Positions 1 to 41,862 of a DNA stretch of 41,862 bases are shown here, piece by piece. This stretch comes from an uncultured Erysipelotrichaceae bacterium (GTDB lineage: Bacteria; Bacillota_I; Bacilli_A; RF39; UBA660), in assembly GCA_902783185.1 (NCBI GenBank), contig CACZPQ010000031.1:1-41862 (forward strand), given 5' to 3'. How positions within the stretch are numbered: the first letter of the stretch is position 1; the number at the start of each line of letters is the position of its first letter. A program made the translations under genes and the position numbers. Under the pieces are notes generated by a model. It was not told the origin of the DNA. It saw nothing but the letters and a program-made list of their open reading frames with translations, and searched no databases.

Positions 1-1
1 A

Positions 2-115
2 ACAATAAATCAAGATAAAACCATTGGAATAATTATATGTAAGAAAGATAATCATTTTATTATGGAATATGTTTCAGATGAAAGAATTTTATCTAGAGAG
101 TATATTACACTATAA
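2..115 (+). CDS. 3' end of a CDS cut by the window edge; C-terminus resembles YhcG/DUF1016-type PDDEXK nuclease family
   Basis: Frame 2 is open from the edge to TAA at 113-115 and reads NQDKTIGIIICKKDNHFIMEYVSDERILSREYITL. The xIGIIxCK...EY tail matches my memory of YhcG-like C-termini. A terminator hairpin follows. Confidence 0.45.
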   Translation, partial: TINQDKTIGIIICKKDNHFIMEYVSDERILSREYITL

Positions 116-118
116 AAA

Positions 119-148
119 AATGTGGATAAACATTTATTTATCCACATT
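119..148. terminator. Bidirectional intrinsic terminator between convergent genes
   Basis: Perfect 12-bp stem AATGTGGATAAA (119-130) / TTTATCCACATT (137-148) with a 6-nt loop, flanked by an A-run upstream and a T-run downstream. Confidence 0.7.
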
Positions 149-1961
149 ATTTTCTATTTTGTCTAAATCTTTCTGAAGCATCTAGTATTTTCTTTCTCAT
201 TCTTATTGCATCAGGAGTAATTTCAACATATTCATCATCAGCAATAAATTCTAGTGATTCTTCAAGATTAAATGTTTTAGGTGGTACTAATGCAATTGCA
301 TCATCACTCGCTTTACTTCTTGTATTTGACATTTCTTTATTCTTACAAGGATTAACATTTAAATCATTATCTCTATTATTAATACCAACTATTTCACCAG
401 CATATACATCAACAGCAGGTCCAACTATTAATTGTCCTCTATCTTGTAGGTTAAATAATGAATAACCTAATGTTTTACCATTTTCCATTGATACTAATAC
501 TCCATTTTTTCTACCTTGAATATCTCCAACATATGGTTTATATGATTCAAATGATCTTACCATAATACCTTCACCTTTAGTGTTAGTAATAAATGCAGAT
601 CTATAACCAATTAAACCTCTTGTTGGTGCACTAAATTCTAAATGAACATAGTTTTCGTCTGTTTCAGAATTAGTCATTATATTAAGTGTAGCTTTTCTTT
701 CTTGTAAATCTGAAATAACTGTAGATGCATATTCTTGTGGTGTATTTACTATTACATTTTCAAATGGTTCGCATTTTTGTCCATCAATTTCTTCATATAA
801 TACTTCAGGTTTAGAAACACACAATTCATATCCTTCTCTTCTCATTTGTTCTAATAAAACAGATAAGTGAAGTTCACCACGACCTGATACTTTAAAACCA
901 TCAGAGCCTGGAAGTTCTTCAACTTCTAAACCTACATTTGTTTCTAATTCTTTTTCCAATCTTTCTTTAATATGTCTTGAAGTTAAGAATTTACCAGATT
1001 GACCAGCAAAAGGTGATGAATTAACCATAAAGTTCATTGACATTGTTGGTCTTTCAATAGTAATTGGTGGAAGAGGATCAACAACTCCTTTTTGACATAC
1101 TGTATCACCAATTGAGATATCTGAACATCCTGCAATTGTAACAATGTCACCATAATATGCTTCATTAACTTCTGTTCTTCTTATACCCTCTTCAACAAAA
1201 AGTTTAGTAACTCTAAAATCTTCAGTTTTATCAGTACCATTTCTAGCAAGAGTAACAGTTTCACCAGTTTTAATCATACCTGATGTAATTCTACCAATAC
1301 CTAATCTACCAATAAAAGAATCATAATCTAATTGGCATATTTGCATTCTTAAATTATCATCTTTATTTCCTTCATATGGTTTTACATGATTTAATATAAC
1401 ATCTAAAAGTGGAGTTACATCATTCATTTCTTCATCAACTGAAAGAGCTGCCTTTCCTTCTCTTGCAATACCATAAACGATTGGAAAATCTAATTGTTCA
1501 TCAGTAGCATTAAGTTCCATAAATAAATCAAATGTCATATTAACTACTTCTTCAGCTCTGGCATCTTTTTTATCAATTTTATTAATAAATAATATTGGTC
1601 TTAAATTTTGTTCTAAAGCTTTTTTTAATACAAATCTAGTTTGTGGCATTGGTCCTTCTTTAGCATCAACTATTAAAACAACAGTATCAACTGTTCTCAT
1701 AATTCTTTCTACTTCAGATGAGAAATCTGCATGACCTGGTGTATCCACTATATTAATTTTATAATCCTTATAATGAATAGCACATGGTTTAGAATAAATA
1801 GTAATACCTCTTTCTCTTTCTAGGTCATTACTATCCATTACTTGTGCTTCAACAACTTCATTATCCCTAAATGCACCATTTTGAGATAAAAGTGCATCTA
1901 CCAAAGTACTTTTACCAGCATCAACATGTGCCACAACAGCAATATTAATAATCTTATCCAT
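147..1961 (-). CDS. typA: Translational GTPase TypA/BipA
   Basis: 604 aa. GTPase motifs AHVDAGKST (G1), DTPGH (G3) and NKID (G4). Collinear over its full length with the EF-G-like BipA architecture. Confidence 0.95.
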   Translation of the reverse strand: MDKIINIAVVAHVDAGKSTLVDALLSQNGAFRDNEVVEAQVMDSNDLERERGITIYSKPCAIHYKDYKINIVDTPGHADFSSEVERIMRTVDTVVLIVDAKEGPMPQTRFVLKKALEQNLRPILFINKIDKKDARAEEVVNMTFDLFMELNATDEQLDFPIVYGIAREGKAALSVDEEMNDVTPLLDVILNHVKPYEGNKDDNLRMQICQLDYDSFIGRLGIGRITSGMIKTGETVTLARNGTDKTEDFRVTKLFVEEGIRRTEVNEAYYGDIVTIAGCSDISIGDTVCQKGVVDPLPPITIERPTMSMNFMVNSSPFAGQSGKFLTSRHIKERLEKELETNVGLEVEELPGSDGFKVSGRGELHLSVLLEQMRREGYELCVSKPEVLYEEIDGQKCEPFENVIVNTPQEYASTVISDLQERKATLNIMTNSETDENYVHLEFSAPTRGLIGYRSAFITNTKGEGIMVRSFESYKPYVGDIQGRKNGVLVSMENGKTLGYSLFNLQDRGQLIVGPAVDVYAGEIVGINNRDNDLNVNPCKNKEMSNTRSKASDDAIALVPPKTFNLEESLEFIADDEYVEITPDAIRMRKKILDASERFRQNRK

Positions 1962-2037
1962 ATATACTACCCCGTTTCTTTTGAAAACACCTATAAGATA
2001 TTACTACAAAATACCTATTTTTACAAGTTTTTTTAAT

Positions 2038-2065
2038 AAAAAAAGATATTACTAAAATAATATCT
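2038..2065 (-). terminator. Intrinsic terminator ending the five-gene operon
   Basis: Stem AGATATTA (2044-2051) / TAATATCT (2058-2065). On the minus strand a T-run follows (A-run 2038-2043 on plus). Lies just downstream of the 141-aa ORF. Confidence 0.6.
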
Positions 2066-2081
2066 ACATAATTAATTATTA

Positions 2082-2507
2082 TTATCTATGTTTATAATTA
2101 TCTTGTAAATCAACATATAATGATTTAATATTTTCTATTTTATTAACATAACTATTTGTTATTTCGTCATAAATCCATATACCAGATAAATCATCTAAAG
2201 GAATAGCACCAATTTGTCCGTCATGAACTTTTGAAAGAGATATTTCAAGAACAGGTCTTTTATCATAATAACATACGTTCCCACCAATAGACCAATAAAT
2301 AATATCTCCATGATTTTGTCCTCTTACACCATATTCCTTTGGTCTAACATAACCACAATTTATAATATCATTAATTTGATCAATTCCCGTTACTCTATAA
2401 GCATAACCTTCTTTTGATTTTAGTGATATTGGATTATCTTTACCCAAAGATAAATTGCATGGTGCAACACTATTTTTTACATTGTATAAATCACTGTAAT
2501 TATTCAT
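2082..2507 (-). CDS. Hypothetical 141-aa protein, last gene of the five-gene operon
   Basis: SD AAAGAGGATG precedes the ATG. The start overlaps the stop of the upstream gene by 8 nt. No TM segment and no motif I recognise. Confidence 0.7.
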   Translation of the reverse strand: MNNYSDLYNVKNSVAPCNLSLGKDNPISLKSKEGYAYRVTGIDQINDIINCGYVRPKEYGVRGQNHGDIIYWSIGGNVCYYDKRPVLEISLSKVHDGQIGAIPLDDLSGIWIYDEITNSYVNKIENIKSLYVDLQDNYKHR

Positions 2508-2790
2508 TTACATCCTCTTTATTAATAGCTTCAGTTAATTTTCGTTTAAATTCTATATCCTTATCTGATCTATAACCAATAAATAACACTTTTGCTATTT
2601 GATTATGATTAAATAATAAATTTTGATCTGATATAATAACTCCTTCTGGATACATACATCCACAATAATCATATACAGTATTTAGATCATTATTAGCTAC
2701 GGTATAAAAACCAGTAATCATTACTTCTTTTGTTCCATTGTTAAGCATAACAACACTTCCTATTGGTAATAATTTGTTAGCATCTTTCAT
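2500..2790 (-). CDS. DUF4176-like small protein (96 aa)
   Basis: LLPIGSVVML...EVMITG...YDYCGCMYPEG...LFNHNQIAKVLFIGY matches the LPxGSVV / DY-G-YPEG / FNHxxI pattern I recall for DUF4176. SD GGGAAGGA. ATGA start/stop overlap with the upstream gene. Confidence 0.7.
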   Translation of the reverse strand: MKDANKLLPIGSVVMLNNGTKEVMITGFYTVANNDLNTVYDYCGCMYPEGVIISDQNLLFNHNQIAKVLFIGYRSDKDIEFKRKLTEAINKEDVNE

Positions 2791-4082
2791 TCTTTATCAT
2801 TCCTTCCCACAAAACTATTTCTTAATTCTTCTAAACCACTTGCTGCTCTATCCGAAACATTATCTACAACTTTATCAATAAATCTTGTTTCATAAAAACC
2901 ACTATCTAATCCCGAATCAACATTTTCAACAATATCACCAAATGTAGGAATCAATTGTTCCTCAACAGCACTTATAGTATCACCAGCAAAACCAGTAATT
3001 CTTGAATTATCTACTCTATAACCTATCATATCAAATGCTCCATTCATTAAAATATTAAATGTTGCACCAATTGCTACTTTAGTAGAAGTCCTTAATCTAG
3101 AATCTCCATTAGCAATAGAATCAGAAATAGTATTAGCAGCACTTCCAATTGTATCTATAACATTTGCAGTGTGTCTTGATCCAGCCACAGCAGTTGATAT
3201 ATATCTAGCTGCTCTTTTTTGTTTATGTATTGTCAATGCCTCCCTAATTGATTGTCCTAATTCACTAAATGATGGTCTTATTGAATAAATACTTCGAATA
3301 CTTCCCAATGCTTCAACTGTTTTTGATCCAAAAATTCCAGCGGCAATCCATCTTGCAGATCCAGCAACTCCAGAAAGCACAATTCCGGCTTCCTCCGCAC
3401 CAGTAATATCTTTATTTTGTTTGTATGTATCTGAAGCTTGAATACCTATTCCCTCTGCCAGTCCTAAAGAACCATTTACTATTAAATTTATTGACATTGG
3501 TGCTGCAGTTCCACCACTAGCAATTAATGTTCCCGTTGCAACTGCTAATTCACCAACTATTGAACTAATACTTTCAATTCTATTTGCTACTTTACTATCA
3601 TATTTTAGATAAGAATTATCATTAACACTTTTTAATGGAGTATTATTATAAACATCATTTTCAAGATTATCTATAACATCTATTGATATAGCATCTTTTA
3701 CATTATCTTTAAATTTTTCACGCCAATCTAAAATTCTATTTTGATATTCTTTATTAACAATACCTACTATTTGTGATGTAACATAGCTTTCTCCTTCAAT
3801 TATTTTTCCACCAGCATATAAAAGCCCATCCCCCATATGTTCTCCAACATCTTGTACACCAGATAATACTTTTCCAGCACCTACAACAACAGTTGCTCCT
3901 GTTCTTTTTAATACATCTAACGCATCATTACCAAAATCATTAATATTGTAATTACTACTAGTATTAGTAGGTGCTGAATCAAATGAATAGTTTTCAATAT
4001 TGATATCTTTATTAATACTTATAGTATTGGCTAAATTAGATGGGATTTGTTCTGATTTTATAGTTTTTATATTATCAGACAT
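2787..4082 (-). CDS. Gly/Ala/Ser-rich 431-aa protein with glycine-zipper-like segments; function unknown (candidate membrane-active effector)
   Basis: Start placed at the ATG at 4082 (MSDNIKTIK), which has SD AGGTG 4-5 nt upstream. The ORF-track start at 4115 lies inside a hairpin. Segments include GATVVVGAGKVLSG, GTLIASGGTAAP..GSLGLAEGIGIQ and GIVLSGVAGSARWIAAGIFGS. No signal peptide and no LXG/WXG motif seen. Confidence 0.75.
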   Translation of the reverse strand: MSDNIKTIKSEQIPSNLANTISINKDINIENYSFDSAPTNTSSNYNINDFGNDALDVLKRTGATVVVGAGKVLSGVQDVGEHMGDGLLYAGGKIIEGESYVTSQIVGIVNKEYQNRILDWREKFKDNVKDAISIDVIDNLENDVYNNTPLKSVNDNSYLKYDSKVANRIESISSIVGELAVATGTLIASGGTAAPMSINLIVNGSLGLAEGIGIQASDTYKQNKDITGAEEAGIVLSGVAGSARWIAAGIFGSKTVEALGSIRSIYSIRPSFSELGQSIREALTIHKQKRAARYISTAVAGSRHTANVIDTIGSAANTISDSIANGDSRLRTSTKVAIGATFNILMNGAFDMIGYRVDNSRITGFAGDTISAVEEQLIPTFGDIVENVDSGLDSGFYETRFIDKVVDNVSDRAASGLEELRNSFVGRNDKE

Positions 4083-4173
4083 ACAACACCTACTCTCTTT
4101 ATTTAAGTATAGCATTATTTTATAATGCTTACAAACATTCTAAAGTATTGTTTACACTAAAAAAGATTATCAA

Positions 4174-4608
4174 CTATTTAGTTTCATAATCTTTTTTATC
4201 ATTATTTTGATTCTTAACAAATTTATAATATCTATCTTTACATAGTATAAAAAATAATACAAATGCTAATATTGAATAAGCTATATACCATACACTAGTC
4301 CATATTGTTGCTAAAGTTGATGTATAATTTGCTCCAAATAATAGAAATAAGTTAGATCCTAAATCCATTAATAATTGAAATGGAACAAATAAAAGTATTA
4401 CAAAACCAGCAACTAGTAACAATCTCCAAAATAATGAAAATAATTCAGATGAATTTTTACTTGTTATATATTCTCTTATATCTTTAAAAAAAACTTTCAT
4501 CCCTTTTACTTCTTTAACTGATGTTTCTTTTATTTCTTCAACTTGTTTTTCTTTAATTACTTCATTATTCATCTTAGGTAATTCAGGTATTTCATTATTA
4601 TCATTCAT
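4174..4608 (-). CDS. Small membrane protein (144 aa): charged N-terminus followed by about 3 TM helices
   Basis: SD AAGAGGAA. The start overlaps the stop of the upstream gene by 8 nt. Hydrophobic stretches LFWRLLLVAGFVILLFVPFQLL, LFLLFG...LATIW and VWYIAYSILAFVLFFILC. Confidence 0.75.
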   Translation of the reverse strand: MNDNNEIPELPKMNNEVIKEKQVEEIKETSVKEVKGMKVFFKDIREYITSKNSSELFSLFWRLLLVAGFVILLFVPFQLLMDLGSNLFLLFGANYTSTLATIWTSVWYIAYSILAFVLFFILCKDRYYKFVKNQNNDKKDYETK

Positions 4609-6442
4609 TTATATTCCTCTTTTCTATAGTTACTTTATTGATATTAATTTTATAATCTAAATCAAATTTATCAATATAAGTATAATCTTTAGTTTTTATT
4701 TCATTAGTTTTAAATCTAGAATAAATTACAGTATTCTTATCTTTATTAATTATTATATCCCTTGTATCAATGATTATTTCTGGACTTTCATTATTAACTA
4801 TTTTTATTGTTTTATCTTTAGCACTATCAATTGGTTTTGCAATAAACTTTGGTGAGAATAAAACATTAATACCTTTTTTAACATTAGCAGTAATAACCCT
4901 ATAATTATTAGATTTATTAATTAAGTAAGGTGCTATTATAGATGAAGTATGAATAAAGTTATCATTACCTAAACTATCAAAATCATTTGTACTAAAATAT
5001 AATTTGTAATTATACTTTAATACCATTTTATTATTAATATTAATTATAGTTTTAATAGTATTAATAATAGATTTAATAAATTCTTCCTTACTTGTAAAAA
5101 ATATATCTTTAAATATTGTATTTTTAATATCTTTATTATCTTCAAGTTCTAATAATTTTTTTACTTTTGTATAACACTCTTCATATAAAGGTAAAAAATT
5201 ATTAGTAATATTTAATAGATTAATTATTTCATTAGCAGGTAAATTTTCAAAATCATTAATACCTTGTATCATATCAAATAATTCTCTATAAAATGAATTA
5301 TATAATATTAAGGCATTTCTTTCTTCATCATTTAAATTAGTATTAAATTGCTTAGTTAAACTATTATTCACATCCTCAGTAGATGTATTATAATCTTCAA
5401 TTTTTTCTGTTATTTCTTTTTTACATCTTAATACATTTCTTTCAATATCATATTCTTTATTACTTTTAAAATTATTTAAATATTCACATAATCTAAATTC
5501 ATTAATATTTTCTTTTTGATTATATTTATTATTAATAAATTCTTTATATTTTGCTTCAAAATTATCATCATATATACATTCATATGTACTTTGATTATCA
5601 ATTGAATCAAATTTCTTTTTTAAATTTATAATTTTAAATCTTTTCTTAGATAATAATTCTTTCATAAAATCTATTTTAGTAACAACTAATCTCATTTCTT
5701 CATCAATATCATCATTATATCTAAGAGCATACATATAACTATTATTAAGTTCTAAGGATTTATTTAACCCCCATGCTTCATTTATTAATTCTTTTAAAAC
5801 ATCTTCCTTAGGTAATTTCTTTTTATACTCAGATATCTTAGAATTAATATCACTTTCTAATTCTAAATTTGTTTTAAATACCTTGTTTTCTTCTTCAATT
5901 GAAGGATGAGTATTATTAACATTATATATATCAACTAAATTTTGTAAATCTAAATAATATCTTTGTAATTCTTTTTCTTTATTAAATAGATTTTTAACAT
6001 ATTTTTCTTTAATATCTTTTTCTTGATAATAATGATCCATCAATTCTTCAGCAACTATTAAATATCTTTTAGTAGCAGATAATTTTAAATTACTCTTTTC
6101 TCTTTTATCATGTAATTCAATATTAAACATTTCATTATCAGTCATAACATGATTATTCCTAATATATAATACTTCTGGATTTGGTACCTCATAATTATTT
6201 AGTTTTAAAGATACATTATATTTTTTTCCATTTAATTTATACCATTGATATCTCTTTAAGAATAAATCTAAATCAATATCATTATGAAAAGATACTACTC
6301 TTTCTGTAATACCATATTTATTATCTATATAAGAATAATTAACGCCTATTTCGTTATTATTCTTATATATAAAGGGATGAACAGTTTTAGAATTATATCC
6401 ATGCTTTTTTATTATCTTTAAAGCAGATTCAATACTAATCAT
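4601..6442 (-). CDS. Hypothetical 613-aa soluble protein (Asn/Lys/Glu/Ile-rich), first gene of the operon
   Basis: Strong SD GGGGAGGT 7 nt before the ATG. A long uninterrupted ORF in AT-rich DNA. No TM segment, signal peptide or motif I can name. Confidence 0.8.
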   Translation of the reverse strand: MISIESALKIIKKHGYNSKTVHPFIYKNNNEIGVNYSYIDNKYGITERVVSFHNDIDLDLFLKRYQWYKLNGKKYNVSLKLNNYEVPNPEVLYIRNNHVMTDNEMFNIELHDKREKSNLKLSATKRYLIVAEELMDHYYQEKDIKEKYVKNLFNKEKELQRYYLDLQNLVDIYNVNNTHPSIEEENKVFKTNLELESDINSKISEYKKKLPKEDVLKELINEAWGLNKSLELNNSYMYALRYNDDIDEEMRLVVTKIDFMKELLSKKRFKIINLKKKFDSIDNQSTYECIYDDNFEAKYKEFINNKYNQKENINEFRLCEYLNNFKSNKEYDIERNVLRCKKEITEKIEDYNTSTEDVNNSLTKQFNTNLNDEERNALILYNSFYRELFDMIQGINDFENLPANEIINLLNITNNFLPLYEECYTKVKKLLELEDNKDIKNTIFKDIFFTSKEEFIKSIINTIKTIININNKMVLKYNYKLYFSTNDFDSLGNDNFIHTSSIIAPYLINKSNNYRVITANVKKGINVLFSPKFIAKPIDSAKDKTIKIVNNESPEIIIDTRDIIINKDKNTVIYSRFKTNEIKTKDYTYIDKFDLDYKININKVTIEKRNINE

Positions 6443-6468
6443 TAATATCTACCTCCCCAATTATTTAT

Positions 6469-6477
6469 ATTATAGCA
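6469..6477 (-). promoter_or_regulatory. Extended -10 promoter element (TGCTATAAT on the minus strand) for the five-gene operon
   Basis: The plus strand reads ATTATAGCA at 6469-6477, which is TGCTATAAT on the minus strand. It lies about 27 nt upstream of the 6442 start. The -35 is weak. Confidence 0.5.
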
Positions 6478-6514
6478 AAAAATAACATGTTTTAAAATAT
6501 ATAAAGTTTATATA

Positions 6515-6543
6515 TTGCTATTAAAACAAATTTATTTTATAAT
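6515..6543 (+). promoter_or_regulatory. Sigma-A type promoter for the HdeD-like gene
   Basis: TTGCTA (6515-6520), a 17-nt spacer, then TATAAT (6538-6543), about 20 nt upstream of the ATG at 6565. Confidence 0.5.
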
Positions 6544-6564
6544 TTTATTAGAAAGAGTGATTAT

Positions 6565-7191
6565 ATGGTAATTAAAGAAACAAATAAAAGTTTAATATCA
6601 TCAATATTATTTTTAATATTTGGTGCATTAATATTTGCTTATCCTAATCAAGTAGTTACAACTGCATCTATGATATTTGGTGGTATATTAATGTTTTATG
6701 GTTTAATATTAGTTATTAAAAACTATTATGAAACAAAACAAGATTCAAATAATTCAAGTGCAACATTAATATTAGGAATATTTTTATTAGTAGTTGGACT
6801 ATTATTTATAGTATTAGCTAGCTTAATATCACATATACTTCAATATGTACTTGGTGCTTGGATATTATTTACAGGTATAGAAAGATTAATGATTGCTTTA
6901 TCATTAGGAAAAGATGATAATGCATTTATAACTCAATTAATTATAGCTTGTATACTTTTAATTGCAGGTTTATATACTATATTAAGAGGACATTTAGAAA
7001 TACAAATTATTGGTATTATAATGATTATTTATTCTGTATTACAAATAATTGGTTATTTATCTAATAAGAAAGATACAGTTGATAAAACTGTTGATATTAT
7101 TAAAGAACGTATTGATACTAAAGATGAAAAAGATGATATAAAAGAAGCTAAAGTAGTTGAAGAAAAACCAAATAAAAAGAAAAAGAAATAG
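6565..7191 (+). CDS. HdeD/DUF308-family membrane protein with a Lys/Glu-rich C-terminal tail
   Basis: 208 aa with about 6 TM helices arranged as repeated pairs. N-terminus ILFLIFGALIFAYPNQ...MIFGGILMFYGLILVI is typical of DUF308 repeats. Confidence 0.7.
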   Translation: MVIKETNKSLISSILFLIFGALIFAYPNQVVTTASMIFGGILMFYGLILVIKNYYETKQDSNNSSATLILGIFLLVVGLLFIVLASLISHILQYVLGAWILFTGIERLMIALSLGKDDNAFITQLIIACILLIAGLYTILRGHLEIQIIGIIMIIYSVLQIIGYLSNKKDTVDKTVDIIKERIDTKDEKDDIKEAKVVEEKPNKKKKK

Positions 7192-7201
7192 TTTATATAA
7201 A

Positions 7202-7720
7202 CTATTTTTTTAATACTAATTTAGAATTTTTTGCCTGTGATATAAAATCATATATATCACAACCATAATTAAGGTTATTATATTCATATATTGACAAATT
7301 TTTATCTTCATCAGTTTGAGTAGATATATAATATTCAAATAAAGCATCTAAACTACTAAATGTATGAATTCCTCTAATAGGTCTAAATGTTGTTTCAATC
7401 CAATAGTATTTATTGTTATCGTAATAAACTAATAATGAATGATTTCTTAATGAAGTATAGTATGTTTTTACATTATAACCATGAGTTTTTAACCAATCCC
7501 TCATTAGTTCATTTTGATCATAACATATACCACATTTACTAATTAATAATTCTTGTGGACTTTGAAACTTATAATTTCTAAATAATTCTTCCATATAATA
7601 TTGTTCAACAGTATTATATCTTAATAACACTTTATTATCCTTATTAATAAAACCATACTTAATATTATTTCTAGTAAATAAATATAAATCATTAGGATTT
7701 TTAATATCTTCATAATCCAT
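7202..7720 (-). CDS. Transglutaminase-like (papain-fold) domain protein, tentative
   Basis: 172 aa. CGICYDQNELMRDWLKTHGYNV ... NHSLLVYY ... YWIETT is spaced like the Cys-His-Asp/Glu core of transglutaminase-like enzymes. Motif-level evidence only. Confidence 0.5.
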   Translation of the reverse strand: MDYEDIKNPNDLYLFTRNNIKYGFINKDNKVLLRYNTVEQYYMEELFRNYKFQSPQELLISKCGICYDQNELMRDWLKTHGYNVKTYYTSLRNHSLLVYYDNNKYYWIETTFRPIRGIHTFSSLDALFEYYISTQTDEDKNLSIYEYNNLNYGCDIYDFISQAKNSKLVLKK

Positions 7721-7800
7721 AATAATACACCCACTTAGTAATTTATTATATTTATAAATAACTATTAAATCAATATTTTCTTTATTTTTAATTAAATTAA

Positions 7801-7809
7801 TGCTATAAT
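7801..7809 (+). promoter_or_regulatory. Extended -10 element TGCTATAAT upstream of the 36-aa ORF
   Basis: Exact TGnTATAAT match, 26 nt upstream of the GTG at 7835. Confidence 0.45.
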
Positions 7810-7834
7810 TTATATCAGTTATGGAGGGATATTT

Positions 7835-7945
7835 GTGAGAACATATAAAGTTAATCTTCCTGAAGGAAAGAAAAAAGCCTTTGGTGCAAGAAGAGGAGTT
7901 AAAGTAAAACTAGTTAGTAAAAAGAATACTAAAAAGAATAAATAA
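7835..7945 (+). CDS. Small, highly basic 36-aa protein (MRTYKVNLPEGKKKAFGARRGVKVKLVSKKNTKKNK)
   Basis: Absent from the ORF track because it is too short. GGAGGG SD (7823-7828) lies 6 nt before the GTG. Extended -10 promoter upstream and a hairpin terminator immediately downstream. Confidence 0.45.
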   Translation: MRTYKVNLPEGKKKAFGARRGVKVKLVSKKNTKKNK

Positions 7946-7950
7946 TAAAA

Positions 7951-7980
7951 GATTTGCAAATTATATGCAAATCTTTTTAT
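7951..7980. terminator. Bidirectional intrinsic terminator
   Basis: GATTTGCA (7951-7958) / TGCAAATC (7966-7973), followed by TTTTTAT. Sits between the small ORF and the convergent 352-aa gene. Confidence 0.7.
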
Positions 7981-9035
7981 TTATTTCTATCTAAGAATAA
8001 TTGCCAAATCATTCCAAGTCCATATAGAAATACAAGTATTGAACATATAGGACCAAATACAGGAATAAATGCAACAATCTTAACAATTAATATACCTATA
8101 ATCATACTTAAATATATATTTTCTTTTTGATTAAATAAATTAGTATAAATATTATAACCAATTACTGTTGAAGTTAGAATAGTTGAAATCATAATAGCTA
8201 TAATATATAACATTAATAACATTATAGATACACTTAATCCAACAATAATAGATAAAGCCACAACACATATCATAGGTACAGCAAATAATACTAATAAACC
8301 ATATAATAAATTCATACCAATATCTTTTGGTTGTAGATCATATTTAATCTTTTTAAATATTTTTGGGAATATTAATACTAATAATAAACCTGTAAAAATA
8401 GTTTTAAGAATATCTAATACATAATCACTCATCTTTGCTGAAAAATCAATATTAACTCTTGTACTTTGATATTTTTCAGTTTTATTAGCACTTAATCCTT
8501 TTTCATTATTAATAATTGCATCATCATTTACTTTTAAAGTACCATTGATTTTTACATCACCAGCTATATCAATAGTGTTTGCTGCTAAGTTAACATCACC
8601 ATTTATTGTTACATTGTCAAATTTAATTAATGATCCTGCAGCAAATATTGCTCCATCAATACTTCCTTCAATTGTTATACTATTTCCTGCTAAGTATGCA
8701 TCTCTTCCAACATTAGCATCTTTGCTAATAGTTACAGTATTACCTGCAGCAAATAAATCTTTTTCAATTATTCCATTTACTTTAACAGTTTCGCCAGCAA
8801 AGAACCCATACTCTTTATTTCCAGTGATATCTACATTAGAACCAGCAACAAATGATAAACCATTAACATTACTCTTTGATGTAACTATATTACCTGCTTC
8901 AAAATGTGAATGTTCATATGTTCCACTGTCATTAACATTTTCATCTGCACTAAAGTATTCTTCAGCACTAGCCGTACTAAATACAACAAACATAGAGCAA
9001 ATAATAATCAATAATCCTAATAATTTCTTCTTCAT
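7977..9035 (-). CDS. Membrane protein: signal peptide, bactofilin-like beta-helix repeat ectodomain, C-terminal polytopic domain
   Basis: 352 aa. N-terminal signal MKKKLLGLLIIICSMFVVFSTASA. Iterated short repeats (AGN.V.I., GS.I.F.NV.INGDV, AAN.IDIAGDVKINGT). About 5 C-terminal TM helices. Confidence 0.7.
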   Translation of the reverse strand: MKKKLLGLLIIICSMFVVFSTASAEEYFSADENVNDSGTYEHSHFEAGNIVTSKSNVNGLSFVAGSNVDITGNKEYGFFAGETVKVNGIIEKDLFAAGNTVTISKDANVGRDAYLAGNSITIEGSIDGAIFAAGSLIKFDNVTINGDVNLAANTIDIAGDVKINGTLKVNDDAIINNEKGLSANKTEKYQSTRVNIDFSAKMSDYVLDILKTIFTGLLLVLIFPKIFKKIKYDLQPKDIGMNLLYGLLVLFAVPMICVVALSIIVGLSVSIMLLMLYIIAIMISTILTSTVIGYNIYTNLFNQKENIYLSMIIGILIVKIVAFIPVFGPICSILVFLYGLGMIWQLFLDRNK

Positions 9036-9089
9036 ATTTTTTCTCCTTTTCTAATAAAATATTAACATTATTTATAATTTATTACAATA

Positions 9090-9998
9090 TTAATTTATTT
9101 TATTTATTGCTTCTTTTATAACATCAATAGAGTTTTGTAATTTTTTAGTTTCTTCATCATTAAGATTAAAAAATATTTTATTAATTACACCTAATCTACC
9201 TAATATACAAGGTAATCCAACATATACATCATTGTTTTTATCGTAATTAGATACAACCATTACTGATTTTTCATCACCTAAAATTGCATTTGTAATTCTT
9301 ACTAAACAAACACCAATACCATATGATGTATTTCCTTTTTTATCTATTATTTCATATGCTGCATTTCTTACATTATTTTCTATTTCTTTCTTTTCATGAT
9401 CAGATAAAAAATCATCTATATTTTGTAAACCTACATTAACATTAGACCACGGAATAAATTCACTATCCCCATGTTCTCCAATAACATAACCATGAACATT
9501 TTTAGGATTAATACCTAATTTATCTCCAACTAAATATCTTAATCTAGATGTATCTAAAAATGTTCCCGATCCAATAACTTTACGAGTTGGAAGTCCAGAA
9601 TATTTCCATGTAATATAAGTCATAACATCAAGAGGGTTAGTAGCAACTAGGAATATTCCATTAAAACCATTTTTCATTACATTTTTAATTATTTCTTTAA
9701 ATATTTTTGCATTTTTATAAATAAGATCCATTCTTGTTTCACCGCTCTTTTGATTAGCACCAGCAGCAATAACAATTAATTTAGCATCTTTACAATCTTC
9801 ATAAGTTCCTACTTTTATATCTATTTTTGATGGTGAATATGGCATACAATGATTTAAATCCATTACTTCACCTTTAACTCTATTCTTATCTAAATCAATT
9901 AAACATAATTCATTTACATGTGTTTTTTGATTAACTAAAGCATAAGCATACGACATACCAACATTACCACAACCAATAATTATTACTTTATTCTTCAT
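9090..9998 (-). CDS. ldh: L-lactate dehydrogenase
   Basis: 302 aa. Rossmann motif IIGCGNVG, substrate-Arg region GSGTFLDTSRLR and catalytic-His motif IGEHGDSE. Confidence 0.93.
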   Translation of the reverse strand: MKNKVIIIGCGNVGMSYAYALVNQKTHVNELCLIDLDKNRVKGEVMDLNHCMPYSPSKIDIKVGTYEDCKDAKLIVIAAGANQKSGETRMDLIYKNAKIFKEIIKNVMKNGFNGIFLVATNPLDVMTYITWKYSGLPTRKVIGSGTFLDTSRLRYLVGDKLGINPKNVHGYVIGEHGDSEFIPWSNVNVGLQNIDDFLSDHEKKEIENNVRNAAYEIIDKKGNTSYGIGVCLVRITNAILGDEKSVMVVSNYDKNNDVYVGLPCILGRLGVINKIFFNLNDEETKKLQNSIDVIKEAINKIN

Positions 9999-10026
9999 GA
10001 TATCCCTCTATTCTATTTATATTATA

Positions 10027-10060
10027 ATAAAAAAATACTAAATAGTAAATTATTTAGTAT
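10027..10060 (-). terminator. Intrinsic terminator after the P-type ATPase gene
   Basis: Stem ATACTAAATA (10035-10044) / TATTTAGTAT (10051-10060). A T-run follows on the minus strand. Confidence 0.6.
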
Positions 10061-12420
10061 TAATTAACTTTATATATATCAGATTCTACTTTAATAGTTG
10101 AATCTAATTTACTAAATATCTTAGTAATTATAAAATTAAGTAGTTTATAAATATAGAATGAATCTATTGCTAATACAATAACTATTAAATAACTAACATT
10201 ATCCATTGGTATTAAGTTAAAGAATGTTGGTTGAAAGAATAAACAATAAATAAATCCAGTTGTCATTACACCAAATAATGTACCTCTAAATATATTTAAT
10301 GGATAACATATTTTAAATAAATAATATAAACCAGTAATAGTTGTTAAAATAACACTAATGCTACTTTGTAGTTCATAAGATAAACCAAATACTGCTGAGA
10401 AAGCAGATACAATTACTACATTAAATACAACTGTAAGAGCTGTTGGTAGTGCTTTAGCAAATATTTTAAATAAGAAATTACCTTCAACTAATTTATCATT
10501 AGGTTCTAATGCTAGAATAAATGATGGTGCACCAATAGTAAATGTTGTAATAAATGTTAATTGTATTGGAATAAAGAAATATTTTTGAAATGATAATATA
10601 CTAAATATTATTAACATTATTGTATATAATGTTTTAACTAGTAATAATGAAGCAGATCTTTCAACATTATTAATTGTTTGTCTTCCTTCAGCAACAACTT
10701 TAGGTAGTGAATTAAAATCATCATCTAATAAAATTAATTGAGAAACATTTCTTGCTGCATCAGTGCCAGATTTTACAGAAATTGCACAATCACTTTCTTT
10801 TAGTGCCAATACATCATTTACACCATCACCAGTCATTGCAACAGTATGGCCATTCTTTTTTAGATGTTTAATTATTAATTGTTTTTGATATGGTTTAACT
10901 CTACCAAAAACTTGATATTCATCAATCACATTATCTAATTCTTCATCAGTTAATTCACCAATATCAATACCTTTAATATCTTCAAGACCAACACGTCTAG
11001 CAATAGACATAACAGTTTTTACATTATCACCAGATATTATTTTAACTAATACATCATTGTTTTTAAAATAATCTAGTGTTTCTTTAGCTGATGGTCTAAT
11101 TAAATCCTCAACTAATACATATCCAATTGGTTCAATTCCTTTTAAATTAGTATCTATTTTACCCTTTTTCATTCCAAGAGCAACAACTCTATAATCTTCA
11201 ATATATTTATCTATTTTCTTATCTACTTTATTTTTTAAAACAACATCTGGTGCTCCTAAATATAGTGAATAATCATCAAATTCTAAAGCGGAATACTTTC
11301 TATCAGAAGAAAAATCTATTCTATCTTTTGCTTCTACTCTATCACCTTTAAAATAATCCTTTAAAGCCATCATTGTAGCATTAGTATCATTACTTGCTAA
11401 TGTATATAAAGATAAATATTCTTCTACTTTAGCAGCACTATTTCTTTTAGCACCAATGATTTCTTTTACGGCCATTTTACCTTCTGTTAAAGTTCCTGTT
11501 TTATCAAGACATATTGCATCTACTCTTGCCAAAGTTTCAATGGCATATAATTGTTGTACTAAAACATGTACCTTATAAAGTTTTATAACACCAACAGCCA
11601 TAACAGATGAAGTTAATAATACTAACCCTTCAGGTATCATTCCAATAAGGGAAGCAACAGATGTAAATATTGAATCTGCAAAATTATTAGTTACAAAATA
11701 TTGATTAATCATCATTATTATTCCAATTGGGATAATAAGAATAGATAATATTTTTAGCATTTTAGTAAATGATTCCATTACAACAGAATTAACATCTTTT
11801 TTATACTTAGCAGCATTAGATATTTGAGATACATAATTATCTTTACCAACATGAATTACTTGAGCATATGCATTACCAGAAACTATAAAAGAACCAGAAA
11901 GTAACTCATCTCCTTTTTTCTTCTTTATTGAATCACTTTCACCAGTAATTAATGATTCGTTTACTTCAAGTTCACCATCAACAACGATTGAATCTGCAAC
12001 AACTTGATGACCAAGTGATAATTTTATAACATCATCTAATACTATTTCTTCTAAAGAAAGTTCTTTAATTACTCCATCTCTTAAAGTATCTACTTTACTT
12101 TCAGACATAACTGATAATCTATCAATAATAATTTTTGATATTATTTCTTCAACAATACTAATAATAGAATTAACAATAATAACTCCCATAAATAGGCAGT
12201 TCTTTAATCCATAAAACATATTACCTTTAAACAAACTTGCAATAAAAACTGCTGCACCTAAAGCTATATTTAAGAAATTAAAATATGTAAAAAAATTATC
12301 TCTTATTATTTCCTTAATAGATTTAGTTTTTGGGACATCATTATAATTAACTAGACCTTTTTTAATTCTAGATTCTACTTCTTTGCTAGTTAAACCAACT
12401 TTAATATCTATTTTTTCCAT
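10060..12420 (-). CDS. Cation-translocating P-type ATPase (HAD-IC family); ion specificity not determinable
   Basis: 786 aa. Motifs ITGESDS (TGES), CLDKTGTLT (phosphorylation site) and MTGDGVNDVLALK (hinge). Multiple TM helices at both ends. Confidence 0.92.
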   Translation of the reverse strand: MEKIDIKVGLTSKEVESRIKKGLVNYNDVPKTKSIKEIIRDNFFTYFNFLNIALGAAVFIASLFKGNMFYGLKNCLFMGVIIVNSIISIVEEIISKIIIDRLSVMSESKVDTLRDGVIKELSLEEIVLDDVIKLSLGHQVVADSIVVDGELEVNESLITGESDSIKKKKGDELLSGSFIVSGNAYAQVIHVGKDNYVSQISNAAKYKKDVNSVVMESFTKMLKILSILIIPIGIIMMINQYFVTNNFADSIFTSVASLIGMIPEGLVLLTSSVMAVGVIKLYKVHVLVQQLYAIETLARVDAICLDKTGTLTEGKMAVKEIIGAKRNSAAKVEEYLSLYTLASNDTNATMMALKDYFKGDRVEAKDRIDFSSDRKYSALEFDDYSLYLGAPDVVLKNKVDKKIDKYIEDYRVVALGMKKGKIDTNLKGIEPIGYVLVEDLIRPSAKETLDYFKNNDVLVKIISGDNVKTVMSIARRVGLEDIKGIDIGELTDEELDNVIDEYQVFGRVKPYQKQLIIKHLKKNGHTVAMTGDGVNDVLALKESDCAISVKSGTDAARNVSQLILLDDDFNSLPKVVAEGRQTINNVERSASLLLVKTLYTIMLIIFSILSFQKYFFIPIQLTFITTFTIGAPSFILALEPNDKLVEGNFLFKIFAKALPTALTVVFNVVIVSAFSAVFGLSYELQSSISVILTTITGLYYLFKICYPLNIFRGTLFGVMTTGFIYCLFFQPTFFNLIPMDNVSYLIVIVLAIDSFYIYKLLNFIITKIFSKLDSTIKVESDIYKVN

Positions 12421-12510
12421 AAAACCACACCCAATATCTCATTAAAATCATATCATATATTATTATTAAACTAATAGAATAAAATATTCACTAGACATAT
12501 TTTTAGTAAA

Positions 12511-12538
12511 GTAAAAAACTACTAATAATTAGTAGTTT
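12511..12538 (-). terminator. Intrinsic terminator after the VanY-like gene
   Basis: Stem AAACTACTAA (12516-12525) / TTAGTAGTTT (12529-12538) with a 3-nt loop. Confidence 0.5.
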
Positions 12539-13746
12539 TAATCACTATATTTACTTGTAATACCAAAATAATTCTCTAATGTAATCCAATCACCATTATT
12601 ATATAGTTTTTCAGCTAATTCTTTACCTACATATCTAAAATGCCATGATTCATATTTATATCCTGTTTCATTTGTTTTACCATTTGGATATCTTAAAATT
12701 AAACCAAACTTATATGCATTCTTAGCCATCCATTTAGCACCAGGAGTATTTGCATAAGCAGATGTTATGCAACCATCTCCACCACCACACATATCAAATC
12801 CTAAACCAGTGTGATGTTCTGAGTGTCCAGGTCTTGCAGTTCCTGAATCAGCAAATTCAATACCATTAGAGTTTTTACGCCCAGTCCATAAGCTATTTTG
12901 AGTAGCATAAGATCTAAAACCAGATGCTATATAAAGATTTATTCCATCTTCTTTTGCTGCAGCCATCATTTGTTTTGCTGCATTACAAGTAGTACTATTT
13001 AATACTTGATTATTATTACATTTAACTGGATCAAATGGATACATACTCTTAGGTACAGAATATGTTTTATTAACAATCATAAAACCATCAATATATGTTA
13101 TTCCATTTTTTACTTCTCCCTTAAATCCCTTAGATGTTGTAAATGTTTTATCAACTTGATTTGTAGGAGTTGTTTCTTTTTTTGGTTCTTCTTTCTTTTT
13201 AGTAACTTTAAGAGTAAACTCTTCTTTTTTTACATTTCCAGAAGAATCTTTAGCTACATAAAATAGCTTATATTCACCTTCTTTATTAAAATCATATTCA
13301 CCTTCAACTGTTACTTCAATATCTTCTTTTGAATTATCAGTTGCACTAACACCCTTAAGTAAATCTATTTTAGTACCTGCTTCTGTTGATATTTCTTTTT
13401 CATATGTTATTACAGGATCTTCTTTATCCACAACAATAATTGTAATTTTATATTCATGTTCTTTTTTATGATTATCCTCTACTCTTAGTTTTACTTCAAT
13501 AGTACCAAGTAAAGACGTATCAATACGTTCTTTTTCAGTTAAAATATTACCATTTTCAATCTTAGTTATAAAATCAGTATTATATACTTCATCAAAAATA
13601 TTTACTTCATTATTATCCGTATAATTAAATACTAATTGATCTTTATTAAAATATATAATTAAACCAACTATAAGCCCAATTATTACTAATGCAGATATTA
13701 CAGTTATTATAAATTCTTTCCTTATTCTTCTACGTTTTTTCTTCAT
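12538..13746 (-). CDS. Membrane-anchored D-alanyl-D-alanine carboxypeptidase, peptidase M15B (VanY) family, with Ig-like spacer domains
   Basis: 402 aa. N-terminal KKKRRR followed by a TM helix. C-terminal motifs SGFRSY, SEHHTGLGFD and ESWHFRYVG match the VanY zinc-ligand pattern. Confidence 0.85.
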   Translation of the reverse strand: MKKKRRRIRKEFIITVISALVIIGLIVGLIIYFNKDQLVFNYTDNNEVNIFDEVYNTDFITKIENGNILTEKERIDTSLLGTIEVKLRVEDNHKKEHEYKITIIVVDKEDPVITYEKEISTEAGTKIDLLKGVSATDNSKEDIEVTVEGEYDFNKEGEYKLFYVAKDSSGNVKKEEFTLKVTKKKEEPKKETTPTNQVDKTFTTSKGFKGEVKNGITYIDGFMIVNKTYSVPKSMYPFDPVKCNNNQVLNSTTCNAAKQMMAAAKEDGINLYIASGFRSYATQNSLWTGRKNSNGIEFADSGTARPGHSEHHTGLGFDMCGGGDGCITSAYANTPGAKWMAKNAYKFGLILRYPNGKTNETGYKYESWHFRYVGKELAEKLYNNGDWITLENYFGITSKYSD

Positions 13747-13786
13747 AAATATACTCCTCTTTATTTAGATAATTATAATACATATA

Positions 13787-13813
13787 ACAAAAAAAATCTA
13801 GTCACCTAGATTT
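13787..13813 (-). terminator. Intrinsic terminator after pfk
   Basis: Stem AAATCTAG (13794-13801) / CTAGATTT (13806-13813). A T-run follows on the minus strand. Confidence 0.6.
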
Positions 13814-13814
13814 C

Positions 13815-15041
13815 TTATTTTCTTAATAAATGTTGTGGAATACCATCCTTATAGATAGGTTGTAGTTCACCAATAATTAGTGGTTTAGCATAATCAATAA
13901 ATTCTTGTTTCATTTGGTTATTATCTAAATCTATCCATTCAATAGGTACTTTCTTTTCAACATTAGCAATATCATGAATATCATATATTCCTGTTTCACA
14001 AGAGTATGGATTAGATGATTTTCTTACTAATGTTACCATCATTCCAGTATTACCATTATTTGCTTCCTCAACAGCCTTTTCTCCAACCATTTCTGCTTCG
14101 TTAATATCAGTTAGAGATGCTATATGAGATGCTGCTCTTTGAAGTGTTGAGAACTCAATTGCTCTTGTTTTAAATCCTGTTTCTTTAGCTATAATATTTG
14201 CTAATGTAGTAGCAGTACCAGATAATTGTTTATGACCAAATGCATCAACTGATCTATCTCCATCGGATAGTTCACAAATAAACTTACCATCTTTATCATG
14301 AATTCCTTCAGATACAGCAACAACAATACTTGATTTAGTTTCAGATAGTTTCTTAATATTTTCAATGAATTTATCTAATTCAAAGTCCACTTCAGGTAAA
14401 TATATAGCATCAACACCTTCACCAGTTTCATCTTTTGCTAAAGCAGCAGCTGCAGTTAACCATCCAGCATTTCTACCCATTATTTCTACGATACAAACTG
14501 TTAATCTATTTTTAGAAAATGATGCATTATCTCTAATTACTTCTCTTAAACTAGTTGCTATATATTTAGCACAACTACCATAACCTGGACAATGATCAGT
14601 TATAGGTAAATCATTATCTATTGTTTTAGGTACACCCATAAATACTTGAGTTTTATTATGTTCTTTAGCATAATCAGATAACATTTTAATTGTATCCATA
14701 GAATCATTACCACCTGTGTAAAAGAATGCATCTATTTCATGTTTTTCTAATATACTAAATATTTTTTCATATACATCTTCATTTCCTTCAACCTTAGGAA
14801 GTTTATATCTACAAGATCCTAAGAAAGCAGCTGGAGTTCTTTTTAATAATTCATAATTATTATTATCACTTAGATAATCATCTAAATCTATAAAATTTTC
14901 TTCTAAAAAGCCTTCAATTCCATGTACCATACCATATACATGTTCAACACCTAATTCTTTTGCTTTTTTATATACACCTGCTACTGAAGAATTAATAACA
15001 GATGTAGGTCCACCAGATTGACCAACTATTATATTTTTCAT
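13815..15041 (-). CDS. pfk: 6-phosphofructokinase family enzyme with a PPi-type residue signature
   Basis: 408 aa. Motifs QSGGPTSVINS, TGGNDSMD, GVPKTIDNDL and IMGRNAGWL. Confidence 0.9.
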   Translation of the reverse strand: MKNIIVGQSGGPTSVINSSVAGVYKKAKELGVEHVYGMVHGIEGFLEENFIDLDDYLSDNNNYELLKRTPAAFLGSCRYKLPKVEGNEDVYEKIFSILEKHEIDAFFYTGGNDSMDTIKMLSDYAKEHNKTQVFMGVPKTIDNDLPITDHCPGYGSCAKYIATSLREVIRDNASFSKNRLTVCIVEIMGRNAGWLTAAAALAKDETGEGVDAIYLPEVDFELDKFIENIKKLSETKSSIVVAVSEGIHDKDGKFICELSDGDRSVDAFGHKQLSGTATTLANIIAKETGFKTRAIEFSTLQRAASHIASLTDINEAEMVGEKAVEEANNGNTGMMVTLVRKSSNPYSCETGIYDIHDIANVEKKVPIEWIDLDNNQMKQEFIDYAKPLIIGELQPIYKDGIPQHLLRK

Positions 15042-15102
15042 ATAATTACCTCTTTTCCATATGTTATTATATCATTAAATTATAAATATTTAAATTTTTT
15101 TA

Positions 15103-15131
15103 TTGACTGTATTATGCATATTTGCTATCAT
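15103..15131 (+). promoter_or_regulatory. Promoter of the XRE/Bro-N pair
   Basis: TTGACT (15103-15108), a 17-nt spacer, then TGC-TATCAT (-10 at 15126-15131 with a TG extension). Confidence 0.5.
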
Positions 15132-15151
15132 GTAAGTAAGGAGTGATATAA

Positions 15152-15397
15152 ATGAAAAATATAAATAAAGAAATTATTAATGATGATGAATTTGATTTAA
15201 TATGTAAATATATAAAAATTAGATATGAATCAAATGTAAGTCAAAGAGAGTTAGCTAAAAGAATTGGAATAGCGCAATCTACCATAGCAAGGATGGAAAA
15301 AAATTTACATTCCATGTCTATTGGTAATTTTACCAAGCTATTATCATCACTTGGATATAAATTAGAAATTTTAAAACAGGAGGAAAAAAATGAATAA
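15152..15397 (+). CDS. XRE-family helix-turn-helix transcriptional regulator (81 aa)
   Basis: HTH SQRELAKRIGIAQSTIARMEKN. SD AAGGAG. Confidence 0.85.
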   Translation: MKNINKEIINDDEFDLICKYIKIRYESNVSQRELAKRIGIAQSTIARMEKNLHSMSIGNFTKLLSSLGYKLEILKQEEKNE

Positions 15398-16247
15398 CAA
15401 TAAATTAGAAACTTTAACAAATTTATTTGAAAATAATGAAATTAGAAGTATATGGGATAGTGAAAAAGAAGAATACTATTTTAGTGTTGTTGATGTTATT
15501 AATGCACTAGCAAATCCAAAGGAACCAAGAAAATATTGGAATGATTTAAAAAAGAAACTGACAAACGAAGGAAGTGAGTTGTCCGAAAAAATCGGACAAC
15601 TAAAATTAAGATCTAATAAAGATGGCAAAATGTATAAAACAGACACATTAGATACTGCTGGAATTTTTAGACTTATTGAATCTGTTCCGTCACCTAAGGC
15701 TGAACCATTTAAAGTATGGCTTTCTAATTTAGGTAAAGAAAGAATTGATGAGGTTTTTGATCCAGAAATTGCTGCTAATAGGGTTGTAAATTATTACCGA
15801 GCAAAAGGATATAGTGATGAATGGATTAAGCAAAGACTAATTGGTATTGTCGATAGATTTAAATTAACTGATATTTGGAAAGATGGTGGAATAGATAAAC
15901 CAATTGAATATGCATTACTTACAAATGAAATATATAAAACTTGGTCTGATATGAAAGCAAATGAATATAAAGCATTTAAGGGCTTAAGAAAAGAATCATT
16001 AAGAGATAATATGACTGATATTGAACTTGCATTAACTAATCTTGGTGAGTTAACTACTAGAGATATTGCCGAAAATGAACACCCAAAAGGGCTAAAAGAA
16101 AACATGAAAGTGGCCAAACGTGGTGGCAAAGTAGCAAAAGATGCTAGAGATTCGTATGAAAAAGCAACAAAAAAATCAGCTATTTCAAATACGAATATGC
16201 TAAATTATAAATATTTAAATGATAAAGAAAAATTAAACAATAAATAA
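15390..16247 (+). CDS. Bro-N domain protein (phage antirepressor-like), 285 aa
   Basis: FENNEIRSIWDSEKEEYYFSVVDVINAL and IESVPSPKAEPFKVWL match Bro-N family hallmarks. The start overlaps the XRE stop by 8 nt. Confidence 0.8.
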   Translation: MNNNKLETLTNLFENNEIRSIWDSEKEEYYFSVVDVINALANPKEPRKYWNDLKKKLTNEGSELSEKIGQLKLRSNKDGKMYKTDTLDTAGIFRLIESVPSPKAEPFKVWLSNLGKERIDEVFDPEIAANRVVNYYRAKGYSDEWIKQRLIGIVDRFKLTDIWKDGGIDKPIEYALLTNEIYKTWSDMKANEYKAFKGLRKESLRDNMTDIELALTNLGELTTRDIAENEHPKGLKENMKVAKRGGKVAKDARDSYEKATKKSAISNTNMLNYKYLNDKEKLNNK

Positions 16248-16287
16248 AATATAATACATGATATAATTTACAAAGAGGTGAATTAAT

Positions 16288-16740
16288 TTGAATGAAATGA
16301 TTAAAAATTCCATTGATGCAAGAAAACAAGCAATTTTTAATGCTTATAATATTGACAATAAAGAAATAGAAAAGACTATTAATGATTTCTTTACTGAATT
16401 AGAAAAATTTGCATCTAAATATAATGATGTAATGGATTTTGAAACTGCTTTTTCTTCCTCTGATTTAAATCAAAAGTACATTAATTTATTTACTGAAGTT
16501 GGAAGTAAATGCAAACCAAAGGTATTTGAATCAGAAGAATACATTGAAAGTACTGATAATAATATTACAAGTGATGCACAATATTTAATGGACGATTTAA
16601 CACAACCAATGAGAAGAGAAGCAAGACAAAAAGTAGATGATGCATTAAGATCAACACCAATTGTTGGTGATATTATGGAAGTTAAGCAACATATAGATTT
16701 ATTTAATAAATTTAAAAAAAACAATAAAGATGGTGAATAA
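16288..16740 (+). CDS. Hypothetical acidic 150-aa protein
   Basis: TTG start preceded by SD AAAGAGGTG. Ends at a bidirectional terminator. No recognisable motif. Confidence 0.55.
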   Translation: MNEMIKNSIDARKQAIFNAYNIDNKEIEKTINDFFTELEKFASKYNDVMDFETAFSSSDLNQKYINLFTEVGSKCKPKVFESEEYIESTDNNITSDAQYLMDDLTQPMRREARQKVDDALRSTPIVGDIMEVKQHIDLFNKFKKNNKDGE

Positions 16741-16742
16741 AA

Positions 16743-16766
16743 AATAATCTAGATAACTAGATTATT
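16743..16766. terminator. Bidirectional intrinsic terminator
   Basis: Perfect 10-bp stem AATAATCTAG (16743-16752) / CTAGATTATT (16757-16766), flanked by an A-run and a T-run. Confidence 0.7.
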
Positions 16767-17781
16767 TTTCATTTATTACTTTATCAAATAATGGTTTTAA
16801 TCCTTCTTTATTTTCATTTAAATGAACTTTAGATTGATATAAATCATATCCAGGTAATTCATTACCCTCAACTATTACAGGTCCATTTTCAGATATTGCT
16901 ATATCAAATCCTACATAACCTAGTTGAGGTATTACTTTACTTGCCTTAATGGCTAATTCAATAGCTTCCTTATGATATGGTATTTTAAAACCTTCAATTT
17001 TAGTTTTAGTTACCGGATGAATAGTGTGGACAATTCCTTCTCTATCAACAGCTGGTTTTGTTATTATTCCATTATCATCAAAAATTGTATACATACCACC
17101 AGAATGGAAATTATCAACAGCATTAATACCATTTCCAAATCTTATTACCTTTAACATAACATGTGTTTTATTATTCTTAGTAATTGTAACTATTCTTAAT
17201 GTATTAACAGACTTTTGTGCTAATTTAGACATATCTTTATGTTGTTTAATGCATTCCTCTACTAAGAATTGTTCTTTTTGAATTAATTCATCATATAGTT
17301 TATTTGCATTAGTGTTCTTATTAGTTTCAATTTTTTCAACACCAAAGCCACCAGTACCATCAATTGTCTTAACTATAATAGTTGGATGTTTAGAGATAAA
17401 TTCTTTAAAATCCTTCTTTGATGATTTACTAAGATCTATATAATCTCTTCCTAAATATTCTTTAAAAGTATCATTAAATAATACTTTATTTCTAAAATAT
17501 TTGTAATACTCTCTATCATTTAATGTTCTAATATATGTATTATTAACTCCTCTAGTAACATATGTTGATCTTTGTTTATTATTTAAATCTTCAAAGTAGA
17601 ATAGAAAATAATCAGTATATCCTGCTTGATATTTTATAGAACATATAATCATATCAAAAAATAGAATAAATCTTGATTTTTTACTTCTTTTATGAATTTT
17701 ATTTAATGTTTGCCACATTTGTTTATAATCCATACCAAATATTCTTTTTATATAATATATAATTTTTTTCATCAATATCAC
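16762..17781 (-). CDS. Sugar-transfer-associated ATP-grasp family protein
   Basis: 339 aa. Pattern IVKTIDGTGGFGVEKI, LVEECIKQH, SVNTLRIVT, DNFHSGGMY, IPYHKEA, LGYVGFDIAI..NGPVIVEGN matches my memory of the ATPgrasp_ST family. Confidence 0.75.
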   Translation of the reverse strand: MILMKKIIYYIKRIFGMDYKQMWQTLNKIHKRSKKSRFILFFDMIICSIKYQAGYTDYFLFYFEDLNNKQRSTYVTRGVNNTYIRTLNDREYYKYFRNKVLFNDTFKEYLGRDYIDLSKSSKKDFKEFISKHPTIIVKTIDGTGGFGVEKIETNKNTNANKLYDELIQKEQFLVEECIKQHKDMSKLAQKSVNTLRIVTITKNNKTHVMLKVIRFGNGINAVDNFHSGGMYTIFDDNGIITKPAVDREGIVHTIHPVTKTKIEGFKIPYHKEAIELAIKASKVIPQLGYVGFDIAISENGPVIVEGNELPGYDLYQSKVHLNENKEGLKPLFDKVINEK

Positions 17782-18923
17782 TTCTTATCTTTTAGTAATT
17801 CTTTATAAATCTTAATTGCTTTATCAGTAACACTCTTACCAGAATATCTATTTGCAATGCTTCTTAAATACTTAATATCGTATTTATCAATATTATTATA
17901 TACACTTAATATTGCATCAACCATTTCATCTATATTTCCAATTGAAATAAGTTTACCACTTTTATTATCAACAAATTCTTCTGGTCCTAAACATTTAGTT
18001 GCAACTACAGGAATACCACTTGCAAATGCTTCAATAGCAGGAATACCAAATGTTTCTATTTCAGATGACATAACATAAATATTATGTTTATTTAATAGTT
18101 TAGATATTTCTTCCTTTGTTTTTTTGCCAACAAAAGTTACATATTTATCCATATTTAATTCATGACATCTATTTTTAAAATAAGAAGCATCTAATCCATC
18201 ACCAACAACAGTAAGTGATGCATTTTTTATATTTTTCTTTTCTATAATTATTTTTAATGCTTCAATTATGTCATCTACTCTTTTAACTCTTCTTAAACCT
18301 ACAACAGTTATTAGTTTTAAACCATCCACTTTTTTTCTAGGCATTATAAAATTATCCGTATCAATTAAGTTTGGTAAAACATCGCATTGTTTATATTTTT
18401 TTAATATATTATCTGCCATATACTTACTTACAGTTGTATAGTAACTATGATTTAAAACATATTGACTATATTTTATATTTTCTTCATTAAAGAATCTTTC
18501 ATAGTATGTTGCATGTTCAGTAACAACAACTGGTATATTATACTTTTCACCTAGCTTACAAACTGCATAACCAGCAGGTATTGTAACTTGTGCATGTAAT
18601 ATATCTGGCATACCATTAGCCTTAATATAATCTTTAAATGCTTTTTCTAATGTTTTACAGTAGTTTTTTATTGATAAAGAATAACTGATTCTTCTTATAT
18701 CAAAGTTCTTTCTCATATATACATTATAATTACTTCCTTTAATAACTTCCTTTTTATTCATAAAAAGATATTTTATTGGATGAGACATCTTTTGTCTATC
18801 AACATATAACATATTTACTTTAACACCATTATTGGCAAGGGCATTACAGTATTCTTTATGATATATACCTATTAATTTATCAGCTCCATTAGGATACCAA
18901 GTAGGAATTACAAGTACATGCAT
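17778..18923 (-). CDS. Glycosyltransferase family 4
   Basis: 381 aa. GT-B C-terminal motif SSEIETFGIPAIEAFASGIPVVAT. 4-nt overlap with the downstream ATP-grasp gene. Confidence 0.88.
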   Translation of the reverse strand: MHVLVIPTWYPNGADKLIGIYHKEYCNALANNGVKVNMLYVDRQKMSHPIKYLFMNKKEVIKGSNYNVYMRKNFDIRRISYSLSIKNYCKTLEKAFKDYIKANGMPDILHAQVTIPAGYAVCKLGEKYNIPVVVTEHATYYERFFNEENIKYSQYVLNHSYYTTVSKYMADNILKKYKQCDVLPNLIDTDNFIMPRKKVDGLKLITVVGLRRVKRVDDIIEALKIIIEKKNIKNASLTVVGDGLDASYFKNRCHELNMDKYVTFVGKKTKEEISKLLNKHNIYVMSSEIETFGIPAIEAFASGIPVVATKCLGPEEFVDNKSGKLISIGNIDEMVDAILSVYNNIDKYDIKYLRSIANRYSGKSVTDKAIKIYKELLKDKK

Positions 18924-19009
18924 AATATACCTCCTAAATATATTTTTATTATAGCATATTTATTTATACATATAAAATTAAAATCATATTATTAAATGGA
19001 GGATAAATT

Positions 19010-19531
19010 ATGAAATTTATAATACTAAGTATAATTATTATTTCACTTGTTGGTACAATATCACACTTTTTATATGACATTACAAATCATAATATAATTG
19101 TTGGTTTATTTACATAAGTAAATGAAAGTACTTGGGAACATATTAAAATTGCTTTAACACCTACTTTATTATGGTCATTAATAGATGGATATAAATTTGG
19201 AGGAAATCCTAACTATTTCTTTGCAAAGTTTATTAGTTTAATTTGTATAATAATATTAATTCCACTTCTATTCTATGGTTATAAAATAATAACTAATAAA
19301 AATAGTTTTATAGTAGATATCTTAATCTTTTATATATCCATTATTGTTAGTCAATTATTATTTTATATAATATTAAATAATAAACCAGTTGGTTATATAA
19401 TAAATTATATATCAGTAATAGGTTTAATAATAATATTTGGTTCTTACTTATTATTAACATTACTTCCTATAAAAAATTTTATCTTTAAAGATCCTATATC
19501 TAATGAATATGGTTATAAAGGACATAAATAA
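19010..19531 (+). pseudogene. DUF6512-like small polytopic membrane protein interrupted by one in-frame TAA (19115-19117)
   Basis: GGAGGA SD precedes the ATG at 19010. 35 codons (MKFIILSIIIISLVGTISHFLYD...GLFT), then TAA, then 137 further open codons in the same frame (VNESTWEHIKIALTP...), ending at TAA 19529-19531. The HF.YD / VNES.WEH motifs are as I recall for DUF6512. Confidence 0.6.
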
Positions 19532-19551
19532 AAAATGGTATAAACCATTTT
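19532..19551. terminator. Bidirectional terminator hairpin
   Basis: AAAATGGT (19532-19539), loop ATAA, ACCATTTT (19544-19551). Confidence 0.55.
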
Positions 19552-21924
19552 CTATTCGTTTCCTTTTAAACTTGAAACCATATCTATATTTTTAATCTTT
19601 CTAGCTAAGTATCTAGATACAATATAAGATGCAACAAATGTTCCAACAGCTGCAATAACATATGTTAGTGGTTGAATACTTGCTCCAAAGTCATAATGTT
19701 CTTCAATAGCTGTTTTAAATAACCAATCAGTTAAGTAATAACCAGCTGGAAGACCAATTATTAATGAAGCAATTGCTATCCAATTATTTTGCTTAATAAA
19801 TATCTTTTTAATTTGCTTATCTTTAAATCCTAATACTTTTAATGTAGCAAATTGATATTGTTTTTCCGTATAAGATAGTATTCCTAAATTATAAATAATT
19901 ATTGCACCTAGAATTATAGCTACTGCTATAATTAAAATAATCATTTCTTTCATCATCGAAAGCATGTTAGTCATACCTTCTTCTAAGGCATTAATATCTT
20001 GAATAATATCTATTCCATCAACATCTTTTGTTTTTGATAAATCTTGATTTGAATATATAGAATCAGGTTTATATTCGATACCTAATGATTCTAAGTATTT
20101 TCTGGTCATTGTAACATTTTGATTTTGAGGATCTTTATTAAATCCTACTATTTCTGATGTGTAGTACTTATTTTCTCCATAAATATGCCACTCAATTTTA
20201 TCTCCAAGCTTATAACCCTTTGTTTGTGCAAGTTTATAAGTTACATATATACCTTTATCAGAATCTACTTTTATAAATTTACCTTTATTATCCACAAATC
20301 TTACATATTCATTAGCATCAGTCACAAATATATTATTTGATTCTTTAATGTCTTTATTCTTTATTTCTATTCCATAAGTCTTAGATGTATTATTACCATA
20401 GATATTTTCTAATTCTTTGATTCTTGTATCAGAAACATCTTCCTTTAAATTAATCTTATAATCAAAATTATATAATTCCTTAAATTGTAAATCTATAAAA
20501 TAATCCATAGAATTTAACATACCAAAAGCACAAACTATTAACATTGCACAAGAAGCAACACCAACAACACCTGTAATAGTTCTCATTTTATTTCTTAAGA
20601 TATCTCTAGCATTCCATTTACTAGAAAAATTCATTTTCTTAAATATACCTTTAGTAGTAATATTTAAAGAATTCTTTTTAACATTTGGAATTTTATTTCT
20701 TAAAGTTTCAGCAGGATTTTCTTTTAAAATGTTTCTACAAGTTAAATAAGATATCAATGCAACAATTAGTACAACGGCAAGTGCAACAATATAACTTGTG
20801 CTATTCATTGATGGGTGTCCATTTGGAATTTCAAAGAATGCCATTTCAAGAGAAATAAAGAAATTTCCTATTAAATAATAACCAGCTATTAGTCCTAATA
20901 TTGATGCAATTAAAGAAATATAAAATCCATAACCAATATAATGTAATAATACTCTTCTATCTTTAAATCCTAAAGCTTTTAATGTACCAATTTGAATTCT
21001 TTGGTTTTTAACAACCCTTGTCATTGTAGTTATTACAGATAACATTGCAATAACTAAGAATAATCCTGAAAATACTCCAACATATGTTTTTCCTTCATCA
21101 ATTTCTCCTTGATATGTTACATATGATGCTGAATCTTCAATCTTAATAATAGCTTTTGCTGATGTTATTTCATCATCTATTTTATTCTTTACCTTATCTA
21201 CATTGTCTTTATTATCAACATCAACCATCAATGTATTAAAATAAATATAATCTTTATAATTAAAATTTGGCATTGCATAATCAAATATTTTTTCATCTTT
21301 AATATTTGCTTCATTCATTACTTTAGATTTAATATATTTTTCAGTTATCTCATTAATTGATAAATATGCAAATCCAAATTCTTTTCTATCAGGATATAGT
21401 TCTGAGGAATCTCTTACATCATAAAGATGATCAGGAATATTAACTAATGCTAATACTCTTTCATGTAGCTCTAAAGTATCATATTTAACTAAGATAGTAT
21501 CTCCTACTTTAATATTATTTTCTTTAGCATAGAATTCGTCTAACCAAACTCCTGATTTATTAATATCAAAACCTTCACCATCAATTAAGTAAAATTTGGA
21601 AATATTATTAGATTCGATAAAATTTAATAATAATGTTTTATCATTATCGGTAGTAGCATTAACTGATAATTTTCTTTCTGCATCATTTACATGATCTATC
21701 TTTTTTATTTCTTTTAAATCATCATCATTAATTGCACCCATAACATTTAAATCTTGTAAATTATTTTCAGAGTAAAAGACATCTGAGGTATTTTTCATAC
21801 CATCCATATATGCTTCAATACCAGAATAAGCCATTACTCCGATAAATACCATTAAGAATATTGTAATAAATTGTGATAAATTTTTCTTTATATCACGAAT
21901 CATTTTTCTAATTAACATTACCAA
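19552..21924 (-). CDS. ABC transporter permease, MacB-like with two FtsX-type domains
   Basis: 790 aa. The FtsX signature appears twice (IGTLKALGFKDRRV and FATLKVLGFKDKQI). Each follows a large extracytoplasmic domain and precedes 3 TM helices. Confidence 0.9.
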   Translation of the reverse strand: MVMLIRKMIRDIKKNLSQFITIFLMVFIGVMAYSGIEAYMDGMKNTSDVFYSENNLQDLNVMGAINDDDLKEIKKIDHVNDAERKLSVNATTDNDKTLLLNFIESNNISKFYLIDGEGFDINKSGVWLDEFYAKENNIKVGDTILVKYDTLELHERVLALVNIPDHLYDVRDSSELYPDRKEFGFAYLSINEITEKYIKSKVMNEANIKDEKIFDYAMPNFNYKDYIYFNTLMVDVDNKDNVDKVKNKIDDEITSAKAIIKIEDSASYVTYQGEIDEGKTYVGVFSGLFLVIAMLSVITTMTRVVKNQRIQIGTLKALGFKDRRVLLHYIGYGFYISLIASILGLIAGYYLIGNFFISLEMAFFEIPNGHPSMNSTSYIVALAVVLIVALISYLTCRNILKENPAETLRNKIPNVKKNSLNITTKGIFKKMNFSSKWNARDILRNKMRTITGVVGVASCAMLIVCAFGMLNSMDYFIDLQFKELYNFDYKINLKEDVSDTRIKELENIYGNNTSKTYGIEIKNKDIKESNNIFVTDANEYVRFVDNKGKFIKVDSDKGIYVTYKLAQTKGYKLGDKIEWHIYGENKYYTSEIVGFNKDPQNQNVTMTRKYLESLGIEYKPDSIYSNQDLSKTKDVDGIDIIQDINALEEGMTNMLSMMKEMIILIIAVAIILGAIIIYNLGILSYTEKQYQFATLKVLGFKDKQIKKIFIKQNNWIAIASLIIGLPAGYYLTDWLFKTAIEEHYDFGASIQPLTYVIAAVGTFVASYIVSRYLARKIKNIDMVSSLKGNE

Positions 21925-22628
21925 ACAACCTCATCAATACTTTTTGGATGTTTATTTACATTTATACTATCTATTTGACCATTCTTAAGTCTTATTACAC
22001 GATCAGCTATTTCAGCTATTAAGGCGTTATGTGTAACAATAATTACAGTATTTTCCCCATTATTTGCATCACATTGTTTCTTTAATAGTTTTAATACTTC
22101 AACTCCTGTTTTTGAATCAAGTGCACCAGTTGGTTCATCACAAAGTAAAATTTTTGGATTTTTTGCAATAGCTCTTGCAATTGACACTCTTTGCTGTTCT
22201 CCACCAGATAATTGGTTTGGAAATTTATTCATATGTTCTTTTAAACCAACATCTTCTAATATTCTTTTTGAACTCTTTGGTCTTTTTACGATATCTTTAA
22301 CAATATCTACATTTTCTAAAACTGTTAATGTTGGTAATATATTATAAAATTGAAATATAAATCCAACATTTTCTGCACGATATTCTGCTAATTCATTTTT
22401 TGAATATTTTTCAATATTTTCAGAATCTACTGTAATAGTACCCGATGTTGCATTATCCATACCACCAAGTAAGTTTAATAGTGTAGATTTACCAGCTCCT
22501 GATGGTCCAAGTATAACTACAAATTCACCCTTTGGAATACTAAATGAAACACCATCCAAGGCATTAAATTCCTTATCTCCAACTACATATGTTTTTTTAA
22601 CATCTTTTAATTCAATAAAATTATCCAT
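21918..22628 (-). CDS. ABC transporter ATP-binding protein
   Basis: Start moved to the ATG at 22628 (MDNFIELKDV), preceded by AAGGAGGAG. Walker A GPSGAGKST, signature LSGGEQQR, Walker B ILLCDEPT. Overlaps the permease start. Confidence 0.92.
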   Translation of the reverse strand: MDNFIELKDVKKTYVVGDKEFNALDGVSFSIPKGEFVVILGPSGAGKSTLLNLLGGMDNATSGTITVDSENIEKYSKNELAEYRAENVGFIFQFYNILPTLTVLENVDIVKDIVKRPKSSKRILEDVGLKEHMNKFPNQLSGGEQQRVSIARAIAKNPKILLCDEPTGALDSKTGVEVLKLLKKQCDANNGENTVIIVTHNALIAEIADRVIRLKNGQIDSINVNKHPKSIDEVVW

Positions 22629-22704
22629 ATTACTCCTCCTTATAAATGTGAAATTTATTTCATATTCAATTATATGCCAAACTTTATTAATAGTCAACAA
22701 AATA

Positions 22705-22718
22705 TGAATAATTATTCA
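22705..22718. promoter_or_regulatory. Perfect 14-bp palindrome TGAATAATTATTCA in the ABC/TetR divergent region (candidate TetR operator)
   Basis: Read directly from the sequence. It lies just upstream of the extended -10 TGATATAAT (22733-22741) of the TetR gene. Confidence 0.35.
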
Positions 22719-22767
22719 CATTTTTTATTTTTATGATATAATTAAATTGATTAAGGAAGGGATATTT

Positions 22768-23376
22768 ATGGATATTATTAGAGAACCAGTACAAAAAAGA
22801 GCTATTGAAAAAAAAGAAAAAATAGTTAGAGTAGGTTTTGATTTAATTTGTAATAATGGATATCATAATATAAACACTGCTGAAATTGCTGCTAAAGCTG
22901 GTGTATCAACTGGAATAATATATCAATATTTTAAAGATAAATATGATATATTAATCGAAGGATTAAATACCTATGGTGATAATATATTCTTTCCTATACT
23001 AATTGATGAAAACATTAAATTTGAAAAACATGATTTTGAAAAAATAATAAAGGATATTATTAAAAATTATATAAATAATCATAAATTATCTAACATAGCG
23101 CATGAAGAAATTATATCTATGGTTCATTCAGATAAAATGGTTGCTAATTATTATTATAAAAGAGAATTAGATATGACAACTAAGATTAAAAATATATTAA
23201 TTAATAATGGTTTTAATAATAATAATATAAATGAAAAAGTACATATTATGTTAGGTTTAATGGATAATCTATGTCATGAAATTACATTTCATAAACATAA
23301 AAATATGAACTATGATGTCATGACTAAAATAGTAATCGATAATATAAAATATTTATTTAAAAATGACTTAAATTAA
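22768..23376 (+). CDS. TetR/AcrR family transcriptional regulator
   Basis: Start placed at the ATG at 22768 (MDIIREP) after SD AAGGAAGGG. HTH NINTAEIAAKAGVSTGIIYQYFKDKYDIL. Confidence 0.88.
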   Translation: MDIIREPVQKRAIEKKEKIVRVGFDLICNNGYHNINTAEIAAKAGVSTGIIYQYFKDKYDILIEGLNTYGDNIFFPILIDENIKFEKHDFEKIIKDIIKNYINNHKLSNIAHEEIISMVHSDKMVANYYYKRELDMTTKIKNILINNGFNNNNINEKVHIMLGLMDNLCHEITFHKHKNMNYDVMTKIVIDNIKYLFKNDLN

Positions 23377-23392
23377 TTAAGTCATTTTATTT
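23362..23392 (+). terminator. Intrinsic terminator of the TetR gene
   Basis: AATGACTTAA (23362-23371) / TTAAGTCATT (23377-23386), followed by a T-rich run. Confidence 0.6.
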
Positions 23393-23447
23393 TATGCACA
23401 ATAATCAACTACATCATCATACTTATAGTTAACATTTAAAAAACAGA

Positions 23448-24122
23448 TTATAAATCTGTTTTATTATTAACACATTTTAAATCATACACTTTATCTACTT
23501 TATCACATACATTTTGCGAATGGGTTACTATTATTACACATTTATTATCTTTATGAGCTAAATTATCAAATATTTTAAGTATTTCACTCTCAGTTTCATT
23601 ATCTAAATTACCAGTTGGTTCATCAGCAATAATTATCTTAGGGTTATAAGAAAGAGATCTTGCAATAGCAATTCTTTGTTGTTCTCCACCAGAAAGTTTT
23701 AATACCCTTCTTTTAGCAAGAGATTTATCTAATCCTACTTGTTCCATCAATTTTAATGCTTGTTCTTTTTTATTAACTCCTTTTAAATTACTTATATCCA
23801 TTGATAAAATAATGTTTTCTTCAGCTGTAAACTGTGGTAATAAATTATAACTTTGAAAAACAATACCAATATCACTATTTCTATATTTATCTAGATTCAT
23901 CTTAGATAAATCTTTATTATCATATAGTATTTGTCCACAATATTTCTTTTCTAATCCACTAATAAGGGATAACAATGTAGTTTTACCTGAACCACTTTTT
24001 CCTTTAATGGCATATGTTTTTCCCTGTTCAAAAGATATATTTATATTTTTAAGTACAAAATCATCTTTTGGTGCATCATTATATCTATAACTAACATTAT
24101 TTACTTTAAGTATTTCTTTCAT
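23448..24122 (-). CDS. ABC transporter ATP-binding protein
   Basis: 224 aa. Walker A GKSGSGKTT, signature LSGGEQQR, Walker B IIIADEPT. Confidence 0.92.
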   Translation of the reverse strand: MKEILKVNNVSYRYNDAPKDDFVLKNINISFEQGKTYAIKGKSGSGKTTLLSLISGLEKKYCGQILYDNKDLSKMNLDKYRNSDIGIVFQSYNLLPQFTAEENIILSMDISNLKGVNKKEQALKLMEQVGLDKSLAKRRVLKLSGGEQQRIAIARSLSYNPKIIIADEPTGNLDNETESEILKIFDNLAHKDNKCVIIVTHSQNVCDKVDKVYDLKCVNNKTDL

Positions 24123-25726
24123 TATCCTCTCTCCTTTAATATTTGTAATGGTTGAAATCTTGCAATTGCTATCATACTTGCTAATGATGATAATAAAGTT
24201 AATAAAATACCAATACCTAATAGTTCTGCTAATACTTTAAAATCTACCACAGCATCAATACTTTCTACTGCATTTACTTTTGCAATACCAAAATTCATTT
24301 CTTTAAAATCTTTTTTCTCGTTATTATCATTTGAAGAATCTTCTTGAGGTTTTTCTTGATTTATACCAAAGTTTTTACCAATATCATCATATTTGCTAGA
24401 TTCATTAGAAATTTCATTAGCAAGCAAGTTATTAGATACAGGTACACTTAAACATGAACCTATTCCTGCACCTATCATTAATGAAACAAATGATACAATT
24501 AATAGTTCTACCATAAATTGCATTGATAGTTTACTCTTTTTCATACCAACAGTTCTAAGTACACCAATTTCATATTTTCTTTCTCTAATATTAATCATAT
24601 TTATAACAATTAATACAACACCACCAATAATTAATGTTATGATTAAGAAAGTAGTTGCAAATATTTTAACATTATCTACTGATTCAGTAGCACTTTCTAT
24701 TTCAGATAAATTACTTGTTACAGTATAATATTCAGATAATCCTTTTTCACTTACTTCTTGACTAAATTTTTCAACTGAAGAAGAATCTTTAATAATGAAT
24801 GTTGGTGTTATAGTTGCTTTTAAATCATCATTACCTGATAATATTTTTTCAACAAAACTAATATTTGTTATTATTTCATTAGCACTATTAGTAAACATAG
24901 ATGCCATATTACTTGAACTATCTGTATTTTCTTTATAAATACCAGTAATTTTTGCTTCATAAGTATTCTTACTATTCTTAGGATCAACAAAAGTAATTGT
25001 ATCTCCAACACTTAGATTATTAAGTGATGCTAATTCTTCACTTATAACAACTGAATCACTCGTAAAATCACTAGATACTTCACCATCAATAATAGTATAA
25101 TCACCATTTATAAACTTTGTCATATTCTCATATGATTTATATCCAATTAATTTAAATGCTCCATCTTGTGCCTTTTCATTAAATATTTTTTCAGTTTTAG
25201 TAGTGGTAGTTCTTCTTTTTGTAGTGGTAGTTTCTGTACTTCCACCTTGAAAATCTCCAGGGCCTTGATGATCAGGAGCAAAAGAACTTGTTTTTGTTTT
25301 AGTATCAGTTTTTGTTTTTACTTCAGTTGTTTCTTTTACTAAGCTATCTGTTGCTTCACTAATATCTTTAGCATCAACTGATAAATCATAAGTGTAATAA
25401 TAACTTGAAACATACTCACTATTTCCATAATTATCTATTTCTTCAGCAGTAATAATTTCAATATTATTAAAACTCTCAATCATATCTTCTTGTGAAGAAT
25501 TATCTTTTTTTAATAATTCCATTAAGTTATTCCTGTTCATACCTATTGTTGCTTCAATTTTGTTCTTTTCTTGATATGCACTAACAATATTATTAGCACT
25601 TTCTCTAATAGCTAATGTAATACTAGATGCAGCAGCAATTACTATAACTATTATTCCAATTAAAATATTCCTTCCTTTATTTCTTGTAATGTTTTTCCAA
25701 GCATTTTTAAAAATATACATTTTCAT
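24122..25726 (-). CDS. ABC transporter permease, single FtsX domain with a large Thr/Lys-rich ectodomain
   Basis: 534 aa. N-terminal TM helix, low-complexity stretch TKTDTKTKTSS...TETTTTKRRTTTTKTEK, FtsX motif IGVLRTVGMKKSKL, C-terminal TM helices. Confidence 0.85.
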   Translation of the reverse strand: MKMYIFKNAWKNITRNKGRNILIGIIVIVIAAASSITLAIRESANNIVSAYQEKNKIEATIGMNRNNLMELLKKDNSSQEDMIESFNNIEIITAEEIDNYGNSEYVSSYYYTYDLSVDAKDISEATDSLVKETTEVKTKTDTKTKTSSFAPDHQGPGDFQGGSTETTTTKRRTTTTKTEKIFNEKAQDGAFKLIGYKSYENMTKFINGDYTIIDGEVSSDFTSDSVVISEELASLNNLSVGDTITFVDPKNSKNTYEAKITGIYKENTDSSSNMASMFTNSANEIITNISFVEKILSGNDDLKATITPTFIIKDSSSVEKFSQEVSEKGLSEYYTVTSNLSEIESATESVDNVKIFATTFLIITLIIGGVVLIVINMINIRERKYEIGVLRTVGMKKSKLSMQFMVELLIVSFVSLMIGAGIGSCLSVPVSNNLLANEISNESSKYDDIGKNFGINQEKPQEDSSNDNNEKKDFKEMNFGIAKVNAVESIDAVVDFKVLAELLGIGILLTLLSSLASMIAIARFQPLQILKERG

Positions 25727-25796
25727 CCCTCCGATATAAATTCTATTTTAAAAATAAGAAAATAAAATGGAAGAAAAATGAAAATTTTGTGAATAA

Positions 25797-25822
25797 AAAA
25801 TAAGTAGTAATCTACTTATTTT
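25797..25822 (-). terminator. Hairpin between the TetR gene and the downstream ABC permease gene
   Basis: AAAATAAGTAG (25797-25807) / CTACTTATTTT (25812-25822). Overlaps the TetR stop codon. Confidence 0.5.
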
Positions 25823-26388
25823 ATCTTTAACATATCCTTTATTATTTCATGAACATATTTTTTATAATCTTTAATATTGATATCTATCTTTTTCATTAAA
25901 ACCGAGTATATAGTTGAAGAAACAAATTCAATTATCATAAATAAGGTTAATTCAGGATTTTTTAAATTATTTTCCTTAGCACCTTTTATAAATAAATCAT
26001 AGATTTTTGTTTCTTTTCCTTCAAGAATATTAATCAACTTTTCATGATACAAACCTAATGATAAATCTTTAGAAATAAAATTTAAAATACTAGGTTCTTT
26101 TTCAAGATAATCAATGACATAATCAAATATAAATATAACTTGATCATCAAATTTATTAATATTTTGCTTTTCTAATTCAACAATTGCTTCATTAAATATT
26201 TCTAAACTCTTATTAATAATTAATTCTTCCTGTAATTTATATTTATCTTCGAAATATAAATAAAAAGTTCCTTTTGCAACACGAGCTGCATCAACAATAT
26301 CTTGAATAGTAGTTTTATTAAAACCTTTTGTTGTAAACAATTTGTAAGCACTTGATAATAATCTTATTTTTTTTGAAGTTTCTTCCAT
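25816..26388 (-). CDS. TetR/AcrR family transcriptional regulator
   Basis: 190 aa. HTH NKTTIQDIVDAARVAKGTFYLYFEDKYKL. Confidence 0.88.
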   Translation of the reverse strand: MEETSKKIRLLSSAYKLFTTKGFNKTTIQDIVDAARVAKGTFYLYFEDKYKLQEELIINKSLEIFNEAIVELEKQNINKFDDQVIFIFDYVIDYLEKEPSILNFISKDLSLGLYHEKLINILEGKETKIYDLFIKGAKENNLKNPELTLFMIIEFVSSTIYSVLMKKIDINIKDYKKYVHEIIKDMLKIK

Positions 26389-26422
26389 ATCAATCCCTCT
26401 TCATAGAAAAAATAACACGAAT

Positions 26423-26437
26423 TTGACTTATAGTCAA
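26423..26437. promoter_or_regulatory. Operator-like palindrome 1: TTGACT-TAT-AGTCAA
   Basis: Perfect 6+6 inverted repeat 35 nt upstream of the TetR start codon. Confidence 0.5.
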
Positions 26438-26487
26438 TCAATTTTAGAAACTATTTTATGATAAATGCATATAATTTTAAATAGATA

Positions 26488-26516
26488 TTGACTATTAGTC
26501 AGTTTTATGATAATAT
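26488..26516 (+). promoter_or_regulatory. MMPL promoter with overlapping operator 2 (TTGACT-ATT-AGTCAG)
   Basis: -35 TTGACT (26488-26493), a 17-nt spacer, -10 TAATAT (26511-16) preceded by TGA. The palindrome spans 26488-26502. Confidence 0.5.
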
Positions 26517-26520
26517 ACTA

Positions 26521-26535
26521 CTGACTTTTAGTCAG
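26521..26535. promoter_or_regulatory. Operator-like palindrome 3: CTGACT-TTT-AGTCAG
   Basis: Perfect 6+6 inverted repeat between the -10 and the SD of the MMPL gene. Confidence 0.5.
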
Positions 26536-26548
26536 AAAGGATGATTAT

Positions 26549-29500
26549 ATGAATAAATTAAGTGACAAAATAGTTAAACATAAATGGCTCATATTAATAA
26601 TTGGATTAGTACTCTTAATACCAGCAATTATCGGTTATATTAATACAACTATTAATTATGACATATTAGTTTATTTACCAGAAGATATTGAAACTATGAA
26701 AGGACAAGAATTATTAACTAACGATTTTAATATGGGTGCTTTTTCAGTATCAGTATTAGAAAATATGAATCCAAAACAAATACTTGACTATGAAGATAAA
26801 GTTAAACAAATAGATGGTGTAGAAAAAGTAATAACTATTAATGATTTAATTGGAACATCTATTCCAATTGATATATTACCATCTGATTTAAAAAATAAAG
26901 TATATAAAGATAATACAACATTGCTTGCAATTACATTTAAAGAATCAACAAGTAATGAAAAAACTTTAAAAGCAGTTGAAGAAATAAGAAAAATCTCAAA
27001 CAATGCTAAAATTGGTGGAATGTCTGCAATGGTACTTGATACTATGAATCTATCTGATAAAGAAGTATTAATTTACGTAATAATAGCAGTTATATTATGT
27101 ATCATAGTATTAATTATTTGTTTAGATTCTTATGTTGTTCCATTTATATTATTATTAAATATTGGAATTGCTATTCTTTATAATATGGGAACAAATATAT
27201 TTTTGGGAAATATATCTTATATAACAAAGGCAATAAGTGCTGTACTACAGCTTGGTGTTACAACAGACTTTTCAATATTCTTATACCATAGATATGAAAC
27301 ACTTAAAAAAGATAAGAAAAAAGATGAAGCAATGTCACTTGCTATAAAAGATACTTTTATATCTGTAATTGGTAGTTCACTTACAACAATAGCTGGGTTC
27401 TTAGCTCTTTGTTCAATGACTCTTCTTCTTGGAAAAGATATTGGTATAGTAATGGCAAAAGGAGTTCTACTTGGTGTAATATGCGTACTAACTATTTTCC
27501 CTTCATTATTATTAATATTTGATAAGTGGGTTGAAAAAACAACACATAAAAATATATTACCAGAGTTTAATCATATTAAGAACTTTACTTTAAAACATTA
27601 TAAATTAATACTAATTATATTTATACTTCTATTAATACCAGCATATATTGGTAATAAAAATGTTAATACATATTTTAATTTATCAGAATCACTTCCAAAA
27701 GATTTACCATTTAATGTGGCAAATGCTAAAGTAAAAGATAAATTTAAAATTGGTTCCCCTACTGCAATATTAATAGATAAAAATATTAAAAATAATACAG
27801 TAAATGAAATGCTTAATAAAATAGAAGATTTAGATGGTGTTGGTTTTGCAATTGGTTATTCAAAACTTTCTGATCTTGCAATACCAGAATCTATGTTACC
27901 TGAAGATATAATTAAACTATTTAAAAGCGATAAATATCAAATGATATTAGTTAACTCAGAATATGAGATTGCTACTAATGAATTAAATGATCAAATAACC
28001 AAAATAACAGATATTGTTAAAAGTTATGATCAAAACTCAATTGTCGCCGGTGAAGGGCCTTTAATGAAAGATTTAATTAAAATAAGTGATACAGATTTTC
28101 ATAATGTTAATTATACTTCTATAGCAGTAATATTTATAATTATGTTATTTGTTCTTAAATCTATATCACTTCCTATAATATTAGTATTTGCAATTGAATT
28201 TGCAATATTTATGAATATGTCAACATTCTATTACACAGGTATTACATTGCCTTTTATTGCATCAATAGTAATTGGAACAATTCAGCTTGGTGCAACAATA
28301 GACTACGCAATACTAATGACAACTAAATATTTAGAAAAAAGAAAAACTTCTAATAAATATGATTCCATGAAATATTCATTAGATAATTCAGTTAAATCTA
28401 TTTTTACATCAGGGTTATGTTTCTTTGCAGCAACATTTGGTGTAGGTATATATTCAAAAATAGATATGATTGGTGCAATATGTCATTTAATAGCTCGTGG
28501 AGCAATTATAAGTATGATTGTGGTTATACTTGTTCTACCATCACTATTACTAGTATGTGATAAATTAATAATTAAAACAACAAAAGGTTTTAAAAAAGGA
28601 GGAAAAATTATGAATAAAAAATTAAATACAGCATTATTAATAATTGGTTTATTAATTCCATTTAGTGTAAATGCTGCAACTAAAAATGAAACAGTTTATC
28701 AAATAATAGATAGTAATAATAATTCAACAACCACTGTAACTGAGGTGTTGGAAAATATCGAAGGTGATGTAATTGATGAATCTGATTTAGAAAATATATT
28801 AAATATTAACGGAGAAGAACAGTACTTTAAAGATAATAATAAATTAACTTGGAAATCAAATGGAAATAGCATTTATTACCAAGGTAATACAAATAAGAAA
28901 CTACCTATAGATATATCTATAAAATATTACTTAGATGATAAAGAAGTAAATGTTAAAAGTTTAAAAGGAAAAGCTGGACATATAACTATTAAAATAAATT
29001 ATAAAAACAATGATAAGCATGGTGATTTATACACTCCTTTTGTTGTAACTATGGGTACAATTATAAAAAGTGAAAATGTATCTCATTCAAGTATAGATAC
29101 AGGAAAAATTGTATCTAATGGAAAAGAAAACATTGTTGTTGGAATTGCTACTCCTGGATTATCTGATAGTTTAGGGATTAATGCATTAAAAGATTTAAAT
29201 TCTCTAACAATTGAATATGATACTACTTCTTTTGAAGAATCAGATATTTATAATGTATATTCACCAAATTTATTATCAAGTGGTGACTTAAAAGTTTTTG
29301 ATAAATTAGATGGAATCTACAAAAAAGTAGATCAACTATCTAGTACATCAACAAAAATTGTAAAAGGAGCAAAAAAATTAAAAACTGGTGTTAATGAATA
29401 TACTACTAACTTTAAAACTTATAAAAATGGAATTAATGAACTTAATCAAGGAACAAAAAAATTAAATTCGGGTTATAAAGAAATTAATACTGGTATAGTA

Positions 29501-30313
29501 ACAATTAATTCTTCTTTATCTGAACTAGAAAGTGTTACTGAATTATTAAGTCAATTAAAGAATGGTTTAGGTAAAATATATAATAGTATTGGAAGCAAAA
29601 CTACTGAAAATACACTTTTAAATGGATTATATTCATTAAAAATTGCTATTGCAAATTTAAATAGTGAATTACAAACTGTTAATTCTAACGATAAAAATGT
29701 ATTAGATATTATAAAAATGTATTGTACAAGTGGAAATATAAATGCTTCAGATTGTACAAAATTAAATAAATTATTAACAATTAATGATTCAATTACTAAA
29801 TCAAAAATCGGTAATATAGCAGGTACTGAAAATCCAAATATAGCCTATATATTAAAATCAATGGATAATGGTATAGATACAATGATAAATGGATTAAATG
29901 AAATTAAAACTAACCTTGATACAATAAATCAAAAATTAAATATAGAAGATTTAAGTAATAAAATCGGATCACTAACTAATGGATTAAAGGAACTAAAAGA
30001 TGGTAGTGATAAATTTAATAATGGGTTAAATACTTTAAGTTCATCAACAGATAAGATAGATAATGCAACATCTCAACTATATGATGCTACTACTACAATA
30101 AATGAAGGTGTTAAAACATTATCAAATGGTATTGAAAAATTTGATAGTGATGGAATTCAAAAAATAGCTTCTTATATAAATGGGGATTTAAAAACTATTG
30201 AAAATAAATTTAAAAGATTAGAAGATTTAGGAAATCAATATGATACATTTACAATGAAGAATCCTAAAATGAACGGGGAAACAAAATTTATTGTTAAAAT
30301 AGAAGCAAACTAG
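26549..30313 (+). CDS. MMPL (RND-superfamily) transporter, aa 1 to about 685, continuous in frame with a YhgE/Pip-like heptad-repeat ectodomain module (aa 688-1254)
   Basis: Two homologous 6-TM halves (GVTTDFSIFLYHRY and GATIDYAILMTTKY). At 28610 there is an in-frame ATG with SD AAGGAGG (28596-28602) and a signal-like MNKKLNTALLIIGLLIPFSVNA. The C-terminal part is rich in xxxLxxG repeats (LNQGTKKLNSG, LTNGLKELKDG, FNNGLNTLSS). Confidence 0.85.
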   Translation: MNKLSDKIVKHKWLILIIGLVLLIPAIIGYINTTINYDILVYLPEDIETMKGQELLTNDFNMGAFSVSVLENMNPKQILDYEDKVKQIDGVEKVITINDLIGTSIPIDILPSDLKNKVYKDNTTLLAITFKESTSNEKTLKAVEEIRKISNNAKIGGMSAMVLDTMNLSDKEVLIYVIIAVILCIIVLIICLDSYVVPFILLLNIGIAILYNMGTNIFLGNISYITKAISAVLQLGVTTDFSIFLYHRYETLKKDKKKDEAMSLAIKDTFISVIGSSLTTIAGFLALCSMTLLLGKDIGIVMAKGVLLGVICVLTIFPSLLLIFDKWVEKTTHKNILPEFNHIKNFTLKHYKLILIIFILLLIPAYIGNKNVNTYFNLSESLPKDLPFNVANAKVKDKFKIGSPTAILIDKNIKNNTVNEMLNKIEDLDGVGFAIGYSKLSDLAIPESMLPEDIIKLFKSDKYQMILVNSEYEIATNELNDQITKITDIVKSYDQNSIVAGEGPLMKDLIKISDTDFHNVNYTSIAVIFIIMLFVLKSISLPIILVFAIEFAIFMNMSTFYYTGITLPFIASIVIGTIQLGATIDYAILMTTKYLEKRKTSNKYDSMKYSLDNSVKSIFTSGLCFFAATFGVGIYSKIDMIGAICHLIARGAIISMIVVILVLPSLLLVCDKLIIKTTKGFKKGGKIMNKKLNTALLIIGLLIPFSVNAATKNETVYQIIDSNNNSTTTVTEVLENIEGDVIDESDLENILNINGEEQYFKDNNKLTWKSNGNSIYYQGNTNKKLPIDISIKYYLDDKEVNVKSLKGKAGHITIKINYKNNDKHGDLYTPFVVTMGTIIKSENVSHSSIDTGKIVSNGKENIVVGIATPGLSDSLGINALKDLNSLTIEYDTTSFEESDIYNVYSPNLLSSGDLKVFDKLDGIYKKVDQLSSTSTKIVKGAKKLKTGVNEYTTNFKTYKNGINELNQGTKKLNSGYKEINTGIVTINSSLSELESVTELLSQLKNGLGKIYNSIGSKTTENTLLNGLYSLKIAIANLNSELQTVNSNDKNVLDIIKMYCTSGNINASDCTKLNKLLTINDSITKSKIGNIAGTENPNIAYILKSMDNGIDTMINGLNEIKTNLDTINQKLNIEDLSNKIGSLTNGLKELKDGSDKFNNGLNTLSSSTDKIDNATSQLYDATTTINEGVKTLSNGIEKFDSDGIQKIASYINGDLKTIENKFKRLEDLGNQYDTFTMKNPKMNGETKFIVKIEAN

Positions 30314-30335
30314 AAGTAAATCTTCTAGTTTTTTT
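30310..30335 (+). terminator. Intrinsic terminator of the MMPL gene
   Basis: CTAGAAG (30310-16) / CTTCTAG (30322-28), followed by TTTTTTT. Confidence 0.7.
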
Positions 30336-30357
30336 AATAAAAAATAGATAACTAATG

Positions 30358-32388
30358 TTATCTATTACTTAATACTGATTTAGAAAATATTATAGCTAAA
30401 ACTAACACTATTAATAATAATAAATAACCTTCAAAACCATAATGTTTACTATTACTCTCTTCCTTAATATCTTTTTTAGATTCTTCAATTATTCTTTCTT
30501 TAACCTTATCAGTATTATTATTACTATTTTCATTAGTTTTACTGTTAGTTACTTCTTTATCTTCATCTTCTTCATCTACATCATAATCATTATCATCATA
30601 TGAAGTAGTTGTTTTACTACTTATACCATTTTCTCTAGATGATTTAATATTATCTTCAGTACTATTAATAACTATATTATTATTATTTTCATCTAGAATA
30701 TTATTTATAATAATAACTTTATTATTAGTCTTTGCTTCATTATTAATGATAATATTTTCTTTATTATTTATTTCATCATTCTTTTTATTATCAATTGTTA
30801 TATTATTGTTTTCTTCTTCATTCTTGTTTATTATTTCTTCTTTATTGTCATTTTCTTCTTTATCATTATTATCTATTATTTCTTTTTGATTATCTTTTTC
30901 ATCATCAGTATTTTCTTCATTTTTAGTATCTTCGATAATACCAGATACTTTAACAAATATTGGACTTTCACTAACATTAACACTTACCGCATTATTATTA
31001 ATAGTTAAATTTGATGTTATTCCTAAGTCTTCTTTATTCTTTAATTCTGTTAATGAAGCATTTTTAAAATTACCAATATTTAAAATATAATTATTAATTA
31101 CTTTATTACTTTCAGTAGGTGACCAAAGAACATAACATATATCATTTCCTTTAACATATTTATAAATATACATTTCATTATCTTCCTTGATTACTTCGGA
31201 TAATTTATATCCTTTTAATGTATTTTTTAACGTATTAACACCATACCATGATGATTTTTTTACAGTTCCTTCAGATACTTTTGTTGCAAGTCCAGATGTT
31301 GAATATTGTGTAGTATTACTGGATGGTCCATCATTTAATGCATCATATACTGTCATTCTATCTAAGCCAATTCTATCTCCTATTAAATACTCACGAATAA
31401 TCCAATCTCTTTGTGCATCTTCAGATGGTGCAGCATGTTTAGTTGAACCTAAGTTAGTATCCCAACCAAACTCTGTTATCCATATTTCTTTATCTGAAGC
31501 ATTAGTATTTCTCCAATCAATTATTTTTTTAGCATCCTCAACAAAAGTCGAATTTTCAGGAGAATGTACACCAGCATATTGGTGGTAGTTAATAACATCA
31601 AGTGGTAGTTTCTTATCAGTTCTATTGATATTTGCCCATTCTTGCATTTCAGTTAACCACTTAACCATGGTTGAACCACCGGCCATACCACCCATAACTA
31701 ATTTTGAATTTTTATCAGCTTGTTTAACACCATAAACATCACCAAGTTTACCTTCATGTCCATCATAATCTGCAGATAACATAGCAGCTAGTTCTGTAGA
31801 ATTAAACTGTGCATCAGGTCCTTGCCATGTTTTATCTGGTTCATTCCAATCTTCATAATATGTTATATAACCAAGTCCAGTTTTATATGAGTCATTTGGA
31901 TCAAGATTTAGTTTTTCTATTGGTACCACCGTATGTCCATATCTAGCTGCATAATTATATAAATAATTTGCATGTATTTTATAACTCATAGGGTCAGTAG
32001 TTGAATCACCTTTCATTACTGGTTTTTCATTTCTATTTCTGTTAAATACAGCTTGTTCACCCATTTGAATACATGGTAATATTGTTATTCCATGTTTATG
32101 TAAATCTTCATAATAACCATCAAAATCCCACCAAGAAAATCTTTCAAAATACATTTGTTTATTGGGAGTTATTGACCAACCAAAATTATGATACTCTCTT
32201 ACTACTCCACCAGCATATAAGATATCTCTTGGAACATCAATGTGACCATTCATTCCAATTTTTTGATCAATAGTTAAATCACTTTTTGAAACATTAAAAT
32301 CATTAGTATTACCAAAACTAAAATTATTACTAATTGTTAACAAACCTATAATAAATAAAAATATAAATATTTCCTTTATTCTTTTCAT
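30358..32388 (-). CDS. Secreted clan GH-A-like (beta/alpha)8 glycoside hydrolase with a low-complexity stalk and C-terminal TM anchor
   Basis: Start moved to the ATG at 32388 (MKRIKEIFIFLFIIGLL, signal peptide) after SD AAGGGG. YYEDWNEPD (acid/base NEP) and IWITEFGW (nucleophile) motifs. About 170 aa of N/D/E/K-rich low complexity. Final TM helix LLLLIVLVLAIIF. Confidence 0.78.
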   Translation of the reverse strand: MKRIKEIFIFLFIIGLLTISNNFSFGNTNDFNVSKSDLTIDQKIGMNGHIDVPRDILYAGGVVREYHNFGWSITPNKQMYFERFSWWDFDGYYEDLHKHGITILPCIQMGEQAVFNRNRNEKPVMKGDSTTDPMSYKIHANYLYNYAARYGHTVVPIEKLNLDPNDSYKTGLGYITYYEDWNEPDKTWQGPDAQFNSTELAAMLSADYDGHEGKLGDVYGVKQADKNSKLVMGGMAGGSTMVKWLTEMQEWANINRTDKKLPLDVINYHQYAGVHSPENSTFVEDAKKIIDWRNTNASDKEIWITEFGWDTNLGSTKHAAPSEDAQRDWIIREYLIGDRIGLDRMTVYDALNDGPSSNTTQYSTSGLATKVSEGTVKKSSWYGVNTLKNTLKGYKLSEVIKEDNEMYIYKYVKGNDICYVLWSPTESNKVINNYILNIGNFKNASLTELKNKEDLGITSNLTINNNAVSVNVSESPIFVKVSGIIEDTKNEENTDDEKDNQKEIIDNNDKEENDNKEEIINKNEEENNNITIDNKKNDEINNKENIIINNEAKTNNKVIIINNILDENNNNIVINSTEDNIKSSRENGISSKTTTSYDDNDYDVDEEDEDKEVTNSKTNENSNNNTDKVKERIIEESKKDIKEESNSKHYGFEGYLLLLIVLVLAIIFSKSVLSNR

Positions 32389-32471
32389 ACAAAACCCCTT
32401 CTTTTGAGTAAATATAATACATCTTTTTTTAAAAAAAGTCAAATTATTAACTATACACAATAAAAAAAGAT

Positions 32472-33845
32472 TTATTTATTAAATCTTTTTCTACTATTAA
32501 TAAAATTATATATAGTTAAACAAATACACCCAAATATGGATACAATATATAATAAAATATAAAAAGTAATGTTGTTTCCTGTTTGAGGATTTTCAATGTT
32601 TTTTATTTCTTCATTTATATCTTCGTTTGTATTCTCTTCAATAATTCCTATATCATCAGTTTTAGGTGCTATATTATTTATTTCTTTTTCTATAAATACA
32701 GCATCATCGTATAAAACTCTATTACCATTACTATATTTAATTGTTTTTTTGTCTAATAATTCATAATTATTATCATCTATAACTAGTTCATATTCCTCAT
32801 TATATTTTAATCCATAAAAATGGATAATATATTCAGATGATACATTATTATAAATATATATACCATTAATAATATCATTATTAGATTTTAAATATACATT
32901 TTTCACGTTTAATGAATTATTATTAATATCTTTTGGATATAACTCATATTCATACATATTAGAATAATCATATAGATTATTCATTAATTCTAGTATTGGT
33001 TTAAAATAATGATATGAAAATGATAATTTAGAATAATTATAATTATTCTCTATCTCTTTAAATTTATTATTAGCAACATCTATACCATCATTATAAAAAG
33101 TTATTGCATCAGTTACTTCATGTGGTCCAGGCACTTGAAACTCTGCTATGTTTTCTATTGGTTTATTATAAGCTTTAGCAATTGCTACTTCTTCTTGAAT
33201 ATTATTTACCATATTGTTTTTAGTATAATTCATTAGTTGTACATAATCACTTCCATCTTTGATTAAAGCATCTAACAAATCTTGATCTAAATTATTTAAC
33301 CATACAGGTATACAAACAACATATTCTAAATCAAAAGAATTAGCATATTCTTTTGCTTCTTTCATTGCATTAACAAAACTATTAAATAAACTTTTTCTTT
33401 CACTTGTAGATAATGAAGAATATATTGGTAGAGAATGAAATTCAGAATCTATTGTTAATCCTTTTATTTTATTATTTGCAGTTTCATTATAACGCTTTAT
33501 TTCATAAATAAATTCTTTTATTCTAGATAGATTTTCACTTTGATCTTCATAATTTTCATCATATACTAAATAAGTACTAATATTATTTTCTTTAGCAAAT
33601 TCAAATAGTAATTGTTTTTCATAATCAATTCTTGTATCTAAATTATCAGTACCTACATATGCATATATCTTATTTATATTTAATTTATTTATAATATCAT
33701 TATATGCAGAATAATTAATATCATCAACTTCCCACATATAAATAGAAGTTTTATTGTTTAAACTATCAGCATTTACATTTGAATTAAATATAAACTCTAT
33801 TGATATAATAAGTAACAATGATAATATTATTTTAAAATACTTCAT
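32472..33845 (-). CDS. Secreted protein with signal peptide and C-terminal TM anchor; possible TIM-barrel hydrolase-like domain (uncertain)
   Basis: 457 aa. Signal MKYFKIILSLLLIISIEFIFNSNVNA. C-terminal TM helix ITFYILLYIVSIFGCICLTIY followed by a basic tail. Domain assignment is not supportable from motifs alone. Confidence 0.65.
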   Translation of the reverse strand: MKYFKIILSLLLIISIEFIFNSNVNADSLNNKTSIYMWEVDDINYSAYNDIINKLNINKIYAYVGTDNLDTRIDYEKQLLFEFAKENNISTYLVYDENYEDQSENLSRIKEFIYEIKRYNETANNKIKGLTIDSEFHSLPIYSSLSTSERKSLFNSFVNAMKEAKEYANSFDLEYVVCIPVWLNNLDQDLLDALIKDGSDYVQLMNYTKNNMVNNIQEEVAIAKAYNKPIENIAEFQVPGPHEVTDAITFYNDGIDVANNKFKEIENNYNYSKLSFSYHYFKPILELMNNLYDYSNMYEYELYPKDINNNSLNVKNVYLKSNNDIINGIYIYNNVSSEYIIHFYGLKYNEEYELVIDDNNYELLDKKTIKYSNGNRVLYDDAVFIEKEINNIAPKTDDIGIIEENTNEDINEEIKNIENPQTGNNITFYILLYIVSIFGCICLTIYNFINSRKRFNK

Positions 33846-33949
33846 AATATTCCTCTATTCTAATATGATTATAACATTTGATATATATTTATAATTAGAA
33901 AAAAATAACTACTTGATATAATAATTGTAAAGTATTTAATAAAAAATTA

Positions 33950-33979
33950 TTGACAAGTATACTTTGCATATGATATATT
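33950..33979 (+). promoter_or_regulatory. Promoter of the DUF6442-like/XRE pair
   Basis: TTGACA (33950-55), a 17-18 nt spacer, TG-A-TATATT (about 33971-33979). The AAGTATACTT palindrome lies in the spacer. Confidence 0.5.
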
Positions 33980-34013
33980 TAATTTACCAAGTGAACTTGG
34001 CAAGGAGGATATT

Positions 34014-34334
34014 ATGAAAAAAGAAGAAATTTTAGAAGCAAGCAAAAGAGAAAACAAGAACAAAGATGTGTATGCACTAGAGATTGAAACAAAAGGAGCA
34101 ACATATGCTGGTTTAGCAATGATTATTTTAGCTGCAATATACTTTACTTATGAAATATTAACTGGCAAAGGAACTAATCCAGCTTTATATTCAATCATTA
34201 CTATTTATAATGCATTTTTATATGGTTATAAAGCTATAAAAGTAACTAAATATAGAAAAACAAACATATTTACTTCCATAATCTGGGGATTATTAACAAT
34301 TACTTTAATATTAAGTTATTTTAAGGTTATATAG
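34014..34334 (+). CDS. DUF6442-like small membrane protein
   Basis: 106 aa. MKKEEILEASKRENKNKDVYALEIE followed by 3 TM helices. It is followed 3 nt later by a short XRE regulator, an arrangement I recall as typical of this family. Confidence 0.65.
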   Translation: MKKEEILEASKRENKNKDVYALEIETKGATYAGLAMIILAAIYFTYEILTGKGTNPALYSIITIYNAFLYGYKAIKVTKYRKTNIFTSIIWGLLTITLILSYFKVI

Positions 34335-34337
34335 TAT

Positions 34338-34544
34338 ATGAAGAATAAACTAATACTTAAAAATAAGTTAAAGGAAGTAAGAAAAGAAAAAAATATTTCT
34401 CAACAAGATCTTGCAGATATGGTAGGTGTATCTAGAAATACTATTAGTTCATTAGAAACAGGTCAATATGAGCCAACTGCTAAACTTGCTTATACACTAT
34501 GTATAGCCTTAGATAAAAAATTTGAAGAATTATTTTATTTTTAA
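34338..34544 (+). CDS. Short XRE-family HTH transcriptional regulator (68 aa)
   Basis: HTH ISQQDLADMVGVSRNTISSLETGQYEPT. Confidence 0.88.
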   Translation: MKNKLILKNKLKEVRKEKNISQQDLADMVGVSRNTISSLETGQYEPTAKLAYTLCIALDKKFEELFYF

Positions 34545-34568
34545 AAAGACATATAATTTATGTCTTTT
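34544..34568. terminator. Bidirectional intrinsic terminator
   Basis: AAAGACATA (34544-52) / TATGTCTTT (34558-66), followed by a T-run. Confidence 0.7.
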
Positions 34569-34569
34569 T

Positions 34570-35787
34570 CTATTTTTCAAATTTAACAGTTACACTATCT
34601 TTTTCTAAATCATCTAGATTATCTATATGACCTATTTTACTATAAGTAAGTGGTGTATCAAATGATTTATAAAATATTACTATACAACTATTATCAAATA
34701 GCATTATATCACCTTTATTTATATGCTTAGGTTTATATGGATTTGTTGGAAAACTATTAGCTAAATACATATATTTTTCATTGCCATTTAATTCATCTAA
34801 TACTAATTCTAATGGAAGCATTGAAACTAATTTTCTTGCTGTATCATTATCCTCTAGTGTTGCACTATACTCTTTATTATTAATTGTTATTTTTATATTA
34901 GACACAAACTCATCACTCTTTTCTTCATCATATTTAAAATCATATTTATATTTTCCAATATATAAATCATATTCATTTATATTACCATTGGGATCTTCAA
35001 TAATTACCTTCGTATCACCAGTCTTAACAAACTTTGCATGAATACAATATTCTTTAATATTTTCTTCATATCTAATCGATAATTCACCAAATTTACTATC
35101 TAATAATGATACCTTATAATTATTATCAAAGTATATATTATTATTACCACATATAATATCTGTTTCATATACAGGTTTAAATAATATAGTTTTAGTACCA
35201 AAGAATAATATTAATACTATACTTATAAATAAACCTATAATTCTTAATTTTTTATTATCAAATATAAATAATGGATAAATTATTAATGTAGTTAAAACAA
35301 ATATTAAGTTTATTAAATGATGTGGAAAAGAATATATTAAACCTCCCAAGGATGATTCAATACTTGTTGATAATAGTACTAACATTGGTATTATTATTAA
35401 TAAACTATACCATTTATTCTTTTTCATATAATAACCAATATATCCCATTGGTATGGTAAGAATAGTCCATATAAACCAATATTTATAATAAATGAATAAT
35501 TGCCATCCTAAATGGGAAAATGGAACCTCTACTAAATATATTAATGGTTGACTTATTAAGAAGAATACAAAACACATTAATGCAGATTCTTTATTTGATT
35601 TAGAATTCATTATTATTAGTATTCCACATAATATCCAAAAATCAAAATATGTTGCTATATCACTTACTGTTGTATCTCTTAAAAATGGAACACTATTTAA
35701 AAGTCCAACAGATATACCTATTATAATTGCAAATATAACTAATCTTGTCCAAGTTATATTTAAACCACCAAATATCTTTTTCATCAT
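34570..35787 (-). CDS. Polytopic membrane protein fused to a C-terminal cyclophilin-like-fold domain
   Basis: 405 aa. About 6-7 N-terminal TM helices. C-terminus INNKEYSATLEDNDTARKLVSMLPLELVLDELNGNEKYMYL...INKGDIMLFDNSCIVIFYKSF matches my memory of the cyclophilin-like (non-PPIase) family. Confidence 0.7.
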   Translation of the reverse strand: MMKKIFGGLNITWTRLVIFAIIIGISVGLLNSVPFLRDTTVSDIATYFDFWILCGILIIMNSKSNKESALMCFVFFLISQPLIYLVEVPFSHLGWQLFIYYKYWFIWTILTIPMGYIGYYMKKNKWYSLLIIIPMLVLLSTSIESSLGGLIYSFPHHLINLIFVLTTLIIYPLFIFDNKKLRIIGLFISIVLILFFGTKTILFKPVYETDIICGNNNIYFDNNYKVSLLDSKFGELSIRYEENIKEYCIHAKFVKTGDTKVIIEDPNGNINEYDLYIGKYKYDFKYDEEKSDEFVSNIKITINNKEYSATLEDNDTARKLVSMLPLELVLDELNGNEKYMYLANSFPTNPYKPKHINKGDIMLFDNSCIVIFYKSFDTPLTYSKIGHIDNLDDLEKDSVTVKFEK

Positions 35788-35815
35788 ATCACCTTATAAA
35801 TATTATAACATAATA

Positions 35816-35838
35816 AAAGGAACTTTCGTTCCTTTTTA
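35816..35838 (-). terminator. Hairpin terminator after the membrane-tethered XRE gene
   Basis: AAAGGAAC (35816-23) / GTTCCTTT (35828-35). T-rich on the minus strand afterwards. Confidence 0.55.
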
Positions 35839-35840
35839 GA

Positions 35841-36434
35841 TTATTTATTTTCTACTAATTTAGCTTCACTTTTTTGACAAGTTCCACCATTATTCTTTAC
35901 ATAGGCATCAATTACATCTAATGCTTGATAAGCATCATCGTATTTAGCAGCATCAGTAATATTTATTAAATAGCCATCTCCACCTGCTTCTTTGATTTGA
36001 CCATTGTTTTCATGATATACATATTCATAACTATAGTTATTATCATGTAAATTACATTTAATAGAAACATTCATTAATCTTCCCGCGTTATGTTCATAAA
36101 TATTTTTAAATACTATTCTTAATGCAATTAATAATATTGGTAAAACAATGATGAATACAACTATAAATTTCATTAATCTTAGTATTAATCCTGCTAGTTT
36201 TTCTGTATTAGATGTTTTTTCTACTAGAATATCTTTAATATTATTATCTGTTAATTCATCTAGACTTACTTTAAATATTTTAGATAATTCTTTTGATTGT
36301 TTTAAATCAGGTGAAGTTTCACCTAATTCCCACTTGGAAATAGTTTGCCTTGCAACTCCTACTCTTTCAGCTAATTCTTCTTGAGAAAGTCCACTTTTCT
36401 TTCTCAACTCCATAATCTTCTTTCCGATCTCCAT
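35841..36434 (-). CDS. Membrane-tethered XRE-family HTH regulator (HTH, TM helix, about 85-aa extracytoplasmic domain)
   Basis: Start moved to the ATG at 36434 ([13 protein letters not shown]) after [46 protein letters not shown] helix [20 protein letters not shown]. Confidence 0.85.
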
Positions 36435-36629
36435 GATCATCCCTTCTTTCATGTACAATCATATGACATTAAGACTATTAACTCTACCAATTTTTGCTGG
36501 AATATTCGCCCGTTTTATTAACATTTTATATATATACTATTTTACCATATTTATTAAACAAAAAAAGTATCAATATGCTACTTAATTAAATAAATAAAAT
36601 ATAATAAATCGATTAAAAATATATTTTAA

Positions 36630-36659
36630 AAAAATAGAAAAAGCCCGAAAAATCGGACT
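36630..36659 (-). terminator. Intrinsic terminator downstream of tRNA-Trp
   Basis: On the minus strand: AGTCCG, loop ATTTTT, CGGGCT (one G-U pair), followed by TTTTCTATTTTTTT. Confidence 0.55.
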
Positions 36660-36669
36660 ATTTTACCTC

Positions 36670-36743
36670 TGGCAGGGGCACAAGGATTCGAACCCAGACG
36701 AACGGTTTTGGAGACCGTCATACTACCATTATATTATGCCCCT
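36670..36743 (-). tRNA. tRNA-Trp: tRNA-Trp (anticodon CCA), 3' CCA encoded
   Basis: The reverse complement reads AGGGGCATAATATAATGGTAGTATGACGGTCTCCAAAACCGTTCGTCTGGGTTCGAATCCTTGTGCCCCTGCCA. It folds by hand as a cloverleaf with a 7-bp acceptor stem, anticodon stem ACGGT/ACCGT, loop CTCCAAA and T-loop TTCGAAT (one U-U mismatch in the T stem). The acceptor ends resemble Bacillus tRNA-Trp. Confidence 0.92.
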
Positions 36744-36762
36744 AGTGGTTAACAACATAGTT

Positions 36763-36792
36763 ATTATAATATAATATATGATAAAAAAGCAA
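36763..36792 (-). promoter_or_regulatory. Candidate promoter for tRNA-Trp
   Basis: Minus strand: TTGCTT (36787-92), an 18-nt spacer, TATAAT (36763-68), 19 nt before the mature 5' end. Confidence 0.45.
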
Positions 36793-36823
36793 GTATTAGT
36801 TAAAAAGAAAAAATAGCATTATG

Positions 36824-37672
36824 CTATTTTATACTTTCTAAGTAATTATTATTAAATGTATATTTAACAACATTTAACTTTTTACTATATTTAGAAATCT
36901 TATCTTCTTTTTTATAATCAGATATTTCTTTATTATTTAATACATTATATAATTTATTATCTTTAATATATCCTTCAGTAGTGGTAATAACTACCTTATT
37001 ATCTTTTTCTTCAATATTAGTAATTTCTTTAATTATTTTAATTCCACTTGTTGATAAAGATGTACTTATAAACATATCTTTAGCTTTAATATATTTATAT
37101 TTAAATCCATTATGTTTAAAATCACTATACTCTAAAGTATCATTAAATAATTCCTTATATGCTCTACCTAATAGTTCGGCATCAAAATAACTTGAACTAT
37201 CATCAGTTATAATATAATCTTTATTAATTAATTGATATGCTAAATATTCTTTTAATTCTTTAGATAAATTGCCATTATAATAATCAGATAAATACTCACA
37301 TTTAGTATCAATATTTAAATTATCTAATAAATAAGAATATTTATTAACTAATTCATCAATTTTTACTTTATTATCATCTTTATTCTCTGGAGCAACATCA
37401 TTATTAACTGGATTTTCTTTCTTTTGAATTTTTATATCATAACTAAAGTATCCATCATTATATAAATGAATCATTCCAAACACACCTGCAGTTATTAGAC
37501 CTACTATAATGATAAATTCAATAAATATAATAATAGATTTATTTCTTAATCTTTTTTTATAATATTTAACAGCACTAGATGCTGCTTCTTTGTCTACTCT
37601 TTCTTTTATATATTTATCTATTTGATCCTTATAATCATTGATATTAAAATCGTCTTTATTTGTTTTTGCCAT
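36824..37672 (-). CDS. Bitopic membrane protein: short cytoplasmic N-terminus, TM helix, about 210-aa extracytoplasmic domain; function unknown
   Basis: 282 aa. TM helix IIIFIEFIIIVGLITAGVFGMI. A terminator hairpin lies at its 3' end (36802-36829). Confidence 0.7.
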   Translation of the reverse strand: MAKTNKDDFNINDYKDQIDKYIKERVDKEAASSAVKYYKKRLRNKSIIIFIEFIIIVGLITAGVFGMIHLYNDGYFSYDIKIQKKENPVNNDVAPENKDDNKVKIDELVNKYSYLLDNLNIDTKCEYLSDYYNGNLSKELKEYLAYQLINKDYIITDDSSSYFDAELLGRAYKELFNDTLEYSDFKHNGFKYKYIKAKDMFISTSLSTSGIKIIKEITNIEEKDNKVVITTTEGYIKDNKLYNVLNNKEISDYKKEDKISKYSKKLNVVKYTFNNNYLESIK

Positions 37673-37770
37673 ATAAAAACCTCCCTTGATAATATAATTA
37701 TAACATAATTTGAAATAATAATAAAATTATTTAAGAATATGTTATAATTTATATAATAGAGGTGGTAAAT

Positions 37771-38619
37771 GTGAAAAATTGTCCTAATTGTGGTGCATTA
37801 ATAAATGATGGTCAAACATCATGTAGTATTTGTAATACACCAATTACAAACAATAATATAAATAATACTAATAACGAACAACAAACTGTATTTGTTAATA
37901 GTATTAATAATCAAGATGATAATATTAATAAAATATATGAACCATTAAATCAAGTAGAAGAAAGTAATAATGCAACAGAAATACTTAATACAGATGATAG
38001 TAAGAAAAATATAATGACAGATATACTTAAAGAACAAAAAGAAAAAAATAATAGTATACAAAAAAAAGATGATAGTGTTAAAGCTGCAATATTATCAATA
38101 GTTGTTGTAATAATAATTATACTAATTGGTTATTTTGGAGTTAAGTTTGGGTTTAATAAAATTGATGATGGAAAAGATAAAATATTAAGTAATGTTGTTA
38201 CCCAAGCCAATAGTTATACTAACATTGTAAAGAATTATATGAAAAAATTTGATTATAAAGCTAATAGGGTAGTTTTAACTGGATACTATGCTAAGAAAAG
38301 AACATATAAATTTTTATCTATACCACTATCAGGTAAATGTATATTAAAAGAAGGAAAATGGAGTGGCTCAGATGATGATGAAATATCTTGTGAAACATTC
38401 TTTAATGATATAAATAATAATTATTGTACAAGTGTTCCTTGTGATATACCAAGTGATGCTGAAATATATCTTAAAGAAACATATGAAACAATGGAAATAG
38501 ATGGAGTAGAACAAACAATTACAACAGGAACTATTTCTGATGGTTCAACTCTTACATATGATGATATTACTTGTACATTATCTAACAATAATTATACTTG
38601 TAATTACATAGAAAAATAG
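37771..38619 (+). CDS. Zinc-ribbon, TM helix and Cys-containing ectodomain protein; function unknown
   Basis: I prefer the GTG at 37771 (MKNCPNCGA), 5 nt after SD AGAGGTGG. The ORF-track start at 37762 sits inside the SD. CPNCG...CSIC zinc ribbon. TM helix ILSIVVVIIIILIGYFGV. Six Cys in the C-terminal domain. Confidence 0.72.
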   Translation: MKNCPNCGALINDGQTSCSICNTPITNNNINNTNNEQQTVFVNSINNQDDNINKIYEPLNQVEESNNATEILNTDDSKKNIMTDILKEQKEKNNSIQKKDDSVKAAILSIVVVIIIILIGYFGVKFGFNKIDDGKDKILSNVVTQANSYTNIVKNYMKKFDYKANRVVLTGYYAKKRTYKFLSIPLSGKCILKEGKWSGSDDDEISCETFFNDINNNYCTSVPCDIPSDAEIYLKETYETMEIDGVEQTITTGTISDGSTLTYDDITCTLSNNNYTCNYIEK

Positions 38620-38639
38620 GATTATTTAATCCTATTTTA
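38616..38639. terminator. Bidirectional terminator between convergent genes
   Basis: ATAGGATTA (38616-24) / TAATCCTAT (38627-35), followed by TTTT. Confidence 0.6.
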
Positions 38640-40472
38640 TTTTGACATAATATCAACTATTAAATTACTTATTTCAGTTGGATTTTCAATAGATAAACCT
38701 TCGATTAATAAACTTTGCGCATATAATACTTTTGCATATTTTTTTAATTCTTCTTTATCTTTTTTATATAATCCTTCTAGCTTTTTAACAATTTCATGAT
38801 TTTCATTGATCTCTAGTATCTTTTCAGCTTTAATTCCTGCCTCATTTGGAATAGCATTCATTGCTTTTTCCATTTCAACTGAAACTGGACCACTAGTTGA
38901 TAAACATACTGGGTGATTTTTTAATTTATTAGTAAATCTTATATCTTTAATTTCAGGAATAGCTTCTTTCATTATATTAAACATGTCTTTAGATTTTTCA
39001 TTCTTTTTATTTAATTCTTCTACTTCTTCTTTAGAATCAAGTTCTAATGTCTCATCACAAACATTTTTAAATTCTTTATCATTATACTTTTGTAACATTT
39101 TAATAGCAAATTCATCTACATAATCAGTACAATATAATACTTCAAAGCCTCTTTCTTTAACAGCATCTACTTGAGGAAGTAAATCAACCTTATCTACACT
39201 TTCTCCACAAGCATAATAAATAATATTTTGATCCTTTTTCATCCTATCAGTATATTCTTTTAATGTAGATAATTTTTTATCTTTAGATGATACAAACATA
39301 ATTAAATCTTGTATCTTATCTTTATACATACCATAATCAGCATATACACCATATTTTAATTGCATACCAAAGCTTTCAAAAAATTTATTATAATCATCTC
39401 TTTTATTATCTCTTAATTCCTCAAGTTCTTTTAGTATTTTATTTTCAATAGAATTAGCAATAGTTTTTAAAACTCTATTTTGTTGTATTGTTTCTCTTGA
39501 TATATTAAGTGGTAAGTCTGGAGAATCAACAACACCTTTAATAAATGATAAATAATCAGGAACTAAATCAGGACATTTTTCCATTATTAATACTCCATTA
39601 GAGTATAATTGTAATCCTTTTTCATATTCTTTTGTATAAAAATCAAATGAAGCATGTGAAGGAATAAATATTAATGAATTATATTCAATAGTACCTTCAG
39701 CAGAAGTATGAATTCTTGTTATTGGTGGTTCATAGTCCATAAACTTATCTGCATAAAATGTATTATATTCTTCATCTTTAATAGATTTTTTATTTCTTTT
39801 CCAAATAGGAACTAAATCATTAATAACTTCCTCTTTAGAATCTTTAGTCATTTTAATTGGATAAGTAATATAATCACTATATTTCTTTATTAAAGATTCT
39901 AATTCATAGTTTTCTAAGAATTTTGAATAGTTTTCATCATCATTATCATCTTTTAAAGTTAATATGACATCAGTACCACTATTTTCTTTTTTAGTACTTT
40001 CAATTTGATATCCATCAACACCTTCACTTGTCCATATGTTAGCTTCATCACTACCATAAGCTTTTGATACTACCTCAACCTTTTTAGCTACCATAAAAGC
40101 CGAATAAAAACCAACACCAAATTGTCCTATAATATCAATATTCTTTTTACTTTCATTATTTTCTTTAAAATCTAAAGATCCAGATCTTGCTATAGTACCT
40201 AAATTAGTTTCTAATTCATCCTTAGTCATACCAATACCATTATCAGATATAATTAATTTTCTATTATCTTTATCAATACTAATAATAATATCTAATTTTT
40301 TAGGATCTACTTTCATACTCTTATTAGTTAATGATTCATAATGCAATTTATCTAGTGCATCACTTGCATTAGATATTATTTCTCTTAAAAATATTTCTTT
40401 ATTTGTATAAATTGAATTAATCATTAAATCCATTAATTTTTTAGATTCTGCTTTAAATTCTTTCTTTTTCAT
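38637..40472 (-). CDS. htpG: Molecular chaperone HtpG (Hsp90)
   Basis: 611 aa. EIFLRELISNASDALDK and GQFGVGFYS GHKL ATPase motifs. Full-length Hsp90 architecture. Confidence 0.95.
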   Translation of the reverse strand: MKKKEFKAESKKLMDLMINSIYTNKEIFLREIISNASDALDKLHYESLTNKSMKVDPKKLDIIISIDKDNRKLIISDNGIGMTKDELETNLGTIARSGSLDFKENNESKKNIDIIGQFGVGFYSAFMVAKKVEVVSKAYGSDEANIWTSEGVDGYQIESTKKENSGTDVILTLKDDNDDENYSKFLENYELESLIKKYSDYITYPIKMTKDSKEEVINDLVPIWKRNKKSIKDEEYNTFYADKFMDYEPPITRIHTSAEGTIEYNSLIFIPSHASFDFYTKEYEKGLQLYSNGVLIMEKCPDLVPDYLSFIKGVVDSPDLPLNISRETIQQNRVLKTIANSIENKILKELEELRDNKRDDYNKFFESFGMQLKYGVYADYGMYKDKIQDLIMFVSSKDKKLSTLKEYTDRMKKDQNIIYYACGESVDKVDLLPQVDAVKERGFEVLYCTDYVDEFAIKMLQKYNDKEFKNVCDETLELDSKEEVEELNKKNEKSKDMFNIMKEAIPEIKDIRFTNKLKNHPVCLSTSGPVSVEMEKAMNAIPNEAGIKAEKILEINENHEIVKKLEGLYKKDKEELKKYAKVLYAQSLLIEGLSIENPTEISNLIVDIMSK

Positions 40473-40513
40473 ATTTCATATCTCCATTTCTTAAAAATAC
40501 TATAATACTTAAA

Positions 40514-40545
40514 ATAGCACTTGTCAAGTTTAAGTGCTAATTATA
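40514..40545 (-). promoter_or_regulatory. CIRCE-like inverted repeat abutting a TATAAT -10 upstream of htpG
   Basis: The minus strand reads TATAAT (40540-45) and then TTAGCACTT-N9-AAGTGCTAT (40540-40514). The CIRCE consensus is TTAGCACTC-N9-GAGTGCTAA. The internal 8+8 repeat is perfect. Confidence 0.6.
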
Positions 40546-40678
40546 GACTAATTAATTATTTATTTATATTTATATTACATAAGATATAGTAGATGAGGAA
40601 CAAAAAAGTTTAATTAAAATGCTAATAATATCTATTATTAAATGGATACTCTTTTATATATTTTAAGGAGGTGATTAT

Positions 40679-41221
40679 TTGAGTAAAATAAGTAATTTAA
40701 CTTTTCATAATAAATATCATTATATAACTCAAAAATATAGTAAAAATCATAAAGCAATTGATTATGGTACATTAAGAAGGAAATTACCATTATATCCAAT
40801 TGAAAATGGAACAGTTACATATGTTGGAAAAGACTCTCATGGGGCTAAAATAGTTAAAGTATATTATCCTAGAATTAATAAAACATTTGTATATGGACAT
40901 TTAGATAAAATTGATGTTAAGAAAAATCAAAAAGTAAATGTTAATACTGTGTTAGGAACAACAGGAAAAACAGGATTAGCAACAGGAATTCATCTTCATC
41001 TAGCTATATATGATAATATAACAAGAAGATATATAAATCCAGAAGAATATAGTAAAGAATATGATAATAATGATAATTATTATGTAGTTAAAAAAGGTGA
41101 TAATTTAACTAAGATTGCTAAAAAATATAAAACTACTTGGCAAAATATATATAATAAAAATAAAGATATTATTGGTAATAATCCTAATCTTATATATCCA
41201 GGACAAATATTATACATCTAA
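40679..41221 (+). CDS. M23-family metallopeptidase with a C-terminal LysM domain
   Basis: 180 aa. TTG start after SD AAGGAGGTG. M23 motifs HKAIDYG, GHLDKI and GIHLHLAIY. LysM segment YYVVKKGDNLTKIAKKY...IYPGQILYI. Confidence 0.88.
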   Translation: MSKISNLTFHNKYHYITQKYSKNHKAIDYGTLRRKLPLYPIENGTVTYVGKDSHGAKIVKVYYPRINKTFVYGHLDKIDVKKNQKVNVNTVLGTTGKTGLATGIHLHLAIYDNITRRYINPEEYSKEYDNNDNYYVVKKGDNLTKIAKKYKTTWQNIYNKNKDIIGNNPNLIYPGQILYI

Positions 41222-41262
41222 CTTCCTTATCAAACATATTATTCCATCCTTTATTTCTTTAT

Positions 41263-41287
41263 AAGTCACTAAAAAGTGACTTTTTTT
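41263..41287 (+). terminator. Intrinsic terminator of the M23/LysM gene
   Basis: AAGTCACT (41263-70) / AGTGACTT (41275-82), followed by TTTTTT. Confidence 0.7.
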
Positions 41288-41358
41288 GTAAAGTAAATGT
41301 ACAAATTTCATTTAAAAAAAAGGAAATCAAGGATTTACCTAGAATAATAATAGTAGAG

Positions 41359-41396
41359 GGACTAATTAATTATTTATAATTATTAGTCCTTTTATT
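41359..41396 (+). terminator. Second, orphan terminator-like hairpin with no ORF between it and the previous terminator
   Basis: GGACTAAT (41359-66) / ATTAGTCC (41382-89), extended by 5 more bp after one bulge, followed by TTTTATT. Confidence 0.45.
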
Positions 41397-41442
41397 ATGA
41401 ATAAAAATGTTGGAATTTGTGATTAGAAAAGGAGGTAATACT

Positions 41443-41862
41443 ATGTCAAATAGTTTAGTAAAAAATGATATCTTTGTTAATAACAATAAAATTGGAATTA
41501 TGAGAGTAGGAAATGTTGATTATATTTCCTTAACAGATATTGCAAAATATAAAAATATGGATAATTATGCTGATATTATTAAAAATTGGTTAAGAAATAA
41601 ATCAACAATTCAATTTTTAGGTGTATGGGAAGAATTAACAAATAATAATTTCTAACTAGTCGAATTCGACCAGTTTGAAAAAAATGCTGGTTCTCACTCA
41701 TTTGTTATGTCACCACAAAAATGGATTAAAAAAACAAATGCAATTGGTATTATTTCTAAAAGTGGTAATAATGGTGGTACATATGCACATCCTGATATTG
41801 CTTTTGAATTTGCTTCATGGATTGATGTTAAATTTAAATTATATCTTATTCAGGAATTTGAA
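41443..41862 (+). pseudogene. KilA-N domain protein interrupted by one in-frame TAA (41653-41655); runs off the window end
   Basis: ATG at 41443 after SD AAAGGAGG. 70 codons (MSNSLVKNDIF...FLGVWEELTNNNF), then TAA, then 69 open codons in the same frame (LVEFDQFEKNAGSHSFVMSPQKWIKKTNAIGIISKSGNNGGTYAHPDIAFEFASWIDVKFKLYLIQEFE). The part after the stop carries the conserved KilA-N core. Confidence 0.7.

Follow-up and report, generated by a model that had tools for sequence, protein, structure and literature searches.

[quoted passage not shown] LcpE stabilizes TelE in its middle and C-terminal regions (bioRxiv 10.64898/2026.03.12.711312), and a DUF4176 protein encoded downstream of the gene for a pore-forming LXG toxin binds the pre-toxin and C-terminal region of that toxin (PMC12482557). 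The small DUF4176 class (70-130 aa) is reported to neighbor toxin genes only rarely and to have an unknown client (PMC12478183). The LXG polymorphic toxins of the T7SSb comprise TelA-E, TspA, EsxX, YxiD and LXG1-CT3. Glycine-zipper T7SS toxins that depolarize membranes come with immunity proteins: TspA/TsaI-DUF443, TelE/TipE-DUF5085 and EsxX/ExiAB+ExiCD. TelE and TspA require a DUF4176 chaperone, and EsxX has a soluble cytoplasmic neutralizer, ExiAB (PMC12744356). A further group, the PT-TG pre-toxin domain proteins with the PT-TG singletons, includes toxin-family proteins near T7SSb genes that have no recognizable trafficking or toxin domain and are missed by standard annotation (PMC13483458).

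Organization of the region

The window, the whole 41.8-kb stretch of DNA that was analyzed, holds five minus-strand genes encoding proteins of 613, 144, 431, 96 and 141 aa between typA and a DUF308/HdeD-like gene (Table 1). The initial annotation read them as one self-contained toxin/effector-immunity system, with the 613-aa protein as adaptor or toxin, the 144-aa protein as immunity factor, the 431-aa protein as glycine-zipper effector, and the DUF4176 protein and a cytosolic protein as partners. The elements on which that reading was built are all present, as are the two flanking genes: the five ORFs, a purine-rich Shine-Dalgarno (SD) site 5' of every start (GGGGAGG, AAGAGGAA, AGTAGGTG, GGAAGGA and AAGAGGA), three start/stop overlaps (4601/4608, 2787/2790 and 2500/2507), the promoter-like TGCTATAAT (6469-6477, with TTTAAA 16 nt upstream), and the downstream hairpin with its T-run. 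The hairpin has an A/T-rich stem of 8-9 bp followed by T7 (RNAfold, -7.3 kcal/mol), and in terminator prediction it does not meet the G+C-rich rule. For the 431-aa gene the longest ORF extends to 4115 (442 aa); we favor the start at 4082 because the alternative ATG at 4115 sits inside the -10 element of the cassette's promoter-like site.

What did not hold was the self-contained operon. Between the second and third genes lie a T-run with a weak hairpin (-3.2 kcal/mol) and a second promoter-like site, and it is exactly at this stretch (4106-4173) that comparative genomics splits the five genes. By this comparison the region is composed of two apparently independent units, at 4174-6496 and ~2038-4170.

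Table 1. Coordinates of genes and predicted signals in the region
Feature	Position (strand)	Remarks
Promoter-like site, TTTAAA-16-TGCTATAAT, extended -10	6469..6496 (-)	Upstream of the 613-aa gene; consensus match only
613-aa soluble protein	4601..6442 (-)	Lineage-restricted family; belongs with the conserved pair rather than the toxin cassette
144-aa membrane protein	4174..4608 (-)	Hydrophobic at residues 54-91 and 101-125 (2-3 segments)
Left junction of the insertion	4140..4173 (-)	Weak hairpin + T6; holds ATAATCTTTTTT (4159-4170)
Cassette promoter-like site, TTGTAA-17-TGCTATACT, extended -10	4106..4134 (-)	Between genes 2 and 3
431-aa short-form member of an unannotated T7SSb-linked polymorphic-toxin family	2787..4082 (-)	Shared helical module, residues ~50-400
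96-aa small DUF4176 protein, Ltc/Lcp-type chaperone family	2500..2790 (-)	Start overlaps the 431-aa stop as ATGA
141-aa soluble protein, widespread family	2082..2507 (-)	Start overlaps the DUF4176 stop; third cassette gene
Right junction and terminator	2038..2065 (-)	A/T-rich hairpin + T7; holds TAATATCTTTTTTT (2038-2051)

The 613/144 pair

The 613-aa protein has 59 homologs (about 600-620 aa, 44-99% identity) and, like the 141-aa and 431-aa proteins (60 homologs and 204 cluster representatives, respectively), is not the orphan it had been called. It is without a Pfam domain, and searches of PDB, PADLOC and PHROG gave zero matches. The start of the 144-aa gene overlaps its stop, and the soluble protein is predicted to be translationally coupled to the small membrane protein. 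In three relatives (L006, L007 and L009) the order is DUF308, the 613-aa gene (81%, 67% and 56% identity), a gene for a homolog of the 144-aa membrane protein (136-157 aa), and typA, with the three cassette genes absent. The pair stands between the DUF308 gene and typA in all relatives examined, and appears to be kept across a whole lineage of uncultured, very AT-rich Bacilli from gut and rumen.

That five genes lie adjacent on one strand, behind a strong promoter-like site and ahead of one terminator, with three overlapping junctions and an internal hairpin weak enough to make read-through plausible, would fit a single five-gene system. However, the pair is kept in relatives without the cassette, the 431-aa protein's family occurs in 33 other loci of which none (0/33) has a 613-family gene, and the cassette carries its own promoter-like site and sits elsewhere in another member of this lineage. 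Given the pair's presence in cassette-less relatives and the 0/33 count, the 613-aa protein is not an adaptor or toxin of the cassette; nor, by the same co-occurrence pattern, does the 144-aa protein serve the cassette as a dedicated immunity factor, since none of the other toxin loci encodes it. The initial annotation had named beforehand a failure of the five genes to co-occur elsewhere as grounds for giving up its reading, and they were not found together in L006, L007, L009 or the 33 loci. On this missing co-occurrence the five-gene reading appears largely refuted, and we consider it highly improbable.

The inserted cassette

The 431-aa, DUF4176 and 141-aa genes make up a ~2.1-kb insertion at the terminator of the 613/144 pair. 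Both junctions align to a single ancestral terminator/typA-promoter region, the left one corresponding to the terminator directly 5' of the typA promoter in relatives, while the ancestral typA promoter comes after the right one. An imperfect repeat of 12-14 nt is found at both (TAATATCTTTTTTT on the right, ATAATCTTTTTT on the left). In L011, of the same lineage, the cassette occupies another chromosomal site. A cassette with its own promoter-like site and terminator appears to be inserted here in the window's species only.

The 431-aa protein

A full HMMER search placed the 431-aa protein in a family of which many members are polymorphic toxins of 700-1200 aa with ADP-ribosyltransferase (ART), EndoU or transglutaminase C-termini. 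The C-terminal domains among the 78 long members scanned were ADPrib_exo_Tox (6), EndoU (2), DUF3626 (3) and Transglut_core (2), and in the ADP-ribosyltransferase members the toxin gene is followed by DUF4176 and then by an ADP-ribosylglycohydrolase, the expected type of immunity protein. Common to the family is an all-helical, Gly/Ala/Ser-rich module of ~350 aa, with zero matches in Pfam, NCBIfam and PDB. The 431-aa protein stops about 30 residues past this module, with no enzymatic C-terminal domain or other recognizable toxin domain.

Neither did we find a recognizable trafficking domain. Pfam gave no match to the 431-aa protein at E<=1, LXG (PF04740) and WXG100 included; neither of these was detected by Pfam in the 78 long relatives (0/78, at E<=0.01 or 0.001), and a profile of the helical N-terminal extension (~200 aa) carried by some relatives but not by the 431-aa protein matched no LXG chain in the PDB. 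In the AF2 model residues 50-265 form a helical bundle (pLDDT >85) and residues 268-431 are of low confidence; Foldseek found no structural relatives.

The 431-aa protein had been described as rich in glycine zippers, but GxxxG motifs are no more frequent in it than in shuffled sequences (3 vs 3.9±1.8), nor are small-xxx-small-xxx-small motifs (11 vs 10.0±3.3). There is likewise no strongly hydrophobic segment (0 windows of 19 residues with Kyte-Doolittle >=1.6). The protein resembles the glycine-zipper toxins in being small, non-enzymatic and helical with Gly/Ala-rich regions, and the cassette supplies a DUF4176 partner of the kind that TelE and TspA need; it differs from them in that zipper enrichment and a DUF443, DUF5085 or polytopic immunity gene are missing, and the sequence resembles neither these toxins nor solved complexes. 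With the LXG toxins the family shares an N-proximal helical module joined to variable C-terminal toxins and, in relatives of the 431-aa protein, downstream immunity genes and essC, WXG100-like and DUF4176 neighbors. Unlike them, however, neither the 431-aa protein nor the 78 long relatives have PF04740, and the variable toxin domain and immunity gene are seen in the long relatives, not for the protein in the window. The PT-TG singletons provide a precedent for a toxin-family protein without recognizable domains (PMC13483458), although PT-TG (PF14449) matches neither the 431-aa protein (E<=1) nor its relatives, and is a short disordered loop motif, whereas the present module forms a long helical bundle that is predicted with confidence.

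Secretion genes in the window and in related loci

Long members of the 431 family often adjoin genes for EssC-like ATPases and DUF4176 in uncultured Bacilli. A gene for an EssC-like FtsK/SpoIIIE protein of 1.5 kaa lies in the fetched flank of 13 of the 33 other loci, DUF4176 is present in 20 of the 33, and the essC loci of relatives hold WXG100-like genes, for example one for a 188-aa protein (WXG100, E=1.2e-5). The link between DUF4176 and type VIIb toxins of Firmicutes, offered in the initial annotation, is borne out by these neighborhoods. So is its remark that EssC, WXG100 and LXG are lacking locally: our searches detected no T7SSb genes (essC, esxA, essB and others) in the window or in the further 5.7 kb that L001 adds past typA, no Lap/WXG100-like partner genes in the cassette or window, and no membrane-type immunity gene in the three-gene cassette. 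With neither an LXG or WXG100 domain nor Lap-like partner genes, the 431-aa protein has no defined export signal.

The cassette might instead be an inert orphan module, in which a toxin fragment without LXG and the accompanying chaperone serve as a recombination reservoir or are decaying after horizontal transfer; export would fail for want of a T7SSb in the genome or of a targeting domain in the protein. The lack of T7SS genes in the window, of an LXG/WXG domain, Lap-like genes and an enzymatic toxin domain, and the species-specific presence of the cassette would all agree with this. The short forms (415-448 aa), however, are conserved over their full length as a subfamily, found in at least 7 distinct cassettes (34-38% identity), with intact ORFs, their own start codons and SD sites, and conserved C-terminal tails, a pattern that indicates purifying selection and not decay. 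Moreover, the cassette is equipped with a promoter-like site, a terminator and translationally coupled genes, and does not lie downstream of a full-length toxin gene, the usual place of recombination reservoirs. We therefore regard an inert module as unlikely.

The DUF4176 protein

The identification of the 96-aa protein as DUF4176 is secure (PF13780, E=1.4e-25, 89.6 bits against a cut-off of 25, profile positions 1-74 of 74), and the profile comparison upholds what had been claimed for it. It also matches PHROG 14657 (E=6.8e-21) and PDB 9dcs, a solved small DUF4176 protein (E=8.1e-13). DUF4176 also occurs in prophage-containing records. In all 6 of the 6 other short-form loci a DUF4176 gene of 95-102 aa lies immediately 3' of the short form, and the 96-aa protein is 56-68% identical to these partners, as compared with 36-55% to the partners of long forms. 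Like the known chaperones, it is a clear PF13780 member translationally coupled to a toxin-family gene, and the adjacency typical of DUF4176 chaperones is found here, the overlapping upstream gene being a member of the toxin family.

One might also imagine that the 431-aa protein and DUF4176 act unsecreted inside the producer, for example as a module for stress, abortive infection or addiction at the membrane, with DUF4176 holding a membrane-active protein in check. The orphan position away from secretion genes, the mobility of the cassette between sites, the match of DUF4176 to a PHROG family and its occurrence in prophage-containing records would be in keeping with such a role. The long family members, however, are classical secreted polymorphic toxins beside essC, there is no PADLOC match, and homologs of the 431-aa protein number 0 in 50,697 phage records and 0 in 72,556 plasmid records, so that an intracellular module seems very unlikely.

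The 141-aa protein

The 141-aa family has ten invariant residues (N12, Y37, R38, Q44, D47, I48, R55, W72, G75 and L107), and its conserved Y-R, W-S and L-E positions are no more than suggestive of an ART/Tpt1 fold. Of the other six short-form loci, two (L026 and L028) have a homolog as the next gene past DUF4176; at the third position the remaining four have a different gene (2), a contig end (1) or a copy without a start (1), the last as judged from the DNA read here. L011 and L027 have cassettes without the gene, and homologs also occur alone in unrelated contexts, Saccharibacteria included. The model of the protein is confident (pLDDT 85.5). Its leading Foldseek matches in the PDB are mostly ART-fold proteins, among them Tpt1/KptA, TreTu, DarT and Scabin, all weak and non-significant (E 0.3-5, TM 0.2-0.4); the one significant match is to a domain of a 1090-aa phage protein (E=1.7e-6). 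No signal was obtained against Pfam, against PDB sequences, or by hhalign against the ART domains of the 431 family.

These data bear on whether the cassette encodes a split toxin, with the 431-aa protein as carrier or translocation module and the 141-aa protein as a separate ART/Tpt1-like enzymatic cargo, sent through T7SSb in place of a fused C-terminal toxin domain. Long family members do fuse the same module to enzymes that act in the cytoplasm, mostly ADP-ribosyltransferases, and the invariant polar residues (N12, Y37, R38, Q44, D47, R55 and W72) look enzyme-like; the ART-fold matches, the recurrence of the fold in the phage protein, and the translational coupling of the 141-aa gene to DUF4176 in the window and L028 point the same way. 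On the other hand, no immunity gene lies 3' of the 141-aa gene, lone homologs in housekeeping contexts (Bacillota, Saccharibacteria) make a toxin unlikely, the profile is unlike the family's ART domains, Pfam and PDB sequences with every PDB fold match non-significant, and two cassettes do without the gene. We judge a split toxin to be quite unlikely. The 141-aa protein would instead be an accessory third gene product, most likely a cytoplasmic neutralizer or immunity protein, and the ExiAB precedent makes a soluble partner of this kind plausible (PMC12744356).

A T7SS-linked cassette with a predicted chaperone

We thus favor, with a probability of about 60%, a conserved two-gene pair next to a three-gene insertion whose center would be a T7SS-linked toxin-family protein with its DUF4176 chaperone, the former being secreted to act on membranes. 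The mechanism proposed is by analogy with LtcA/LtcB, LcpE and the DUF4176 protein of S. suis. In the cytoplasm of the producer the small DUF4176 protein would bind amphipathic helices of the 431-aa protein and so stabilize it, prevent its aggregation and hold it away from the producer's membrane before export. The 431-aa protein would be exported by a T7SSb encoded elsewhere in the genome, and the freed helical module may then act on the membrane of a competitor, be it as a translocation module or as a small toxin that perturbs the membrane.

The initial annotation held that the architecture matches no described system, which goes too far. The chaperones are known (PMC12478183), and an order of toxin, DUF4176 and immunity-type gene, whose first two steps the cassette shares, has been described for the LXG toxins of Streptococcus suis (PMC12482557); genuinely unmatched is a 431-aa protein with no detectable LXG domain and no C-terminal toxin domain. 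The small DUF4176 class rarely lies by toxin genes, yet the small-class protein of this cassette strictly adjoins a short toxin-family protein, in the window as in the 6 of 6 other loci. The cassette is a variant of a known T7SS weapon system rather than a new type of system.

Organization of the five-gene region

The initial annotation had described five minus-strand open reading frames between typA and an HdeD-like gene, each with its own Shine-Dalgarno site, coupled by three start/stop overlaps, and transcribed from one promoter to one terminator. The reading frames sit at exactly the coordinates then assigned, all five starts are preceded by a purine-rich site, the three overlaps and the promoter-like element with its TTTAAA box are present, and both neighbors were confirmed, the latter being a DUF308/HdeD-like gene. 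The hairpin and T7 run of the terminator are there as well; their G+C content is too low for a generic terminator scan. An Rfam scan found no RNA element near the locus and only one tRNA, far away.

At full length the third reading frame starts at 4115 and encodes 442 aa. Given that this ATG falls within a promoter-like -10 element, and that the ATG at 4082 carries a Shine-Dalgarno site and is the start picked by gene callers on eight metagenome contigs, we take the protein to be 431 aa, in agreement with the initial annotation.

Features of the five-gene region and other items in the window
Feature	Position	Strand	Remarks
Promoter-like site, TGCTATAAT	6469-6477	-	TTTAAA upstream, 16-nt spacing
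613-aa gene	4601-6442	-	ORF, own purine-rich Shine-Dalgarno
144-aa gene	4174-4608	-	ORF, own Shine-Dalgarno; overlaps 613-aa gene
Second extended -10 promoter-like site, TTGTAA-17-TGCTATACT	4106-4134	-	Just inside left junction
431-aa gene	2787-4082	-	ORF, own Shine-Dalgarno
96-aa DUF4176 gene	2500-2790	-	ORF, own Shine-Dalgarno; overlaps 431-aa gene
141-aa gene	2082-2507	-	ORF, own Shine-Dalgarno; overlaps DUF4176 gene
A/T-rich hairpin, 8-9 bp, then T7	2038-2065	-	RNAfold -7.3 kcal/mol; downstream of last gene
Imperfect direct repeat, 12-14 nt, ATAATCTTTTTT / TAATATCTTTTTTT	4159-4170 / 2038-2051		Flanks ~2.1-kb insert
172-aa gene	7202-7720	-	
36-aa ORF, MRTYKVNLPEGKKKAFGARRGVKVKLVSKKNTKKNK	7835-7945	+	Very basic; called as gene
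Bro-N domain gene	15390-16247		
ORFs of 700, 457, 282 and 285 aa	30358-33845 (-), 36824-38619		No Pfam match at E ≤ 1e-5
tRNA	36673-36743		

Composite origin of the region

Homologues of the 613-aa protein number 59, all of ~600-620 aa with 44-99% identity, and come from metagenome-assembled genomes (MAGs) recorded as Bacilli or Firmicutes bacterium. Three relatives (81%, 67% and 56% identity) carry a divergent DUF308 gene followed by the 613-aa gene, an overlapping gene for a membrane protein of 136-157 aa, and typA after a spacer of only 76-120 bp; all three lack the 431-aa, DUF4176 and 141-aa genes. Among 33 other loci encoding a relative of the 431-aa protein, none has a gene of the 613-aa family. 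L011, one of these loci, comes from a member of the same bacterial lineage, its Amidase_3 protein matching that of L007, a relative with the 613-aa gene (E=2.7e-84); there the cassette has a GH3 gene on one side and the amidase gene on the other. The region is therefore composite, a conserved pair (613-aa and 144-aa genes) joined to a mobile three-gene cassette (431-aa, DUF4176 and 141-aa genes), and the self-contained five-gene system originally proposed is not supported.

The pair, which is extremely AT-rich (16-21% G+C), had been read as an adaptor or toxin with its immunity protein. Its constant site beside typA, and its occurrence in toxin-free genomes, argue against either role for the cassette. 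The 144-aa member contains two or three stretches of hydrophobic residues, and neither protein of the pair matched any family, structure or defense system, including with a 28-sequence profile. Throughout one lineage of uncultured Bacilli the pair (4174-6442) is kept, invariably in the DUF308-typA interval. The 36-aa ORF is also near-identical in three relatives, at the same place beside the DUF308 gene.

Alignment of the junctions revealed that the inserted DNA corresponds at each end to the relatives' single ancestral spacer, the left end retaining a T-run and weak hairpin and the right end a T-run and the typA promoter. Both copies of the flanking repeat align to the relatives' single terminator T-run, and the repeat could be a target-site duplication or a recombination footprint at the terminator. 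A phage or plasmid origin was rejected, the 431-aa and 141-aa proteins being unmatched by tblastn in phage and plasmid collections.

A second presence/absence difference concerns the 172-aa gene, which gave weak transglutaminase/N-acetyltransferase-like (Cys-protease fold) matches (E 0.002-0.015); it is not at that position in the relatives' loci L006, L007 and L009, and L011 has a homologue ~3 kb away from its cassette.

The 431-aa protein and its family

A word-indexed homology search with the 431-aa protein found only the query itself. This result was misleading, since HMMER, run exhaustively over 1.84 billion cluster representatives, recovered 204 relatives at E ≤ 1e-3, 124 of them at E ≤ 1e-10; with these, and the homologues of the 613-aa (59) and 141-aa (60) proteins, the description of the genes as orphans falls away. 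The nearest relatives (392-448 aa) align over their whole length with 34-39% identity, while most of the remainder are 600-1250 aa long and have in common only query residues ~50-400. The C-terminal domains among 78 long members scanned include ADPrib_exo_Tox (6), DUF3626 (3), bacterial EndoU (2) and transglutaminase core (2). Such divergent C-termini beyond a shared region mark a polymorphic toxin family, to which the 431-aa protein belongs. The window protein is a short form, consisting of the shared module and ~30 further residues, and has no enzymatic domain.

The shared module is unmatched in Pfam, NCBIfam, PHROG and PDB sequences, and LXG (PF04740), WXG100 and PT-TG were detected in no family member scanned; some members carry a helical N-terminal extension of ~200-260 aa with an LXG-like appearance. 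AlphaFold2, run with a 79-sequence alignment, gave a confident bundle of long helices for residues 50-265 (pLDDT 85-97) and low-confidence helices for residues 268-431, and Foldseek against the PDB returned nothing at E<1 for this model. Searches of PDB sequences with the single proteins and with profiles of the toxin module, the N-terminal extensions, the 141-aa family and the 613-aa family gave nothing significant except DUF4176. The protein had also been called glycine-zipper-rich, a description that does not survive comparison with shuffled sequences: GxxxG and small-xxx-small-xxx-small counts equal the expectation from composition. Hydrophobicity nowhere reaches the level of a classical transmembrane helix.

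The module contains a nearly invariant motif, D-G-x-x-W-x-G-G-K, reminiscent of W-x-G; residues 85-93 of the window protein read DGLLYAGGK, with Y in place of the motif W. The repeats around the motif match alpha-synuclein's amphipathic, lipid-binding repeats at a non-significant E of 0.4. Neither resemblance is evidence of homology.

Link to type VII secretion

Genomes were scanned for family members with a 16-sequence alignment. In a Bacilli MAG from rabbit gut, an FtsK/SpoIIIE (EssC-like) gene of 1519 aa and genes for WXG100-like small helical proteins precede two paralogues by 1-6 kb; after the ADP-ribosyltransferase paralogue come DUF4176 and an ADP-ribosylglycohydrolase gene, whose product is the immunity protein to be expected. 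Of 33 distinct loci, drawn from metagenomes and GTDB genomes, 13 have an EssC-like gene within the fetched flank and 20 a DUF4176 gene, linking the toxin family to both. The lead toward type VII secretion that the initial annotation drew from DUF4176 was right. These neighborhoods confirm the toxin-family reading and identify T7SSb, the type VII secretion system of Firmicutes, as the predicted export route of the family.

The 41.8-kb window itself has no T7SS genes, its ORFs include no homologues of the accessory proteins of related loci, and the housekeeping genes in the fetched flanks of T7SS-bearing MAGs gave no usable overlap with the window's organism. The cassette has no recognizable export domain, Lap-like partner, toxin domain or membrane-type immunity gene. 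These absences, with that of T7SS genes from the window, are the chief weak points of the mechanism proposed below. Four loci in uncultured Bacilli (L022, L035, L036 and L037) hold arrays of 3-4 paralogous long toxins, each followed by a small presumed immunity gene, with only one or two DUF4176 genes heading the array.

The DUF4176 partner

Assignment of the 96-aa protein to DUF4176 was borne out (PF13780, E=1.4e-25; PDB 9dcs, E=8e-13), and this was the sole match of the five proteins in Pfam, NCBIfam, PHROG and PADLOC scans. A DUF4176 gene of 95-102 aa directly follows the short form in all six other cases recovered (L011, L026, L027, L028, L032 and the window species' own copies, by gene call), mostly overlapping it or a few bases away, so that short forms are strictly paired with small DUF4176 genes. 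The partners of short forms are 56-68% identical to the window DUF4176 protein and those of long forms 36-55%; the toxin-family proteins themselves are only 32-38% identical. At L036 and L037 one or two DUF4176 genes lie upstream of the entire paralogous long-toxin array, an arrangement that would fit a chaperone reading the shared module and not the variable toxin domain.

DUF4176 proteins LtcA and LtcB are toxin-specific chaperones of T7SSb (PMC12478183). In the same study toxin genes were rarely adjacent to small DUF4176 genes, whose clients were left open, and the chaperone-bound region was proposed, without proof, as a membrane-translocation module (PMC12478183, 2025). S. suis encodes DUF4176 proteins downstream of LXG toxins, and they bind a pore-forming toxin at its pre-toxin and C-terminal regions (PMC12482557); LcpE stabilizes TelE in its middle and C-terminal portions (bioRxiv 10.64898/2026.03.12.711312).

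The 141-aa protein

The 60 homologues of the 141-aa protein are 127-246 aa long, some of them from Saccharibacteria and Magasanikbacteria, and share ten invariant positions (N12, Y37, R38, Q44, D47, I48, R55, W72, G75 and L107). A homologue is third in two other short-form cassettes, L028 (137 aa, overlapping start) and L026 (110 aa), and is absent from those of L011 and L027; the L032 contig stops before that position. Stand-alone homologues occur after ftsX, after a DUF218 gene, and amid housekeeping genes in Saccharibacteria. Those of Saccharibacteria and Magasanikbacteria (L029-L031) have an extra ~100 aa at the N-terminus and housekeeping neighbors.

Family searches against Pfam and PDB sequences were negative. 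The AlphaFold2 model is confident (pLDDT 85.5), and Foldseek gave no significant fold match to it in the PDB, the weak top matches being mostly ART-fold (Tpt1/KptA, TreTu, DarT and Scabin, E 0.3-5). In a viral structure library the fold matches a domain of a 1090-aa uncultured-phage protein (A0A6J5R0C8, E=1.7e-6). Comparison of the 141-aa family with the toxin family's own ART domains by hhalign showed no relation.

By analogy with the soluble ExiAB pair, which sequesters EsxX in the producer (PMC12744356), the 141-aa protein would most likely be a cytoplasmic neutralizer. The more novel alternative is that it is an ART-like cargo or accessory enzyme.

Proposed function and significance

We propose that the DUF4176 protein would bind the amphipathic helices of the 431-aa protein and stabilize it in the cytoplasm, and that a T7SSb encoded elsewhere would export it. 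The freed helical module might then act on a competitor's membrane, in the role of a small toxin or of a translocation device, and the 141-aa protein would neutralize or accompany it. A bolder and improbable proposal, to which we would give roughly one chance in seven, is that small DUF4176 chaperones have the ~350-aa module as their natural client and that this module is a hitherto unrecognized domain for T7SSb delivery or membrane translocation, independent of LXG. In that case the short form would be the module alone, either a stand-alone membrane-active effector or a carrier bringing the separately encoded ART-like 141-aa protein into target cells, a "split" polymorphic toxin.

The cassette is a variant of what is already known, T7SSb polymorphic toxins accompanied by DUF4176 chaperones. 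New are the unannotated shared module, which defines a family of >200 clusters in uncultured Bacilli, the conserved short form made of that module alone, and the strict association of this form with the small DUF4176 class.

Annotators should read these five closely packed genes, all on one strand, as two evolutionary units, with the 613-aa protein outside the weapon. A small DUF4176 protein with a near-module-only partner provides a minimal two-protein system for the client and translocation-module ideas, and the hosts of the family are uncultured, very AT-rich Bacilli of gut and rumen, where interbacterial antagonism has been little studied.
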